In this document: one piece after another, positions 1-64,000 of the stretch
Numbering within the stretch: the stretch's first letter is position 1
Layout: the number at the start of each line of letters is the position of its first letter
Assembly (NCBI RefSeq): GCF_000006765.1
Contig: NC_002516.2
Origin: Pseudomonas aeruginosa PAO1
GTDB lineage: Bacteria; Pseudomonadota; Gammaproteobacteria; Pseudomonadales; Pseudomonadaceae
DNA length: 64,000 nt
Strand: one strand, 5' to 3'
The notes under the pieces: generated by a model
What the model saw: the letters and a program-made list of their open reading frames with translations, nothing else
What the model was told of the DNA's origin: nothing
Database searches by the model: none
Position numbers and translations under genes: made by a program

Positions 1-147
1 GTTGTCCCACTCGCCCTCGACCTTCAGCTCCGGGTCCAGGTCGCGCAGCACCGCGCGGATGTTCTTCGCCAACTGCCGGATGAAGCGCTTGCGCACCGGC
101 CGGCTCTTGATGGTGATTTCCTGGAAGGTCTTGACGATGAGTTTCAT
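1..147 (-). CDS. thiI: tRNA 4-thiouridine synthase ThiI, N-terminal part (runs off the window)
   Basis: Manual translation from CAT at 145-147 gives [49 protein letters not shown], the typical ThiI N-terminus; divergent from glnA. Confidence 0.9.
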
Positions 148-245
148 GCGAGGGACGCGAACGCGCGGGGCGACGGAAAAAAAGGGGCGGAATTATATCT
201 GAAATTGCTCACGTATTGAGCAGAAATATGCACAGTTATTTTTGC

Positions 246-293
246 TGCACCAAAATGGAATGATGCACCAACATGGAGCACCATAACGGTGCA
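246..293 (+). promoter_or_regulatory. NtrC-binding sites upstream of glnA
   Basis: TGCACCAAAATGGAATG (246-262), TGCACCAACATGGAGCA (264-280) and AGCACCATAACGGTGCA (277-293) versus consensus TGCACCA-N3-TGGTGCA. Confidence 0.85.
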
Positions 294-366
294 CCCGAAG
301 GCCGCCCAGCTACCCTGAAGAAGACCTGGCCCCGCCAAACATGGGGCCCTGCCCGATTCCGGGCAC

Positions 367-382
367 TGGCACGCAACTTGCT
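367..382 (+). promoter_or_regulatory. sigma54 (-24/-12) promoter of glnA
   Basis: TGGCACGCAACTTGCT, GG-N10-GC. Confidence 0.92.
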
Positions 383-483
383 CACTTGTGAGGCAGGTTG
401 CCCTGGCGGAGTATTCCGGCCGGCATCACCCGATACTGGGGCACAGAAAAAGCTCCCAGCTCTAATCCCTCCTGGAGGACAGC

Positions 484-1893
484 ATGTCGTACAAGTCGCA
501 CCAACTGATCAAAGACCATGACGTGAAGTGGGTAGACCTGCGCTTCACCGATACCAAGGGCAAGCAGCAACACGTCACCATGCCGGCTCGCGACGCGCTG
601 GACGATGAGTTCTTCGAAGCCGGCAAGATGTTCGACGGCTCCTCCATCGCCGGCTGGAAAGGCATCGAAGCCTCCGACATGATCCTGATGCCGGACGACA
701 GCACCGCCGTCCTCGATCCGTTCACCGAAGAGCCGACCCTGATCCTGGTCTGCGACATCATCGAGCCGAGCACCATGCAAGGCTACGAGCGCGACCCGCG
801 CAACATCGCCAAGCGCGCCGAGGAGTACCTGAAGTCCACCGGCATCGGCGACACCGTGTTCGTCGGCCCGGAGCCGGAGTTCTTCATCTTCGACGAAGTG
901 AAGTTCAAGTCCGACATCTCCGGCTCGATGTTCAAGATCTTCTCCGAGCAGGCTTCCTGGAACACCGACGCCGACATCGAGTCCGGCAACAAGGGCCATC
1001 GCCCGGGCGTGAAGGGCGGCTACTTCCCGGTACCGCCGGTCGACCACGACCATGAAATCCGCACCGCCATGTGCAACGCCCTGGAAGAAATGGGCCTGGT
1101 GGTCGAAGTCCACCACCACGAAGTGGCAACCGCCGGCCAGAACGAGATCGGCGTGAAGTTCAACACCCTGGTCGCCAAGGCCGACGAAGTGCAGACCCTG
1201 AAGTACTGCGTGCACAACGTCGCCGACGCCTACGGCAAGACCGTGACCTTCATGCCGAAGCCGCTGTACGGCGACAACGGTTCGGGCATGCACGTGCACA
1301 TGTCGATCTCCAAGGACGGCAAGAACACCTTCGCCGGCGAAGGCTATGCCGGCCTGTCCGAGACCGCCCTGTACTTCATCGGCGGCATCATCAAGCACGG
1401 CAAGGCCCTGAACGGCTTCACCAACCCCTCGACCAACTCCTACAAGCGCCTGGTCCCGGGCTTCGAAGCTCCGGTGATGCTGGCCTACTCGGCGCGCAAC
1501 CGTTCCGCCTCGATCCGTATCCCCTACGTATCCAGCCCGAAGGCCCGCCGTATCGAAGCGCGCTTCCCGGACCCGGCAGCCAACCCCTACCTGGCCTTCG
1601 CCGCGCTGCTGATGGCCGGCCTGGACGGCATCCAGAACAAGATCCACCCCGGCGATGCCGCCGACAAGAACCTGTACGACCTGCCGCCGGAAGAGGCGAA
1701 GGAAATCCCGCAGGTTTGCGGCAGCCTGAAAGAGGCGCTGGAAGAACTCGACAAGGGCCGCGCGTTCCTGACCAAGGGCGGCGTGTTCACCGACGAGTTC
1801 ATCGATGCCTACATCGAGCTGAAGAGCGAAGAAGAGATCAAGGTGCGCACCTTCGTGCACCCGCTGGAATACGACCTGTACTACAGCGTCTGA
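484..1893 (+). CDS. glnA: glutamine synthetase type I
   Basis: 469 aa; [29 protein letters not shown] and RIEARFPDP motifs; C-terminal adenylylation region; GGAGGA RBS. Confidence 0.99.
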
Positions 1894-1928
1894 TCCACCC
1901 TTTCCTATAACAACGAGTCACCCTCTTG

Positions 1929-1953
1929 AGGCCTCCTTCGGGAGGCCTTTTTT
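1929..1953 (+). terminator. intrinsic terminator of glnA
   Basis: AGGCCTCC-TTCG-GGAGGCCT followed by a T run. Confidence 0.92.
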
Positions 1954-2040
1954 ATGGGCCGGCCCATGGAGAAACGCAAAGTTCGCCGCGCCGTTCGGTT
2001 AGACTTGCCGCGCTCCCCGCCCCAAGGATAAGGACCGTCC

Positions 2041-2445
2041 ATGCGTCACTCTCTCTGGCTCCTGCTTGCCGCCATCCTCAGCCTGCCCGCCCAGGCCGGC
2101 ACCGAATGCCGCGATATCCACGACCGCGACCTGCGGCGCATGTGCAACGCACTGGAACGCGGCGACAGCGGGGATTGCGGCGACATCGACAGCCGCGACA
2201 TGCGGCGTTACTGCGGCGCGCTGCTGGCGCCGGGACAGCGCTACGACTGCGACGACATCCGCGACGGCGACACGCGCCGCCAGTGCCGCGCCATCGTCCG
2301 CGGCGACCGCAAGCGCTGCGACGACATCGACAGCCGCGACATGCGCCGCCAGTGCCGGGCCGTGGTATCGCGTGCGCCGTGGCAGTGCGACGGCATCGAC
2401 GACCGCGACATGCGCCGCATCTGCCGGGTCATCCTGTCGCGCTAG
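2041..2445 (+). CDS. secreted Cys/Asp/Arg-rich repeat protein (PA5120-like hypothetical)
   Basis: 134 aa; signal peptide ending LPAQA; five C-x11-C repeats; AAGGA RBS. Confidence 0.85.
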   Translation: MRHSLWLLLAAILSLPAQAGTECRDIHDRDLRRMCNALERGDSGDCGDIDSRDMRRYCGALLAPGQRYDCDDIRDGDTRRQCRAIVRGDRKRCDDIDSRDMRRQCRAVVSRAPWQCDGIDDRDMRRICRVILSR

Positions 2446-4649
2446 ATGCCGCCGTCCGCCGGCGTGCCCTGCTCGTCCGGTTCCGCGGATTTCGCCTTGG
2501 GCGCCCGGCTCAACTGTACGTTGAGACGCGGCATGGACAGTTCGAGGCCGGCCTGGTCGAGGCGCCGACGCAGGCGCAGGTTGAACGCCCGCTGGACCTC
2601 CCACTGCTTGATCGGCGCGGTCTTGAAGCGGAAGCGCAGGATCGCCTGGCCGTTGTCGAAACTCTCCACGCCCTGCAATTCCATCGGCGACCACAGGTTG
2701 CGGTAGACCGCCGGGTCGCTGCGCAGCTCCATCGCGACCTCGCGCACCAGCGCCACCGCGTCGTCGATCGGCATGCTCGCCGGCACCGGCCAGCGGAACA
2801 TCGCGTAGCCGAACTGGCGCGAGTAGTTCTTGATGCTCTTGATCTCGCTGAACGGGATGGTATGCACCACGCCGTCCAGGTCGCGCAGGCGCACGGTACG
2901 GATAGTCAGGCCCTCGACCGTGCCAAGGTGGCCGCCGACGTCGACGTAGTCGTCGATCGACAGCGAGTCCTCGATGATGATGAACAGGCCGGTGATCAGG
3001 TCCGCCACCAGCGACTGCGCACCGAAGCCGATGGCCAGGCCGATCACGCCGGCACCGGCCAGCAGCGGGGTGACGTTCATGCCCATGTTGGCCAGGGCGA
3101 CGATCAGGGCGATCACCGCGATGGTGGCGAACAGTACGTTGCGGATCAGCGGCAGCATGGTCAGCGCGCGGGTGTTCGGCCGGCTCTTGCCGCCCAGGCC
3201 GAGGCTGTGCTGGATCGCGGTATCGGTGAGGATCCAGATCAGCCAGGCGACCAGCAGGGTGGTGCCGAAGCTGACTACCTTCATGCTGATCTGCTCGCCC
3301 TCGCCTTCCGCATAGCGAATCAGCGACATGCCCCAGACGCGCAAGGCGACCTCGATGAAGAACAGCACCACGAAGATGTGCAGCAGGGTGTAGCCGAAGC
3401 TTTGCAACTGCTCGATGTACGGCGCGCTGCGGCGCGGGCCGGCGCCGACCCGACTGGAACGGCGGCGGATCAGCCCGATCACGGTCATCGCCACCACCGC
3501 CAGCACCGCGCAGACCAGCGCCCGGCGCAACGCCGAACTGCTGTCGCCGGCGGAAACGAAGGTGGCGAATAGGGAAATCCCCACCAGCACCAGCACCGGC
3601 ACGAACCACAGCGAGCCGACCAGTTGCACCAGGTCGTGCAGGCTACGGCGCTTGAGGCGGCGCTCCAGCGGCTGGTTGCGGATCAGGTGGGCGATCGGCC
3701 GGCGGAAACGCATCACGAACAGCGCGGTGAACAGCGCGGCGCTGGCGTTGGCCAGGGTACTCAGGCAGATCGAGGTGTGCTCGCCGAGGCCGGCGATCAG
3801 CCGCGGATCGTGGGCGACCTCGCCCAGCGCGGCGAGGCTGCCGATCAGCCACAACGGGCGGAACGCCTGGCGCCGCAGGATATCCAGGGCGCGCTGGCGG
3901 TGCGGGCCGCTGAGCAGCGAGAGGGAAATCACGCACAGCGCGGAGAACAGCGTGCCGCAGACCAGCACATAGGCCATGACCATCGCCAGGGTCTTGCTCA
4001 GGGAGTCCGGCAGCACCACCGACAGGTACAGGGTGATGAGGAAGGCCACCAGCCAGGGGCCCAGCTTGCGCAGGGAAAACAGCAGCAGGTCGCGGGTCTT
4101 CGGATGCTGCGGCAACTCCGCCGACAGGCCGAAGCGCTCGCGCATGCGCCGGCTGAGCCAGAGCAGCGCGCTGGCCAGGCAGGCCCAGAGGAGGATCACC
4201 ACCGAAAAATCGAAGACCATCGCCGGCAGGTCGCGCCAGCTGGGAAAGCGCTCCTCGAGTTCGGCACGCGCCAGCTGGAACTGGTTGCCCCATAACGCGA
4301 CCGGGCTGTTCGCGCCCTGGAACTGCTTTTCCAGGCTGGTCAGGGTATCGCCGATCAGCCCCAGCACCCCACCCTCGCTTTCCTTGCCTTTCTTGGTCAC
4401 GTCCCGCAGCTGTTTCAGCTTTTTCAGCAGGTCGGCGCGCTGCCTGTCGTTCTCCAGGGTCTGGATGACCTGGTTCAGCGATTGTTCCAACTGCGCATCG
4501 CTGACCTTCTCGCCACCGGAGGAACTCCCCGCCAACGGGTTCGGCAGCGCCGCGGCGCCCGGCGGCGAGTAGAACAGGGCGGCGCAGAGGCACAGCAGCA
4601 GGGCCGCCAGGACGCGGGAGCGAAGGGTGAAGCGGGCGATGATCGGCAC
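2442..4649 (-). CDS. large MscS-family mechanosensitive channel (YbiO-like); start uncertain (GTG 4649 or ATG 4691/4694)
   Basis: Many TM segments then the MscS core LAGAGVIGLAIGFGAQSLVADLITGLFII...GTVEGLTIRTVRLRDLDG. Confidence 0.9.
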   Translation of the reverse strand: MPIIARFTLRSRVLAALLLCLCAALFYSPPGAAALPNPLAGSSSGGEKVSDAQLEQSLNQVIQTLENDRQRADLLKKLKQLRDVTKKGKESEGGVLGLIGDTLTSLEKQFQGANSPVALWGNQFQLARAELEERFPSWRDLPAMVFDFSVVILLWACLASALLWLSRRMRERFGLSAELPQHPKTRDLLLFSLRKLGPWLVAFLITLYLSVVLPDSLSKTLAMVMAYVLVCGTLFSALCVISLSLLSGPHRQRALDILRRQAFRPLWLIGSLAALGEVAHDPRLIAGLGEHTSICLSTLANASAALFTALFVMRFRRPIAHLIRNQPLERRLKRRSLHDLVQLVGSLWFVPVLVLVGISLFATFVSAGDSSSALRRALVCAVLAVVAMTVIGLIRRRSSRVGAGPRRSAPYIEQLQSFGYTLLHIFVVLFFIEVALRVWGMSLIRYAEGEGEQISMKVVSFGTTLLVAWLIWILTDTAIQHSLGLGGKSRPNTRALTMLPLIRNVLFATIAVIALIVALANMGMNVTPLLAGAGVIGLAIGFGAQSLVADLITGLFIIIEDSLSIDDYVDVGGHLGTVEGLTIRTVRLRDLDGVVHTIPFSEIKSIKNYSRQFGYAMFRWPVPASMPIDDAVALVREVAMELRSDPAVYRNLWSPMELQGVESFDNGQAILRFRFKTAPIKQWEVQRAFNLRLRRRLDQAGLELSMPRLNVQLSRAPKAKSAEPDEQGTPADGGI

Positions 4650-4936
4650 GAGAAAGGCAGTCCCCAAGGTGAGAAACCGAAACAGCCGCATCATACAAGC
4701 CGGACACCCGCCGTTTCGAACGGGGCCGCCGGCCGGCGGCGCAAGCACAGACACTCTGGCGCAACGAGGGTTCGCCCCGCCAGTGCCGGCTGAGACGAAC
4801 GCAGCCGCGCGGCGGGGCACAGCGACCGCCAACGTGCCCCAGCGCACACCTTCGAATACCCGCATGCCGCACAATGCACGGCTTGCCAGCGCGCCGATGC
4901 GGTGCAACGCTTGGCAGGTTCACCCGGAGACCGTCC

Positions 4937-5458
4937 ATGCGCCTGATCACCAGCTGCCTGCTCCTGGCCGCCGCCCTGCCGGCCATGGCGCAGATCTACC
5001 AATACACCGACGCCAACGGCAACAAGGTATTCACCAACCAGCCGCCAGACGGGGTGCAGGCGCAGACCGTCGAACTGCAGCCGACCAATACCGTAGGAAT
5101 CGACACGCCGGAAAAGTCCTCCGCGGGCAATGCCCCGGCCGCCGATAGCGAGGCCGCCGCCTACGAGATCCTTGCCCTCAGCGACCTCCCCACGGAAGAG
5201 GCGCTGCGCGCCAACAACGGCACCTTCAACGTCAGCGTCAGCATCCGCCCGGCCCTGCACAGCGGCCACCAGTTGCAACTGGTGCTGGACGGCAAACCCT
5301 ACGGCACGCCCAGCGGCGGCACCCGCTTCACCCTGCACGAGATCGACCGCGGCGACCACAGCCTCGCGGTACAGGTACTCAACGGCGAACGGGTGCTGCA
5401 ATCCAGCCCGCCGGTGACCTTCACCGTGCAGCGCGTGCACCTCGGGAAGAAACGATGA
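4937..5458 (+). CDS. exported DUF4124-domain protein with C-terminal beta-rich domain (PA5122-like)
   Basis: Signal peptide then QIYQYTDANGNKVFTNQPP (DUF4124 signature). Confidence 0.85.
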   Translation: MRLITSCLLLAAALPAMAQIYQYTDANGNKVFTNQPPDGVQAQTVELQPTNTVGIDTPEKSSAGNAPAADSEAAAYEILALSDLPTEEALRANNGTFNVSVSIRPALHSGHQLQLVLDGKPYGTPSGGTRFTLHEIDRGDHSLAVQVLNGERVLQSSPPVTFTVQRVHLGKKR

Positions 5459-6027
5459 TCCCGCGCATTCTCGGCGCCCTCCTGCTGTGCCTGGCCTGCG
5501 CCGCGCAAGCGGGGGTCTACACCTACATCGACGCCGAGGGCAACCGCGTCTACACCGACCAGCCGCCCAGCGGGCGCAAGGCCCAACGCGTCGAACTGGC
5601 GCCGGGCAACAGCGTGGCGCCGCCGGGCATACGCTATCGTCCGCCCGCCGCGCCGCTGGAGGTGAAGCCGCCGGCCTACCAGCTACTGCGCATCCTCTTC
5701 CCCGAACCGGACGCAACCCTGCGCGCCAACAGCGGCGACGTCATCGTCACCGTCACCAGCGAGCCGGCGCTGCTGCCCGGCCATCGCTATCGCCTGCTGC
5801 TCGACGGCAAGCCTGCCGGAGTGCCGGGACGCAGCCCGGTGTTCCCGTTGAAGAACCTCGATCGCGGCACCCACCAGGTCGCAGTGGAAATCATCGATGG
5901 CGACGGCATGACCGTCGAAAGCACCCCGAGCCAGCCCTTCCACCTGCATCGAGTGAGCATCGCCGGGCAACCCCTGCCGGAGGTCGATACGCCGCTGGTC
6001 AGCGCGATAGAGCCAAGCGAGCGCTAG
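5455..6027 (+). CDS. exported DUF4124-domain protein, paralog of the upstream gene (PA5123-like)
   Basis: Signal peptide then GVYTYIDAEGNRVYTDQPP; ATGA overlap with the upstream paralog. Confidence 0.85.
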   Translation: MIPRILGALLLCLACAAQAGVYTYIDAEGNRVYTDQPPSGRKAQRVELAPGNSVAPPGIRYRPPAAPLEVKPPAYQLLRILFPEPDATLRANSGDVIVTVTSEPALLPGHRYRLLLDGKPAGVPGRSPVFPLKNLDRGTHQVAVEIIDGDGMTVESTPSQPFHLHRVSIAGQPLPEVDTPLVSAIEPSER

Positions 6028-6115
6028 CCGAACTTCCCCTGCCCACTCCACGGTGGGCGGGATTTTCCGGTTTTTTTCCCGACTCTCCTGGCGAAAACGC
6101 CGCCGGCCACGCCAA

Positions 6116-6156
6116 CGCACCAGATTGGTGCGATTACCCGCACCACTTTCTATACT
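6116..6156 (+). promoter_or_regulatory. ntrBC promoter region: palindromic NtrC site next to a sigma70 -10 box
   Basis: CGCACCA-GAT-TGGTGCG (6116-6132), half site CGCACCA (6139-6145), TATACT (6151-6156). Confidence 0.7.
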
Positions 6157-6297
6157 GTCCCCATTTCGGGTCACCGCTCGTCGCCGAAAACCTTCCCGGC
6201 GCACCTCTAGCCAGCGCCTCGGCAGAAAAAACGCGCCTTTTCGGCGCCTGGTTTGCTTTTTGCATTTTCCTGCCCAACCTTGGAACAGCTGCCCGCC

Positions 6298-7374
6298 ATG
6301 CCGACCGATACCCTGCACCGACTGTTGCTCGACAACCTGACCACCGCGGTGATCCTGCTCAACGGCGAACTGCGCCTGGAGTACATGAACCCGGCGGCGG
6401 AGATGCTCCTGGCCGTGAGCGGCCAGCGCAGCCACGGGCAATTCATCAGCGAGCTGTTCACCGAATCGCCGGAAGCCTTGAACTCGCTGCGCCAGGCGGT
6501 GGAACAGGCACATCCGTTCACCAAGCGCGAAGCGACCCTGACCTCGATCACCGGCGTCAGCATCACGGTCGACTATGCGGTGACGCCCATCCTCAACCGC
6601 AACGAGACGCTGCTGCTGCTCGAGGTCCATCCGCGCGACCGGCTGATGCGGATCACCCGCGAAGAAGCGCAGTTGTCCAAGCAGGAGACCACCAAGCTGC
6701 TGGTGCGCGGGCTCGCCCACGAGATCAAGAACCCGCTCGGCGGCATCCGCGGCGCAGCGCAACTGCTGTCTCGCGAGTTGCCGGAAGAGTCGCTGAAGGA
6801 CTACACCAACGTCATCATCGAAGAAGCCGACCGGTTGCGGAACCTGGTGGACCGCATGCTCGGCTCGAACAAACTGCCGAACCTGGCGCCGACCAACATC
6901 CATGAAGTGCTGGAGCGGGTCAGCAGCCTGGTGGAAGCGGAGAGCCAGGGCAGCATCACCCTGGTCCGCGACTACGACCCGAGCATCCCCGACCTGCTGC
7001 TCGACCGCGAGCAAATGATCCAGGCCGTGCTCAACATGGTACGCAACGCCATGCAGGCGATCGCAGGGCAGAACGACCTGCGCCTCGGTCGCATCACCCT
7101 GCGCAGCCGTACCCTGCGCCAGTTCACCATCGGCCACACGCGTCACCGCCTGGTGTGCAAGGTGGAGATCATCGACAACGGCCCGGGCATTCCGGCCGAG
7201 CTCCAGGAAACCATCTTCTACCCCATGGTCAGCGGCCGTCCGGACGGTACCGGACTCGGCCTGGCCATCGCCCAGAACATCATCAGCCAGCACCAGGGGC
7301 TGATTGAATGCGAGAGCCACCCCGGCCATACCGTATTCAGTCTGTTCCTGCCCCTGGAACAAGGAGTGCATTGA
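6298..7374 (+). CDS. ntrB: nitrogen regulation sensor histidine kinase NtrB
   Basis: PAS domain, H-box LAHEIKNPLGGIRG, DNGPGIP and GTGLGL boxes. Confidence 0.98.
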   Translation: MPTDTLHRLLLDNLTTAVILLNGELRLEYMNPAAEMLLAVSGQRSHGQFISELFTESPEALNSLRQAVEQAHPFTKREATLTSITGVSITVDYAVTPILNRNETLLLLEVHPRDRLMRITREEAQLSKQETTKLLVRGLAHEIKNPLGGIRGAAQLLSRELPEESLKDYTNVIIEEADRLRNLVDRMLGSNKLPNLAPTNIHEVLERVSSLVEAESQGSITLVRDYDPSIPDLLLDREQMIQAVLNMVRNAMQAIAGQNDLRLGRITLRSRTLRQFTIGHTRHRLVCKVEIIDNGPGIPAELQETIFYPMVSGRPDGTGLGLAIAQNIISQHQGLIECESHPGHTVFSLFLPLEQGVH

Positions 7375-7376
7375 CC

Positions 7377-8807
<1,431 letters not shown>

Positions 8808-8833
8808 AGCGCCACTGCTCCCATGAGCGACCC

Positions 8834-8858
8834 AACGGGGCCTTCGGGCCCCGTTTTT
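8834..8858 (+). terminator. intrinsic terminator of ntrBC
   Basis: AACGGGGCC-TTCG-GGCCCCGTT-TTT. Confidence 0.9.
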
Positions 8859-8896
8859 CATGGTCCGTCGCGCGCCCGTACCAAGCGAGACGCCGC

Positions 8897-9140
8897 CCCA
8901 GCCTCGGCAGGGCGCCCGCCCGGAACCACCGGTCAAATCGTAGCGTAGGGCGAATAACCGCATCGCGGTTATCCGCCGATTGTGCAGGGCCGCGGCGGAT
9001 AACGCCTATGGCGTTATTCGCCCTACCGTCCGCAGCACAGCCCCAGCCTCGGCAGGGCGCCCGCCCGGCACCACCGGTCAAACCATGGCGTAGGGCGAAT
9101 AACCGCATCGCGGTTATCCGCCGGCTGTGCAGGGCAGCGG
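8897..9140. repeat. cluster of three GTAG-family REP elements within a ~144-bp tandem duplication (BIME-like)
   Basis: GTAGGGCGAATAACCGCATCGCGGTTATCCGCCG at 8945-8978 and 9090-9123; inverted variant at 8993-9026; flank CCCCAGCCTCGGCAGGGCGCCCGCCCGG repeated at 8897 and 9041. Confidence 0.88.
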
Positions 9141-9235
9141 CCCTTGCCCGGATTTTGGGCAGCGTGCACCAGCAGGCGACAAATCGGCATCAATCGCTGG
9201 CGGAAAAGCCCGCTCCGTCATTTTTCCGCAATCGA

Positions 9236-9325
9236 CTTCCCACAAACCCCTGGGATGCCGCCAAGCCCTTGATCCACGGGCTTCCAGAGGCATTCATCAC
9301 CAGCTCGCCCACAGACTTATCCACA
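9236..9325 (+). promoter_or_regulatory. array of co-oriented DnaA boxes (one perfect)
   Basis: TTATCCACA at 9317-9325; degenerate TCGCCCACA 9305, TCATCACCA 9294, TGATCCACG 9270, CTTCCCACA 9236. Confidence 0.55.
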
Positions 9326-9369
9326 ATCCTTCAGGAAAGCGAGCGCGCCGCCAGCGCGCTCATGAGAAT

Positions 9370-9385
9370 TGGCACAGCCCCTGCA
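9370..9385 (+). promoter_or_regulatory. sigma54 promoter of nrsZ
   Basis: TGGCACAGCCCCTGCA, GG-N10-GC. Confidence 0.85.
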
Positions 9386-9395
9386 TAGGAGCAGA

Positions 9396-9630
9396 TAACG
9401 AAGATTTCGGGGGCCTCGGTACAGGCAGGCTGGGGAATCCCCTCTTTTACACCCGGCGGCAGACGCAGCATCCGCGCGCAACCGCCACACCCGTTTCGGG
9501 GACCTCGGTACAGGCAGGCTGAGAACTCCCCTCTTTTATGCCCGGCGGTAGCGCAGCGATCCGCGCCTCCGCCCTCCCGTTTGGGGACCTCGGTACAGGC
9601 AGGCTGAGAATTCCCCCTTTTATTCCCGGC
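9396..9630 (+). ncRNA. nrsZ: nitrogen-regulated sRNA NrsZ (three stem-loop repeats); ends approximate
   Basis: Located between ntrC and PA5126 behind a sigma54 promoter; three repeats starting at 9405, 9494 and 9580, each folding GGGGA..CTCGG-[TACAGGCAGG]-CTGAG..TCCCC; matches the recalled description of NrsZ. Confidence 0.82.
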
Positions 9631-10087
9631 CGTCGCGCTCCTGCAGTTCGACGACGAGGCGCCAGCCCTCGCCATCCTCCGACCACTGCCAGCGCCCCTG
9701 CAAGGGGTGGGTCGAGACCAGGCTCAACAGCAGCGCCTTTCCCTCCTCGCGGAGGCGCCAGCGCAACGGCTGGCCCAGCCATCGCCCGTCTCCCTGCTGC
9801 GCCGCGCCCCGGGCGACGATGCGCAACGTCAGGGCACCCTCCACCCGTGCCGCCGTAACCGCAGCCTGGCGATCGAAGCGCAGGACCAGGCCCTGCTCGC
9901 TCTCCCCGACCGCCAGCAGTTGCGGCGCAGACGTCGGCAGCGAAGCGGGACCGAACAACCTGCCGAGCATCAGCCCGAACAACAACCCGGCAAGCACCAG
10001 CGCACCCCAGACTTTCCAGCGCTGGCGCCGCAGATCGTCGATGGCGGAGGTAGAATGCCGCCCGTTATCTGCTCCGGAGCCCTGCAT
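9620..10087 (-). CDS. membrane-anchored hypothetical protein (PA5126-like)
   Basis: 155 aa from ATG 10087; single TM segment WGALVLAGLLFGLMLG; stop codon overlaps the third nrsZ repeat. Confidence 0.75.
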   Translation of the reverse strand: MQGSGADNGRHSTSAIDDLRRQRWKVWGALVLAGLLFGLMLGRLFGPASLPTSAPQLLAVGESEQGLVLRFDRQAAVTAARVEGALTLRIVARGAAQQGDGRWLGQPLRWRLREEGKALLLSLVSTHPLQGRWQWSEDGEGWRLVVELQERDGRE

Positions 10088-10547
10088 GTTCCACGTCATC
10101 CTGTTTCAACCGGAGATACCTCCGAATACCGGCAACATTATCAGGCTCTGCGCCAACGCCGGATGCAGTCTGCACCTGATCGAGCCGCTCGGTTTCGAAC
10201 TGGACGACAAGCGCTTGCGCCGTGCCGGCCTCGACTACCACGAATACGCCAGCGTACGCCGCTACCCGTATCTGCAGAGCTGCCTCGAGGCCCTCGGCCA
10301 GCCACGCCTGTTCGCCTTCACCACCAAGGGGTCGCGGGCCTTCCACGAAGTGGCCTACCAGCGCGGCGATGCCTTCCTCTTCGGCCCGGAAAGCCGCGGA
10401 CTGCCGGAGGACGTGCGCAACGCCCTGCCAACCGATCGGCGCCTGCGCCTGCCGATGCGCGAAGGCTGCCGTAGCCTGAACCTGTCCAACACGGTGGCGG
10501 TGACCGTCTACGAAGCCTGGCGCCAGCTCGGCTTCGCCATGGACTGA
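10086..10547 (+). CDS. trmL: tRNA (cytidine/uridine-2'-O)-methyltransferase TrmL (SpoU family)
   Basis: MFHVILFQPEIPPNTGNIIRLCAN, FGPESRGLP, RSLNLSNTVAV. Confidence 0.95.
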   Translation: MFHVILFQPEIPPNTGNIIRLCANAGCSLHLIEPLGFELDDKRLRRAGLDYHEYASVRRYPYLQSCLEALGQPRLFAFTTKGSRAFHEVAYQRGDAFLFGPESRGLPEDVRNALPTDRRLRLPMREGCRSLNLSNTVAVTVYEAWRQLGFAMD

Positions 10548-10564
10548 GCCGGCCGACAGGCATG

Positions 10565-10592
10565 AAAAAGCCCGCGCAAGGCGGGCTTCTTC
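10565..10592. terminator. bidirectional terminator between trmL and secB
   Basis: AAAAAGCCCGC-GCAAG-GCGGGCTTCTT between convergent genes. Confidence 0.8.
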
Positions 10593-10605
10593 GCAAGCGC
10601 TGGGC

Positions 10606-11097
10606 TTACTGGACCGACGGCGTCGGGATCTCGCCGGAGGCCTGCATGCGGGCGATTTCCTGGGCGTAGAGGGCGTCGAAGTTCACCGGCGACAGCATCA
10701 GCGCCGGGAACGAACCGCGTACCACCAGGTTGTCCAGGGCTTCGCGAGCGTACGGGAAGAGGATGTTCGGGCAGAACGCGCCAAGGGTATGGCTCATGCT
10801 CGACGGATCGAGGTTCTTGATCAGGAAGATGCCGGCCTGCTGCACTTCGGCGATGAAGGCAGTGGTGTCCTCGCCGTTCTTCACGGTCACCGATACGGTC
10901 AGGACCACTTCGTAGAAGTCGCCGTCCAGCTGCTTCTGGCGAGTGTTCAGGTCCAGGCTGATGGACGGGTTCCATTCCTGGCGGAAGATTTCCGGTGACT
11001 TCGGCGACTCGAACGACAGGTCGCGCAGGTAGATGCGCTGCAGGGAGAACTGGGGTTGCTGCTCGTCGGCAGCGCCGTTGGTAGCTTGCTCGGTCAT
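10606..11097 (-). CDS. secB: protein export chaperone SecB
   Basis: [35 protein letters not shown]. Confidence 0.98.
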
Positions 11098-11133
11098 TTT
11101 CGGGCCTTCCCTTGGGTCAATTCATGAATGGTT

Positions 11134-11388
11134 TCAGGCAGACAGCAGCGCGTCCAGCTTGCCGGCGCGCTCCAGTGCATGAAGGTCGTCGCAGCCGCCG
11201 ACATGGGTCTCGCCGATCCAGATCTGCGGCACGGTGGTCGATCCCGCCTTGCGTGCCAGCTCGGCGCGCAGTTCGGGCTTGCCGTCGCAGGCGATCTCCT
11301 GGAAGTCCACGCCCTTGCGTTGCAGCAACTGCTTGGCGCGGATGCAGTACGGACACCAGGCGGTGGTGTAGATCACGACGGGCGGCAT
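11134..11388 (-). CDS. grxC: glutaredoxin 3
   Basis: CPYC active site, TVPQIWIG, HVGGCDDL. Confidence 0.96.
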   Translation of the reverse strand: MPPVVIYTTAWCPYCIRAKQLLQRKGVDFQEIACDGKPELRAELARKAGSTTVPQIWIGETHVGGCDDLHALERAGKLDALLSA

Positions 11389-11389
11389 G

Positions 11390-11809
11390 TCACTTCACCA
11401 GCGGCAGGTTGTCGCCGCGCCAGCTGCCGATCCCGCCGGACAGCTTGGCGGCGTTGAAGCCGGCCTTCTTCAGGACGCCGCCCCAGGTACCGGAGTGCTG
11501 GCCCATGGCGTCGACCAGGATGATGGTCTTGCCCTTGTACTTTTCCAGTTCGGTCATGCGGCTGTTCAGCTTGTCGGCCGGGATGTTCAGCGCGTCGACG
11601 ATGTGCCCGCTGGCGAACTCCTTGGCCGGACGGATATCCAGGACCACCGCCTGGTCGGCATTGACCAGCGCGGTCAGCTCGCGGGTCGACAGGCTCTTGC
11701 CGCCCTTGCGCAGCTCGTGCAGCAACAGCAGGACCAGCAGGACCAGCAGCGCCGCGACCAGCAGGTAGTGGTTGGTGGCGAACTCGATCAGACGGGAAAC
11801 GAATTGCAT
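11390..11809 (-). CDS. rhodanese-like membrane-anchored protein (YibN family)
   Basis: N-terminal TM segment, VLDIRPAKEFASGHI, LSGGIGSW; usual yibN-grxC-secB synteny. Confidence 0.9.
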   Translation of the reverse strand: MQFVSRLIEFATNHYLLVAALLVLLVLLLLHELRKGGKSLSTRELTALVNADQAVVLDIRPAKEFASGHIVDALNIPADKLNSRMTELEKYKGKTIILVDAMGQHSGTWGGVLKKAGFNAAKLSGGIGSWRGDNLPLVK

Positions 11810-12133
11810 GGTGACGGATATCCAGGGCGTAAAAATGCCGGCCAGTATACAGACCGCGCCGGCCAGGGGGGAACCCGCCGGGCGGCGCCCCGCTCGGCTC
11901 CAGGAAATGGCGTCGCGGGAAACTTCACGGTTAGAATGCCGGTCCTTTTCTGTGAAGCTGGCCAGTTCCGGCCCGGGCACGGTTCGGGCGGGACAGAGGG
12001 AGCGAGGATAGCGGCATTCGGTTGCGGATCGGCGTCATCGGTTTAATCAATCAGCCTCTTCCTACGTCTTGAACGACAATGTTCCCACTAAATTTGGTCA
12101 GTTTCTGAACCCCGCGGAAATAGAGCCGGACAT

Positions 12134-13681
12134 ATGACTGCCACGCCCAAACCCCTGGTCCTGATCATCCTGGACGGCTTCGGCCACAGCGAAAGCCCTG
12201 ACTACAACGCCATCTACGCCGCGAAGAAGCCGGTCTGGGATCGCCTCCTGGCAACCCAGCCGCACGGCCTGATCTCAGGCTCCGGCATGGACGTCGGCCT
12301 GCCCGACGGCCAGATGGGCAATTCCGAGGTCGGCCACATGAACCTCGGCGCAGGCCGCGTGGTGTACCAGGACTTCACCCGCGTCACCAAGGCCATCCGC
12401 GACGGCGAATTCTTCGAAAACCCGGTGATCGCCGGCGCGGTCGACAAGGCCGTCGCCGCCGACAAGGCGGTGCACATCCTCGGCCTGCTCTCCCCGGGCG
12501 GCGTACACAGCCATGAAGACCACCTGGTGGCAATGGCGCAGATGGCCGCCAGGCGCGGCGCCGGCAAGATCTACCTGCATGCCTTCCTGGATGGCCGCGA
12601 TACCCCGCCGAAAAGCGCGCAGCCGTCGCTGGAGCGTCTCGACGCCACCTTCGCCGGGCTCGGCAAGGGCCGCATCGCCTCGATCATCGGCCGCTATTTC
12701 GCGATGGACCGCGACAACCGCTGGGACCGCGTCCAGGCCGCCTATGAACTGATCGTCGACGGCAAGGCCGAGTTCACCGCCGACTCCTCGGTGGCAGCCC
12801 TCGAGGCCGCCTACGCCCGCGGCGAGAGCGACGAATTCGTCAAGGCCACCGCGGTGGTCCCGGCCGGCGCCGAAGCGGTGCGGGTCGAGGATGGCGACGC
12901 GGTGATCTTCATGAACTTCCGCGCCGACCGCGCCCGCGAGCTGAGCCGCGCCTTCGTCGAGCCGGCATTCAATGAGTTCCCCCGCGAACGAGCCCCGCAG
13001 CTGGCAGGTTTCGTCATGCTGACCCAGTACGCGGCGAGCATCCCGGCGCCCTGCGCCTTCCCGCCGGAGCCGCTGACCAACGTCCTCGGCGAGTACCTGG
13101 CCAAGCATGGCAAGACCCAGCTGCGCATCGCCGAGACCGAGAAGTACGCCCATGTGACCTTCTTCTTCTCCGGCGGCCGCGAGGAACCCTACGAGGGCGA
13201 GGAGCGCATCCTGATCCCCTCGCCGAAGGTCGCCACCTACGACCTGCAACCCGAGATGAGCGCGCCGGAAGTCACCGACCGTATCGTCGAGGCCATCGAG
13301 CAACAGCGCTACGACGTGATCGTGGTCAACTACGCCAACGGCGACATGGTCGGCCACACCGGGGTGTTCGAGGCCGCGGTCAAGGCCGTGGAGTGCCTGG
13401 ACACCTGCATGGGCCGTATCGTCGAGGCGCTGGACAAGGTCGGCGGCGAAGCCCTGATCACCGCCGACCACGGCAATGTCGAGCAGATGGAAGACGAGTC
13501 CACCGGCCAGGCGCACACCGCGCACACCTGCGAACCGGTGCCCTTCGTCTACGTCGGCAAGCGCAAGCTGAGCATCCGCGAAGGCGGCGTGCTGGCCGAC
13601 GTGGCGCCGACCATGCTGACCCTCATGGGGCTGGAGCAGCCGGCGGAAATGACCGGTCGCAGCATCGTCACCCTCGGCTGA
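12134..13681 (+). CDS. gpmI: 2,3-bisphosphoglycerate-independent phosphoglycerate mutase
   Basis: [37 protein letters not shown]. Confidence 0.98.
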
Positions 13682-13703
13682 TCCGCGAACGACGAACTCC
13701 CGC

Positions 13704-13782
13704 GCAGGGCGGATAACCGCGTCGCGGTTATCCGCCGCTTCTGCAGGCCATCGACGGATAACGCCTGCGACGTTATCCGCCG
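13704..13782. repeat. pair of degenerate REP elements
   Basis: GCAGGGCGGATAACCGCGTCGCGGTTATCCGCCG (13704-13737) and CGGATAACG..CGTTATCCGCCG (13755-13782); same family as 8945-9123. Confidence 0.8.
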
Positions 13783-13994
13783 TAGCGGGCCGGGCGCCGC
13801 GCCCTGTTTCCACGACGCCACCTTCCCCGCTTTAACGCTGCCGATCGGCCGACAGGCCTGGCCACGCGGCGTCGAGACGTGTGCCGCGGTTTTCATTTTC
13901 CGCGTCTCCCCCCCTGCCTCCCGCTACGTCGCCGAGGCCCGTGCTAGCCTTGCCCGCGCTGTCTTTTCCATCTGCCCTACAAGGATTTCCGCCG

Positions 13995-14813
13995 ATGTGG
14001 TTCCTCCTCGCCACCTCGCTCCTCGCCCTGTCCTTCCAGCGCCTGCTGGCCCTCGTCTTGCTGCTCGCGACCTGCTGCCTCGCCTTCTACGACGGGGTTC
14101 TCGCTCCGCCTGCGGTCGCCGCCCTGGCTGCACTGGGCGTCCTCGCCCTGTTGCGCCGGCGCCTGGCGGCACGCCGCGCCTGGGCCCTGGGCCTGGAGCT
14201 GCTGCTGGTCGCCGGCGCGGTGGGCCTGTTCCTGCACCTGCTACCCGGCTTCGCCAACCCCAGTATCCTGGACAAGGCGGTGGTCGGCCCGCAGAGCCTG
14301 CCGTTCACCATGTACTTCAACTTCGACAAGGCACTGGTGCCGTTCCTGCTACTGGCCTGCCTGCCGAGCCTGTTCCGCGACGAAGCCCGCGCTCCCGGCC
14401 GCCCCTGGCACTGGCTGCTGCTCGTGGCGGCGGTGCCGGCGCTGCTTCTGCTGGCTGTCGGCGTCGGCCTGCTGCGGCCGGAACTCCACGCGCCGGCCTG
14501 GCTCTGGCAGTTCATCCTGGCCAACCTGTTCTTCGTTTCCCTTGCCGAGGAAGCGCTGTTCCGCGGCTACCTGCAGCAACGCCTGGGCCAATGGCTGGGC
14601 CCCTGGCCCGCCCTGGCGCTGGCCTCGGCGCTGTTCGGCCTGGCGCACTTCGCCGGCGGCCCGCTGCTGATGCTGTTCGCCGGCCTCGCCGGGCTGATCT
14701 ACGGGTTGGCCTGGCTGTGGAGCGGCCGCCTGTGGGTGGCGACGCTGTTCCACTTCGGGCTGAACCTGACGCATCTGCTGCTGTTCACCTACCCGCTCTA
14801 CAGACCCGCCTGA
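13995..14813 (+). CDS. CPBP (Abi/CAAX protease-like) intramembrane metalloprotease
   Basis: Multi-TM; AEEALFRGYLQ, LFGLAH and HFGLN motifs. Confidence 0.9.
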   Translation: MWFLLATSLLALSFQRLLALVLLLATCCLAFYDGVLAPPAVAALAALGVLALLRRRLAARRAWALGLELLLVAGAVGLFLHLLPGFANPSILDKAVVGPQSLPFTMYFNFDKALVPFLLLACLPSLFRDEARAPGRPWHWLLLVAAVPALLLLAVGVGLLRPELHAPAWLWQFILANLFFVSLAEEALFRGYLQQRLGQWLGPWPALALASALFGLAHFAGGPLLMLFAGLAGLIYGLAWLWSGRLWVATLFHFGLNLTHLLLFTYPLYRPA

Positions 14814-14874
14814 TGCCCGTGGCCTTCGTCGTCGACGACATCCGCCGCTGCCATCCGGCTGAAATACGTGGAAG

Positions 14875-14908
14875 CGCCCCACAGCGCGCGGTGCGGGGCG
14901 TTTTTTTT
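14875..14908 (+). terminator. possible intrinsic terminator upstream of envC
   Basis: CGCCCC...GGGGCG followed by T8. Confidence 0.5.
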
Positions 14909-14962
14909 AACGGCGGCCACGGGCATACTAGGCCGGTCCAATTCCCAGGTGCCCGCCACCCC

Positions 14963-16249
14963 ATGCTCCGCCTCCTTCCTCTCCTGCTATCCCTCGCCTG
15001 TCTCGCTCCGGCCTTCGCCGACGAGCGCGCCGACACCCAACGCCAGCTGGAACAGACGCAGAAGGACATCGGCGAGCTGAAGAAGCTGCTGGACGGCATC
15101 CAGCAGGAAAAGAGCGGCGTGCAGAAGCAGCTGAAGTCCACCGAGACCGAGATGGGCGACCTGGAAAAACAGATCAAGGCCCTGCAGGACGAGCTGGACA
15201 AGAGCGAAGCCGAGCTGAAACGGCTGGATGGGGAGAAAAAAAAACTCCAGGACGCGCGCATTGAGCAGCAGCGCCTCCTCGCCATCCAGGCCCGCGCGGC
15301 CTACCAGAGTGGACGCGAGGAATACCTGAAGCTGCTGCTGAACCAGGAACACCCGGAAAAATTCAGCCGCACCCTCACCTACTACGACTACATCAACAAA
15401 GCCCGTCTCGAACAGCTCGCCAGCTTCAACGAAACCCTCCGCCAGCTGGCCAACGTCGAGCAGGACATCTCTGCGCAGAAAGCCGAACAACTGAGCAAGC
15501 AAGGCGAGCTGGACAGCCGCCGCGAGGCGCTGGCAGCGACCCGCAAGGAGCGCCAGCAAGCCCTGGCCAAGCTGAACAGCGACTACCGCGAACGCGACCA
15601 GAAGCTCAAGTCCCGCCAACAGGACCAGGCCGAGCTGGCCAAGGTACTGCGGACCATCGAGGAAACCCTGGCCCGCCAGGCCCGCGAAGCCGCCGCCGCG
15701 GCGGAGCGCGAGCGCCAGCGCGCGCTGGCCGCCGAACGCGAGCGTGCGCGCCAGCAGCAGGCCGCCCCCGGACGAGTCACCAGCCCGCCGCGCGAACCTG
15801 CGCCGGGCCCGCTGGTCTCAAGCACTGGCGCGGTCTACGGCGGCGCGTTCGGCTCGGCCCGCGGCAAGCTGCCGTGGCCGGTGAATGGCCGCGTCGTGGC
15901 GCGCTTCGGCAGCCAGCGCGGCGACGATCCGCGGGCGAAATGGGACGGCGTACTGATTTCGGCGAGCGCCGGCAGCACCGTCCGCGCGGTGCACGGCGGA
16001 CGCGTGGTATTCGCCGACTGGTTGCGCGGAGCCGGCCTGTTGGTCATCCTCGACCACGGTGGCGGCTACCTCAGCCTTTATGGCCATAATCAAAGCCTGC
16101 TGAAAGACGCCGGCGACACCGTGAAGGCCGGAGACCCGATCGCCACCGTTGGAACCAGCGGCGGCCAGAGTAGCCCGGCCGTGTACTTCGCCATTCGCCA
16201 TCAGGGCCGCCCGGCGGACCCTACTACCTGGTGCCGCGCACAGGGATAG
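14963..16249 (+). CDS. envC: murein hydrolase activator EnvC (coiled coil plus M23 domain)
   Basis: Signal peptide, long coiled coil, LPWPVNG..., YLSLYGHNQ, degenerate LytM domain. Confidence 0.95.
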   Translation: MLRLLPLLLSLACLAPAFADERADTQRQLEQTQKDIGELKKLLDGIQQEKSGVQKQLKSTETEMGDLEKQIKALQDELDKSEAELKRLDGEKKKLQDARIEQQRLLAIQARAAYQSGREEYLKLLLNQEHPEKFSRTLTYYDYINKARLEQLASFNETLRQLANVEQDISAQKAEQLSKQGELDSRREALAATRKERQQALAKLNSDYRERDQKLKSRQQDQAELAKVLRTIEETLARQAREAAAAAERERQRALAAERERARQQQAAPGRVTSPPREPAPGPLVSSTGAVYGGAFGSARGKLPWPVNGRVVARFGSQRGDDPRAKWDGVLISASAGSTVRAVHGGRVVFADWLRGAGLLVILDHGGGYLSLYGHNQSLLKDAGDTVKAGDPIATVGTSGGQSSPAVYFAIRHQGRPADPTTWCRAQG

Positions 16250-16277
16250 GCGCCGAACTCGTGATTAGGAGCTGAAC

Positions 16278-17588
16278 ATGCTGCATTGCTTCCGTCCCAC
16301 CACCCTGGCGCTGGCCCTGCTGCTCGGCGCGGGCGCGGCCCAGGCTGCCGACGCCCCGGCCGACGCCGCGCCACTGGCCAACGGTAGCAGTGCCCCGCTG
16401 CCCCTCGACGAGCTGCGTACCTTCGCCGAGGTTCTCGACCGGGTGAAGGCCGCCTATGTCGAGCCAGTGGACGACAAGACCCTGCTGGAAAACGCCATCA
16501 AGGGCATGCTCAGCAACCTCGACCCGCACTCCGCCTACCTCGGCCCGGAGGACTTCGCCGAGCTGCAGGAAAGCACCAGCGGCGAGTTCGGCGGTCTGGG
16601 CATCGAGGTCGGCAGCGAAGACGGCTTCATCAAGGTGGTCTCGCCGATCGACGACACCCCCGCGGCCCGCGCCGGCATCCAGCCCGGCGACCTGATCGTG
16701 CAGATCGACGGCAAGCCGACCAAGGGCCAGTCGATGACCGAAGCGGTCGACAGCATGCGCGGCAAGGCCGGCTCCCCGATCACCCTGACCATCGTCCGCG
16801 ATGGCGGCAGACCGTTCGACGTCGAACTCAAGCGCGCCATCATCAAGGTCAAGAGCGTCAAGAGCCAGGTCCTCGAACCCGGCTACGCCTACCTGCGCAT
16901 CACCCAGTTCCAGGTCAACACCGGCGAGGAAGTGGTCAAGGCGCTGAACCAGCTGCGCAAGGACAACAAGGGCCGTCTCAAGGGCCTGGTCCTGGACCTG
17001 CGCAACAACCCCGGCGGCGTGCTGCAGTCCGCCGTCGAGGTAGCCGACGCCTTCCTCACCAAGGGCCTGATCGTCTACACCAAGGGCCGCATCGCCAACT
17101 CCGAGCTGCGCTTCAGCGCCGACCCGGCCGATCCCAGCGACAAGGTTCCGCTGGTGGTACTGATCAACGGTGGCAGCGCCTCGGCGGCGGAAATCGTCGC
17201 CGGTGCCCTGCAGGACCAGAAGCGCGCGATCCTGATGGGCACCGACAGCTTCGGCAAGGGCTCGGTGCAGACCGTGCTGCCGCTGAACAACGACCGCGCC
17301 CTGAAGCTCACCACCGCGCTCTACTACACCCCCAACGGGCGCTCCATCCAGGCCCAGGGCATCGTTCCGGACATCGAGGTCGGACGCGCCAAGGTGACCC
17401 AGGAGCGGAGCAGCTTCGAGGGCTTCAAGGAAGCCGACCTGCAGGGCCACCTGGCCAACGGCAACGGCGGCGCCGACCGCCCCACCGGCAAGCGTGCCGC
17501 GCCGAGCGAGCGCCCGCAGGATTCCGACTACCAGCTCAGCCAGGCCCTTAGCCTGCTGAAAGGCCTGAGCGTCACCCGCGGCAACTGA
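16278..17588 (+). CDS. ctpA: carboxyl-terminal processing protease CtpA (S41)
   Basis: PDZ domain, LDLRNNPGG, SASAAEIVAGALQD, SFGKGSVQ. Confidence 0.96.
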   Translation: MLHCFRPTTLALALLLGAGAAQAADAPADAAPLANGSSAPLPLDELRTFAEVLDRVKAAYVEPVDDKTLLENAIKGMLSNLDPHSAYLGPEDFAELQESTSGEFGGLGIEVGSEDGFIKVVSPIDDTPAARAGIQPGDLIVQIDGKPTKGQSMTEAVDSMRGKAGSPITLTIVRDGGRPFDVELKRAIIKVKSVKSQVLEPGYAYLRITQFQVNTGEEVVKALNQLRKDNKGRLKGLVLDLRNNPGGVLQSAVEVADAFLTKGLIVYTKGRIANSELRFSADPADPSDKVPLVVLINGGSASAAEIVAGALQDQKRAILMGTDSFGKGSVQTVLPLNNDRALKLTTALYYTPNGRSIQAQGIVPDIEVGRAKVTQERSSFEGFKEADLQGHLANGNGGADRPTGKRAAPSERPQDSDYQLSQALSLLKGLSVTRGN

Positions 17589-18361
17589 TGTCGGCGTTCC
17601 GCGTTGCCCTGCTGGGCCTGTGCCTGCTGTTCAACCAGGCCCAGGCCCGCCAGGACCCCGTCCCCTACCAGCGCCCGCCGCTGCTGACCGTGGTCATCGA
17701 TGACCTCGGGCAGAACCTGGCGCGCGACCGCCGGGTCCTCGACCTGCCCCCCGGCGTAACCCTGGCGATCATCCCGGAAACCCCGCATGCCGCCGAACTG
17801 GCCCGCGAGGCGCACCAGCGCGGGCGCACGGTGATCCTGCACATGCCGATGGACCCAGCCGGCGGTCCCTACGCCTGGCGGCCGGAGCTGACCCAGGAAG
17901 AGCGTGCGCGGCGGCTGGACGCGGCGCTGGCCAAGGTGCCGTTCGTGCAGGGCCTGAACAACCACGAGGGCAGCCGCATGACCGCGGTGCGCCCGGCGAT
18001 GGCCTGGCTCGCCGAGGAACTCCAGCGTCGCGGCCTGTACCTGGTCGACAGCCGCACCAGCGCCGCCACCGTGGCCGCCAGCGAGGCGCAGCGGATCGGC
18101 CTGGCGAGCGTCTCGCGCGATGTGTTCCTCGACAACGAAGCCACACCGGAAGCGGTCTCCGCACAACTGCAGGCCGGCGTCGCCCTGGCCCGCAAGCAGG
18201 GTTCGGCGTTGCTCATCGGCCACCCGCACAAGGCCACCCTCGACGTGCTGGCGCGGGAGCTGCCGAAGCTGCGCGCCCAGGGCATCGAGCTGGTACCGCC
18301 GCAGATGCTCATCGGCGAGCGCGGCAACCGCAACGTCAACCCACGCCAGGCGCCGCACTGA
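17588..18361 (+). CDS. divergent polysaccharide deacetylase family (YibQ-like)
   Basis: VVIDDLG, ILHMPMDP, LNNHEGS, RDVFLDN, LIGHP. Confidence 0.9.
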   Translation: MSAFRVALLGLCLLFNQAQARQDPVPYQRPPLLTVVIDDLGQNLARDRRVLDLPPGVTLAIIPETPHAAELAREAHQRGRTVILHMPMDPAGGPYAWRPELTQEERARRLDAALAKVPFVQGLNNHEGSRMTAVRPAMAWLAEELQRRGLYLVDSRTSAATVAASEAQRIGLASVSRDVFLDNEATPEAVSAQLQAGVALARKQGSALLIGHPHKATLDVLARELPKLRAQGIELVPPQMLIGERGNRNVNPRQAPH

Positions 18362-18429
18362 ACCCGGGTTTACCGGCGTCGCGGCAGCGGTTAAGGTGAC
18401 GCCCTCGTCATTCCTGCACGGACGCACCG

Positions 18430-19911
18430 ATGGCCCGCCCTTCCCCTCCCATGCCCCTGCTCGCCGCCGCCCTGCTGGTCGCTGGCGCGATTCCCCTCGG
18501 TTTCATCTGGATCCTCACCAGCGCCAAGTTCGAGATAGGCGGCGCCAGCCCCGGCGAGAGCACCGTCGGCAAGGTCGAGAACATCGACCAGCGCGCCATG
18601 GAGCAATTCTGCACCGGCGTGCGGGCGACGCCCGCCGGCACCTGGCTGGTAGGCCGGCGCGAGGTCGGCCGCGACGAGCAGGCACTGCCCGAGGGCGTCA
18701 TCGACCTGGACCTGGTGGCGGCCGCCCAGCCCAGGGAAGAAGAGTCCGAACCCCACCTCTTCAACTTCCTCAACGGCATGCTGCTATCCGGCGGCGATCC
18801 GGAAACCACCTATGTCTCGCGCCTGGGCGCGGACGGCGTGTTCCACGAAGTGGCGCGGCTCGGCGAGACCGCCTGCCTGGAAGTCACGCCGGACGGTTCC
18901 AGCGTCTTCCTGCTCACCGGCCTGCGGCGCCCGGGCAAGGACAACGGTCAGCGCGAGCAGACAGTGGTGCTGCGCAGCGACGACCAGGGCAAGAGCTGGC
19001 GGCGGCTCGAGGAAGGCTTCATGGCCGAGGCGAATCGACTGGGCTGGGCTCTCGCACCGCGCTTCCACGGCAAGGACGAAGTCTGGGTCTGGGGTGATTT
19101 CGAATACGGCGGTGCCGATGGCGGCCGGGAACCCGGCCAGCCGAGCGGGCTGTTCTATTCGCCCGACCGCGGCGCCAGCGTCGAGTCGATCGCCACCTCC
19201 GCGCCGCTGCTGGTCGACCTCGCCTACGCCCGCGAGTTGGCGCCGAACGGCGTCAGCTGGGGCGATTACAACGGCAAGCACGGGCAGATCAAGGCACACG
19301 TCGCCCAACTGGACGCGGAGCGCGCCGCGATCTGGGTAAGCCAGACCTTCCGCTATGGCCCGCCCGAAGGGCGCTACCTGACCAGCTCGGTATTGGTCAC
19401 CACCCAGGCCGAACTGCGCCGCGAGGGCGGACGCTGGCAGATGGGCGCGATCCGGCGCACCGACGGCGTGGCCGTCGAGCGCCTGGAACAGAACATGGAC
19501 GGTCGGGTGATCGCAGTGCTCGACCACCCGGACGAATCGCGCTCGCTGATCGCCGAGCTCGATCGCGAAGCGCTCGAATGGAAGATCACCGGCAAGCTGC
19601 CCAGCCCGTTCTGGCCCCTGCCGTCCAGTTCCGGGCTGCGCGAGTTCTACATGGGCAGGAATGTGCTGCTGGCCAACACCATGAACCACTACGAAGTGCC
19701 GCTGTGGCTGTATCCCGACGAAGAGCCGGCGAGCGTCTCCGCCAACGCGGTGTACTACTCGGACGACTGGGGCTCATCCTGGCGCCGCCTGGACATCGCC
19801 GGCTACCTCGGCGTGCTCGGTTTCGACGAGGCGCACGACCGGGTGTTCTGGGCCCGCGGCAACTGGTACGACAGCCGCGACCTCGGCGTCCAGGCCTACG
19901 ACCTGAACTGA
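18430..19911 (+). CDS. membrane-anchored Asp-box (BNR) beta-propeller-like hypothetical protein (PA5136-like)
   Basis: N-terminal TM segment; RSDDQGKSW, YSPDRGASV and YSDDWGSSW motifs. Confidence 0.8.
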   Translation: MARPSPPMPLLAAALLVAGAIPLGFIWILTSAKFEIGGASPGESTVGKVENIDQRAMEQFCTGVRATPAGTWLVGRREVGRDEQALPEGVIDLDLVAAAQPREEESEPHLFNFLNGMLLSGGDPETTYVSRLGADGVFHEVARLGETACLEVTPDGSSVFLLTGLRRPGKDNGQREQTVVLRSDDQGKSWRRLEEGFMAEANRLGWALAPRFHGKDEVWVWGDFEYGGADGGREPGQPSGLFYSPDRGASVESIATSAPLLVDLAYARELAPNGVSWGDYNGKHGQIKAHVAQLDAERAAIWVSQTFRYGPPEGRYLTSSVLVTTQAELRREGGRWQMGAIRRTDGVAVERLEQNMDGRVIAVLDHPDESRSLIAELDREALEWKITGKLPSPFWPLPSSSGLREFYMGRNVLLANTMNHYEVPLWLYPDEEPASVSANAVYYSDDWGSSWRRLDIAGYLGVLGFDEAHDRVFWARGNWYDSRDLGVQAYDLN

Positions 19912-19947
19912 GCCCCCTCGCCGCGCCGGCGGAGGGGCGCCCGCCAG

Positions 19948-20703
19948 TCAGAGGTAGTTGGCGACGGCTTCGTCGACGAAGCCTTCCTGGCGCATCTGCT
20001 CCAGGGCCTTTTGCAGGCGCTCCACCACCTCGTCCGGAGTGTCCTTGTTCAACGCCAGGTAGAGCTTGGCCTCGTTGAAACGCAGCACCGTCTGCAGGCC
20101 GGACACGCCTTCCTGCTTGGCCAGGTAGCGGCCGACCGGATCGGTGGTGGCCCACAGGTCGATCTGCCCGCCGGTAAGCTTCTTCACGTTTTCCTGGTCG
20201 CGCAGGGCGTTGATCACCGGGATGCCCTGGGCCTCCAGGTGCTGGCTGACCGCGTCGTTCTTGTAGGCGCCGAGCTTGTAGCGGGCGGCGTCCTTGAGAT
20301 TCTTCACGGCGATCTTGCTGCCGGCCGGCGCCAGCAACACCCAACTGGTGTCGGCCAGCGGGCCGACCCATTTGAACTGCGGCACCCGCTCGGGGGTGTA
20401 GGTCATGGAGAACAGCCCGTAGCCGGGCTTGTCCAGGGTCAACCGGTACAGGCGGTCCCAGGGGAAGCGCAGGCTCAGGGAATAGCCGATGCCGGCGCGC
20501 CTGAACATCTCCCGGACGATGTCGGCACTGATGCCGTCGATGCCGTCGTCGCGGGCGAAGTTCTTGTCGTCCACCGCCATGTTGAAGGGCGGGAAGTTCT
20601 CGGTCAGCAGCACCACCTTGTAGTCGGCGGGCAATTCGGCACGGGCCGCGGAGGCCCCCAGCAACACCCCCAGGATCAGGGTCTGGATCAGGACTTTCAG
20701 CAT
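19948..20703 (-). CDS. polar amino-acid-type periplasmic solute-binding protein (paralog 3)
   Basis: Signal peptide; LLTENFPPFNM, RFPWDR, FKWVGPL, GQIDLW. Confidence 0.9.
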   Translation of the reverse strand: MLKVLIQTLILGVLLGASAARAELPADYKVVLLTENFPPFNMAVDDKNFARDDGIDGISADIVREMFRRAGIGYSLSLRFPWDRLYRLTLDKPGYGLFSMTYTPERVPQFKWVGPLADTSWVLLAPAGSKIAVKNLKDAARYKLGAYKNDAVSQHLEAQGIPVINALRDQENVKKLTGGQIDLWATTDPVGRYLAKQEGVSGLQTVLRFNEAKLYLALNKDTPDEVVERLQKALEQMRQEGFVDEAVANYL

Positions 20704-20852
20704 GGTCACACCGCTCGCTTGGTTATCGTTATTGGCTAGCGGCATCCCTGCGTCAGGACGAAATACCTGGCTCGTCGGCCTTCCATGGCATTGCCGGCGG
20801 GGCCGGCAAAGGCGTTTCCCCGCCCGGCCCCCTGTTGGCCGGACGGAGCGAA

Positions 20853-21614
20853 TCAGAGATAGCTGTTGAGGATGTCCTCGACGAAACCTTCCTTGCGCAT
20901 GCCGTCCAGGGCTGCCTGGAGCTTCTGCACCACTTCGTCGGGAGTCTCGCGGTTGAGCGCCAGGTACAGCTGGTCGCTGTTGAAGCGCAGCACCGTCTTC
21001 AGGCCGGTCACGCCTTCCTGCTTGGCCAGGTAGCGCCCGGCGGGATCGCCGCTGGCCCAGAGGTCGATCTGGCCCTTGACCAGCTTCTGCGCGTTTTCCT
21101 GGTCGCGTAGCGCCAGGTCGGCCTCGAAACCGTTCTTGCCGAGGAACTCGGCGATGGCATCGCCCTTGTAGGCGCCGATCCGGTATTTCTTCGCCTCGTC
21201 CAGGCTGCCCAGGGTGATCGGGCTGTCGCCCTTGGCCAGCAGCACCCAGTCGTCCGGGCCGATCGGACCAACCCACTTGAACTTGTCCTCGCGCTCGGCC
21301 AGGCGGGCGGTGACGAACACCCCGTAGCCGGGCTTCTCCAGCGCCAGCTTGTAGATGCGGTCCCAGGGGAAACGCAGGGTCAGGCTGTACTTGATGCCGG
21401 CGCGCTTGAACATCTCGCGGACGATATCCACGGCGATGCCGTCGATGTTGTCTTCCTGGGCGAAGTTCTTGCCGTTGATCGCCATGTTGTACGGCGGGAA
21501 GTTCTCCGTGAGCAGGACCATGCTGTAGTCGGGATCGGTTTCGGCGCGCGCGCCGCCGACCAGCAGCAGGGTTGCGAGCAGCGCGAAGAGCAGGCTTCTT
21601 TGCATTGTTGTCAT
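20853..21614 (-). CDS. polar amino-acid-type periplasmic solute-binding protein (paralog 2)
   Basis: Same motif set as both neighbours. Confidence 0.9.
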   Translation of the reverse strand: MTTMQRSLLFALLATLLLVGGARAETDPDYSMVLLTENFPPYNMAINGKNFAQEDNIDGIAVDIVREMFKRAGIKYSLTLRFPWDRIYKLALEKPGYGVFVTARLAEREDKFKWVGPIGPDDWVLLAKGDSPITLGSLDEAKKYRIGAYKGDAIAEFLGKNGFEADLALRDQENAQKLVKGQIDLWASGDPAGRYLAKQEGVTGLKTVLRFNSDQLYLALNRETPDEVVQKLQAALDGMRKEGFVEDILNSYL

Positions 21615-21695
21615 CCTGTCAGGGGCCTGGAGCGAGGCAGAATAACCAGCGCCGCGCCGCCAGGCCAGCCTTTTGCCAGCATCGCCGGCGAGGCG

Positions 21696-22442
21696 TCAGT
21701 AGCGCTCGCGGATCTGCTTCAACAAGCCTTCGCTGCGCAGCGCGTCGACCGCCGTTTGCAACTTCTGCACCAGCTCGTCCGGGGTGTCCTTGTTCAGCGC
21801 CAGGAACAGCTCGGCGGTATGGAAACGCTGGACCACCTTCACCTCCTTGAGGCCCTCGCGCTGGGCGACGTAGCGCCCGCTCGGATCGGCGGTGACCCAG
21901 AGATCGATCTGCCCACTGGCCAGCTTGTCGACGTTCTCGTTGTCGCGCAGCGCCAGTTGCACCTGCAGGCCGCGGTCGACCAGGTGCTGACTGATGGCGT
22001 CGTTCTTGTAGCCGCCGATCCGGTAGCGCGCGGCGTCTTCCAGGCTGTTCAGGTGGATGCTGCTGTCGCCGCGAGCCATCAGTACCCAGTCGTTGACCGC
22101 CAGCGGGCCGACCCACTTGAACTTGTCCTCGCGCTCCGGCGTACGGGCGGTGGAAAACACGCCATAGCCGGGCTCGCTCAGCGCCTGCTGGTAGACCCGG
22201 TCCCAGGGGAAGCGCAGGATCAGCTGGCACTCGATCTGCGCGCGCTCGCAGGCGGCGCGCACGGTATCGGTGCTGATGCCGCTGATGCCATCGTCCTTGG
22301 CGTAGTTGCCGCCGTTCACCGCCATGTTGAACGGCACCAGGTTCTCGGTCAGCAGGACCAGGGTTTCGGCGCGCGCCAGGGCGCTAGCGCATAGCAGGGC
22401 CAGGCTGCCGACGCAGCCGAGAGCCAGACGGAAGATGGACAT
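21696..22442 (-). CDS. polar amino-acid-type periplasmic solute-binding protein (paralog 1)
   Basis: Same motif set; ATG at 22442. Confidence 0.9.
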   Translation of the reverse strand: MSIFRLALGCVGSLALLCASALARAETLVLLTENLVPFNMAVNGGNYAKDDGISGISTDTVRAACERAQIECQLILRFPWDRVYQQALSEPGYGVFSTARTPEREDKFKWVGPLAVNDWVLMARGDSSIHLNSLEDAARYRIGGYKNDAISQHLVDRGLQVQLALRDNENVDKLASGQIDLWVTADPSGRYVAQREGLKEVKVVQRFHTAELFLALNKDTPDELVQKLQTAVDALRSEGLLKQIRERY

Positions 22443-22613
22443 GGAGGACTCCCTGTCGGTCGCAATGTTTGTCGTTATGGCAGGGCATCGGCGCTCTAGC
22501 GGCACCTGATGCGGGGGGCGTGACTGTACCTGAAAGAAAGCCGCGCGAGTGTCGACTCGCGCTCAGGAATGGCTAGCCGATCACCGGCCCTGTGCGCTGC
22601 GGCGCAACGCGCC

Positions 22614-23384
22614 TCAGCGCACCACGATACCGCGGCTGGCCAGGTAGGCCTTGGCTTCCGGCACGGTGTACTCGCCGAAGTGGAAGATGCTCGCCGCGAG
22701 CACCGCGTCGGCCTTGCCCTCGAGGATGCCGGCGGCCAGGTGCTCCAGGTTGCCGACGCCGCCGGAAGCGATCACCGGCACGTTCACCGCCTCGCTGATG
22801 GCGCGGGTCACGCCCAGGTCGTAACCGCTCTTCACGCCGTCCTGGTCCATGCTGGTCAGGAGAATCTCGCCAGCGCCCAAGTCTTCCATCTTCTTCGCCC
22901 AGAGCACGGCATCCAGCCCGGTGGGCTTGCGCCCGCCATGGGTGAAGATTTCCCAGCGCGGCGCCTCGCCCGGGGCGGAAACCTTCTTCGCGTCGATGGC
23001 GACCACGATGCACTGCGAGCCGAAGCGGTCGGCGGCCTCACCGACGAACTCGGGGTTGAACACCGCGGCGGTGTTGATCGAGACCTTGTCCGCGCCGGCA
23101 TTCAACAGGTTGCGGATGTCCTGCACGCTGCGTACGCCGCCGCCCACGGTCAGCGGAATGAACACCTGGCTAGCCATGCGCTCGACGGTATGCAGGGTGG
23201 TGTCGCGCCCGTCGACGCTGGCGGTGATATCGAGGAAGGTGATCTCGTCGGCACCCTGCTCGTCGTAGCGGCGAGCGATCTCGACCGGGTCGCCGGCGTC
23301 GCGGATGTTCTCGAACTTGACGCCCTTGACCACTCGGCCGTTGTCCACGTCGAGGCAGGGGATGATGCGTTTTGCCAGTGCCAT
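22614..23384 (-). CDS. hisF: imidazole glycerol phosphate synthase cyclase subunit
   Basis: [27 protein letters not shown]. Confidence 0.98.
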
Positions 23385-23394
23385 GCGGTTCGCC

Positions 23395-24132
23395 TCAGGC
23401 CTTGAAGTTGTCGCACAGCGCCTGGGCTTCGGCCACGTCCAGGGTGCCTTCGTAGATCGCCCGGCCGGTGATGGCGCCGATGATCCCCGGGGTGCGGGCG
23501 TCCAGCAGCTTCTGGATGTCGCCGAGATTGTGGATGCCGCCGGAGGCGATCACCGGGATCCGCGTGGCATTGGCCAGCGCGGCGGTAGCCTCGACGTTGC
23601 AGCCCTGCATCATGCCGTCCTTGGAAATATCCGTGTAGACGATGGCGGACACCCCGTCGGCCTCGAAGCGACGAGCCAGGTCGATCACCTGGACTTCGCT
23701 GACCTCGGCCCAGCCGTCGGTGGCGACGAAACCGTCCTTGGCATCCAGGCCGACGATGACCTTGCCCGGGAAGGCGCGGCAGGCCTCGCCGACGAACTCA
23801 GGCTGCTTGACCGCCTTGGTGCCGATGATGACGTAGCTGACGCCGGCGCGAACGTAATGCTCGATGGTTTCCAGCGAGCGGATGCCGCCGCCGATCTGGA
23901 TCGGCAGGTCCGGGTAGCGACGGGCGATGGCGGTGACCACCTCGCCGTTGACCGGCTTGCCTTCGAAAGCGCCGTTCAGGTCCACCAGGTGCAGGCGGCG
24001 GCAACCGCCATCGACCCATTTGGCGGCCATCGCCACCGGATCGTCGGAGAAGACCGTGGCGTCTTCCATCAGGCCCTGGCGCAGACGCACGCAGGCGCCG
24101 TCTTTCAAGTCGATCGCGGGAATGATCAGCAT
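23395..24132 (-). CDS. hisA: ProFAR isomerase
   Basis: [32 protein letters not shown]. Confidence 0.98.
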
Positions 24133-24180
24133 CGGTGAACCCTGTTCAAGTCTGTATTCGGTGGACAGGCGCGCGGAAAC

Positions 24181-24441
24181 TCAACTCTTTTCCAGCGCCC
24201 AGACATCGCTCTCGATGCTTTCGAACCGTTCCTTCAGGTACGACTGCACGTCGAGGATGGCCTTGTTGTAGAAGTACGGGGCGAACTCGCGGGCGAAGAA
24301 ATCGAGCAGTTCCTCGGCTTCGAAGGAACCCAGCTCCAGTTCGAAGCGGTCCTCCATGAAGCGCTTGATCGCCAGTACCGCGTCCTGAGTCTGCGCGGCG
24401 TCCAGCTGGAGGATCGGCGTATTGCTCTTCGCCCTGGCCAT
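24181..24441 (-). CDS. DUF2164-family small protein
   Basis: 86 aa; ELGSFEAEELLDFF..YFYNKAILD; embedded between hisH and hisA. Confidence 0.85.
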   Translation of the reverse strand: MARAKSNTPILQLDAAQTQDAVLAIKRFMEDRFELELGSFEAEELLDFFAREFAPYFYNKAILDVQSYLKERFESIESDVWALEKS

Positions 24442-24444
24442 GAC

Positions 24445-25083
24445 CTACCAGCGCCCGTCCCAGGCCACGAAGTTCTGCAGCAGTTGCAGGCCGTGGGTAT
24501 GGCTCTTTTCCGGGTGGAACTGCACGGCGAAACGCGAGCCTTCGGCCAGCGCGGCGGCGAAATCGACGCCGTAGTGCCCGTGCCCCACCACCTGGCGCGG
24601 GTTACCGGCCTCGATGTAATAGCTGTGCACGAAGTAGAAGCGCGCCTGGTCGGGAATCTCGTGCCACAACGGGTGCTCCACCGCCTGGCTCACCTGGTTC
24701 CAGCCCATGTGCGGCACCTTCAGGTGCTCGCCGGCTTCGTGCAGGTCCTTGCCGAAGAAGCGCACCTGGCCGGGGAACAGACCGATGCAGTCGACCCCGT
24801 CGTTCTCCTCGCTGCGCTCCAGCAATGCCTGCATGCCGACGCAGATGCCGAGGAACGGGCGGTCCTGGCTGACCTCGCGGACCAGGGCGTCGAAGCCCAG
24901 GCGGCGGATCTCGGCCATGCAGTCGCGGATCGCGCCAACCCCGGGGAACACCACCCGGTCGGCCTCGCGGATCACCGCCGCGTCGCTGCTAACCAGCACC
25001 CGGCCGGCACCGACGTGCTCAAGGGCCTTGGCCACCGAGTGCAGGTTGCCCATGCCGTAGTCGATCACGGCTACCGTCTGCAT
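24445..25083 (-). CDS. hisH: imidazole glycerol phosphate synthase glutaminase subunit
   Basis: [25 protein letters not shown]; start overlaps the hisB stop (alternative GTG 25086). Confidence 0.97.
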
Positions 25084-25676
25084 CACAGGCACCCTTTGGT
25101 CGACGGCATCTGCCCGGCCATCCGCTCGTCCAGCTCGATGGCCATGCGCAGCGCGCGGCCGAAGGCCTTGAACACGGTCTCGATCTGGTGGTGGGTGTTG
25201 TGCCCGCGCAGGTTGTCGATGTGCAGGGTCACCTGGGCGTGGTTGACGAAGCCCTGGAAGAATTCCATGAACAGGTCGACGTCGAAGCCGCCGACGCTGG
25301 CACGGGTAAAGGGAACGTGCATCTGCAGGCCGGGCCGCCCGGAGAAGTCGATGACCACCCGCGACAGCGCCTCGTCGAGGGGCACGTAGGCGTGGCCGTA
25401 GCGGCGGATGCCCTTCTTGTCGCCGATGGCCTTGGCGAAGGCCTGGCCGAGGGTGATGCCGATGTCCTCGACGGTGTGGTGATCGTCGATATGCAGGTCG
25501 CCCTTGCACTCGATGTCCAGGTCGATCAGGCCGTGGCGGGCGATCTGGTCCATCATGTGGTCAAGGAAGGGAACCCCGGTATCGAACCGGGCCTTGCCGG
25601 TCCCATCCAGGTCGATGGAGACCTTGATCTGGGTCTCCAGGGTGTCGCGCGCGACGGATGCCTTGCGTTCGGCCAT
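25083..25676 (-). CDS. hisB: imidazoleglycerol-phosphate dehydratase
   Basis: [27 protein letters not shown]. Confidence 0.98.
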
Positions 25677-25836
25677 CACCAGCTCCACAGCTAACACTGC
25701 ACGTAATTATAAGAGGGCCAGCATTATAGGCAGGCCCGGGCTGGCGCTGCCAGCCGCGACCGTCGGCGCGAATCGCCCCACGGGCGGCGGGCCAGGCCTT
25801 ACACTGCGCTCCTTTCTTCCCGCCGCGGAGAGCCGC

Positions 25837-26235
25837 ATGCCCGTGATCGTCGAAACCCTCGCCCAACCCAGCGCCCAGGATCGCCTGGACCTGGCGAAGA
25901 TCTACGCCGACGCGCCGGACTGGCTGTTCGCCCCGCATGCCGACGGCGCGGCGCTGGTCGCGGCCGGGCTGGCCGCCGGCGAGCTGATCGCCGGGCGCTT
26001 CAACGACCGCCTGCTGGGTGCCGCCCTGCTGCGGCGCGGCGACGACGCCTGGCAGCTGTCGCACCTTTGCGTGCGCGGCATCACCCGCGGCCGCGGGGTC
26101 GGCCGACGCCTCCTCGACGAGGCCCGGCGCCTGGCTGCCGAAGCCGGCAAGCCGCTGCGCCTGGTCGCCCCGGACGGGCACCTGGAGGCCCGTGCCCTCG
26201 CGGCACGCCACGGGCTGCCGCTGGACAGCCTCTGA
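25837..26235 (+). CDS. GNAT-fold acetyl-CoA sensor, PanZ/PanM family
   Basis: 132 aa; RLDLAKIY, RFNDRLLGA, LCVRGITRGRGVG. Confidence 0.8.
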   Translation: MPVIVETLAQPSAQDRLDLAKIYADAPDWLFAPHADGAALVAAGLAAGELIAGRFNDRLLGAALLRRGDDAWQLSHLCVRGITRGRGVGRRLLDEARRLAAEAGKPLRLVAPDGHLEARALAARHGLPLDSL

Positions 26236-26271
26236 TATGCTCGGTGGCGGTCCCCGCCACGGAGCTTCGCC

Positions 26272-26508
26272 ATGTCCTTTTCCTCCGCCGAACGCGCCGC
26301 CCTGCTTGCCCTCAAGGGGGTCGGCCCGACCGTGCTGCAACGCCTGGAGCAGATGGGCCTGGACAGCTTCGTCCGGCTGCGCGACTGCGACGCCGCGAGT
26401 ATCCTCGCCCAGGGCGCGGCCCTGACCGGCTCCAGTTGCTGGAAGAACAGCCCGCAGGCGCGGGCAGCGATCGTCGCCGTGCTGCAGCGCGCAGCCAGCG
26501 ACGCATGA
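26272..26508 (+). CDS. small helix-hairpin-helix domain protein
   Basis: 78 aa; LLALKGVGPTVLQRLEQMG HhH motif; GGAG RBS; ATGA overlap with the next gene. Confidence 0.75.
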   Translation: MSFSSAERAALLALKGVGPTVLQRLEQMGLDSFVRLRDCDAASILAQGAALTGSSCWKNSPQARAAIVAVLQRAASDA

Positions 26509-27611
26509 ACGACGTCGACGTACTGGTAGTCGGCGCCGGCGCCCTCGGCCTGGCCTGCGCCGCGCGCCTGGCCGAAGCCGGCCACGGCGTACTGGTGGCG
26601 GAGCGCGAACGGCTGGTCGGTAGCCACACCTCCAGTCGCAATTCCGAAGTGATCCACGCCGGCCTCTACTACCCGCCCGGCTCGCTCAAGGCCGATCTCT
26701 GCCTGGAAGGCCGCGAACGCCTGTACGCCTGGTGCGCCCGCCACGGCGTCGGCCACCGGCGCATCGGCAAGCTGCTGGTGGCGGTGGAGGAAAACGAGCG
26801 CGAGAGGCTCCAGGCCCTGGCGGCCAACGCACGCGCCTGCGGGGTCGACGACCTGATGCCGCTGGACGGCACCACGCTGCGCGCGCTGGAGCCCCAGGTC
26901 CGCGGGGTCGCCGCCCTGCTCTCGCCGAGCACGGGAATCATCGACAGCCACGCCTACCTGCAATCGCTGCAGGCCGTCGCCGAACGCCACGGCGCACAAC
27001 TGGCGCTGGACACCCGGGTCGACCGCCTGGAGCGCCACGCCGGCGGCTGGCGCGCCGAAGGACAGAGCGTCGGCGAAGCGTTCCGGTTGCGCGCGGGCTG
27101 GGTGGTCAATGCCGGCGGCCTGTTCGCCCAGGCGCTGGCGCAACGCACCGAAGGCCTCGATCCGCGCCTGGTGCCGGCGCTGCACCTGTGCCAGGGGCGC
27201 TATTTCTCCTACAGCGGCCGCTCGCCGTTCCGCCACCTGGTCTACCCGATGCCCGAGGCGCGCACCGCCGGGCTCGGCATCCACGCCACCCTCGACCTCG
27301 GCGGCCAGTTGCGCTTCGGTCCCGACGTGAATTACGTGGACAACCTCGACTACCGCGTCGACGAATCCCTCCGCCCCGCCTTCGCCCAGGTCATCTCGCG
27401 CTACTTCCCCGGCATCGATCCTCGGCGCCTGGCCGCCGGCTACGCCGGCATCCGGCCCAAGCTCGGCGGGCCGGGGGAACCCGCCGCCGACTTCATCATC
27501 CAAACCCCTGCCGAACACGGCCTGCCCGGCCTGGTCAACCTGTTCGGCATCGAGTCGCCCGGCCTCACCGCCAGCCTGGCGCTCGCCGAACGGGTCGCTC
27601 GCGCACTCTGA
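26505..27611 (+). CDS. FAD-dependent oxidoreductase, L-2-hydroxyglutarate oxidase-like
   Basis: GAGALG, HTSSRNSEVIHAGLYY, GIHATLDL, GIESPGLTAS. Confidence 0.88.
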   Translation: MNDVDVLVVGAGALGLACAARLAEAGHGVLVAERERLVGSHTSSRNSEVIHAGLYYPPGSLKADLCLEGRERLYAWCARHGVGHRRIGKLLVAVEENERERLQALAANARACGVDDLMPLDGTTLRALEPQVRGVAALLSPSTGIIDSHAYLQSLQAVAERHGAQLALDTRVDRLERHAGGWRAEGQSVGEAFRLRAGWVVNAGGLFAQALAQRTEGLDPRLVPALHLCQGRYFSYSGRSPFRHLVYPMPEARTAGLGIHATLDLGGQLRFGPDVNYVDNLDYRVDESLRPAFAQVISRYFPGIDPRRLAAGYAGIRPKLGGPGEPAADFIIQTPAEHGLPGLVNLFGIESPGLTASLALAERVARAL

Positions 27612-27704
27612 GACGAGGTTTCGCCGCGCGCAGGGTCGGCCTGGCAAAACGGCGTTGTTATACTCGCCCGCACATTCACCGCTGCCAGTACAAAGGATTC
27701 GTCC

Positions 27705-29957
27705 ATGAAAGCATTCGGCAAGGTCCTGGGGCTGTTCTTCCTGGGACTCTTACTGCTCGTCGTGGCCCTGGGCTTCGCCCTGACCCACCTGTTCGATCCC
27801 AATGACTACAAGGACGAAATCCGCCAGATCGCCCGCGACAAGGCCAACCTGGAGCTGGACCTGAAGGGCGACATCGGCTGGAGCCTGTTCCCCTGGCTGG
27901 GCCTGGAGCTGCACGACACCAGCATCGCCAGCGCCGCCACGCCGACCAAGCCGTTCGCCGACTTGCAGATGCTCGGCCTGTCGGTGCGGGTCCTGCCGCT
28001 GCTGCGCAAGGACGTGCAGATGAGCGCGATCCGCGTCGAAGGCCTGAGCCTGGACCTGGTCCGCGACAAGCAGGGCAAGGGCAACTGGGAAAACATCGGC
28101 AAGCCGGCCCAGCCCCAGGCCCCGGCCGCTCCTTCCGAGACCCCGCCGGCAGCGGACGGCAAGGGCGCCCAGGCGCAGGCACCGGAGCAGGCGCCGCAGA
28201 ACGACAGCCCGCGCACCCCGATCAAGCTCGACATCGACAGCCTCAATGTCAACAACGCCCGCGTCACCTACACCGACGAAGCCAGCGGCAAGCAGTACAA
28301 CGTCGAGGGCATCGAGCTGAGCACCGGCGCCATTCGCGAAGGCAGCAGCATTCCGCTGAAGCTCAACGCCTACCTCGGCACCAACCAGCCGGTGGTACGG
28401 GTCAAGACCGAGCTGACCGGCAACCTGCGCTTCGACACCGCGCTCAGGCGCTACCAACTGGAAGACGCCAGGCTCTCCGGCGAAGCCTCGGGCGAGCCGC
28501 TGCAAGGCAAGACCGCCACCTTCTCCGCCCAGGGCCAGTTGCTGCTCGACCAGTCGGCGCAGATCGCCGAGTGGAACGGCCTGAAGCTGAGCGTCAACCA
28601 GTTGCGCGCCCTCGGCGAACTGAAGGCCCGCGAGCTGGACAAGGACACCAAGTTCAGCGGCGGCCTGTCGATCGCGCCGATGAACCTGCGCGAGTTCCTC
28701 GCCGGCATCGGTGTGACCCTGCCGGCCATGGCCGATGCCAACACCCTCGGCAAGTTCGAGCTGAACACCCGCCTGGCCGGCAGCCGCAACAGCCTGAATC
28801 TCGAAGACCTCAAGCTGGGTCTGGACGACACCGCCTTCAGCGGCCGCTTCGGCATCGCCGATTTCGCCAGGCAATCGCTGCGCGCCCAGCTCAAGGGCGA
28901 CAAGCTCGACCTCGACCGCTACCTGCCGGCCAAGGCCAAGCAAGCCCAGGATGCCGCCAGCGCCACGCGCAAGGCGGAAGTCGACGCCACCGTGGCCAGT
29001 GCCGCCCAGGGCAACACGCCGCTACCGGAAAAACCGACCAGGCAGGCCTGGAGCGACGCGCCGCTGCTGCCCATCGCGACCCTGCGCAAGCTCGACCTGG
29101 ACGTGGCGCTGAACTTCGGCCGGCTGACCGTCGAGAAGCTGCCGATCGACGACGCCAGCCTGAAGCTGCGCGGCCAGGGCGGCGTGATCAGCCTCGACGA
29201 CATGCGCGGCGGGCTGTACAACGGCCGCTTCAACGCCAAGGCCAACCTCGATGTACGCCAGGACAGCGCCGTGCTGACCGCCACCAAGCACATCGCCAAC
29301 GTACCGGTGGAGCGCCTGCTCGAAGCCCAGGGCAAGAAACCGCCGGTGAAGGGGCTGCTCGACCTCGATGCCGACATCCGCACCAGCGGCAACAGCGAGA
29401 AATCCTGGATCGACCATCTCAACGGCAACGCACGCTTCAGCCTGATCAACGGCGTGCTGCCCGACGCCAACCTGGAGCAACAGCTCTGCCAGGGCATCGC
29501 TACCCTCAACCGCAAGGCCCTTGCCGGTACTCACGGCGGCAAGGACACGCCTTTCCGCGAGCTCAAGGGCAGCCTGAACTTCACCAACGGCGTGGCCAGC
29601 AACCCTGACCTGAAAGTGGCCATTCCCGGCCTGGCGGTCAGCGGCCACGGCGATATCGACCTGCGCGTGCTGGGCATGGACTATCGCATCGGCGTGGAGA
29701 TCCAGGGCGACAAGAGCGACATGCCGGACCCGGCCTGCCAGGTCAACCAGCGCTACGCCGGCATCGAATGGCCGCTGCTCTGCCGCGGCCCGCTGGAACT
29801 CGGCGCCAAGGCCTGCCGCCTGGACAAGGAAGGCATGGGCAAGGTCGCCGCGAAACTGGCCGGCAATCGCCTCAACGAAAAACTCGAAGAGAAGCTCGGC
29901 GACAAGGTCAGTCCGGAGCTGAAAGACGCACTCAAAGGGCTGTTCAACCGCAAATGA
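27705..29957 (+). CDS. AsmA-family envelope protein
   Basis: 750 aa; N-terminal [24 protein letters not shown]-terminal NGVASNPDL. Confidence 0.92.
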
Positions 29958-31021
29958 CACCTGAAGGCTTCAACGGCGCGGTCCTCGACTGGTACGACCG
30001 TCACGGTCGCAAGGATCTGCCCTGGCAGCAGGGCATCACCCCCTACCGGGTGTGGGTCTCGGAAATCATGCTGCAGCAGACCCAGGTCAGCACCGTGCTC
30101 GGTTACTTCGACCGTTTCATGGCAGCGTTGCCCGACGTCGAGGCACTGGCCGCGGCGGCCGAGGACGAAGTCCTGCACCTGTGGACCGGGCTCGGCTACT
30201 ACAGCCGTGCGCGCAACCTGCACAAGACCGCGCAGATCGTGGTCGAGCGGCATGCGGGGGAGTTCCCCCGCGACGTCGAGCAACTCGCCGAACTGCCCGG
30301 CATCGGCCGCTCCACCGCTGGAGCCATCGCCAGCCTGTCGATGGGCCTGCGCGCACCGATCCTCGACGGCAACGTCAAGCGCGTACTGGCGCGCTACCTG
30401 GCGCAGGACGGCTATCCCGGCGAACCGAAGGTGGCCAGGGCGCTGTGGGAAGCCGCCGAACGCTTCACCCCGCACGCACGGGTCAACCACTACACCCAGG
30501 CGATGATGGACCTCGGCGCCACCCTCTGCACGCGCAGCAAGCCCAGTTGCCTGCTTTGCCCGCTGGTCTCGGGCTGCCGCGCGCACCTGCTCGGCCGCGA
30601 AGCCGATTATCCGCAGCCCAAGCCGCGCAAGGCGTTGCCACAGAAGCGCACGCTGATGCCGATCCTGGCCAACCGCGACGGCGCCATACTGCTCTACCGG
30701 CGGCCTTCCAGCGGACTCTGGGGCGGGCTCTGGAGCCTCCCCGAACTGGACGACCTCGACGGCCTCGAACCGCTCGCCGCGCGCCATTCCCTGGCCCTCG
30801 GCGAGCGCCGCGAACTGAGCGGCCTGACCCATACCTTCAGTCATTTCCAGCTCGCCATCGAGCCCTGGCTGGTGGCGGTGGAAGGCGCTCCGCGCGCCGT
30901 GGCCGAGGGCGACTGGCTCTGGTATAACCTCGCCACCCCGCCGCGCCTGGGCCTCGCCGCTCCGGTGAAGAAGCTGCTCAAGCGCGCAGAACAGGAACTC
31001 GGACGCGGCACGGCCGCGTGA
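29954..31021 (+). CDS. mutY: A/G-specific adenine DNA glycosylase
   Basis: [27 protein letters not shown], Fe-S motif [17 protein letters not shown]. Confidence 0.98.
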
Positions 31022-31064
31022 ATGCCGGGCCCGCGGGCCCGGCGGCAACTGCAGGAGAACGACC

Positions 31065-31337
31065 ATGAGCCGCACCGTGATGTGCCGCAAGTACCACGAA
31101 GAGCTGCCCGGCCTCGACCGCCCGCCGTATCCTGGCGCGAAGGGCGAGGACATCTACAACAACGTGTCGCGCAAGGCCTGGGACGAGTGGCAGAAGCACC
31201 AGACCATGCTGATCAACGAGCGTCGCCTGAACATGATGAACGCCGAGGACCGCAAGTTCCTCCAGCAGGAGATGGACAAGTTCCTCTCCGGCGAGGACTA
31301 CGCCAAGGCCGACGGCTACGTGCCGCCATCCGCCTGA
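31065..31337 (+). CDS. yggX: Fe(II)-trafficking / oxidative-damage protection protein
   Basis: [21 protein letters not shown]; usual mutY-yggX synteny. Confidence 0.95.
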
Positions 31338-31364
31338 CCCCCACCCCGCCCGACGGAGGCCGCC

Positions 31365-32447
31365 ATGACCCCATCCCTCTCTGGCCTGCCTCCGATCCGC
31401 ACCGCGTTGATCGGCTACGGCTTCGCCGGCAAGACCTTCCACGCCCCGCTGATCCGCGCGGTACCGGCGTTGTGCCTGGAGCACGTGGTCTCCCGCGACC
31501 CTGGGCGGGTGCACGCCGACCTGCCCGAAGCCCGGGTCAGCGCCGATCCGGATGAGGCCATCGAGGCCGCCGACATCGACCTGGTGGTCATCGCCTCGCC
31601 CAATGCCACCCACGCCAGCCTCGCCGAACGGGCCTTGCGCGCCGGCAAGCACGTGGTGGTGGACAAGCCGTTCACCGTCACCCTGGCCGAAGCCCGGCGC
31701 CTCGCCGACCTCGCCCGTGAACGGCCTGGGCAGGTCCTCTCGGTGTTCCAGAACCGGCGCTTCGACAGCGACTTCCTCGCCGTGGAGGCCGCCCTGCAGG
31801 CCGGCAGCATCGGCCCGGTGCGCTACTTCGAGTCGGCCATCGAGCGCTTCCGTCCGCAGGTCCGCGACCGCTGGCGCGAACACGACCTGCCCGGCTCCGG
31901 GCTGTGGTTCGACCTCGGCCCGCACCTGCTCGACCAGGCACTGTGCCTGTTCGGCGTACCGCAGCGTGTGCACGGACACCTGCGCCGGCTGCGCGAGGGC
32001 GCGCTGACCGACGACTGGTTCGAGGTCCTGCTCGATTATCCGCACTGCCAGGTAGCGCTGCGCGCCAGCATGCTCGCCGCCAATCCGGCGCCACGCTTCA
32101 ATGTGCACGGCGACCACGGCAGCCTGCTCAAGGCCGGCGCCGACATCCAGGAAGCGCAACTGCTCCAGGGACTGCACCCCGGTTCCGCCGGCTGGGGCCG
32201 CGATCCCGACCTGCTGCAGCACATCGATGGCCAGGGCCTGCGCCAGTCGCTGGTCACCCCGGCCGGCGACCAGAGCCGCTACTACCAGGCGCTGGCCGCC
32301 GCCATCCGCGGCCAGTCGCGCAACCCGGTGTCGGCGCAACAGGCCTGCGCGCTGATGGCCCTGCTGGAGTTGGCACGACGCTCCGCCGAGGAAGGCCGGA
32401 GCCTGCCGGTGGAGCTGCGCGACGAGGAACGCCAGGCCTGGAACTGA
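31365..32447 (+). CDS. Gfo/Idh/MocA-family oxidoreductase (YdgJ-like)
   Basis: LIGYGFAG, VVVDKPF, FQNRRFDSDF, DLGPHLLDQ. Confidence 0.92.
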   Translation: MTPSLSGLPPIRTALIGYGFAGKTFHAPLIRAVPALCLEHVVSRDPGRVHADLPEARVSADPDEAIEAADIDLVVIASPNATHASLAERALRAGKHVVVDKPFTVTLAEARRLADLARERPGQVLSVFQNRRFDSDFLAVEAALQAGSIGPVRYFESAIERFRPQVRDRWREHDLPGSGLWFDLGPHLLDQALCLFGVPQRVHGHLRRLREGALTDDWFEVLLDYPHCQVALRASMLAANPAPRFNVHGDHGSLLKAGADIQEAQLLQGLHPGSAGWGRDPDLLQHIDGQGLRQSLVTPAGDQSRYYQALAAAIRGQSRNPVSAQQACALMALLELARRSAEEGRSLPVELRDEERQAWN

Positions 32448-32489
32448 GGCCCGGCAGTCCGGCGGAAACCGCGAGGGGATCGTAAGGCG

Positions 32490-32557
32490 TTAAAAAACAA
32501 AAAAAATTTCTTCGCCGGTGTTGACACTGCCGCGCTAAACCCGTTTAATTGCGCCCC
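32490..32557 (+). promoter_or_regulatory. sigma70 stable-RNA promoter of tRNA-Phe
   Basis: A-tract UP element, TTGACA (32521-32526), 17-nt spacer, TTTAAT (32544-32549), GC-rich discriminator. Confidence 0.85.
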
Positions 32558-32560
32558 GTT

Positions 32561-32636
32561 GCCCAGGTAGCTCAGTTGGTAGAGCAGGGGATTGAAAATC
32601 CCCGTGTCGGCGGTTCGATTCCGTCCCTGGGCACCA
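32561..32636 (+). tRNA. tRNA-Phe (GAA)
   Basis: 76-nt cloverleaf GCCCAGG...CCTGGGCACCA; anticodon arm GGGGA-TTGAAAA-TCCCC. Confidence 0.97.
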
Positions 32637-32647
32637 TGAATACGACG

Positions 32648-32676
32648 AAAAGGCTCACCTCCGGGTGGGCCTTTTT
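32648..32676. terminator. terminator after tRNA-Phe (also faces the convergent SDR gene)
   Basis: AAAAGGCTCACC-TCCG-GGTGGGCCTTTTT. Confidence 0.85.
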
Positions 32677-32692
32677 GCTTTCCGCCGTTCGC

Positions 32693-33430
32693 CTAGACGT
32701 GCTGCCCGCCGTTGACGTGGATTTCCGCGCCATTCACGTAGGATGCGCCGCTGGTGCAGAGGAAGTAGATCAGCGAAGCGATCTCCTCCGGCCGGCCGAG
32801 GCGGTGCAGCGGGATGCTGCGCTCGACGATCTCCTCGGTGCCCGGCGACAGGATCGAGGTGTCGATCTCCCCCGGCGCGATGGCGTTCACCCGCACCCCA
32901 TGCGGGCCGAAGTCGTGGGCCATCTCGCGGGTCAGCGCGGACAACGCCGCCTTGGAAGTGGCGTAGGCCACCCCAGCGAACGGATGCACCTTCGAGCCAG
33001 CGATGGAGGTCACGTTGATCACCGTTCCCTGCGCCGCCTTCAGCTCGGCGAACAGGCCGCGCGCCAGCAGCGCGGTGGAGAACAGGTTGACGTTGAACAC
33101 CCGCAGCCAGGTGGCGTAGTCGGTTTCCAGCACACCGAGGCGCTCGCCGCCTTCGCCCTTGGGCGAGATGCCGGCATTGTCCACCAGCGCGTGGAGCCGG
33201 CCGTCGCCAAGCTTCTCGCGGATCAGTTCCAGGCTGGCCTCGACGCCGGGAATGTCCTCCAAGTCCAGATGGATGTGGTTTTCCTCGCCGTCCGCCCAGG
33301 GACATTCGCTGGCCCAGCTCTGCCGCGACGCGGTGAACACCCGCCAACCCGCGGCATTGAAGTACTTCACCGTGGCATGCCCGATACCGCGGCTCGCCCC
33401 GGTCAGCAACAGGGTCTTTCTCTCCGCCAT
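32693..33430 (-). CDS. short-chain dehydrogenase/reductase
   Basis: TGASRGIG, YATSK, VNAIAPG, VNGGQH. Confidence 0.93.
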   Translation of the reverse strand: MAERKTLLLTGASRGIGHATVKYFNAAGWRVFTASRQSWASECPWADGEENHIHLDLEDIPGVEASLELIREKLGDGRLHALVDNAGISPKGEGGERLGVLETDYATWLRVFNVNLFSTALLARGLFAELKAAQGTVINVTSIAGSKVHPFAGVAYATSKAALSALTREMAHDFGPHGVRVNAIAPGEIDTSILSPGTEEIVERSIPLHRLGRPEEIASLIYFLCTSGASYVNGAEIHVNGGQHV

Positions 33431-33588
33431 ACGCCCTCCGTGAAGGCCTGCTGGAATGAACGCGACTCGCACAGCCTACAAGGAATGACGAATCGCCGCG
33501 GCGGATCTTTCGCCCATCCCGGCGAACGGCCGAGCGTGAGCCAGGCAGTGCCGATAGACTAGGCGGACCTTGTCCGGACCCCCGATCG

Positions 33589-34278
33589 ATGCTGAAGAAA
33601 AGCTTCAACTCCCTGCTCACCACCTGGCTCGCCGGCCTGCTGGTGATGCTGCCGCTGGTACTCACCCTAGCCTTGCTGGCCTGGGTGGTCAGCTTGCTGA
33701 ACCGCTTCGTCGGGCCATCCAGCCTGATCGGTCGCGGCTTCGCCGCCATCGGCCAGCCGCTCGCCGGCGATTCGCCACTGGCCTACCTGCTCGGTACCGC
33801 GCTACTGCTGGTAGCCATCTACCTGCTTGGCCTCGGCGTACAGCTAGGCCTGAAGCGGCCGCTGGCCAACCTGTTCGACCTGACCCTGCGGCGCACCCCG
33901 CTGATCGGCAACCTGTACAACCTGGCCGACCGTTTCGTCGGCCTGCTGGACAAGAAGCAGGACGCCGACATCGCCGCGATGAGTCCGGTGTGGTGTTTCT
34001 TCGGCGGCGACGGCGCCGCCGTGCTGGCGCTGATGCCCAACCCCGAAGCGGTGGAACTGGACGGCCGCGCGCACTACGCGATCCTGGTGCCGACCGCGCC
34101 GATCCCGGTGGGCGGCGGCCTGCTCTACGTTCCGGTGGAATGGGTGAAACCGGCACAGATCGGCATGGACACCTTCACCAGCATCTATGTGTCGATGGGC
34201 ATCACCCCACCGCCGCCGCTGGCCGCCGCCAAGGTGCTGGCGGAGCCGCGCGCGGAGCAGCCGCCGGCGGCTCCATAG
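33589..34278 (+). CDS. DUF502-family membrane protein
   Basis: Two N-terminal TM segments, RTPLIGNLY, VPTAPIPVGG. Confidence 0.85.
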   Translation: MLKKSFNSLLTTWLAGLLVMLPLVLTLALLAWVVSLLNRFVGPSSLIGRGFAAIGQPLAGDSPLAYLLGTALLLVAIYLLGLGVQLGLKRPLANLFDLTLRRTPLIGNLYNLADRFVGLLDKKQDADIAAMSPVWCFFGGDGAAVLALMPNPEAVELDGRAHYAILVPTAPIPVGGGLLYVPVEWVKPAQIGMDTFTSIYVSMGITPPPPLAAAKVLAEPRAEQPPAAP

Positions 34279-34368
34279 GCGGTCCCGCATGCCCGGGAAC
34301 GGGGCGCGCACCGACCTCCAGGCTCTGCTTCAGGTCAGGGTTCGCCAGGAGTTTTCTTCGAAAGCCGA

Positions 34369-34410
34369 CAGTTTTGTTCCTACGCGACAGCGCACTGCAG
34401 CGATGCGACA
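34369..34410 (-). promoter_or_regulatory. ArgR-type binding site upstream of the amino-acid ABC operon
   Basis: GCGACA at 34384 and 34405 (TGTCGC on the minus strand, 21-bp period); one copy has the N8-AA extension of the P. aeruginosa ArgR consensus. Confidence 0.65.
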
Positions 34411-34526
34411 AGATGCCGCCAACCCCGCTCCAGAGGCACGCCGCCTGCTTGGCTCCGGTTGAAGCGCTGTGCTAGCTTGCCTTCGCCAGGAAGGCCCTTC
34501 CAATCCGAATAACAAGAGGAAAATCC

Positions 34527-35300
34527 ATGGCCGAGGCCACCCCCGCACTGGAAATCCGTAACCTGCACAAGCGCTACGGCGACCTCGAAGTGCTCAAGGG
34601 CATCTCCCTCACCGCCCGCGACGGCGACGTGATCTCCATCCTCGGATCGTCCGGCTCGGGCAAATCCACCTTCCTGCGCTGCATCAACCTGCTGGAGAAC
34701 CCGCACCAGGGCCAGATCCTGGTCTCCGGCGAAGAGCTGCGCCTGAAGAAGAGCAAGAACGGCGACCTGGTCGCCGCCGACAGCCAGCAGATCAACCGGC
34801 TGCGCAGCGAACTCGGTTTCGTCTTCCAGAATTTCAACCTGTGGCCGCACATGAGCATCCTCGACAACGTGATCGAGGCGCCACGTCGCGTACTGGGCAA
34901 GAGCAAGGCCGAAGCGATCGAGATCGCCGAGGGCCTGCTGGCCAAGGTCGGCATCGCCGACAAGCGCCACAGCTATCCCGCGCAACTTTCCGGCGGCCAG
35001 CAGCAACGCGCGGCCATCGCCCGGACCCTGGCCATGCAACCCAAGGTGATCCTGTTCGACGAGCCCACCTCGGCGCTCGACCCGGAAATGGTACAGGAAG
35101 TGCTTAACGTGATCCGTGCGCTCGCCGAAGAGGGCCGGACCATGCTGCTGGTCACCCACGAAATGAGCTTCGCCCGCCAGGTTTCCAGCGAGGTGGTATT
35201 CCTCCACCAGGGCCTGGTAGAAGAGCAGGGAACGCCGCAACAGGTTTTCGAAAACCCCCAGTCGGCGCGCTGCAAACAGTTCATGTCCAGCCACCGCTAA
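34527..35300 (+). CDS. polar amino-acid ABC transporter ATPase (HisP/AotP-like)
   Basis: GSSGSGKST, LSGGQQQR, LFDEPTSALDPE. Confidence 0.96.
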   Translation: MAEATPALEIRNLHKRYGDLEVLKGISLTARDGDVISILGSSGSGKSTFLRCINLLENPHQGQILVSGEELRLKKSKNGDLVAADSQQINRLRSELGFVFQNFNLWPHMSILDNVIEAPRRVLGKSKAEAIEIAEGLLAKVGIADKRHSYPAQLSGGQQQRAAIARTLAMQPKVILFDEPTSALDPEMVQEVLNVIRALAEEGRTMLLVTHEMSFARQVSSEVVFLHQGLVEEQGTPQQVFENPQSARCKQFMSSHR

Positions 35301-35314
35301 CGGAGCAACACCGC

Positions 35315-36067
35315 ATGAAGAACTATAAGAAGATCCTGCTGGCCGCCGCTGCAACCCTGGCCTTCGCCCTCGACGCCAGCGCCGCCGACAAGCTGCGCAT
35401 CGGCACCGAAGGCGCCTACCCGCCCTTCAACGGCATCGATGCCAGCGGCCAGGCGGTCGGCTTCGACCTCGACATCGGCAAGGCGCTGTGCGCCAAGATG
35501 AAGACCGAGTGCGAGGTGGTGACCTCCGACTGGGACGGCATCATCCCGGCGTTGAACGCCAAGAAGTTCGACTTCATCGTCGCGTCCATGTCGATCACCG
35601 ACGAGCGCAAGCAGGCAGTCGACTTCACCGATCCCTACTACACCAACAAGCTGCAGTTCGTCGCGCCGAAGAGCGTCGACTTCAAGACCGACAAGGACTC
35701 CCTGAAGGGCAAGGTGATCGGCGCCCAGCGCGCCACCATCGCCGGCACCTGGCTGGAAGACAACATGGCCGACGTGGTCACCATCAAGCTCTACGACACC
35801 CAGGAGAACGCCTACCTCGACCTCTCCTCGGGGCGCCTGGACGGCGTGCTGGCCGACAAGTTCGTGCAGTACGACTGGCTGAAGAGCGACGCCGGCAAGG
35901 AGTTCGAGTTCAAGGGCGAACCGGTGTTCGACAACGACAAGATCGGTATCGCCGTGCGCAAGGGCGACCCGCTGCGCGAGAAGCTCAACGCCGCGCTGAA
36001 GGAAATCGTCGCCGACGGTACCTACAAGAAGATCAACGACAAGTACTTCCCCTTCAGCATCTATTGA
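35315..36067 (+). CDS. basic amino-acid ABC transporter periplasmic binding protein
   Basis: IGTEGAYPPFN, DWDGIIPAL, SMSITDER. Confidence 0.95.
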   Translation: MKNYKKILLAAAATLAFALDASAADKLRIGTEGAYPPFNGIDASGQAVGFDLDIGKALCAKMKTECEVVTSDWDGIIPALNAKKFDFIVASMSITDERKQAVDFTDPYYTNKLQFVAPKSVDFKTDKDSLKGKVIGAQRATIAGTWLEDNMADVVTIKLYDTQENAYLDLSSGRLDGVLADKFVQYDWLKSDAGKEFEFKGEPVFDNDKIGIAVRKGDPLREKLNAALKEIVADGTYKKINDKYFPFSIY

Positions 36068-36077
36068 TGCCAAGCCA

Positions 36078-36108
36078 GGCCACCGCCGGGCGCGTCCCGG
36101 CGGTGGCC
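36078..36108. other. 13-bp intercistronic hairpin without a U-tract (probable mRNA stabiliser)
   Basis: GGCCACCGCCGGG-CGCGT-CCCGGCGGTGGCC between the binding-protein and permease genes. Confidence 0.6.
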
Positions 36109-36128
36109 GCCTTCAGGCCTGACTTCTC

Positions 36129-36824
36129 ATGATTCTCGACCTGCATGGGTTCGGCGAGCAACTGCTCGCCGGTACCTGGATGACCCTCAAGCTGTCGCTG
36201 GCGGCGGTCTGCGTGGGGCTGTTGCTCGGCCTCCTCGGCGCCATCGCGAAGACTTCGAAGTACGCGGCCCTGCGTTTCCTCGGCGGCACCTACACCACCA
36301 TCGTCCGTGGCGTGCCGGAAACGCTCTGGGTACTGATGATCTATTTCGGCACGGTGAGCGGCCTGAACGCCCTCGGCGACCTTTTCGGCAAGCCGGACCT
36401 GGCGCTCTCGCCGTTCGCCGCCGGCACCCTGGCCCTCGGCCTGTGCTTCGGCGCCTACGCCACCGAGGTGTTCCGCGGCGCGCTGTTGTCCATTCCGCGC
36501 GGCCATCGCGAGGCCGGCCAGGCGCTCGGCCTGTCGCCCGGACGGATCTTCTGGCGCATCGTCCTGCCGCAGATCTGGCGGGTCGCCCTGCCCGGCCTCG
36601 GCAACCTGTACCTGATCCTGCTGAAGGACACCGCGCTGGTGTCGCTGATCACCCTCGACGAGATCATGCGCAAGGCGCAGGTCGCCTCCAACGCGACCAA
36701 GGAACCCTTCACCTTCTACATGACCGCGGCCGCCATCTACCTGAGCCTCACGGTCGTCATCATGGTCGCCCTGCACTTCCTCGAACGTCGCGCCGGCCGT
36801 GGTTTCGTGAGGAACGAGCTATGA
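36129..36824 (+). CDS. amino-acid ABC permease (HisQ-like)
   Basis: VRGVPE and EAA loop GHREAGQALGLS. Confidence 0.94.
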   Translation: MILDLHGFGEQLLAGTWMTLKLSLAAVCVGLLLGLLGAIAKTSKYAALRFLGGTYTTIVRGVPETLWVLMIYFGTVSGLNALGDLFGKPDLALSPFAAGTLALGLCFGAYATEVFRGALLSIPRGHREAGQALGLSPGRIFWRIVLPQIWRVALPGLGNLYLILLKDTALVSLITLDEIMRKAQVASNATKEPFTFYMTAAAIYLSLTVVIMVALHFLERRAGRGFVRNEL

Positions 36825-37513
36825 GCGAGTGGGAGCTGATCCTCAAGTGGATGCCGAAGATGCTCCAGGGCGCGGCGCTGACCCTGGAGCTGCTGGCGAT
36901 CGCGGTGGTCGCCGGGCTCGCCCTGGCCCTGCCGCTGGGCATCGCCCGCGCCTCGCGGCACTGGTACGTGCGCGCGGTGCCGTACGCCTACATCTTCTTC
37001 TTCCGCGGCACGCCGCTGCTGCTGCAACTGTTCATCGTCTACTACGGCCTGGCGCAGTTCGAGGAAGTGCGCAAGAGCGCCTTCTGGCCCTACCTGCGCG
37101 ATCCGTACTGGTGCGCGCTGCTGACCATGACCCTGCACACCGCCGCCTATATCGCCGAGATCCTCCGCGGCGCGATCCACTCGGTGCCGGTCGGCGAGGT
37201 GGAGGCCGCCCGCGCCCTCGGCATGTCGCGGCGCCAGGCGCTCTGGCACATCATCCTGCCGCGCGCGGTGCGCATCGGCCTGCCGGCCTACAGCAACGAA
37301 GTGATCCTGATGCTCAAGGCCAGCGCGGTGGTCTACACCGTGACCCTGTTCGACATCATGGGCATGGCCCGGACCATCATCGCCCGCACCTACGAATCGA
37401 TGCTGTTCTTCTGCCTGGCCGGCGCGCTGTACCTGGTGATCACCATCGTGCTGACGCGGATCTTCCGCCTGATCGAACGCTGGTTGCGGGTCGACGCCAC
37501 CCAGGGCCGCTGA
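36821..37513 (+). CDS. amino-acid ABC permease (HisM-like)
   Basis: FRGTPLLLQL, GEVEAARALGMS. Confidence 0.94.
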   Translation: MSEWELILKWMPKMLQGAALTLELLAIAVVAGLALALPLGIARASRHWYVRAVPYAYIFFFRGTPLLLQLFIVYYGLAQFEEVRKSAFWPYLRDPYWCALLTMTLHTAAYIAEILRGAIHSVPVGEVEAARALGMSRRQALWHIILPRAVRIGLPAYSNEVILMLKASAVVYTVTLFDIMGMARTIIARTYESMLFFCLAGALYLVITIVLTRIFRLIERWLRVDATQGR

Positions 37514-37581
37514 GCCGGCGCTTTCCGATGCCTGCGGGGCGGCTATAATCGCCGCCCCGTTTTCCCGCTGCCGCTTGCATC

Positions 37582-38802
37582 GTGTCCGAAACCTTCCCGT
37601 TCCTCACTGGCGACGCCCTGTCGCAGCGCTTCCTCGCGCTGGACGCGTTCCTCCTCGAACACCAGCGGCTCTGGCGACCCCGCCCGTTCAGCGAACCGAC
37701 CCTGGCGTGGGAAGCCGAACACGCCGAGCTGGCGTCCTGGCTGCGCGGGCGCAGCCTCGAACAGGCCGACGCGGAGCACAACCAGCCCACCCGCCTGGCC
37801 GCGCCCGCGCCTTATCCGCAGCTCGCCGCCCAAGCCACGGCGCTGGGCGCGGTCGGCGAACTGCCATTGGCGGAACGCCCGCAGGCACCGAACCGCTTCA
37901 ACGTCGACGTACCGGGACGCAAGTGGCAGCAGATCGGCCTGTTCGCCGGGCGCCTGCAGTTCGCCCGGCCGGTCGTCCACTGGCTCGACTGGTGCTCCGG
38001 CAAGGGCCATCTGGGCCGCCTGCTGGCCCATGCGGGGCAACCGCTGACCTGCCTCGAACACGATCCCGCGCTGGTCGCCGACGGACAGCGCCTGAGCGAC
38101 CGCCTGGGGCTCTCCGCCCACCACCTCCGCCAGGATGTGCTGGCCGCGGACTGCGCCGAGCGCCTGCTTCCCGGGCATACGCCAGTGGCCCTGCACGCTT
38201 GCGGCGAACTACACCTGCGCCTGCTGCGCCTGGCCAGCCAGGCCGGCTGTCGCCAACTGGCGGTGGCGCCATGCTGCTACAACCGCATTCCGGGGCCTTT
38301 CTACCAGCCACTCTCGCAAACAGCAGGCCGATCGCTGCTCGCGCTATCGCTTGACGACCTGCGCCTGCCCCTGAGCGAGACAGTCACCGCCAGCCAACGG
38401 GTCCGTCGCCAGCGCGACCAGTCGATGGCCCGGCGCCTGGGTTTCGACCTGCTGCAGCGCGAGCTACGCGGAATCAACCAGTACCTCAGCGTGCCTTCCC
38501 TTCCGGTGGCCTGGCTGGAACGTCCATACGCCGACTACTGTCGCGAACTCGCCGCCCTCAAGGGACTTCCCGAACCGGCCGCGCGCGACTGGCAGGCGCT
38601 GGAAGCGGCCGGCTGGAAGCGCCTGGCGATGGTTCGCAACCTGGAACTGGTGCGCGCCCTGTTCCGCCGCCCGCTGGAACTCTGGCTGCTGCTGGACCGC
38701 TGCCTGTATCTGGTCGAACAGGGCTATAGCGTCCGCCTGGGCGAGTTCTGTCCGACCTCCCTGTCTCCGCGAAACCTGCTGATCCTTGCGGAGCGCAGCT
38801 GA
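37582..38802 (+). CDS. SAM-dependent methyltransferase domain protein
   Basis: LDWCSGKGHLG, VALHACGELH, APCCY; GTG start. Confidence 0.85.
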   Translation: MSETFPFLTGDALSQRFLALDAFLLEHQRLWRPRPFSEPTLAWEAEHAELASWLRGRSLEQADAEHNQPTRLAAPAPYPQLAAQATALGAVGELPLAERPQAPNRFNVDVPGRKWQQIGLFAGRLQFARPVVHWLDWCSGKGHLGRLLAHAGQPLTCLEHDPALVADGQRLSDRLGLSAHHLRQDVLAADCAERLLPGHTPVALHACGELHLRLLRLASQAGCRQLAVAPCCYNRIPGPFYQPLSQTAGRSLLALSLDDLRLPLSETVTASQRVRRQRDQSMARRLGFDLLQRELRGINQYLSVPSLPVAWLERPYADYCRELAALKGLPEPAARDWQALEAAGWKRLAMVRNLELVRALFRRPLELWLLLDRCLYLVEQGYSVRLGEFCPTSLSPRNLLILAERS

Positions 38803-38820
38803 TACGGGTGTTCCGGATGG

Positions 38821-39029
38821 TTGCCCACACAACCTGTGGATAAGTCTGGTGACAAGTTCTGGGAAACATCTGCCGAGGGGCCCGTATCCAGGGGCGGTCA
38901 ATGCTGTTCAAAAAATGAACAGAAAAAATAAAATCCATATAAAACAATATCTTGATAACAACCGAGATAACCGCAGCGATTCTTAGAGCGTTTCCTTCCT
39001 ATCCCTTGCCCACTTGTGCATAAGCCTGG
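38821..39029. promoter_or_regulatory. DnaA-box / Fis / IHF composite element (candidate DARS2/datA-like locus)
   Basis: TTGCCCACA 38821, TGTGGATAA 38835, TGGTGACAA 38847, Fis consensus GTTCAAAAAATGAAC 38906-38920, IHF consensus TATCAAGATATTG (minus strand, 38945-38957), TTGCCCACT 39006, TGTGCATAA 39015. Confidence 0.6.
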
Positions 39030-39136
39030 CTTTCCGGTTAATCCGAAAGTGGACTTCAGCACCGGCAATAGTTGCAGAACGGCATCGCATGACGTTCGAA
39101 GGAACGGATTGTTCTTTTATTGCAACGGTTGAGCTC

Positions 39137-39191
39137 TTGTTAATCGCTGCCTAGGCAGTATTATTTTGAAACACTTTCCCTGCCTAGACAG
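39137..39191 (+). promoter_or_regulatory. promoter and two palindromic operators of the marR-opmG-emrAB operon
   Basis: TTGTTA-N16-TATTAT with CTGCCTAGGCAG (39147-39158) in the spacer and CTGCCTAGACAG (39180-39191) downstream. Confidence 0.65.
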
Positions 39192-39205
39192 CGATCCCCT
39201 CCACC

Positions 39206-39676
39206 ATGGGTCACTACAGCGCCTCCGACTTTCCCTTCAAGGGCTCCATTGGCCAGCTCATCGGCGTCAGTGCCGCGACCAAGGACCGCATCCTCGAGAA
39301 GCACCTCGCCGCGCTGGACATCACCGCCGCCCAGTTCAAGGTGCTGATCTTCGTCGGTCTCAACCGCGCCAACAGTCCGGTCGAACTGTGTCGCGAGCTG
39401 TCGGTGGACAGCGGCTCGATGACGCGCATGCTGGCGCGCCTGGAGAAAAAAGGGCTGCTGCTGCGCGGCCGCTGTCCCGAAGACCGCCGTTGCCTGCGCC
39501 TGGATCTCAGCGAAGCGGGACGGAAGGTCCAGGAGCAGCTTCCGCTGATCGCCTCGGCGGCGATGAACGAGCTGGTCGCCTGCCTGAGCACGGAAGAATT
39601 GCAGACGCTGACCCATCTGCTGACCAAGGTTCTGCTACACGCCGGCTGCCCGCGGGCCAGCCTGCAGGAGTCCTGA
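39206..39676 (+). CDS. MarR-family transcriptional regulator (EmrR-like)
   Basis: ITAAQFKVL, DSGSMTRMLARLEKKGLL, EDRR. Confidence 0.93.
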   Translation: MGHYSASDFPFKGSIGQLIGVSAATKDRILEKHLAALDITAAQFKVLIFVGLNRANSPVELCRELSVDSGSMTRMLARLEKKGLLLRGRCPEDRRCLRLDLSEAGRKVQEQLPLIASAAMNELVACLSTEELQTLTHLLTKVLLHAGCPRASLQES

Positions 39677-39679
39677 TCC

Positions 39680-41158
39680 ATGCCGTTCCCTCTTCTCCAT
39701 CCCTGGCCGCAGCGATTGGCGCTGGCCTCGGCGATACTGCTGGCCGCCGGCTGCGTCACTTCCGAAGGCCTGGAACCGAACGCCCGACTGCAACCGGCAG
39801 GCGCCCTCCAGGCGGGCAGGAGCCTGGACGGCGTAGCCCTTTCACCAGCGGCCTGGCCGCGCCAGGACTGGTGGACCGGGCTCGGCGACCGGCAGCTCGA
39901 CCAACTGATCGGCGAAGCCCTGCAAGGCACCCCCGACCTGCAGATCGCCGAGGCGCGTGCGCGCCAGGCGGCGGCAACGGCCCAGGCGCAAGATGCCGCG
40001 CGCCAGCCGACGCTGGACGCCAAGGCCAGCTACTCCGGCATCCGCGCGCCGACCAGCGTGGCCCCGGCACCGCTCGGCGGTCGCTATTCGGCGATCAAGT
40101 ACCTGTCGCTCGGCTTCAACTACGACTTCGACCTCTGGGGCGGCGAGCGCGCCGCCTGGGAAGCCGCCCTCGGCCAGGCCAATGCCGCCCGGATCGACAG
40201 CCAGGCCGCGCGCATCGGCCTCTCGGCGAGCATCGCCCGCGCCTACAGCGACCTCGCCCACGCCTTTACCGTGCGCGATCTCGCCGAGGAAGAACTGAAG
40301 CGCTCGCAGCGCATGACCGAGCTGAGCCAGAAGCGCATGAGCGCCGGACTCGACAGCAAGGTCCAGCTGCAACAGACGCAGACCCAGCTGGCTACCGCCC
40401 GCCAGCAGCTCAGCGCCGCCGAGCAGGACATCGCCAGCGCCCGCATCGCCCTCGCCGTGCTGCTGGGCAAGGGGCCCGATCGCGGTCTCGAACTGCAGCG
40501 CCCGCAACCGCTGAACCCGGCCAGCCTGAGCCTGCCCTCGGTGCTCCCGGCGGAACTGCTCGGCCGCCGCGCCGACATCGTTGCCGCGCGCTGGCGGGTC
40601 GAGGCGGCGCGCCGCAACATCGACTCGGCGAAGACCGAGTTCTATCCCAACCTCAATCTCGGCGCGATGGCCGGCCTCGCCGCCCTGCACACCAGCGACG
40701 TGTTGCAGGCGCCGAGCCGCTTCTTCCAGGTGGCGCCGGCGATCTCCCTGCCGATCTTCGACGGTGGCCGCCGCCGCGCCAACCTGGCCGAACGCGACGC
40801 CGACTACGACCTGGCCGTCGGCCAGTACAACAAGACGCTGGTCCAGGCCCTCGGCGAGGTCAGCGACGACCTCGGCAAGTTGCGCTCCCTGGAGCAGCAG
40901 GTGATCGACCAGCGCCAGGCCCGCGATATCGCCAGGTCCAACTTCGACCTGGCCATGCGTCGCTACGGCGAAGGCGTCGGCAGCTACCTCGACGCCCTCA
41001 GCGTGCAACAGCAACTGCTGGTCGCCGAACGCCAGCTGGCCAGCCTGGAGAGCCAGCAGATCGATCTTTCCGTCCAGCTGGTCCAGGCCCTGGGCGGCGG
41101 TTTCCAACCCGATTCCCGCTCCGCTGCGCTCGCTACCGCGAAAGCGCCGGCAGAATGA
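39680..41158 (+). CDS. opmG: outer-membrane efflux lipoprotein (OprM/NodT family), OpmG
   Basis: Lipobox LAAGC, PAELLGRRADIVAA, LVQALGGGF. Confidence 0.85.
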   Translation: MPFPLLHPWPQRLALASAILLAAGCVTSEGLEPNARLQPAGALQAGRSLDGVALSPAAWPRQDWWTGLGDRQLDQLIGEALQGTPDLQIAEARARQAAATAQAQDAARQPTLDAKASYSGIRAPTSVAPAPLGGRYSAIKYLSLGFNYDFDLWGGERAAWEAALGQANAARIDSQAARIGLSASIARAYSDLAHAFTVRDLAEEELKRSQRMTELSQKRMSAGLDSKVQLQQTQTQLATARQQLSAAEQDIASARIALAVLLGKGPDRGLELQRPQPLNPASLSLPSVLPAELLGRRADIVAARWRVEAARRNIDSAKTEFYPNLNLGAMAGLAALHTSDVLQAPSRFFQVAPAISLPIFDGGRRRANLAERDADYDLAVGQYNKTLVQALGEVSDDLGKLRSLEQQVIDQRQARDIARSNFDLAMRRYGEGVGSYLDALSVQQQLLVAERQLASLESQQIDLSVQLVQALGGGFQPDSRSAALATAKAPAE

Positions 41159-41172
41159 ACGAGGCACCCACC

Positions 41173-42357
41173 ATGACTACCGCCAACAGCGAAACCCCTG
41201 CCGGCAACCCGAAGCGCAAGCGCTGGTTGCTGATCCTGCTCGCCATGATCGTCCTCGCCACCCTGGCCAGCGTGGCCTGGGAGTTCTTCTACGGCCGCTG
41301 GCACGAGGACACCGACGACGCCTACATCAACGGCAACGTGGTACAGATCACCCCGCAGATCGTCGGCACCGTGGTCAGCATCGGCGCCGACGACGGCGAC
41401 CTGGTGCGCAAGGGCCAGGAACTGGTCAGGTTCGATCCCAGCGACGCCGACATCGCCCTCCAACGCGCCGAGGCCAACCTGGCCCACACCGTGCGCCAGG
41501 TGCGCGGGCTGTTCAGCAACGTCGACGGCTATCGCGCCGAGGTCGCCACCCGCAAGGTCGCGCTGGCCAAGGCCGAGGCCGACTACAAGCGGCGCAAGAA
41601 CCTCGCAGACGACGGCGCCATTTCCCAGGAGGAACTGGCCCACGCCCGCGACGCCTTGGACAGCGCGAAAGCCTCGCTGACCAGCTCGGAACAGCAGTTG
41701 AACACCAATCGCGCGCTGGTCGACGACACCCAGATCACCTCCCATCCGGACGTCAAGGCCGCCGCCGCGCAACTGCGCCAGGCCTACCTGGACGACGCCC
41801 GCTCGACCATCGTCGCGCCGGTCACCGGCTACGTCGCCAAGCGCAGCGTACAAGTCGGCCAGCGCGTGCAACCGGGCAATGCGCTGATGGCCGTGGTCCC
41901 GCTGGACCAGATCTGGATCGACGCCAACTTCAAGGAAACCCAGCTCAAGCACATGCGTATCGGCCAGCCGGTGGAGATCCGCTCCGACCTCTACGGCAGC
42001 GACGTGCGCTACAGCGGCACCGTCGACAGCCTCGGCGTGGGCACCGGCAGCGCGTTCTCCCTGCTGCCGGCGCAGAACGCCACCGGCAACTGGATCAAGA
42101 TCGTCCAGCGGGTGCCGGTGCGCATCCATATCGATCCGCAAGAATTGCAGAAGCATCCGCTGCGCATCGGCCTGTCGATGGACGTCAAGGTCGACCTGCA
42201 TGACCAGAGCGGCCCGGCCCTGGCCCAGCAACCACCGCGCGAAGCGCTGTTCTCCACCGATGTCTACCAGCAGCAACTGGCCTCGGCCGACAAGCTGATC
42301 GAACGCCTGATCGAAGCCAACCTCGCCGAAGACCACGGCAAGACCGCCCAGCGTTGA
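41173..42357 (+). CDS. emrA: EmrA-family membrane fusion protein
   Basis: TDDAYING, ANFKETQL, FSLLPAQNATGNWIKIVQRVPV; alternative start 41155. Confidence 0.92.
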   Translation: MTTANSETPAGNPKRKRWLLILLAMIVLATLASVAWEFFYGRWHEDTDDAYINGNVVQITPQIVGTVVSIGADDGDLVRKGQELVRFDPSDADIALQRAEANLAHTVRQVRGLFSNVDGYRAEVATRKVALAKAEADYKRRKNLADDGAISQEELAHARDALDSAKASLTSSEQQLNTNRALVDDTQITSHPDVKAAAAQLRQAYLDDARSTIVAPVTGYVAKRSVQVGQRVQPGNALMAVVPLDQIWIDANFKETQLKHMRIGQPVEIRSDLYGSDVRYSGTVDSLGVGTGSAFSLLPAQNATGNWIKIVQRVPVRIHIDPQELQKHPLRIGLSMDVKVDLHDQSGPALAQQPPREALFSTDVYQQQLASADKLIERLIEANLAEDHGKTAQR

Positions 42358-42367
42358 GCCTGCCAGC

Positions 42368-43897
42368 ATGAGCGAAAGCAGCAGCTTCTCCCCGCCCAGC
42401 CTGGTGATGGCGACCATCGGCCTGTCCCTGGCGACTTTCATGCAGGTGCTCGACACCACCATCGCCAACGTCGCCCTGCCGACCATCTCCGGCAACCTCG
42501 GGGTAAGTTCGGAACAGGGCACCTGGGTGATCACCTCGTTCGCCGTGAGCAACGCCATCGCCCTGCCGCTGACCGGCTGGCTGGCCCGGCGGGTCGGCGA
42601 GGTGCGCCTGTTCATCGCCGCCACGCTGCTGTTCGTACTCGCCTCGTTCCTCTGCGGCATCGCCCAGTCGATGCCTTCTCTGGTCGGCTTCCGCGCCTTG
42701 CAGGGCTTCGTCGCCGGGCCGCTGTATCCGATCACCCAGACCCTGCTGATCTCCATCTACCCACCGGCGAAGCGCGGCATGGCCCTGGCCCTGCTGGCGA
42801 TGGTCACGGTGGTGGCGCCGATCGCCGGGCCGATCCTCGGCGGCTGGATCACCGACGACTACAGCTGGCCGTGGATTTTCTTCATCAACGTGCCGGTCGG
42901 CCTGTTCGCCGCTTTCGTCGTCTACCAGCAACTGAAGGCACGCCCGGTGGTGATCAAGAAGGCGCCGATGGACTACGTCGGCCTGATCGCCCTGGTGGTC
43001 GGCGTCGGCGCCCTGCAGATCGTCCTCGACAAGGGCAACGACCTGGACTGGTTCGAGTCGAACTTCATCGTCGGCGGCGCGCTGATCGCGGCGATCGCCC
43101 TGGCCTTCTTCATCATCTGGGAATTCACCGACCGCCATCCGATCGTCAACCTGCGCCTGTTCGCCCACCGCAACTTCGCCGCCGGCACCCTGGCGCTGGT
43201 GCTGGGCTATGCCGCGTTCTTCGGCATCAACCTGCTGCTCCCGCAATGGCTACAGACCCAGATGGGCTACACCGCCACCTGGGCCGGGCTGGCCGCCGCG
43301 CCAATCGGCATCCTCCCGGTGTTCCTCTCGCCGCTGGTCGGCCGCTACGCCAACCATTTCGACCTACGCATGCTCGCCGGCCTGTCGTTCCTGGCGATGG
43401 CAATCACCTGCTTCATGCGGGCCAACTTCACCACCGAGGTCGACTACCAGCACATCGCCATCGTGCAGTTGATCATGGGGCTCGGCGTGGCGTTCTTCTT
43501 CATGCCGATCCTGAGCATCCTGCTCTCCGACCTGCCCCCCGACCAGATCGCCGACGGCTCCGGCCTGGCCACCTTCCTGCGCACCCTCGGCGGCAGCTTC
43601 GCCGCCTCGCTGACCACCTGGATCTGGCACCGCCGCGCCACCCAGCACCACGCCTACCTCAGCGAAAACATCAGCCTCTACGACCCGGCCACCCACGAAA
43701 CCCTCGCCCAGCTCGGCGGCAACACCCAGGCGAACGCGGCGCTGCTCGACCGGATGGTGCAGAGCCAGGCCTACATGATGTCCACCATCGACTACTTCAC
43801 CATGCTCGGCTGGCTGTTCCTCGCCCTGCTGGTGATCATCTGGCTGGCCCGCCCGCCGTTCGGCGCCAAGCCCGGCGCGGCCGCCTCCGGGCACTGA
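42368..43897 (+). CDS. emrB: EmrB-family DHA2 MFS efflux transporter
   Basis: MQVLDTTIANVALP, GPILGGWITDDYSWPWIFFINVP. Confidence 0.93.
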   Translation: MSESSSFSPPSLVMATIGLSLATFMQVLDTTIANVALPTISGNLGVSSEQGTWVITSFAVSNAIALPLTGWLARRVGEVRLFIAATLLFVLASFLCGIAQSMPSLVGFRALQGFVAGPLYPITQTLLISIYPPAKRGMALALLAMVTVVAPIAGPILGGWITDDYSWPWIFFINVPVGLFAAFVVYQQLKARPVVIKKAPMDYVGLIALVVGVGALQIVLDKGNDLDWFESNFIVGGALIAAIALAFFIIWEFTDRHPIVNLRLFAHRNFAAGTLALVLGYAAFFGINLLLPQWLQTQMGYTATWAGLAAAPIGILPVFLSPLVGRYANHFDLRMLAGLSFLAMAITCFMRANFTTEVDYQHIAIVQLIMGLGVAFFFMPILSILLSDLPPDQIADGSGLATFLRTLGGSFAASLTTWIWHRRATQHHAYLSENISLYDPATHETLAQLGGNTQANAALLDRMVQSQAYMMSTIDYFTMLGWLFLALLVIIWLARPPFGAKPGAAASGH

Positions 43898-43930
43898 GGA
43901 CGAACGGCATTCGGGCAGGAAAATCAGTGG

Positions 43931-43958
43931 TTTACTCCTGGCGGCGGCTGGCTATAAT
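43931..43958 (+). promoter_or_regulatory. sigma70 promoter of tRNA-Thr
   Basis: TTTACT-N16-TATAAT. Confidence 0.8.
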
Positions 43959-43970
43959 GTCGCCCTCTTC

Positions 43971-44046
<76 letters not shown>

Positions 44047-44055
44047 TGAATCCCG

Positions 44056-44083
44056 AAAAGCCCCGCCTCGCGCGGGGCTTTTT
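44056..44083 (+). terminator. terminator after tRNA-Thr
   Basis: AAAAGCCCCGC-CTCGC-GCGGGGCTTTTT. Confidence 0.88.
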
Positions 44084-44280
44084 GTTTTATCCTGCTTCCT
44101 TTCTACCCAGTGATGGCACTTCGAATAGAATGCCGGGTCAGATGCACCTACCAGATCTGGGGTTGGCAGGATCGCCATTTTTCCCGTACTAATCGTCGTC
44201 TTCACGATCGATTGGTACACCTTGGCGGGACGTGTCGAAGCAGCCCTACGGACAACCACTGCTTGAACAAGGTATGACTC

Positions 44281-45339
44281 ATGACGATTCTCGTGACCGG
44301 CAGCGCCGGCTTCATCGGCGCCAATTTCGTGCTCGACTGGCTGGCCCTGCATGACGAGCCGGTGGTCAGCCTCGACAAGCTCACCTACGCCGGCAACCGG
44401 CAGAACCTCGCCAGCCTCGACGGCGACGCCCGGCACACCTTCGTCGCCGGCGATATCGGCGATAGCCAGCTGGTAGCCCGCCTGCTCGCCGAGCACCAGC
44501 CGCGGGCGATCCTCAACTTCGCCGCGGAATCCCATGTGGACCGCTCGATCCACGGCCCCGAGGACTTCATCCAGACCAACATCGTCGGCACCTTCCGCCT
44601 GCTGGAAGAAGTGCGCGCCTACTGGGGCGCGCTGGAGCCGGAAGCGAAGGCGGCATTCCGCTTCCTCCACGTCTCCACCGACGAAGTCTATGGCTCGCTG
44701 GCACCGAGCGATCCGGCCTTCACCGAGAACAACCGCTACGAGCCGAACAGTCCCTACTCGGCGTCCAAGGCGGCCTCCGACCACCTAGTGCGGGCCTATC
44801 ACCACACCTATGGGCTGCCGGTGCTGACCACCAACTGCTCGAACAACTACGGCCCGTACCACTTCCCGGAAAAGCTCATCCCACTGGTGATCCACAACGC
44901 CCTGGCCGGCAAGCCGCTGCCGATCTACGGCGACGGCCAGCAGATCCGCGACTGGCTCTACGTCAAGGACCATTGCAGCGCCATCCGCCGGGTCCTCGAA
45001 GCCGGGCAACTGGGCGAGACCTACAATGTCGGCGGCTGGAACGAAAAGGCCAACCTCGACGTGGTCGAGACCCTCTGCGCCATCCTCGACCAGGAGCAGC
45101 CGCGCGCCGACGGCCGCAGCTATCGCGAGCAGATCACCTTCGTCAAGGATCGTCCGGGCCATGATCGCCGCTACGCCATCGATGCCACGCGCCTGGAGCG
45201 CGAGCTGGGCTGGAAGCCGGCGGAAACCTTCGAGACCGGCATCCGCAAGACCGTGCGCTGGTACCTGGACAACCAGGACTGGGTGGCCAACGTAACCAGC
45301 GGTGCCTACCGCGAGTGGGTGGGTAAGCAGTACGCATGA
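44281..45339 (+). CDS. rmlB: dTDP-glucose 4,6-dehydratase
   Basis: [33 protein letters not shown]. Confidence 0.98.
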
Positions 45340-46244
45340 ACCGGATCCTTCTCCTCGGCGCCAACGGCCAGGTCGGCTGGGAGCTGCAGCGCGCCCTGGC
45401 GCCGCTGGGCGAACTGCTGGTCTGTGACCGTCGGCGCGCCGATCTCGCCGACCCCGAAGGCCTGGCGCGACTGGTTCGCGCCGAGCGGCCGCAGTTCATC
45501 GTCAACGCCGGTGCCTACACCGCGGTGGACAAGGCCGAGAGCGATGCCGACAACGCCCGCCTGATCAATGCCCGCGCCGTCGCGGTACTGGCCGAGGAGG
45601 CCGCGGCCTGCGGCGCCTGGCTGGTGCATTACTCCACCGACTACGTGTTCGACGGCGCGGGCAGCGTGCCTTTCGCCGAGGACGCGCCGACCGGCCCGCT
45701 GAGCGTCTACGGGCAGACCAAGCTGGAAGGCGAGCAGGCCATCCGCGCCAGCGGCTGCCGCCACCTGATCTTCCGCACCAGCTGGGTCTACGCCGCGCGC
45801 GGCGGAAACTTCGCCAAGACCATGCTGCGCCTGGCCGGGCAACGCGACGAACTCAAGGTCGTGGCCGACCAGTTCGGCGCGCCCACCAGCGCCGAGCTGA
45901 TCGCCGACGTCACCGCCCAGGCCCTGCAGCGCCTGTGCTGGGATGTCGAGCTGGCAGCACGGGCCAGCGGCACCTACCACCTGGTCGCCAGCGGCGAGAC
46001 GTCCTGGCACCTCTATGCGCGCTTCGTCATCGAACAGGCGCTGGAGCGGGGCTGGGAGTTGCAGGCGACGCCGCAGCGGGTCCTGCCGATCGCCACCGAG
46101 GACTACCCGGTGCCGGCGAAGCGTCCGGCCAATTCGCGCCTCGACAACCGCAAGCTGCAACAGGTCTTCGGCCTGGTACTGCCAGACTGGCGCTACCATG
46201 CCGGACGCATGATCCAGGAACTGAGCGAGCAGGGACCACTATGA
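45336..46244 (+). CDS. rmlD: dTDP-4-dehydrorhamnose reductase
   Basis: [25 protein letters not shown]. Confidence 0.97.
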
Positions 46245-47122
46245 AACGCAAGGGCATCATCCTCGCCGGAGGCTCGGGCACCCGCCTGCACCCGGCAACG
46301 CTGGCCATCTCCAAGCAGTTGCTGCCGGTGTACGACAAGCCGATGATCTACTACCCGCTCAGTACCCTGATGCTGGCGGGCATCCGCGAGATACTGATCA
46401 TCTCGACCCCACAGGACACCCCACGCTTCCAGCAGTTGCTGGGCGACGGTTCGAACTGGGGCCTGGACCTGCAATATGCCGTGCAACCGTCGCCGGACGG
46501 CCTGGCCCAGGCCTTCCTGATCGGCGAGTCGTTCATCGGCAACGACCTCAGCGCGCTGGTCCTGGGCGACAACCTCTATTACGGCCACGACTTCCACGAG
46601 TTGCTCGGCAGCGCTTCGCAGCGCCAGACCGGCGCCAGTGTCTTCGCCTACCACGTGCTGGACCCGGAGCGCTACGGCGTGGTCGAGTTCGACCAGGGCG
46701 GCAAGGCCATCAGCCTGGAAGAGAAGCCACTGGAGCCGAAGTCGAACTACGCGGTCACCGGCCTGTATTTCTACGACCAGCAGGTGGTGGACATCGCCAG
46801 GGACCTGAAGCCTTCGCCGCGCGGCGAGCTGGAGATCACCGACGTCAACCGCGCCTATCTGGAGCGCGGCCAGCTCAGCGTGGAGATCATGGGCCGCGGC
46901 TACGCCTGGCTGGATACCGGCACCCACGATTCGCTGCTCGAGGCCGGCCAGTTCATCGCCACCCTGGAGAACCGCCAGGGTCTCAAGGTGGCCTGCCCGG
47001 AAGAGATCGCCTACCGGCAGAAGTGGATCGACGCCGCGCAACTGGAAAAACTCGCCGCGCCGCTGGCCAAGAACGGCTACGGCCAATACCTCAAGCGCCT
47101 GCTGACCGAGACCGTGTACTGA
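46241..47122 (+). CDS. rmlA: glucose-1-phosphate thymidylyltransferase
   Basis: [30 protein letters not shown]. Confidence 0.98.
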
Positions 47123-47667
47123 TGAAAGCGACCCGCCTGGCAATTCCCGACGTCATCCTCTTCGAACCCCGGGTGTTCGGCGACGATCGCGGATTCTTCT
47201 TCGAAAGCTACAACCAGCGCGCCTTCGAGGAAGCCTGCGGTCATCCGGTCAGCTTCGTCCAGGACAACCATTCGCGTTCCGCCCGTGGCGTCCTCCGCGG
47301 CCTGCACTACCAGATCCGGCAAGCCCAGGGAAAACTGGTGCGCGCCACTCTCGGCGAGGTATTCGACGTGGCCGTCGACCTGCGTCGCGGCTCGCCGACC
47401 TTCGGCCAGTGGGTAGGCGAACGCCTGAGCGCGGAGAACAAGCGCCAGATGTGGATTCCGGCCGGCTTCGCGCACGGCTTCGTGGTGCTCAGCGAATACG
47501 CCGAGTTCCTCTACAAGACCACCGACTTCTGGGCGCCGGAACACGAACGCTGCATCGTCTGGAACGATCCCGAGCTGAAGATCGACTGGCCGCTGCAGGA
47601 TGCCCCCCTGCTTTCGGAGAAGGACCGCCAGGGCAAGGCATTCGCCGACGCCGACTGCTTCCCCTGA
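47122..47667 (+). CDS. rmlC: dTDP-4-dehydrorhamnose 3,5-epimerase
   Basis: DDRGFFFE, QDNHSRS, GFAHGF. Confidence 0.98.
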   Translation: MKATRLAIPDVILFEPRVFGDDRGFFFESYNQRAFEEACGHPVSFVQDNHSRSARGVLRGLHYQIRQAQGKLVRATLGEVFDVAVDLRRGSPTFGQWVGERLSAENKRQMWIPAGFAHGFVVLSEYAEFLYKTTDFWAPEHERCIVWNDPELKIDWPLQDAPLLSEKDRQGKAFADADCFP

Positions 47668-47726
47668 ACGGCAGGGAGCGACCGGACTCGGCGCAAGGCG
47701 TGATAATTTAGGGCATCCCGTCCGGG

Positions 47727-49565
47727 ATGCCCCGGATACTCGCAGCCACGGCAGGTTCGTTCGTCTTGAAAGCCTATTTCCATCGCTGGCGCTCGCTGGT
47801 CATCCTCGCCCTGCTTCTCGCGCCGCTGCTCTGGCCCCTGCAATATTTCGCCGAGCGCTACTACAGCGAGCAGTTGGCCGAGCAGAACCGCCAGACGCTC
47901 GACCTCTACGTCGCCAACCTGCTCGGCACGCTGCGCCGCTACGAAGAACTGCCGCAGATCCTCGGCGGCCTGCCGGTGCTGCGCCAGGCCCTGCAACAAC
48001 CTGGCGACCCGCTGCTGCAGAAGATCGCCAACGAGGCGCTGGCCGACATCCGCCGACGCACCGGCGCCGACGTGATCTACCTGCTGCAACCGGACGGCAC
48101 CACCCAGGTCGCCTCCAACTGGGCCCAGGCGGACAGTTTCGTCCACCGCAACTTCGCCTTCCGCCCCTATTATCGCGAGGCCATGCAGGGCCGCCTGGCG
48201 CGCTTCTTCGGCCTGGGCACCACCTCGATCAAGCGCGGCTACTACTTCGCCAGCGCGGTGAAGGAAGGCTCGCGGATCATCGGCGTGCTGGTGGTGAAGG
48301 TCGATCTCGAACACATCGAACGGCTCTGGGGCAATTCCCCGGAGCAACTGCTGGTGATAGACAACTACGGCGTGGTGATCCTCTCCTCCCGCGAGGATTG
48401 GCGCTTCCATGCCAGTCGGCCGCTGAGCGCGGCGGAGCGCGACGAGATCCACGCCAACATCCCCTACCCGGTGCAGGACCCGAAGCCCCTGCGCCTGCAG
48501 CAGAGCGCCTGGCTCAGCCAGAGCCGGACGCTACCGGAAACCGGCTGGACGGTGAGCATCTACGCCCCCCGCACCCTCATCGAACGGCCGGTGCGCAGCG
48601 TCCTGCTGATCGGCGGCGCGACCCTGCTCGCCCTGCTCCTGCTGCTTACCCTGCTGACCCTCAGCCGCCGTCACTACCTGGACCGCATCGCTCTCGAGGC
48701 CGAGGCCAAGCGCCAGTTGGAAGAGCGCGTACTGGAACGCACCCGCGAGCTGGAGAACGCCAACGCGCAGTTGCAGCAGGAAGTCCACGAACGCGAGCAG
48801 GCCCAGCGCGAGCTGATGCGCGCCCAGGACGAAGTGGTCCAGGCCGGCAAGCTCACGGCCCTCGGCACCATGTCGGCGAGCATCAGCCACGAACTCAACC
48901 AGCCGCTGGCGGCGATCCGCAGCTACGCCGACAACGCCCGGGTGCTGCTCGACCACCAGCGCACCGAGGACGCCCGCGGCAATCTCGAGCAGATCAGCGA
49001 CCTCACCACCCGCATGGCCTCGATCATCGCCCACCTCAAGGCCTATGCCCGCGGTGCGCGCCGGGCGCCGGAGAACGTGCAGTTGCAGCCGGCGATCGAG
49101 GACGCCCTGTCGATGGTGGCCAGCCGGCGGCGGGCGATGAACGTCGAACTGCTGCGCGACGTGCCGGACGCCCCGCTGTGGGTCCAGGCCGGCGAGACCC
49201 GCTTGCGGCAGATCCTCGGCAACCTGCTCACCAATGCCCTCGACGCGCTCGCCGAGAAAGCTCCGCCGCGGCGCCTGTGGGTAATCGCCAGCCAGGACCA
49301 GCACGGCGTGACCCTGACTCTGCGCGACAACGGCCCGGGGTTTTCCGAGGACGCCCTGGCCCACGCCCACGAACCCTTCTTCACCACCAAGACCACCGCC
49401 AAAGGGCTCGGCCTCGGCCTGGCCATCTGCGATAACCTATTGCGCGCCCTCGGCGGCCGCCTGGAAATGGGCAACCATCTCGAAGGCGGCGCCGTGGTGC
49501 GCCTGCACTTGCTGCCGGGAGTTCCCGGCGTCGCCGCCATGCCCCAGGAGGAAACCCGCGCATGA
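47727..49565 (+). CDS. dctB: C4-dicarboxylate sensor histidine kinase
   Basis: Periplasmic Cache domain (NFAFRPYY, RGYYF), SISHELNQPL, GLGLGLAI. Confidence 0.95.
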   Translation: MPRILAATAGSFVLKAYFHRWRSLVILALLLAPLLWPLQYFAERYYSEQLAEQNRQTLDLYVANLLGTLRRYEELPQILGGLPVLRQALQQPGDPLLQKIANEALADIRRRTGADVIYLLQPDGTTQVASNWAQADSFVHRNFAFRPYYREAMQGRLARFFGLGTTSIKRGYYFASAVKEGSRIIGVLVVKVDLEHIERLWGNSPEQLLVIDNYGVVILSSREDWRFHASRPLSAAERDEIHANIPYPVQDPKPLRLQQSAWLSQSRTLPETGWTVSIYAPRTLIERPVRSVLLIGGATLLALLLLLTLLTLSRRHYLDRIALEAEAKRQLEERVLERTRELENANAQLQQEVHEREQAQRELMRAQDEVVQAGKLTALGTMSASISHELNQPLAAIRSYADNARVLLDHQRTEDARGNLEQISDLTTRMASIIAHLKAYARGARRAPENVQLQPAIEDALSMVASRRRAMNVELLRDVPDAPLWVQAGETRLRQILGNLLTNALDALAEKAPPRRLWVIASQDQHGVTLTLRDNGPGFSEDALAHAHEPFFTTKTTAKGLGLGLAICDNLLRALGGRLEMGNHLEGGAVVRLHLLPGVPGVAAMPQEETRA

Positions 49566-50919
49566 GTCCCTTCGCGCCATTCGATGCCCAGACCCAGGTC
49601 CTGCTGATCGACGACGATCCGCACCTGCGCCAGGCCCTGCGCCAGACGCTCGACCTCGCCGGGCTCAAGGTCGCGACCCTGGACGACGCGCGCCAGTTGG
49701 ATACCGCGCAGTGCAAGGACTGGCCCGGGGTGGTGGTCAGCGACATCCGCATGCCCGGCATCGATGGCATGGAACTGCTCCGCCAATTGCACGAACAGGA
49801 CGCCGACCTGCCGGTGATCCTGATCACCGGCCACGGCGACGTGCCGCTGGCGGTCCAGGCCATGCGCGGCGGCGCCTATGACTTCCTGGAAAAGCCCTTC
49901 CCCAGCGACGCCCTGCTCGACAGCGTGCGCCGCGCCCTGGAGGTGCGCCGGCTGGTCCTGGAGAACCGCACCCTGCGCCTGGCCCTGGCCGAACGCCACG
50001 AGCTGCATGGGCGCCTGATCGGACGCTCGGCCGGCATGCAGCGCCTGCGCGAGCAGGTCGGCTCGCTGGCGGCGATCCAGGCCGACGTGCTGGTCCTTGG
50101 CGAAACCGGCGCCGGCAAGGAGGTGGTCGCGCGGGCCCTGCATGACCTGTCGAGCAGACGCGACGGACCGTTCGTCGCGATCAACGCCGGCGCCCTCGCC
50201 GAATCGGTGGTGGAAAGCGAACTGTTCGGTCACGAGGCCGGCGCCTTCACCGGCGCGCAGAAGCGCCGCATCGGCAAGTTCGAGTACGCCAATGGCGGCA
50301 CCCTGTTCCTCGACGAGATCGAGAGCATGAGCCTGGACGTGCAGGTCAAGCTGTTGCGCCTGCTGCAGGAACGGGTAGTCGAGCGGCTCGGCTCCAACCA
50401 GTTGATCCCGCTGGATATCCGCATCATCGCGGCAACCAAGGAAGACCTGCGCCAGGCCGCCGACCAGGGCCGCTTCCGCGCCGACCTCTATTACCGCCTC
50501 AACGTCGCCAGCCTGCGCATTCCACCGCTGCGCGAGCGCGGCGAAGACATCCCGCTGCTGTTCCGCCATTTCGCCGAAGCCGGCGCCATGCGTCATGGCC
50601 TGACGCCACGCGAACTGGACGCCGGCCAGTCGGCGCGGCTGCTGGCCTACGACTGGCCGGGCAACGTGCGCGAATTGCAGAACGCCGCCGAGCGCTTCGC
50701 CCTGGGTCTCGGCCTGAGCCTGGACGACGGAGTCCTGCCCGACGCCGCCGACGAGCCGCACAACCTCAGCGCCAAGGTCGAGGCCTTCGAGCGCTCGCTG
50801 ATCGCTGCCGAACTGGAACGCCCGCACAATTCGCTGCGCAGCGTCGCCGAGGCCCTCGGTATCCCGCGCAAGACCCTGCACGACAAGCTGCGCAAGCACG
50901 GCCTGCCGTTCAACACACC

Positions 50920-52186
<1,267 letters not shown>

Positions 52187-52201
52187 GAAGAGGGAAAGCC
52201 C

Positions 52202-52834
52202 ATGCACGCGCTCGCGCGCGTCTGGGCGCGCCTGGAGGAAGGCCTGATCGCCTTCCTCCTCGCCGCCATGACGCTGGTTACCTTCGTTTATGTAGTCCTC
52301 AATAACCTCTATACGCTGCTCTACGATCTCGCCGATCTCTGGGAGGGCGGCAACGAGACGCTGCTCGCCATCGGCGATGGGGTCCTCACCCTGGCCCAGG
52401 AGATGACCTGGAGCAACGCCCTGACCAAGGCCCTGTTCGCCTGGCTGATCTTCCTCGGCATCGCCTACGGCGTACGCACCGCCGGGCACCTCGGCGTGGA
52501 CGTGCTGGTGAAGCTGGCCTCGCGACCGGTACAGCGCGTGCTCGGCGTGATCGCCTGCCTGGCCTGCCTCGGCTACGCCGGCCTGCTCTGCGTGGCCAGC
52601 TATGACTGGGTGAAGACCCTGTTCATCGCCGGCATCGGCGCCGAGGACCTCGACCACTTCGGCATCCGCCAATGGCACATCGGCCTGATCGTGCCGGTCG
52701 GCTTCGCCCTGGTGTTCATCCGTTTCGCCGAGATCCTCGTGCGCATCCTGCGCAACCGCCAGACCGGACTGGGACTGGCCGACGAGGCTGCCGACGCGCT
52801 GAAGCTGACCGAGCACGAGGAGCCCAAGGCATGA
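52202..52834 (+). CDS. dctQ: TRAP small permease
   Basis: Four TM segments, YGVRTAGHLGVD. Confidence 0.94.
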   Translation: MHALARVWARLEEGLIAFLLAAMTLVTFVYVVLNNLYTLLYDLADLWEGGNETLLAIGDGVLTLAQEMTWSNALTKALFAWLIFLGIAYGVRTAGHLGVDVLVKLASRPVQRVLGVIACLACLGYAGLLCVASYDWVKTLFIAGIGAEDLDHFGIRQWHIGLIVPVGFALVFIRFAEILVRILRNRQTGLGLADEAADALKLTEHEEPKA

Positions 52835-54114
52835 CCATTCTGTTCCTCTTCCTGCTGCTCTTCCTGCTGATGTTCATCGGCGTGCCGATCGCCGTCTCCC
52901 TGGGTCTCTCCGGCGCACTGACGATCCTCCTGTTCAGCCCGGACTCGGTACGCTCGCTGGCGATCAAGCTGTTCGAGACCTCCGAGCACTACACCCTGCT
53001 GGCGATCCCGTTCTTCCTGCTCTCCGGCGCGTTCATGACCACCGGTGGCGTGGCGCGGCGCCTGATCGACTTCGCCAACGCCTGCGTCGGACACATCCGT
53101 GGCGGCCTGGCGATCGCCGCGGTGCTCGCCTGCATGCTCTTCGCCGCGCTATCCGGCTCGTCTCCGGCAACGGTGGCGGCAGTGGGTTCGATCGCCATCG
53201 CCGGCATGGTCCGCTCGGGTTATCCACAGGCGTTCGGCGCCGGGATCGTCTGCAACGCCGGCACCCTCGGCATCCTCATCCCGCCATCGATCGTGATGGT
53301 GGTCTACGCCGCCGCCACCGAGACCTCGGTGGGCAAGCTGTTCATCGCCGGCGTGGTTCCGGGGCTGCTGCTGGGACTGATCCTGATGGTGGTGATCTAC
53401 ATCGTCGCCCGGGTCAAGAAGCTGCCCGCCATGCCAAGGGTCAGTCTGCGCGAATGGCTGGCCAGCGCGCGCAAGGCGCTGTGGGGGCTGCTGCTGATGG
53501 TGATCATCCTCGGCGGCATCTATTCCGGCGCCTTCACCCCCACCGAGGCCGCCGCCGTCGCCGCGGTGTACTCGGCCTTCGTCGCACTGTTCGTCTACCG
53601 CGACATGCGCCTGAGCGAATGCCCGAAGGTGCTGCTGGAGTCCGGCAAGCTGACCATCATGCTGATGTTCATCATCGCCAACGCCATGCTCTTCGCCCAC
53701 GTGCTGACCACCGAGCAGATACCGCAGAGCATCGCCAGTTGGGTCACGGAACTGGGACTTTCGCCATGGATGTTCCTGCTGGTGGTGAACATCGTGCTGC
53801 TGATCGCCGGCAACTTCATGGAGCCTTCGGCGATCATCCTGATCCTGGCGCCGATCTTCTTCCCCATCGCCATGGAGCTGGGCATCGATCCGATCCACCT
53901 CGGCATCATCATGGTGGTGAACATGGAGATCGGCCTGATCACGCCGCCGGTCGGGCTCAACCTGTTCGTCACCTCGGCGGTCACCGGCATGCCGCTGGGC
54001 GCGACCATCCGCGCAGCGCTGCCGTGGCTCATGATCCTGCTGGTGTTCCTGATCATCGTGACCTACATCCCGGCGGTATCCCTGGCATTGCCGAACTGGC
54101 TGGGGATGAGCTGA
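52831..54114 (+). CDS. dctM: TRAP large permease
   Basis: LAIPFFLLSG, GTLGILIPPSI, LITPPVGLNL. Confidence 0.96.
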   Translation: MTILFLFLLLFLLMFIGVPIAVSLGLSGALTILLFSPDSVRSLAIKLFETSEHYTLLAIPFFLLSGAFMTTGGVARRLIDFANACVGHIRGGLAIAAVLACMLFAALSGSSPATVAAVGSIAIAGMVRSGYPQAFGAGIVCNAGTLGILIPPSIVMVVYAAATETSVGKLFIAGVVPGLLLGLILMVVIYIVARVKKLPAMPRVSLREWLASARKALWGLLLMVIILGGIYSGAFTPTEAAAVAAVYSAFVALFVYRDMRLSECPKVLLESGKLTIMLMFIIANAMLFAHVLTTEQIPQSIASWVTELGLSPWMFLLVVNIVLLIAGNFMEPSAIILILAPIFFPIAMELGIDPIHLGIIMVVNMEIGLITPPVGLNLFVTSAVTGMPLGATIRAALPWLMILLVFLIIVTYIPAVSLALPNWLGMS

Positions 54115-54128
54115 CGGAACGGTAACGA

Positions 54129-54244
54129 CGGCGGAAAACCCCGCCCTGCGCTCGGGCCTTCGGCAAAAATCCGCTCATGCCGCAGGCCCGTGCCCCGCAG
54201 TTGACGGGCCGGGCCACCTGTCGATGGCTGGCACGCCGCTTGCT
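54129..54244 (+). promoter_or_regulatory. second sigma54 promoter with DctD-like upstream sites, downstream of dctM
   Basis: TGGCACGCCGCTTGCT (54229-54244); upstream CGGCGGAAAACCCCGC (54129) and CGGCAAAAATCCGCTC (54161). Confidence 0.7.
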
Positions 54245-54254
54245 CAATCGCTCG

Positions 54255-54455
54255 CAGTGCCCCTGGCACCGGCTTTCGGTTCGCCCAGCGAACCGCGCCC
54301 TTCGGCCACGAACCGGATGGCGGCCCCTTCCCCTGTGCCGACGTGCGCCAGCACGCGCGGCGGGTGGGCGGCGATCCCGTCCCCCCAGCGGTCTTCACAC
54401 CCTGAAGCCCAAATGAAGAGCCCGGCGAACGCCGGGCTTCTTCATTTCTTTCCTT
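54255..54455 (+). ncRNA. candidate sigma54-dependent sRNA (predicted only)
   Basis: Lies between the sigma54 promoter and a strong hairpin; internal hairpin CGGTTCGC-CCA-GCGAACCG; no RBS-preceded ORF seen. Confidence 0.4.
54411..54455 (+). terminator. strong hairpin terminator in the dctM-arcD intergenic region
   Basis: AAATGAAGAGCCCGGC-GAAC-GCCGGGCTTCTTCATTT followed by CTTTCCTT. Confidence 0.8.
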
Positions 54456-54627
54456 GTGCTTTTTCGTTCTTTGATAAGAGCGGAAAATTATTTTTACTTA
54501 TAAATAAAAAATACTCCTCTCGAAATACTGCAACACTTCCCTGGAAAGTCGCGGCGGTTTTTCGACGGACCGTCAACAAGCCGGCGACCACCCACCTGAA
54601 AGTCAGAATACCGTCTCGCGAAATTCA

Positions 54628-54641
54628 TTGATCGGCATCAA
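54628..54641. promoter_or_regulatory. perfect ANR/FNR box (upstream, target unknown)
   Basis: TTGAT-CGGC-ATCAA. Confidence 0.6.
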
Positions 54642-54785
54642 CGATCCGGCTTGATCCGCGGCTTATAGCCCGATCTCGAGCAATTTCAAGCTTTCCCCGT
54701 AGCGGATGGCAAGTCTTCCCCTAACACATGAAAAAACCGCCCTATTCCGGGCAGGTCTTAGATTCCTCTTCTATCTTTGGCACTC

Positions 54786-54845
54786 GCGACTTACAGGAAT
54801 GCGTCATCTAATTACTTTGAGTAGGAAGCTATTGACGTGGATCAG
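54786..54845 (+). promoter_or_regulatory. arcDABC promoter: ANR box plus upstream ArgR/NarL region
   Basis: TTGAC-GTGG-ATCAG at 54832-54845 (the described arcD ANR box); the upstream ArgR/NarL assignment is from literature recall. Confidence 0.8.
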
Positions 54846-54909
54846 CATTCAACAATAGCCGCTGCCGCCTAATGTCTTCACTCTCAATTCCTATAGGGAG
54901 ATTCCGAAA

Positions 54910-56358
54910 ATGTCCCAAGAATCCAGCCAAAAACTCCGACTAGGAGCGCTAACGGCTCTGGTTGTCGGCTCGATGATCGGAGGGGGCATCTTCTCCCTCC
55001 CGCAAAACATGGCAGCCAGCGCCGATGTCGGCGCCGTCCTGATCGGATGGGCGATCACCGCCGTCGGCATGCTCACCCTCGCTTTCGTCTTCCAGACCCT
55101 CGCCAACCGCAAGCCCGAACTCGACGGCGGCGTGTACGCCTACGCCAAGGCCGGCTTCGGCGACTACATGGGTTTCTCCTCGGCCTGGGGCTACTGGATC
55201 AGCGCCTGGCTGGGCAACGTCGGCTACTTCGTCCTGTTGTTCAGCACCCTCGGCTACTTCTTCCCGATCTTCGGCAAGGGCGACACCGTCGCGGCGATCG
55301 TCTGCGCCTCGGTCCTGCTCTGGGCCCTGCACTTCCTGGTGCTGCGCGGGATCAAGGAGGCGGCGTTCATCAACACCGTCACCACCGTGGCCAAGGTCGT
55401 GCCGCTGTTCCTGTTCATCCTGATCTGCCTGTTCGCCTTCAAGCTGGACATCTTCACCGCCGACATCTGGGGCAAGAGCAACCCGGACCTGGGCAGCGTG
55501 ATGAACCAGGTGCGCAACATGATGCTGGTCACCGTCTGGGTGTTCATCGGCATCGAGGGCGCGAGCATCTTCTCCTCCCGCGCGGAAAAACGTTCCGACG
55601 TCGGCAAGGCCACCGTGATCGGCTTCATCACCGTCCTGCTCCTGCTGGTGCTGGTCAACGTGCTGTCCATGGGCGTGATGACCCAGCCGGAACTGGCCAA
55701 GCTGCAGAACCCGTCGATGGCGCTGGTACTCGAGCATGTGGTCGGCCACTGGGGCGCCGTGCTGATCAGCGTCGGCCTGCTGATCTCGCTGCTGGGCGCG
55801 CTGCTCTCCTGGGTGCTGCTGTGCGCCGAGATCATGTTCGCCGCCGCCAAGGACCACACCATGCCGGAGTTCCTGCGCCGCGAGAACGCCAACCAGGTGC
55901 CGGCCAACGCCCTGTGGCTGACCAACATCTGCGTACAGGTGTTCCTGGTGGTGGTGTTCTTCACCTCGGGCGACCCGGACGGCATGGACCCGTACACCAA
56001 GATGCTGCTCCTGGCCACCTCGATGATCCTGATCCCGTACTTCTGGTCCGCCGCCTATGGCCTGCTGCTGACCCTGAAGGGCGAGACCTACGAGAACGAT
56101 GCCCGCGAACGCAGCAAGGACCTGGTCATCGCCGGCATCGCCGTGGCCTACGCGGTCTGGCTGCTCTACGCGGGGGGCCTGAAGTACCTGCTGCTGTCCG
56201 CCCTGCTGTATGCGCCCGGCGCGATCCTTTTCGCCAAGGCCAAGCACGAGGTCGGCCAGCCGATCTTCACCGGAATCGAAAAACTGATCTTCGCCGCAGT
56301 CGTCATTGGCGCCCTGGTGGCTGCCTACGGCCTCTACGACGGTTTCCTCACCCTCTGA
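54910..56358 (+). CDS. arcD: arginine/ornithine antiporter
   Basis: APC family; VVGSMIGGGIFSLP, WVFIGIEGA. Confidence 0.98.
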   Translation: MSQESSQKLRLGALTALVVGSMIGGGIFSLPQNMAASADVGAVLIGWAITAVGMLTLAFVFQTLANRKPELDGGVYAYAKAGFGDYMGFSSAWGYWISAWLGNVGYFVLLFSTLGYFFPIFGKGDTVAAIVCASVLLWALHFLVLRGIKEAAFINTVTTVAKVVPLFLFILICLFAFKLDIFTADIWGKSNPDLGSVMNQVRNMMLVTVWVFIGIEGASIFSSRAEKRSDVGKATVIGFITVLLLLVLVNVLSMGVMTQPELAKLQNPSMALVLEHVVGHWGAVLISVGLLISLLGALLSWVLLCAEIMFAAAKDHTMPEFLRRENANQVPANALWLTNICVQVFLVVVFFTSGDPDGMDPYTKMLLLATSMILIPYFWSAAYGLLLTLKGETYENDARERSKDLVIAGIAVAYAVWLLYAGGLKYLLLSALLYAPGAILFAKAKHEVGQPIFTGIEKLIFAAVVIGALVAAYGLYDGFLTL

Positions 56359-56379
56359 TTACTCCACTGGAGACGTGAA

Positions 56380-57636
56380 ATGAGCACGGAAAAAACCAAA
56401 CTTGGCGTCCACTCCGAAGCCGGCAAACTGCGCAAAGTGATGGTCTGCTCGCCCGGACTCGCCCACCAGCGCCTGACCCCGAGCAACTGCGACGAGTTGC
56501 TGTTCGACGACGTGATCTGGGTGAACCAGGCCAAGCGCGACCACTTCGACTTCGTCACCAAGATGCGCGAGCGCGGCATCGACGTCCTCGAGATGCACAA
56601 TCTGCTGACCGAGACCATCCAGAACCCGGAAGCGCTGAAGTGGATCCTCGATCGCAAGATCACCGCCGACAGCGTCGGCCTGGGCCTGACCAGCGAGCTG
56701 CGCTCCTGGCTGGAGAGCCTGGAGCCGCGCAAGCTGGCCGAGTACCTGATCGGCGGCGTCGCCGCTGACGACCTGCCCGCCAGCGAAGGCGCCAACATCC
56801 TCAAGATGTACCGCGAGTACCTGGGCCATTCCAGCTTCCTGCTGCCGCCGTTGCCGAACACCCAGTTCACCCGCGACACCACTTGCTGGATCTACGGCGG
56901 CGTGACCCTGAACCCGATGTACTGGCCGGCGCGACGACAGGAAACCCTGCTGACCACCGCCATCTACAAGTTCCACCCCGAGTTCGCCAACGCCGAGTTC
57001 GAGATCTGGTACGGCGACCCGGACAAGGACCACGGCTCCTCGACCCTGGAAGGCGGCGACGTGATGCCGATCGGCAACGGCGTGGTCCTGATCGGCATGG
57101 GCGAGCGCTCCTCGCGCCAGGCCATCGGTCAGGTCGCCCAGTCGCTGTTCGCCAAGGGCGCCGCCGAGCGGGTGATCGTCGCCGGCCTGCCGAAGTCCCG
57201 CGCCGCGATGCACCTGGACACCGTGTTCAGCTTCTGCGACCGCGACCTGGTCACGGTCTTCCCGGAAGTGGTCAAGGAAATCGTGCCCTTCAGCCTGCGC
57301 CCCGATCCGAGCAGCCCCTACGGCATGAACATCCGCCGCGAGGAGAAAACCTTCCTCGAAGTGGTCGCCGAATCCCTCGGCCTGAAGAAACTGCGCGTGG
57401 TCGAGACCGGCGGCAACAGCTTCGCCGCCGAGCGCGAGCAATGGGACGACGGTAACAACGTGGTCTGCCTGGAGCCGGGCGTGGTGGTCGGCTACGACCG
57501 CAACACCTACACCAACACCCTGCTGCGCAAGGCCGGCGTCGAGGTCATCACCATCAGCGCCAGCGAACTGGGTCGCGGTCGCGGCGGCGGCCACTGCATG
57601 ACCTGCCCGATCGTCCGCGACCCGATCGACTACTGA
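56380..57636 (+). CDS. arcA: arginine deiminase
   Basis: [24 protein letters not shown]. Confidence 0.99.
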
Positions 57637-57661
57637 CAGACAACCCGCTCTCGAGCTGAAC

Positions 57662-57687
57662 GGCGGCGTCCCCAGGAGGGGCGCCGC
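57662..57687. other. arcA-arcB intercistronic hairpin
   Basis: GGCGGCGTCCC-AGGA-GGGGCGCCGCC. Confidence 0.65.
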
Positions 57688-57715
57688 CCACCGACTTCCC
57701 ACAAGGAGATCAATC

Positions 57716-58726
57716 ATGGCTTTCAACATGCACAACCGTAACCTGCTCAGCCTGATGCACCACAGCACCCGCGAGCTGCGTTACCTGCTCGACCTGTCCC
57801 GCGACCTCAAGCGCGCCAAGTACACCGGCACCGAGCAGCAGCACCTGAAGCGCAAGAACATTGCCCTGATCTTCGAGAAAACCTCCACTCGCACCCGCTG
57901 CGCCTTCGAGGTGGCCGCCTACGACCAGGGCGCCAACGTCACCTACATCGACCCGAACTCCTCGCAGATCGGCCACAAGGAGAGCATGAAGGACACCGCG
58001 CGGGTTCTCGGCCGGATGTACGACGCCATCGAGTACCGCGGCTTCAAGCAGGAAATCGTCGAGGAACTCGCGAAGTTCGCCGGCGTTCCGGTGTTCAACG
58101 GCCTGACCGACGAATACCACCCGACCCAGATGCTCGCCGACGTGCTGACCATGCGCGAGCACAGCGACAAGCCGCTGCACGACATCAGCTACGCCTACCT
58201 GGGCGACGCGCGCAACAACATGGGCAACTCCCTGCTGCTGATCGGCGCCAAGCTCGGCATGGACGTACGCATCGCCGCACCGAAGGCGCTCTGGCCGCAC
58301 GACGAGTTCGTCGCCCAGTGCAAGAAGTTCGCCGAGGAAAGCGGCGCCAAGCTGACCCTCACCGAGGATCCGAAGGAAGCCGTGAAGGGCGTGGACTTCG
58401 TCCACACCGACGTCTGGGTGTCGATGGGCGAGCCGGTGGAAGCCTGGGGCGAGCGGATCAAGGAACTGCTGCCCTACCAGGTCAACATGGAGATCATGAA
58501 GGCCACCGGCAACCCGCGGGCCAAGTTCATGCACTGCCTGCCGGCGTTCCACAACAGCGAGACCAAGGTCGGCAAGCAGATCGCCGAGCAGTATCCGAAC
58601 CTGGCCAACGGCATCGAGGTGACCGAGGACGTCTTCGAGTCGCCCTACAACATCGCCTTCGAGCAGGCCGAGAACCGCATGCATACCATCAAGGCGATCC
58701 TCGTCTCGACCCTCGCCGACATCTGA
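57716..58726 (+). CDS. arcB: catabolic ornithine carbamoyltransferase
   Basis: KTSTRTR, HPTQ, MHCLP. Confidence 0.99.
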
Positions 58727-58734
58727 CCGCGCTC

Positions 58735-58764
58735 CTGCGCCCCGGCCCACGCGGCCGGGCGCAG
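58735..58764. other. arcB-arcC intercistronic hairpin
   Basis: CTGCGCCCCGGCC-CACGC-GGCCGGGCGCAG. Confidence 0.65.
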
Positions 58765-58786
58765 CCGCCTTCCGGAGGTAACCGAT

Positions 58787-59719
58787 ATGCGTATCGTCGT
58801 CGCATTGGGCGGTAATGCCCTGCTACGCCGTGGCGAACCCATGACCGCGGACAACCAGCGGGAAAACGTGCGGATCGCCGCCGAACAGATCGCCAAGGTG
58901 GCGCCCGGCAACGAGCTGGTGATCGCCCACGGCAACGGCCCCCAGGTCGGCCTGCTGGCCCTCCAGGGTGCCGCCTACGACAAGGTCTCGCCCTACCCGC
59001 TGGACGTCCTCGGCGCGGAAACCGAGGGCATGATCGGCTACATGATCGAACAGGAAATGGGCAACCTGCTGCCGTTCGAAGTGCCGTTCGCCACCATCCT
59101 CACCCAGGTCGAGGTGGACGGTAAGGATCCGGCGTTCCAGAACCCGACCAAGCCGATCGGCCCGGTCTACTCCAGGGAAGAAGCCGAGCGCCTGGCCGCC
59201 GAGAAGGGCTGGAGCATCGCCCCGGACGGCGACAAGTTCCGCCGCGTGGTGCCCAGCCCGCGGCCGAAGCGGATCTTCGAGATCCGCCCGGTGAAGTGGC
59301 TGCTGGAGAAAGGCACCATCGTCATCTGCGCTGGCGGCGGCGGTATCCCGACCATGTACGACGAGGCCGGGAAGAAGCTCAGCGGCGTCGAGGCGGTGAT
59401 CGACAAGGACCTCTGCTCCTCGCTGCTGGCCCAGGAGCTGGTGGCCGACATCCTGATCATCGCCACCGACGTCGACGCGGCCTACGTCGACTGGGGCAAG
59501 CCGACCCAGAAGGCCATCGCCCAGGCCCACCCGGACGAACTGGAGCGCCTCGGCTTCGCCGCCGGCTCCATGGGTCCGAAGGTCCAGGCCGCCATCGAGT
59601 TCGCCCGCGCCACCGGCAAGGACGCGGTGATCGGTTCGCTCGCGGACATCGTCGCAATCACCGAGGGCAAGGCGGGAACACGGGTCAGCACGCGCAAGGC
59701 GGGCATCGAGTACCGCTGA
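58787..59719 (+). CDS. arcC: carbamate kinase
   Basis: [27 protein letters not shown]. Confidence 0.99.
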
Positions 59720-59731
59720 TACACCACCCCC

Positions 59732-59758
59732 AGGGCCGCTTCGCGGCCCTTCTTCATT
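59732..59758 (+). terminator. arc operon terminator
   Basis: AGGGCCGC-TTC-GCGGCCCT followed by TCTTCATT. Confidence 0.7.
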
Positions 59759-60134
59759 CTCCTCTGCCGGCATCGGGCGAAAGGTGGATAGCGCCACGCC
59801 TCTGCGCGCGGACTTTCAAGCAAGTCCCGCAACACTCGCCCACGCCCCACCTCTGCCAACAGCCCGGCCATGGGCGTCAATCCCCCCACGGCAGACCGCC
59901 AGCACTTGTGGAAAGCCCACGCAACGCGGTATTCAGTAGGAAAATACGTGACTCGATAGTCATGATTCACGTCAGCATAGTCACCCTGATCATTTCAACG
60001 GCCACTGGCTCGTGCCCGGGTCCGTGAAGCTCGCCTCGCCGACGGGAAAGGCCGCCATCGCCGCCACGCGCTTCCCGCTCCGGACCAGGCAGCAGCCCGG
60101 CACGCGAACGACTATTCGAAGGAGTTTCTGAGTG

Positions 60135-62039
60135 ATGTCTCGACTACCGGTCATTGTTGGTTTCGGTGGCTACAACGCAGCAGGCCGTAGTTCCTTCCAC
60201 CACGGCTTCCGCCGCATGGTCATCGAATCGATGGACCCGCAGGCGCGCCAGGAAACCCTAGCCGGCCTGGCGGTCATGATGAAACTGGTCAAGGCCGAAG
60301 GCGGCCGCTACCTGGCCGAAGACGGCACGCCGCTGTCCCCGGAGGACATCGAGCGGCGCTACGCCGAACGCATCTTCGCCTCTACCCTGGTGCGACGCAT
60401 CGAACCGCAGTACCTCGACCCGGATGCAGTCCACTGGCACAAGGTCCTCGAGCTGTCCCCTGCCGAAGGCCAGGCGCTGACCTTCAAGGCCTCGCCCAAG
60501 CAACTGCCCGAGCCGCTGCCGGCCAACTGGTCGATCGCTCCCGCGGAGGACGGCGAGGTGCTGGTGAGCATCCACGAGCGCTGCGAGTTCAAGGTGGACA
60601 GCTACCGTGCGCTGACGGTGAAGTCCGCCGGCCAGTTGCCCACCGGTTTCGAACCGGGCGAGCTGTACAACTCGCGCTTCCACCCGCGCGGCCTGCAGAT
60701 GTCGGTGGTCGCCGCGACCGACGCGATCCGCTCCACCGGCATCGACTGGAAGACCATCGTCGACAACGTCCAGCCCGACGAGATCGCGGTATTCTCCGGC
60801 AGCATCATGAGCCAGCTCGACGACAACGGTTTCGGCGGCCTGATGCAATCCCGCCTGAAGGGCCACCGGGTCTCGGCCAAGCAACTGCCGCTGGGCTTCA
60901 ACAGCATGCCCACCGATTTCATCAATGCCTACGTGCTCGGCAGCGTCGGCATGACCGGCAGCATCACAGGCGCCTGCGCCACCTTCCTCTACAACCTGCA
61001 GAAGGGTATCGACGTCATCACCAGCGGCCAGGCCCGGGTGGTCATCGTCGGCAACAGCGAGGCGCCGATCCTGCCGGAGTGCATCGAGGGCTACAGTGCC
61101 ATGGGCGCACTGGCCACCGAAGAAGGCCTGCGCCTGATCGAAGGCCGCGACGACGTGGACTTCCGCCGCGCCAGCCGGCCTTTCGGCGAGAACTGCGGCT
61201 TCACCCTGGCCGAGTCCAGCCAATACGTAGTGCTGATGGACGACGAACTGGCCCTGCGCCTGGGCGCGGATATCCACGGCGCGGTAACCGACGTGTTCAT
61301 CAACGCCGACGGTTTCAAGAAGTCCATCTCCGCCCCCGGCCCGGGCAACTACCTGACGGTAGCCAAGGCGGTGGCCAGCGCGGTGCAGATCGTCGGCCTG
61401 GACACCGTGCGCCACGCCAGCTTCGTCCACGCCCACGGCTCCAGCACGCCGGCCAACCGGGTCACCGAATCGGAAATCCTCGACCGCGTGGCCAGCGCCT
61501 TCGGCATCGACGGCTGGCCGGTCACCGCGGTGAAGGCCTACGTCGGCCACTCCCTGGCCACCGCCAGCGCCGATCAACTGATTTCCGCCCTGGGCACCTT
61601 CAAGTACGGCATCCTCCCTGGGATCAAGACCATCGACAAGGTCGCCGACGACGTCCACCAGCAGCGCCTGAGCATCTCCAATCGCGACATGCGCCAGGAC
61701 AAGCCGCTGGAGGTGTGCTTCATCAACTCCAAGGGCTTCGGCGGCAACAACGCCAGCGGCGTGGTGCTGTCGCCGCGAATCGCCGAGAAGATGCTGCGCA
61801 AGCGCCATGGCCAAGCGGCCTTCGCCGCCTACGTCGAGAAGCGCGAGCAGACCCGCGCCGCCGCCCGCGCCTACGACCAGCGCGCGCTGCAGGGCGACCT
61901 GGAGATCATCTACAACTTCGGCCAGGACCTGATCGACGAACACGCCATCGAGGTCAGCGCCGAACAGGTGACGGTGCCCGGCTTCAGCCAGCCGCTGGTA
62001 TACAAGAAGGACGCGCGTTTCAGCGACATGCTCGACTGA
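60135..62039 (+). CDS. fabY: beta-ketoacyl-ACP synthase FabY (KAS I/II fold; initiates fatty-acid synthesis)
   Basis: 634 aa; GACATF, HAHGSST, GHSL, NSKGFGGNN; position after arcC matches PA5174. Confidence 0.9.
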   Translation: MSRLPVIVGFGGYNAAGRSSFHHGFRRMVIESMDPQARQETLAGLAVMMKLVKAEGGRYLAEDGTPLSPEDIERRYAERIFASTLVRRIEPQYLDPDAVHWHKVLELSPAEGQALTFKASPKQLPEPLPANWSIAPAEDGEVLVSIHERCEFKVDSYRALTVKSAGQLPTGFEPGELYNSRFHPRGLQMSVVAATDAIRSTGIDWKTIVDNVQPDEIAVFSGSIMSQLDDNGFGGLMQSRLKGHRVSAKQLPLGFNSMPTDFINAYVLGSVGMTGSITGACATFLYNLQKGIDVITSGQARVVIVGNSEAPILPECIEGYSAMGALATEEGLRLIEGRDDVDFRRASRPFGENCGFTLAESSQYVVLMDDELALRLGADIHGAVTDVFINADGFKKSISAPGPGNYLTVAKAVASAVQIVGLDTVRHASFVHAHGSSTPANRVTESEILDRVASAFGIDGWPVTAVKAYVGHSLATASADQLISALGTFKYGILPGIKTIDKVADDVHQQRLSISNRDMRQDKPLEVCFINSKGFGGNNASGVVLSPRIAEKMLRKRHGQAAFAAYVEKREQTRAAARAYDQRALQGDLEIIYNFGQDLIDEHAIEVSAEQVTVPGFSQPLVYKKDARFSDMLD

Positions 62040-62054
62040 GCGCCGCCACAACGG

Positions 62055-62081
62055 AAAAGGCCCGGCTAGACCGGGCCTTTT
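62055..62081. terminator. bidirectional terminator between fabY and cysQ
   Basis: AAAAGGCCCGG-CTAGA-CCGGGCCTTTT. Confidence 0.9.
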
Positions 62082-62085
62082 CGTT

Positions 62086-62907
62086 TCAGTGCAGCGCGCG
62101 CGCCAGTTGGATCAGCTCGCTGCGCCACTCGGCGGCGCGCGGCAGGGCCAGGAAGGAGCCGTTGAGGTAATCCTCGCGCGGCTCGTAGGTGAATGGCGCA
62201 CCATGCAGGTCGAGCACCTCGCCGCCGGCGCCTTCCAGCACACCCTGGGCGGCGGCCGTGTCCCATTGCGAGGTTGGCGTCAGGCGCGGATAGCAGTCGG
62301 CAGCGCCCTCGGCCAGCAGGCAGAACTTCAGCGAACTGCCGATGCTGGCTCGCCGCAGGTCGCCGAAGCGCTCGCTCAAGCCATCCAGCAGGCGCTCCTG
62401 GGCCGGGCTGCCATGGCGCTTGCTGGCCACCACGGTGAAGGCCTCCTCGGGCTCCAGGCGCACACTGATCGGTTGCGCGCGGCCATCGGCCTCCTCGCGC
62501 CAGGCACCGAGACCGGCGCCACCGTAGTAGCAGCGGCCGCTCACCGGCACGCCGACCAGGCCGAACAGCACCCGGCCATCCTCGACCAGGGCCACGTTGA
62601 CGGTGAACTCCTCGCTACCGGAGATGAACTCCTTGGTGCCGTCCAGCGGGTCCACCAGCCACCAGCGCCGCCAGTGGCCGCGCTCGCTCAGCGGTATCTC
62701 GCAATCCTCTTCGGAAAGCACCGGAATGTCCGGCGCCAGCGCCCGCAATCCCGCCTCCAATATATGGTGCGCGGCCAGGTCGGCGGCAGTCACCGGCGAT
62801 TCGTCGGCCTTCGAGCGCACCACCACGTCGGCGCGCCAGTGCGGCAGGATCGCCTCGCCGGCGCGCCGCACCAGCGCCACCAATTCGCCCCAAGGCACCG
62901 GCCTCAT
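62086..62907 (-). CDS. cysQ: 3'(2'),5'-bisphosphate nucleotidase
   Basis: SPVTAAD, VLSEE, LVDPLDGTKEF, SQWDTAAAQ. Confidence 0.96.
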   Translation of the reverse strand: MRPVPWGELVALVRRAGEAILPHWRADVVVRSKADESPVTAADLAAHHILEAGLRALAPDIPVLSEEDCEIPLSERGHWRRWWLVDPLDGTKEFISGSEEFTVNVALVEDGRVLFGLVGVPVSGRCYYGGAGLGAWREEADGRAQPISVRLEPEEAFTVVASKRHGSPAQERLLDGLSERFGDLRRASIGSSLKFCLLAEGAADCYPRLTPTSQWDTAAAQGVLEGAGGEVLDLHGAPFTYEPREDYLNGSFLALPRAAEWRSELIQLARALH

Positions 62908-63470
62908 GCCTGGTACTCGCCGCGCTGGGTGAGCAGGTCGCGCACCAGGTACAGCGCGGCCAGGGCACGGCCTTCGCTGAACTGGGCGTGCTGGGCCAGG
63001 CTCGAGAGTTCGCGCAGGCTGATGCGATCGACGCTCATCGGCTCCGGCTCGTCGCCCGGCAGGCGCTCCTCGTAGAGGTCGCGCGCCAGCACCACCTGGA
63101 TGCGCTGGCTCATGTAGCCCGGCGACAGCGACAGTTCGGTGATGTGCTCCAGTTGCCGGGCACCGTAGCCCGCTTCCTCCTTGAGTTCGCGGTTGGCCGC
63201 CGCGAGGATGTCCTCGCCCGGCTCGACCAGGCCCTTGGGCAACGACAACTGGTATTCGTCGACTCCGGCGCAATATTCCTCCACCAGCACCGCGTGCTCG
63301 GCATCGAGCATGGCCACCACCATCACCGCACCGTAGCCCTGGCCCTTGCCGACCAGACGCTCGTAGGTGCGCTCGACGCCATTGCTGAAGCGCAGTTGCA
63401 ACTCCTCGACATCGAACAGTCGGCTCTTCGCGACGATCTCGCTGGCGAGTACGGTGGGTTTCTGACGCAT
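62904..63470 (-). CDS. nudE: ADP compounds hydrolase (Nudix)
   Basis: LRFSNGVERTYERL; Nudix box GLVEPGEDILAAANRELKEEAGY. Confidence 0.94.
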   Translation of the reverse strand: MRQKPTVLASEIVAKSRLFDVEELQLRFSNGVERTYERLVGKGQGYGAVMVVAMLDAEHAVLVEEYCAGVDEYQLSLPKGLVEPGEDILAAANRELKEEAGYGARQLEHITELSLSPGYMSQRIQVVLARDLYEERLPGDEPEPMSVDRISLRELSSLAQHAQFSEGRALAALYLVRDLLTQRGEYQA

Positions 63471-63595
63471 GTGGATAACTCCTTGGCGAAGCCGGCGGGT
63501 TATCATACCCCGGCTTTTCCGATTATCCCTGTCGGAGATTGATGGGAAGCGACAGATTTCCGCATCGATCGCGACGAACCGCGACAAGAGCCGCC

Positions 63596-64000
63596 ATGCC
63601 CACCCTGCCCTGGTCCGCCATCGACACCGTGCTGCTCGACATGGACGGCACCCTGCTCGACCTGCACTTCGACAACCACTTCTGGCTGGAACACCTGCCC
63701 CAGCGCTATGCCGAACGCAACGGCCTGAGTCGCACCGAAGCCGACGCCGTGCTCGAGCCGCTGTTCCGCGAACACGCCGGCCAGCTCAACTGGTACTGCC
63801 TGGATTTCTGGAGCCGGGAACTGGACCTGTCGATCCGCGAACTCAAGCACGAGGTGGCGCACCTGATCTCGCTGCGTCCGCACGCCGATACCTTCCTCGC
63901 CGCCCTGCGCCGGGCCGGCAAGCGCGTGGCGCTGATCACCAACGCGCACCGCGACTCGCTGTCGCTGAAGCTGGAACGGATCGAACTGGCGCCCTATTTC
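63596..64000 (+). CDS. yrfG: HAD-family GMP/IMP nucleotidase (partial, runs off the window)
   Basis: Manual translation gives MPTLPWSAIDTVLLDMDGTLLDLHFDNHFW...LNWYCLDFW...LITNAH. Confidence 0.9.
   Translation, partial: MPTLPWSAIDTVLLDMDGTLLDLHFDNHFWLEHLPQRYAERNGLSRTEADAVLEPLFREHAGQLNWYCLDFWSRELDLSIRELKHEVAHLISLRPHADTFLAALRRAGKRVALITNAHRDSLSLKLERIELAPYF

Follow-up and report, generated by a model that had tools for sequence, protein, structure and literature searches.

The window analyzed here, a stretch of 64,000 bp from Pseudomonas aeruginosa PAO1, contains a non-coding element of approximately 200 bp in which candidate motifs for DnaA, Fis, and IHF occur at a spacing that is nearly fixed genus-wide (Table 1). 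The region is AT-rich, with a GC content of 43-51% compared with 66% for the window. Its upstream neighbor is a Methyltransf_32 gene. The preliminary description placed the element in the gap between this methyltransferase gene and marR, which is its position in P. aeruginosa, but marR is not the ancestral neighbor: the marR-emrAB block is a lineage-specific insertion between the element and a tRNA-Thr gene, the ancestral downstream neighbor. The element lies apart from the marR promoter and operator (39137-39195), and the P. aeruginosa tRNA-Thr gene retains its own promoter (43931-43958).

Table 1. Coordinates of the element and its motifs in P. aeruginosa PAO1, given as positions within the window.
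Feature	Position	Strand	Description
Whole element	38821-39025		Directly 3′ of the methyltransferase gene (37582-38802); ends before the marR-carrying insertion
DnaA box I-like, TTGCCCACA	38821-38829	+	Two mismatches to TTATCCACA; opposed to box II across 5-bp CAACC
DnaA box II, TGTGGATAA	38835-38843	-	Perfect consensus; predicted high-affinity anchor
DnaA box III-like weak box, TGGTGACAA	38847-38855	-	Three mismatches; co-oriented with box II, 3-bp spacer GTC
Fis-type site, GTTCAAAAAATGAAC	38906-38920		Exact match to GNNYANNNNNTRNNC
A-tract, AAAAAATAAAA	38923-38933		5′ of the IHF-type core
IHF-type site	38941-38957	+	Conserved core AAACAATATCTTG (38941-38953), which is WATCAANNNNTTR with one mismatch
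Distal DnaA box, TGTGCATAA (TTATGCACA)	39015-39023	-	Matches TTWTNCACA; co-oriented with box II, 180 bp away

The DnaA boxes are arranged in a way that shuffled sequence does not reproduce. Positions 38821-38855 of the window read TTGCCCACA-N5-TGTGGATAA-N3-TGGTGACAA, and the box triplet of the preliminary description was thus recovered base for base, with its N5 and N3 spacers and all orientations; the 180-bp distance that had been given for the two strong boxes, box II and the distal box, likewise held. Both this three-box core pattern and the box pair TGTGNAWAA-N165-185-TGTGNAWAA occur once in the window compared with 0.00 times in 100 shuffles, while DnaA boxes with at most one mismatch number 10 against 2.6 expected from the same number of shuffles. 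Two further features had been proposed, namely a second opposed pair, TTGCCCACT/TGTGCATAA (39006-39023), and a direct repeat formed by the two ends of the element. Both are real in P. aeruginosa, where the members of the pair abut without a spacer, but the repeat is not conserved, and neither is the TTGCCCACT half of the pair, whose columns (39006-39013) have a low information content and are already mutated in P. paraeruginosa.

To follow the element beyond P. aeruginosa, we used an orthologue set of 81 sequences comprising the window and 80 loci from Pseudomonas and Azotobacter. The element is kept in 78 of the 81, in full in 77 and cut by a contig end in one. A perfect TGTGGATAA followed by TGTG[C/A]ATAA 175-182 bp downstream was found in 77 of the 80 loci, across which the flanking protein is 63-94% identical. 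Five blocks persist: the perfect box, the adjacent weak box, a Fis-type G-N13-C with its T-run, an A-tract with AAAACAR-N4-TTR, and the distal TGTG[C/A]ATAA. The spacings between them are fixed to approximately 1-3 bp, even where the flanking protein is only 63-75% identical, whereas the spacer sequences vary freely at background conservation. The preliminary description had staked its proposal on motif conservation in excess of background intergenic identity, and this comparison clearly revealed such an excess. Because the letters of the boxes are conserved genus-wide, vary only at the degenerate position, and are separated by spacers at background, the pattern supports a DnaA locus. Two species that carry the methyltransferase gene, Stutzerimonas stutzeri K1 and P. 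oryzagri, have no element at this position.

The individual boxes differ in how strictly they are kept. Box II is invariant in all 78 aligned sequences that carry it, as are C38834, which precedes it, and T38845. The distance from box II to the distal box has a mode of 177 bp, and the only variation within the distal box is C or A at the N of TTATNCACA. Box III, with the genus consensus TGTTGAT(A/G)(G/A) in which T, G, and T are invariant or nearly so, is found at N3 in 78 of 78 species and has two to three mismatches in 71 of them. Box I is present with at most three mismatches at exactly N5 in 55 of 78 species, 35 of which have TTACCCACA or TTGCCCACA. At a threshold of two mismatches, 46 species have it at N5 and one at any other spacing. 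It is lost (four or more mismatches) in approximately 23 of the 78 species, mainly of a P. fluorescens-type lineage, all of which keep the rest of the element. Extra perfect DnaA boxes have also arisen within the adjacent coding sequence, spelled with rare codons. There, TTA-TCC-ACA is invariant in 14 species while neighboring synonymous sites vary, which shows selection for DnaA boxes at the locus.

The center of the element is occupied by the Fis-type and IHF-type sites. The exact Fis consensus that had been noted in the window was confirmed, and its outer letters, G38906 and C38920, are each kept in 77 of 78 species. The central run is A6 in P. aeruginosa and T6 in most species. In 48 of 78 species an exact consensus match is located +70 to +72 relative to box II, whereas 3.7 would be expected even if matches at any position of the central 70 bp were counted, and the offset of the site from box II is 71 ± 1 bp among the 72 species with the anchor pattern used. 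The IHF site required revision. The reported exact minus-strand match to YAANNNNTTGATW, CAATATCTTGATA at 38945-38957, does exist, but it is specific to P. aeruginosa and overlaps a conserved core that reads on the plus strand as AAAACAR-N4-TTR. Within this core, A38941, C38945, A38946, T38952, and T38953 are invariant, and position 38954 is a true R (A in 40 species, G in 38). In most species the core departs from the canonical IHF consensus at the T of WATC, and that consensus with at most one mismatch is matched in only 14 of 78 species, compared with approximately five by chance. Spacing measurements were anchored on the relaxed pattern ANNNCA-N5-TTR, which is found in 78 of 78 species and lies 73 ± 1 bp before the distal box in 75 of them. 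Strong IHF sites are known to have an A/T-rich tract upstream of their core, and within the A-tract of the element, AAA at 38930-38932 is kept in 65-77 of 78 species. The literature search turned up no ChIP data for DnaA, IHF, or Fis at the site.

We also analyzed the position of the element relative to its neighbors and to the chromosome. At least 24 lineages carry insertions downstream of the element, all of which follow the distal box and leave the element itself uninterrupted. The element is intact where insertions of 0.2-5 kb (4,956 bp in P. aeruginosa) part it from the tRNA-Thr promoter, which argues that it is independent of its neighbors, and it is also found in species without any insertion. 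As a separate observation, the element's position is an insertion hot spot, and one neighbor carries an integrase gene. On the P. aeruginosa chromosome, the methyltransferase locus occupies positions 5,803,095-5,805,315 of 6,264,417 bp, placing the element approximately 459 kb from the record end. The distance to the record end is similarly short in all four complete genomes (459, 345, 64, and 235 kb, which amounts to 1.5-7.3% of chromosome length). Assuming that the four records start at dnaA, the locus is origin-proximal, and under the same assumption the earlier estimate of several hundred kb from oriC, comparable to datA, agrees with the 459 kb found for P. aeruginosa.

These findings make the element a strong candidate for the first non-origin replication-control site in Pseudomonas. 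Pseudomonads possess DnaA, IHF, and Fis, and as judged from its motifs the element is likely a non-origin DnaA control locus that may serve as a scaffold for these three proteins. Conservation, spacing, core geometry, and position all support the proposal, made in the preliminary description, of a candidate DARS2/datA-like locus. The best explanation of the locus taken whole, which we hold tentatively and place a little short of an even chance, is a scaffold of fixed geometry on which DnaA, IHF, and Fis would assemble to control DnaA. From the observed motifs, orientations, conservation, spacing, and locus position, we infer the following binding events and effect on DnaA. DnaA would bind with high affinity to the perfect box II and to the consensus distal box, and the bound DnaA would recruit more DnaA to box III, which is weak, and to the opposed box I in species that have one. 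With the aid of Fis 33 bp away, IHF bound centrally would bend the AT-rich middle, bringing the two DnaA-loaded arms (approximately 108 and 69 bp) together. The resulting DnaA oligomer would then alter the supply of active DnaA for oriC.

As to the direction of this effect, the motifs lean weakly toward a datA-like negative role, in which titration and/or IHF-dependent hydrolysis of DnaA-ATP would act soon after the locus, taken to be origin-proximal, is duplicated. The features required in E. coli datA are an IHF site with a strong box on either side, the two boxes being co-oriented, and a weak co-oriented box. At the motif level, these features are present in all 78 species, whereas the DARS-specific box I is missing in approximately 23.

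Reactivation, the opposite direction, is favored by the exact DARS geometry of the core, which counts against the datA-like lean. According to this alternative, which appears unlikely but is the most probable of those considered, the same scaffold would hold ADP-DnaA head-to-head on boxes I and II, together with box III, and ADP release aided by Fis and IHF, as at E. coli DARS2, would let DnaA rebind ATP and would promote initiation. A DARS core is defined by the order I-5 bp-II-3 bp-III in which box II is perfect and the other two boxes are degenerate, which is the order found here, and box I, when present, is held at exactly N5. In addition, the Fis-type and IHF-type sites, both of which DARS2 requires, are conserved at a fixed distance. 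Boxes I and II are nevertheless essential in E. coli DARS, and some 30% of the Pseudomonas species dispense with box I while keeping everything else. Moreover, the Fis-type and IHF-type sites lie approximately 70-105 bp away on the box III side, whereas IBS1-2 of DARS2 lie approximately 200 bp away on the box I side. The position of the locus also differs from that of the mid-replichore DARS2, being origin-proximal if the records start at dnaA. Finally, the methyltransferase and tRNA-Thr genes share no synteny with rppH-mutH (DARS2) or bioD-uvrB (DARS1), and the element is not a positional orthologue of either. DARS-like and datA-like action at this scaffold are indistinguishable by computation.

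It is improbable that the element instead serves only neighboring transcription, with DnaA, Fis, and IHF acting on the tRNA-Thr(UGU) promoter, or forming a roadblock or terminator for the methyltransferase transcript, and exerting no control over DnaA. In 48 loci, the distal box lies at a constant 91-102 bp upstream of tRNA-Thr, whose promoter, TTTACT-N16/17-TATAAT with a GC-rich discriminator, is highly conserved. In the ancestral arrangement this distance is likewise conserved, at 95-102 bp, and may reflect a link to tRNA transcription. Fis-dependent upstream activating sequences do act on stable-RNA promoters, and DnaA has been described as a transcription factor at gidA in P. aeruginosa. 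However, relative to the tRNA start, the Fis-type site would be near -195 and the IHF-type site near -160, well away from where Fis usually sits, and all blocks and spacings are retained in the 24 or more lineages whose insertions lie before the tRNA promoter. A promoter scan of the element itself returned one weak sigma70-like match (38907-38934, in the AT-rich core), which is not conserved. As for termination, minimum free energy folding places a hairpin abutting the T-run in 29 of 78 species, but the spacer folds only approximately 2 kcal/mol better than shuffles, and an intrinsic terminator was rejected on a strict scan that found 11 of 78 compared with 5.1 in shuffles, which is not above background. 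The change from T6 to A6 in P. aeruginosa abolishes the plus-strand U-tract while keeping the palindromic Fis pattern. A T-run terminator is possible as a lineage-specific overlay.

A hybrid locus is a long shot by our estimate. It would combine a DARS-type head-to-head core with datA-type strong boxes bridged by IHF, and would switch between DnaA inactivation and reactivation according to Fis and IHF occupancy, and hence with growth phase or the cell cycle. Were this so, the element would be the single non-origin DnaA switch of pseudomonads and possibly near the ancestral form of the separate enterobacterial datA and DARS.

An element unrelated to DnaA, such as a site for another DNA-binding system (nucleoid-organizing or recombination), a small RNA, or a cryptic origin, is very unlikely: AT-rich DNA is attractive to many nucleoid proteins, the position is an insertion hot spot with an integrase-bearing neighbor, and P. 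aeruginosa is reported in the literature to have a second origin-like region, oriCII, elsewhere, but the invariant 9-mers are DnaA-box matches whose sole variation falls on the degenerate position of the box, no conserved promoter was found, and species that have no insertion carry the element too. A search of 38300-39700 against Rfam at a permissive threshold yielded only chance-level hits (best E-value 2.2, far below the gathering score), and RNAalifold gave a consensus structure energy of 0.0 on both strands for 53 non-redundant sequences. An oriC-type origin was rejected as well: there are only three to four boxes, too few for an origin, and no repeated 13-mer family that could serve as an unwinding element, the sole direct repeat in the AT-rich core being a 10-nt A-run pair. 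We also rejected a second DARS-like core at 9289-9340 of the window, downstream of ntrC, which has a similar layout; no counterpart was seen among 20 related metagenomic loci, of which just one or two are close Pseudomonas relatives.

The control of DnaA by non-coding loci has been worked out almost solely in E. coli, and datA, DARS1, and DARS2 are described as conserved only in species close to it. The preliminary description knew of no such locus characterized in P. aeruginosa, and our search agreed, finding none for Pseudomonas in literature that included a 2026 study of P. aeruginosa DnaA binding, with the original DARS paper outside the search. The element thus offers a precise 200-bp, genus-conserved target whose anatomy is mapped box by box, together with natural variants: a lineage that has lost box I, the inverted T-run of P. 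aeruginosa, and additional boxes in coding sequence. If functional, it would indicate that the datA/DARS principle predates the enterics and reaches beyond them, would reveal which architectural features are essential, and would open the control of replication timing in Pseudomonas to direct experiment.

We know of no IHF/Fis architecture or DARS-type core in the DnaA-box clusters of Bacillus subtilis and Streptomyces coelicolor. Those clusters, which are oriC-proximal but distinct from the origin, repress untimely initiation and have been cited as analogues of datA. The E. coli DARS core consists of three DnaA boxes, with box I facing the opposite way from boxes II and III and a 5-bp spacer between I and II. 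The core likeness claimed in the preliminary description was borne out, as the orientations and spacers in the window equal those of DARS1 and DARS2, both as read from MG1655 and as defined in the literature. DARS1 reads TTATCCACT-ATTCC-TGTGGATAA-CCA-TGTGTATTA, DARS2 reads TTATCCCAG-CTTTC-TGTGGATAA-CAT-GGTGTAAGA, and the window reads TTGCCCACA-CAACC-TGTGGATAA-GTC-TGGTGACAA. In all three, C precedes a perfect box II, the other two boxes are degenerate, and box III follows box II in the same orientation after 3 bp. When all complete E. coli genomes were searched with the core by BLAST, no match was returned, the query being too short for that database. The constrained distances of the Fis-type and IHF-type sites recall DARS2, and in E. 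coli the spacing between sites is reported as constrained in both DARS2 and datA. Unlike DARS, the Pseudomonas element has a second strong co-oriented box 177 bp away.

In its overall order, the element resembles datA. At the motif level, both loci have two strong co-oriented boxes 160-180 bp apart that flank a single IHF-type site, the relative orientation of which is shared. On its other strand, the Pseudomonas element runs strong box, 69-70 bp, IHF-type site, 108-110 bp, weak and strong box, opposed box; datA runs box 2, 65 bp to the IBS, 97 bp, (box 7) box 3, N3, box 4. The arm lengths therefore differ from those of datA by 4-5 and 11-13 bp, and the opposed box stands at N5 rather than N3. 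In both loci a weak co-oriented box is next to one strong box, if box III is compared with datA box 7, the position of which is deduced from the statement that it overlaps PyjeV. A placement of box 7 beside box 2 was dropped; the literature places it at the yjeV promoter. Nothing in datA corresponds to the Fis-type site that is conserved in the Pseudomonas element. The element is found 3′ of a protein gene and upstream of tRNA-Thr, whereas datA lies downstream of glyVXY and is regulated by read-through transcription from it, and the two are not syntenic, the datA context being orn-glyVXY-queG. Both loci nonetheless have an AT-rich center and an adjoining tRNA gene, and datA lies approximately 470 kb from oriC (4.39 vs. 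3.92 Mb), much as the Pseudomonas element lies from its record end.

When the window sequence was re-read, every motif that the preliminary description had claimed for the non-coding element downstream of the methyltransferase gene was found in its place (see table). GC content drops to 43-51% across the element versus 66% for the whole window. The TGTGNAWAA pair, spaced 165-185 bp, and the pattern of the three-box core each have a single occurrence in the 64 kb, and neither turned up in any of 100 shuffles. Allowing up to one mismatch, the window contains 10 DnaA boxes, against 2.6 expected. Two further perfect DnaA boxes, one within an ORF and the other overlapping an ATG start (ggagTTATCCACAtgcg, minus strand), bring the total to four in 64 kb of 66% GC.

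Features of the element and its surroundings, in window positions
Feature	Position	Strand or orientation	Sequence and remarks
ntrC-side core	9289-9340		TCGCCCACA-GAC-TTATCCACA-ATCCT-TCAGGAAAG
Sigma54-type promoter	9371-9386		TGGCACagcccCTGCA
Methyltransferase gene	37582-38802		406 aa; domain Methyltransf_32
Site equivalent to -1004	37812-37820		TTATCCGCA
Box I	38821-38829	opposite	TTGCCCACA; 2 mismatches
Box II	38835-38843		TGTGGATAA; perfect; 5-bp spacer from box I
Box III	38847-38855	co-oriented with box II	TGGTGACAA; 3 mismatches; 3-bp spacer
Fis site	38906-38920		GTTCAAAAAATGAAC; exact consensus
IHF site	38945-38957		CAATATCTTGATA; exact consensus
Operator-arm complement	38973-38981		GCAGCGATT
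Distal pair	39006-39023		TTGCCCACT abutting TGTGCATAA
P. aeruginosa insert	~39030-43930		4,956 bp
marR promoter	39137-39164		TTGTTA-16-TATTAT; outside element
Likely MarR operator	39143-39195		16-bp inverted repeat ATCGCTGCCTAGGCAG / CTGCCTAGACAGCGAT; outside element, overlaps marR promoter
MarR-family gene	39206-39676	+	
Outer-membrane efflux protein gene	39680-41158	+	
Unannotated stretch	41159-42367		~1.2 kb
MFS transporter gene	42368-43897	+	
tRNA-Thr promoter	43931-43958		retained
tRNA-Thr(UGU)	43971-44046	+	
Further perfect boxes	53220-53228; 63470-63478		

An alignment of 18 methyltransferase homologues was used to retrieve 80 orthologous loci, one per species (Pseudomonas, Azotobacter and relatives), whose methyltransferase proteins are 63-94% identical to that of the window. 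In 77 of them a perfect TGTGGATAA follows the stop codon within ~20-40 bp, or at 161 bp in one case; a TGTG[C/A]ATAA in the same orientation comes 175-182 bp later. A contig end truncates the 78th shortly past the first box, and the remaining two (Stutzerimonas stutzeri K1 and P. oryzagri) are rearranged, without the element at this position. The distal box varies only at the N of TTWTNCACA, the DnaA-box consensus applied to P. aeruginosa in the literature, and we identify the invariant 9-mers as DnaA boxes, varying solely where DnaA tolerates variation. The column profile shows fully or nearly fully conserved islands, namely C-TGTGGATAA-s-T-n-TGT(T/G)GAT, CTG-nn-CA-TTTTTT-R-nn-CA, AAA, AAAACA-r-nnnn-TT-R and T-TGTG-C-ATAA-G, with spacers at background level between them; the invariance of the box letters in this profile is partly by construction, since sequences were selected on them, and the unbiased figure is the 77/80. 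Box II is 71 +/- 1 bp from the G of the Fis-type site in the 72 species with the anchor pattern used, the Fis-type site is 32-35 bp from the IHF-type core, and the core is 73 +/- 1 bp from the distal box in 75 of 78. The orthologous alignment that the preliminary description had proposed as a check thus finds motifs and spacing kept. Short invariant blocks joined by spacers of free sequence and fixed length would be expected of a multi-protein DNA scaffold, not of an RNA or a coding region.

The claimed Fis site holds both as an exact match and in its conserved position. In 48 of 78 species the consensus of Kasho et al. (GnnYAnnnnnTRnnC) is matched exactly at +70 to +72; 3.7 such species would be expected for a match at any point of the central 70 bp. 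G38906 and C38920, its most diagnostic pair of positions, are both conserved, in 77/78 each. The centre is A6 in P. aeruginosa and P. paraeruginosa and T6 in almost all other species. The arms flanking A6 form a perfect 7-bp palindrome (CTGTTCA/TGAACAG). With A6 in place of T6 the Fis pattern stays palindromic, but the U-tract of any + strand terminator would be lost. The claimed perfect IHF match is also present; it lies on the strand opposite to the conserved core, which it overlaps, and is P. aeruginosa-specific. On the + strand that core is AAAACAR-N4-TTR, invariant at C, A, T and T and with a true purine at its last position (A in 40 species, G in 38); an A-tract lies one turn upstream. 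It differs from WATCAANNNNTTR at T in most species and comes within one mismatch in just 14/78, so we label the site IHF-type; assignment of the core to IHF is plausible but not firm.

Box III is present at N3 in every Pseudomonas species compared (78), and box I, with at most three mismatches, at exactly N5 in 55; box I has been lost in ~23/78, chiefly in the P. fluorescens-type lineage. In several lineages the methyltransferase coding sequence itself contains a perfect TTATCCACA in opposition to box II, at -249/-261, ~-507 or ~-1004; at the last of these positions P. aeruginosa has only TTATCCGCA. In 14 fluorescens-type species (within loci L032-L068) the -249/-261 box is coded GAC-TTA-TCC-ACA-G. 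No leucine codon is rarer than TTA in these methyltransferase genes (35/976 leucine codons, 14 of the 35 at the box site). The rare-codon box does not vary although the synonymous sites around it do, and the protein segment is itself variable (LST in the 14 species, LPE in P. aeruginosa). The locus is thus under selection for DnaA boxes at the DNA level, in the very lineage from which box I was lost.

Two side observations concern similar sequences. Fluorescens-type loci (e.g. L033), which belong to the lineage without box I, have a palindrome, CGTGGATCCAATATCCACG, in the first spacer at ~+28 to +46 from box II, made of a divergent pair of DnaA-box-like half sites, ATATCCACG and CGTGGATCC. In the window, a layout resembling the core lies downstream of ntrC and has the 12-mer GACTTATCCACA in common with the reverse complement of box II; ~50 bp past it come a sigma54-type promoter and then three tandem ~85-bp repeats, which we take to resemble NrsZ sRNA. 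The ntrC-side core had no counterpart in 20 related metagenomic loci, few of them from close Pseudomonas relatives.

The best-supported reading is that the element is probably a non-origin DnaA control locus, where DnaA, IHF and Fis would assemble on one fixed-spacing DNA scaffold away from the origin. For comparison, the E. coli loci were taken directly from the MG1655 sequence. The cores of DARS1 (TTATCCACT-ATTCC-TGTGGATAA-CCA-TGTGTATTA), DARS2 (TTATCCCAG-CTTTC-TGTGGATAA-CAT-GGTGTAAGA) and the window (TTGCCCACA-CAACC-TGTGGATAA-GTC-TGGTGACAA) have the same box orientations, 5-bp and 3-bp spacers, a perfect middle box and degenerate outer boxes, and the window core agrees with the published DARS definition (box I opposed, I-II spacer 5 bp, spacing identical at DARS1 and DARS2). 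A DARS-like positive, reactivating role would explain this exact geometry and the presence of both Fis-type and IHF-type sites, but box I is gone from many species, and we hold this role to be rather doubtful. The regulatory sites are not arranged as at DARS2 of MG1655: in E. coli the IBS1-2 pair is found ~200 bp off on the box I side, whereas the Pseudomonas sites lie 70-105 bp off on the box III side. Conservation of DARS2 is given in the E. coli literature for E. coli-proximal species only.

The methyltransferase, 98-100% identical to P. aeruginosa homologues, is separated from the MarR-family gene by 403 bp, the first half of which the element fills. The unannotated stretch presumably holds a putative membrane-fusion gene, as the emrAB label of the preliminary description implied. 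Inside the element, nine nucleotides exactly complement the start of the operator left arm plus the preceding A (AATCGCTGC); other species have CGCACAAAA there, ~0.35 such matches are expected by chance, and the match could be meaningless. In the ancestral layout, seen in 48 loci, tRNA-Thr(UGU) begins 91-102 bp past the distal box, and its promoter (TTTACT / TATAAT with a GC-rich discriminator) is highly conserved. At least 24 other lineages have unrelated DNA of 0.2 to >2.8 kb between distal box and tRNA promoter; different lineages have different inserts there (227 bp to >2.8 kb), that of P. aeruginosa carries marR and the efflux genes, and in Azorhizophilus paspali an integrase gene begins ~500 bp past the methyltransferase. 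The 5' side of the tRNA-Thr promoter is a recurrent insertion point. No insertion falls inside the element in any lineage compared, and its blocks and spacings all survive separation from the tRNA, which argues that it does not exist for the tRNA promoter's sake. A purely transcriptional role is unlikely, with some coupling to tRNA-Thr possible given the conserved ancestral distance of 95-102 bp. In S. stutzeri K1 and P. oryzagri, the methyltransferase is followed (loci L002 and L012, 4200-4800 in each) by REP-like palindromes and, apparently, by the 3' end of a gene in convergent orientation; both the element and tRNA-Thr are missing from the 3 kb next to the methyltransferase.

An Rfam search gave no match near threshold for the element region, RNAalifold on 53 non-redundant sequences gave no consensus structure on either strand, and terminators scanned for strictly at the T-run (11/78 versus 5.1 in shuffles) were not above background; a long hairpin ends at the T-run in some clades (29/78 by minimum free energy). 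An explanation without DnaA is unlikely.

In the library searched, which covers few subscription journals, the literature on DnaA in Pseudomonas (datA, DARS, box clusters and ChIP-seq) describes no such locus; it includes a 2026 study of DnaA bound to oriCII of P. aeruginosa and a 2025 preprint on Pseudomonadaceae/Halomonadaceae origins. The methyltransferase locus occupies 5,803,095-5,805,315 of a 6,264,417-bp P. aeruginosa chromosome, placing the element ~459 kb from the record end; in three other complete genomes the locus is found at 345 kb (genome of 5.28 Mb), 64 kb (4.41 Mb) and 235 kb (4.65 Mb). All four are within 7.3% of a record boundary (~5 in 10,000 under random placement), which fits genome records beginning at dnaA, as the PAO1 reference does. 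If so, the several hundred kb from oriC given in the preliminary description is borne out and is comparable to E. coli datA (~470 kb).

The element is not a positional orthologue of DARS1, DARS2 or datA. As to direction, its universal features, its origin-proximal position and the fact that many species have lost box I incline us, tentatively, to a datA-like negative role. E. coli datA has the order box 2, 65 bp, IBS, 97 bp, box 3, 3 bp and opposed box 4, with low-affinity box 7 at the yjeV promoter, presumably between IBS and box 3. Read from its other strand, the element has a strong box 69-70 bp before the IHF-type site; another 108-110 bp on come a weak and a strong box and, across 5 bp, the opposed box. 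It thus differs from datA in arm lengths, in its Fis-type site and in the N5 spacer, but has the same order of boxes and IHF site, with the latter in the same relative orientation. We judge the overall architecture to be datA-like, the datA-type features being those found in every species.

Follow-up and report, generated by a model that had tools for sequence, protein, structure and literature searches.

A candidate sigma-54 promoter and a predicted non-coding RNA in the 3′UTR of the dctPQM operon of Pseudomonas aeruginosa

What does a perfect sigma-54 promoter do behind the last gene of an operon? The question is raised by the 795 bp spacer between dctM and arcD of Pseudomonas aeruginosa, which was analyzed here as part of a window of 64 kb (the whole stretch of DNA under study, 64,000 positions). 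In order along the window lie glnA (484-1893, glutamine synthetase), the small RNA gene NrsZ (9397-9632, Rfam family RF02695), dctD (3′ end at 50950), dctP (51191-52186), dctQ (52202-52834), dctM (52831-54114, + strand), arcD (from 54910) and arcA, and dctBD and dctPQM are adjacent to each other. The last gene of dctPQM, dctM, encodes a TRAP large permease of 427 aa; exactly this protein is present in thousands of P. aeruginosa assemblies and in more than 11,000 blocks of a collection of 15 billion proteins. The candidate element occupies the first 340 bp of the spacer. A preliminary description of the locus had proposed that a duplicated DctD/sigma-54 promoter drives a dicarboxylate-induced small RNA from it, with a relic promoter of a lost gene as the alternative. 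Here we analyzed the promoter, its activator sites, the predicted transcript and the distribution of the segment, and we weighed the explanations which these data allow.

The sigma-54 element, TGGCACGCCGCTTGCT at 54229-54244 on the + strand, carries the -24 GG and the -12 GC and matches TGGCAC-N5-TTGCW at 16 of 16 positions with exact spacing. It begins 115 bp past the final base (54114) of the dctM stop codon, just as had been described. Only three perfect matches to this consensus were found in the window against 0.06 expected from dinucleotide shuffles, and the remaining two are located upstream of glnA and of dctP. Both of these are classical sigma-54 genes, so the perfect match behind dctM strongly predicts a real sigma-54 site. 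The element is identical in 22 of 22 sequences of the P. aeruginosa complex, and from its geometry the predicted +1 falls at 54254-54256. In the PAO1-like record CP047067.1 it occupies approximately 5,820,242-5,820,257.

Two DctD-like sites stand upstream of this element, as the preliminary description had stated. The distal site CGGCGGAAAACCCCGC (54129-54144, unstranded) agrees with TGGCGGAAATCCGCCA at 11 of 16 positions, and the proximal site CGGCAAAAATCCGCTC (54161-54176, unstranded) agrees at 12 of 16 with the real dctP site 1, TGGCGAAAATCCGCCA, and at 11 of 16 with the consensus. The idealised consensus used for this comparison is genuine, since TGGCGGAAATCCGCCA is found verbatim in dctP promoters of other species, where the spacing is 32-33 bp. 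The DctD site model was rebuilt from the dctP promoters of 16 related loci; tandem 16-bp palindromes of this type, 32-33 bp apart, were recognised in 13 of the 16, at a distance from the promoter that varies. The geometry of the candidate does copy that of dctP: its boxes start 32 bp from each other, with 54 bp from the second box to the GG, the values for the dctP enhancer being 32 bp and 53 bp both in the window and in the related locus L001. Counted from the GG, the two boxes (each 11/16) stand 54 and 86 bp upstream, the usual enhancer range being about 70-200 bp. Pairs in which both sites reach at least 11/16 at 31-33 bp apart occur three times in the 64 kb, namely as the dctP enhancer, as the candidate pair and once within dctB. 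The chance of such a phased pair at no more than 190 bp from a given promoter is roughly 0.6%, and the best pair score of the candidate is 11 against 7-9 for the control promoters of glnA, L021 and L024, the last two being dctP-like promoters without DctD sites. The pair inside dctB is a weak one (48874-48922, 11/16 and 12/16, 33 bp apart) and lies upstream of dctD.

Judged singly, the candidate sites are weak. With a weight matrix made from real sites their scores are negative, and among the 64,000 positions they come no higher than 203rd (box at 54129) and 116th (box at 54161). The half-site cores read GGCG...CCCG in site 1 and GGCA...CGCT in site 2; in each site at least one half-site has lost a core base that is otherwise invariant. 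Neither keeps the intact GGCG...CGCC core, and the best candidate site, by consensus, has 11/16 against 13-16/16 in the recognisable dctP pairs; at least one site of 13/16 or better is present in each of the 13 relatives' dctP promoters that have a recognisable DctD pair. The candidate enhancer is weaker than all 13 of these pairs when scored alike. The GGCA..CGCT core of box 2 is also seen in the proximal dctP enhancer site of L041 (Pseudomonas sp. GD03944), CGGCAGCTTTCCGCTC. A search near the promoter for the consensus of NtrC, CbrB, FleQ and IHF gave none, and no full AauR consensus was found either. As the sites are more degenerate than the dctP pairs of relatives, the dependence of the candidate promoter on DctD is plausible only, and another activator, or no activation at all, may apply. 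Box 1 also overlaps a perfect GGCGG-N6-CCGCC inverted repeat (54130-54145, 16 nt past the dctM stop), which as RNA would give a small hairpin without a U-tract in the dctPQM 3′UTR.

The word "duplicated" in the earlier proposal stands for the motifs, which are shared, but not for descent. Segmental duplication of the dctP promoter was ruled out, because in both global and local alignment the two promoter regions are alike only over the 19-bp promoter core. With no similarity beyond the motifs, the element behind dctM is a second promoter of the same design and not a duplicate by descent.

The RNA predicted from this promoter runs from 54255 to 54450 on the + strand (approximately 191-201 nt), the start being taken from the promoter geometry and the 3′ end from the terminator. 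The region has a GC content of 68-75%, which is above that of the flanking genes, and it contains C-rich stretches. A 5′ hairpin, GUGCC-CCU-GGCAC (54257-54269, + strand, 5 bp), is located at +3, and it is followed by the hairpin that had already been noticed at 54277-54295 (+ strand), CGGUUCGC-CCA-GCGAACCG, which has 8 bp and a 3-nt loop whose A is replaced by G in the divergent clade. The intrinsic terminator at 54411-54455 (+ strand) is as strong as had been claimed: an extended stem of 15 bp (54411-54447) encloses a GC core of 7 bp (54420-54437) and a T-rich tract continues to 54455, with a folding energy of -27.1 kcal/mol, z = -5.7 and the tail TTCTTCATTTCTTTCCTT, in which the T-tract is broken by C residues. 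Compared with shuffled sequences, the full-length RNA folds with z = -4.7, the body minus the terminator with -1.6 and the reverse complement of the body with -0.5. The excess folding of the RNA thus stems from the terminator, and the body folds no better than shuffles. In Rfam, searched to E 10, no match reached the gathering threshold, and the best sub-threshold hits (E 0.12 or worse) covered the terminator only. Base-pairing targets were sought by RNAduplex in the initiation regions of dctD, dctP, dctQ, dctM, arcD and arcA, and all the duplexes were at or below background.

No terminator was found on the + strand between 54115 and 54410, and the first one after dctM is that at 54411-54455; the dctPQM mRNA must therefore run through the candidate element, and the sequence of the predicted RNA is that of the distal dctPQM 3′UTR. 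The arrangement is that of a 3′UTR-type small RNA gene, with a promoter 115 bp beyond the dctM stop and a terminator in common with the upstream mRNA.

Within the P. aeruginosa complex the segment was traced through 22 sequences: 13 loci from genomes or metagenomes that DctM had located, 8 metagenome contigs and the window. They include a PA7-like lineage that is about 3% diverged across the locus. The segment of approximately 300 bp is nearly invariant among them. Outside the complex, no homologue was found behind dctM by blastn and six-frame tblastn in 80 loci of other species (DctM identity of 86% or less, a set without named sister species), and none of these 80 loci has a sigma-54 promoter after dctM. 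In five of the related loci (L001, L004, L006, L011 and L015) a terminator of the form GCCCGGC-N-GCCGGGC-T(n), closely resembling the core of the terminator in the window, stands within 25-45 nt after dctM. On the simplest reading, the P. aeruginosa lineage would have gained about 300 bp between dctM and the terminator that follows it; stems of the GCCCGGC..GCCGGGC type are common, so the terminators may be homologous but need not be. A repeat or mobile origin of the segment was rejected for lack of a second copy within the window and of any match in the plasmid and phage collections.

Within the predicted RNA, the 22 sequences differ by four substitutions, which lie in its body, and one indel. 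In the predicted fold, three of the four substitutions affect unpaired nucleotides, and the fourth makes a G-U pair out of G-C; the terminator stem loses its bulge in the divergent clade through a 1-nt insertion. Such a pattern would suit a structured RNA (rough chance about 0.03), with far too few changes to speak of covariation, and no homologue was found outside the species complex that could add to them. Divergence from the PA7-like lineage is about 1.3% in the candidate, no lower than in the neighbouring arcD, so the signal of constraint is weak; this divergence was dropped as a measure of constraint because it does not discriminate.

Some further features of the locus were recorded during the comparison. 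The stretch 54511-54598 (approximately 90-100 bp, beyond the terminator and a tract rich in A and T) differs by about 25% from the PA7-like lineage (L082, L083 and L096), and its flanks are 98-99% identical. The middle of dctM (53100-53800) has 10-12 differences per 100 bp from L082 against 1-3 elsewhere in the locus, which suggests a recombined segment. In L081 (positions 3001-4374, GCA_053321535.1, P. aeruginosa) DctM is called as 457 aa with 93% identity; 133 differences separate this locus from the window, hardly any of them in the dctM-arcD spacer. The match of the metagenome contig L099 (OKQI01001545.1, 1.66 kb) to the window breaks off in the loop of the terminator hairpin (54430), and from about position 1076 the contig continues as unrelated coding-like DNA which is absent from the window, due either to an assembly chimera at the hairpin or to a rearrangement.

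In the papers searched, which deal with the transcriptome, sigma-factor ChIP-seq, DAP-seq, transcription factor ChIP-seq, RIL-seq, Hfq RIP-seq, RNA processing and small RNA profiling, no RNA, no start site and no peak of DctD or RpoN was found for the interval from PA5169 to PA5170. The supplements covered, on the PA14 transcriptome, sigma-factor ChIP-seq, RNA processing, the transcription factor network and Hfq RIP-seq, gave none either. The regulon table of the sigma-factor study has dctP under RpoN and arcD only under RpoS/SigX; the table lists genes only and is thus weak negative evidence. In the co-target table of a ChIP-seq-based transcription factor network study (Huang et al. 2019) arcD is given under FleQ, which is a sigma-54 activator, and under PchR. 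A search of the dctM-arcD spacer for a FleQ consensus box gave none. The activators of the DctD family in P. aeruginosa are three, DctD, MifR and AauR (PMC7962211). A 2021 review of the RNA regulators of P. aeruginosa ties RpoN only to NrsZ (nitrogen) and CrcZ (poor carbon sources) (PMC8395346), and lung infection induces the genes of the dct transporter (PMC12645886).

The segment does not code for protein, nor does it look like the remains of a gene. Its GC content by codon phase is flat in every frame (0.72/0.70/0.71), against 0.59/0.43/0.92 in dctM and 0.60/0.40/0.92 in arcD. Open reading frames of 79, 135 and 111 aa and one of 64 aa overlap the region, some of them with GTG or TTG starts, and none has a Pfam match; the two ATG-start frames on the + strand (79 and 135 aa), which were the ones looked up, are absent as exact entries from the collection of 15 billion proteins. 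The annotations of 13 assemblies place no gene between dctM and arcD. The 135-aa frame reads across the terminator, and in the divergent clade the 1-nt insertion throws it out of register. Downstream of 54255 there is no start codon preceded by a ribosome-binding site, which bears out the earlier remark that no convincing reading frame lies behind the predicted start. A coding sequence at this position in relatives was sought by six-frame tblastn in the 80 dctM loci with no result. A relic promoter of a lost gene, or a promoter of an unannotated small protein, is therefore very improbable, even though the overlapping frames and a GC content of 70-75%, which in this genome is more like that of genes than that of the spacers between them, would suit it; the relatives examined have neither a gene nor a sigma-54 promoter after dctM. 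It is hardly to be expected, too, that the element acts in cis, by leaky read-through into arcDABC or by a bound holoenzyme and activator that modulate the formation of the dctPQM 3′ end. The position of arcD, 455 bp downstream on the same strand, and the C residues in the T-tract would allow this, against which stand the strength of the hairpin (-27 kcal/mol, z = -5.7), the absence of arcD from the RpoN genes of the sigma-factor tables, and a promoter region of its own before arcD with an Anr-box-like TTGACGTGGATCAG at 54833, which we take to have a role in arcDABC regulation.

More serious is the explanation that the sigma-54 site is an orphan or nearly silent one, to which the holoenzyme may bind without a productive activator, so that the only RNA is the dctPQM 3′UTR, maybe processed, and the boxes are due to chance or vestigial. 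In E. coli and Salmonella, genome-wide mapping of sigma-54 has given many sites without an obvious regulated transcript, and ChIP has found orphan and intragenic sites there, among them good -24/-12 elements at the 3′ end of a gene with no coding sequence downstream. Activator boxes weaker than any dctP enhancer pair examined, an RNA body which is not significantly structured, the read-through of dctPQM that must cover the region anyway, and a literature in which no published small RNA, start site or RpoN assignment was found would all agree with it. We consider it unlikely on balance, since a perfect consensus is very improbable by chance and is identical in 22 sequences including a lineage about 3% diverged, and since, unlike the E. 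coli and Salmonella sites, this one has two boxes correctly phased and distanced (the chance of roughly 0.6% given above) and points to a terminator at a distance typical of small RNAs. A sigma-54-dependent small RNA that answers another signal through another activator, be it the paralogues MifR or AauR, or FleQ, is a lesser prospect and rather improbable. P. aeruginosa has three regulators of the DctD family, as cited above; the boxes are poor as DctD sites, a TTCGG half-site of the kind found in the AauR consensus (TTCGG-N4-CCGAA) overlaps box 2, and the listing of arcD under FleQ and PchR would place FleQ somewhere near the spacer. However, the full AauR, NtrC, CbrB and FleQ consensus sequences are absent, the 32-bp spacing and the 54-bp distance mirror specifically the dctP enhancer, and the element is linked to dctBD-dctPQM.

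The reading which we tentatively prefer, at somewhat less than an even chance, is a DctD/RpoN-driven, lineage-specific non-coding RNA of about 195 nt, of the 3′UTR type, that has its own promoter and shares the dctPQM terminator; such an RNA is plausible and, in the papers searched, undescribed. According to this reading, 54115-54455 would be a module specific to the P. aeruginosa complex and set between the dctM stop and the dctPQM terminator. An enhancer-binding protein at the sites 54129 and 54161, most likely phosphorylated DctD encoded 3 kb upstream, would activate the sigma-54 promoter at 54229-54244, and transcription would start near 54255 and end at the terminator at 54411-54455. The product would be a GC-rich non-coding RNA of about 195 nt that equals the distal dctPQM 3′UTR, with the architecture of a type-I 3′UTR small RNA. 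As the sites are weak, the promoter would need abundant DctD-P and may fire only when this is available, that is on succinate, fumarate or malate, and the RNA would then act in trans within the C4-dicarboxylate response. Against this reading count the weakness of both DctD-like sites (11/16), the z of -1.6 of the RNA body and the lack of an Rfam family; moreover, read-through of dctPQM under DctD control already makes the same sequence, so a second DctD promoter looks redundant. Of the dicarboxylate-induced DctD/RpoN small RNA proposed beforehand, the promoter, the geometry, the non-coding nature and the terminator have held, whereas the sites are weaker than proposed and the body shows no significant excess folding.

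Short regulatory RNAs driven by an enhancer-binding response regulator together with sigma-54 are known from other bacteria, for example GlmY (GlrR, enterobacteria) and Qrr1-5 (LuxO, Vibrio), which are unrelated to the candidate in sequence, organism and signal. Closer at hand is NrsZ in the same window, which depends on NtrC and RpoN and lies downstream of ntrC in Pseudomonas. It is a small RNA gene directly behind the locus of a two-component enhancer-binding regulator, with a sigma-54 promoter and an intrinsic terminator, an arrangement that the candidate is predicted to repeat. There is no sequence or structure match between the two; unlike NrsZ, the candidate has no internal repeats and lies behind a transporter operon and not behind a regulator gene. 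NrsZ is described as strongly conserved in the Pseudomonads and as being cut into shorter RNAs (PMC8395346), whereas the candidate is confined to the P. aeruginosa complex. In the surroundings of NrsZ, two copies of the P33 small RNA family (Rfam) are recorded just upstream of it (window positions 8916-9220 and 13707-13738), and palindromes of the form GGCG(A/G)ATAACCGC/CGCGGTTATCCGCC recur at 8948-8978, 9093-9123 and 13707-13737. With CrcZ/CrcY, which depend on CbrB/RpoN and sequester Hfq (PMC8395346), the candidate would have in common a sigma-54 promoter, an adjacent two-component activator and the sensing of carbon sources. CrcZ has 407 nt, uses IHF and carries A-rich Hfq-binding motifs; the candidate is rich in C and G, lacks A-rich motifs and shows neither an IHF nor a CbrB site.

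In its architecture the candidate resembles the type-I 3′UTR small RNAs with their own promoter, DapZ and MicL, in which the promoter likewise lies after or inside the upstream gene and the terminator is that of the upstream operon. OppZ and CarZ are presented as autoregulatory small RNAs derived from 3′UTRs (Hoyos et al. 2020, cited in PMC10214189), and a feedback of the candidate on its parent transporter operon is conceivable. For DapZ, MicL, OppZ and CarZ, both Hfq binding and targets are demonstrated, whereas no target or seed was found for the candidate in the neighbouring initiation regions. The candidate would also differ from the 3′UTR small RNAs compared in that both of its routes of synthesis would rest on one regulator.

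Succinate and other C4-dicarboxylates rank first among the carbon sources of P. aeruginosa. Should the promoter prove silent, the locus would offer a well-defined and conserved orphan sigma-54 site. The wider claim, that the dctPQM 3′UTR holds a DctBD/sigma-54 regulatory RNA of the P. aeruginosa lineage, a third RpoN-dependent small RNA besides NrsZ and CrcZ that couples preferred carbon sources to post-transcriptional control, is a doubtful one at present. If it is true, such an RNA may provide feedback on dicarboxylate uptake or cross-talk with catabolite repression, and an RNA induced by preferred carbon sources would fill a missing arm beside the logic of NrsZ and CrcZ. As the relatives are without the segment, it would then also be a recent case of the birth of a small RNA inside a 3′UTR.
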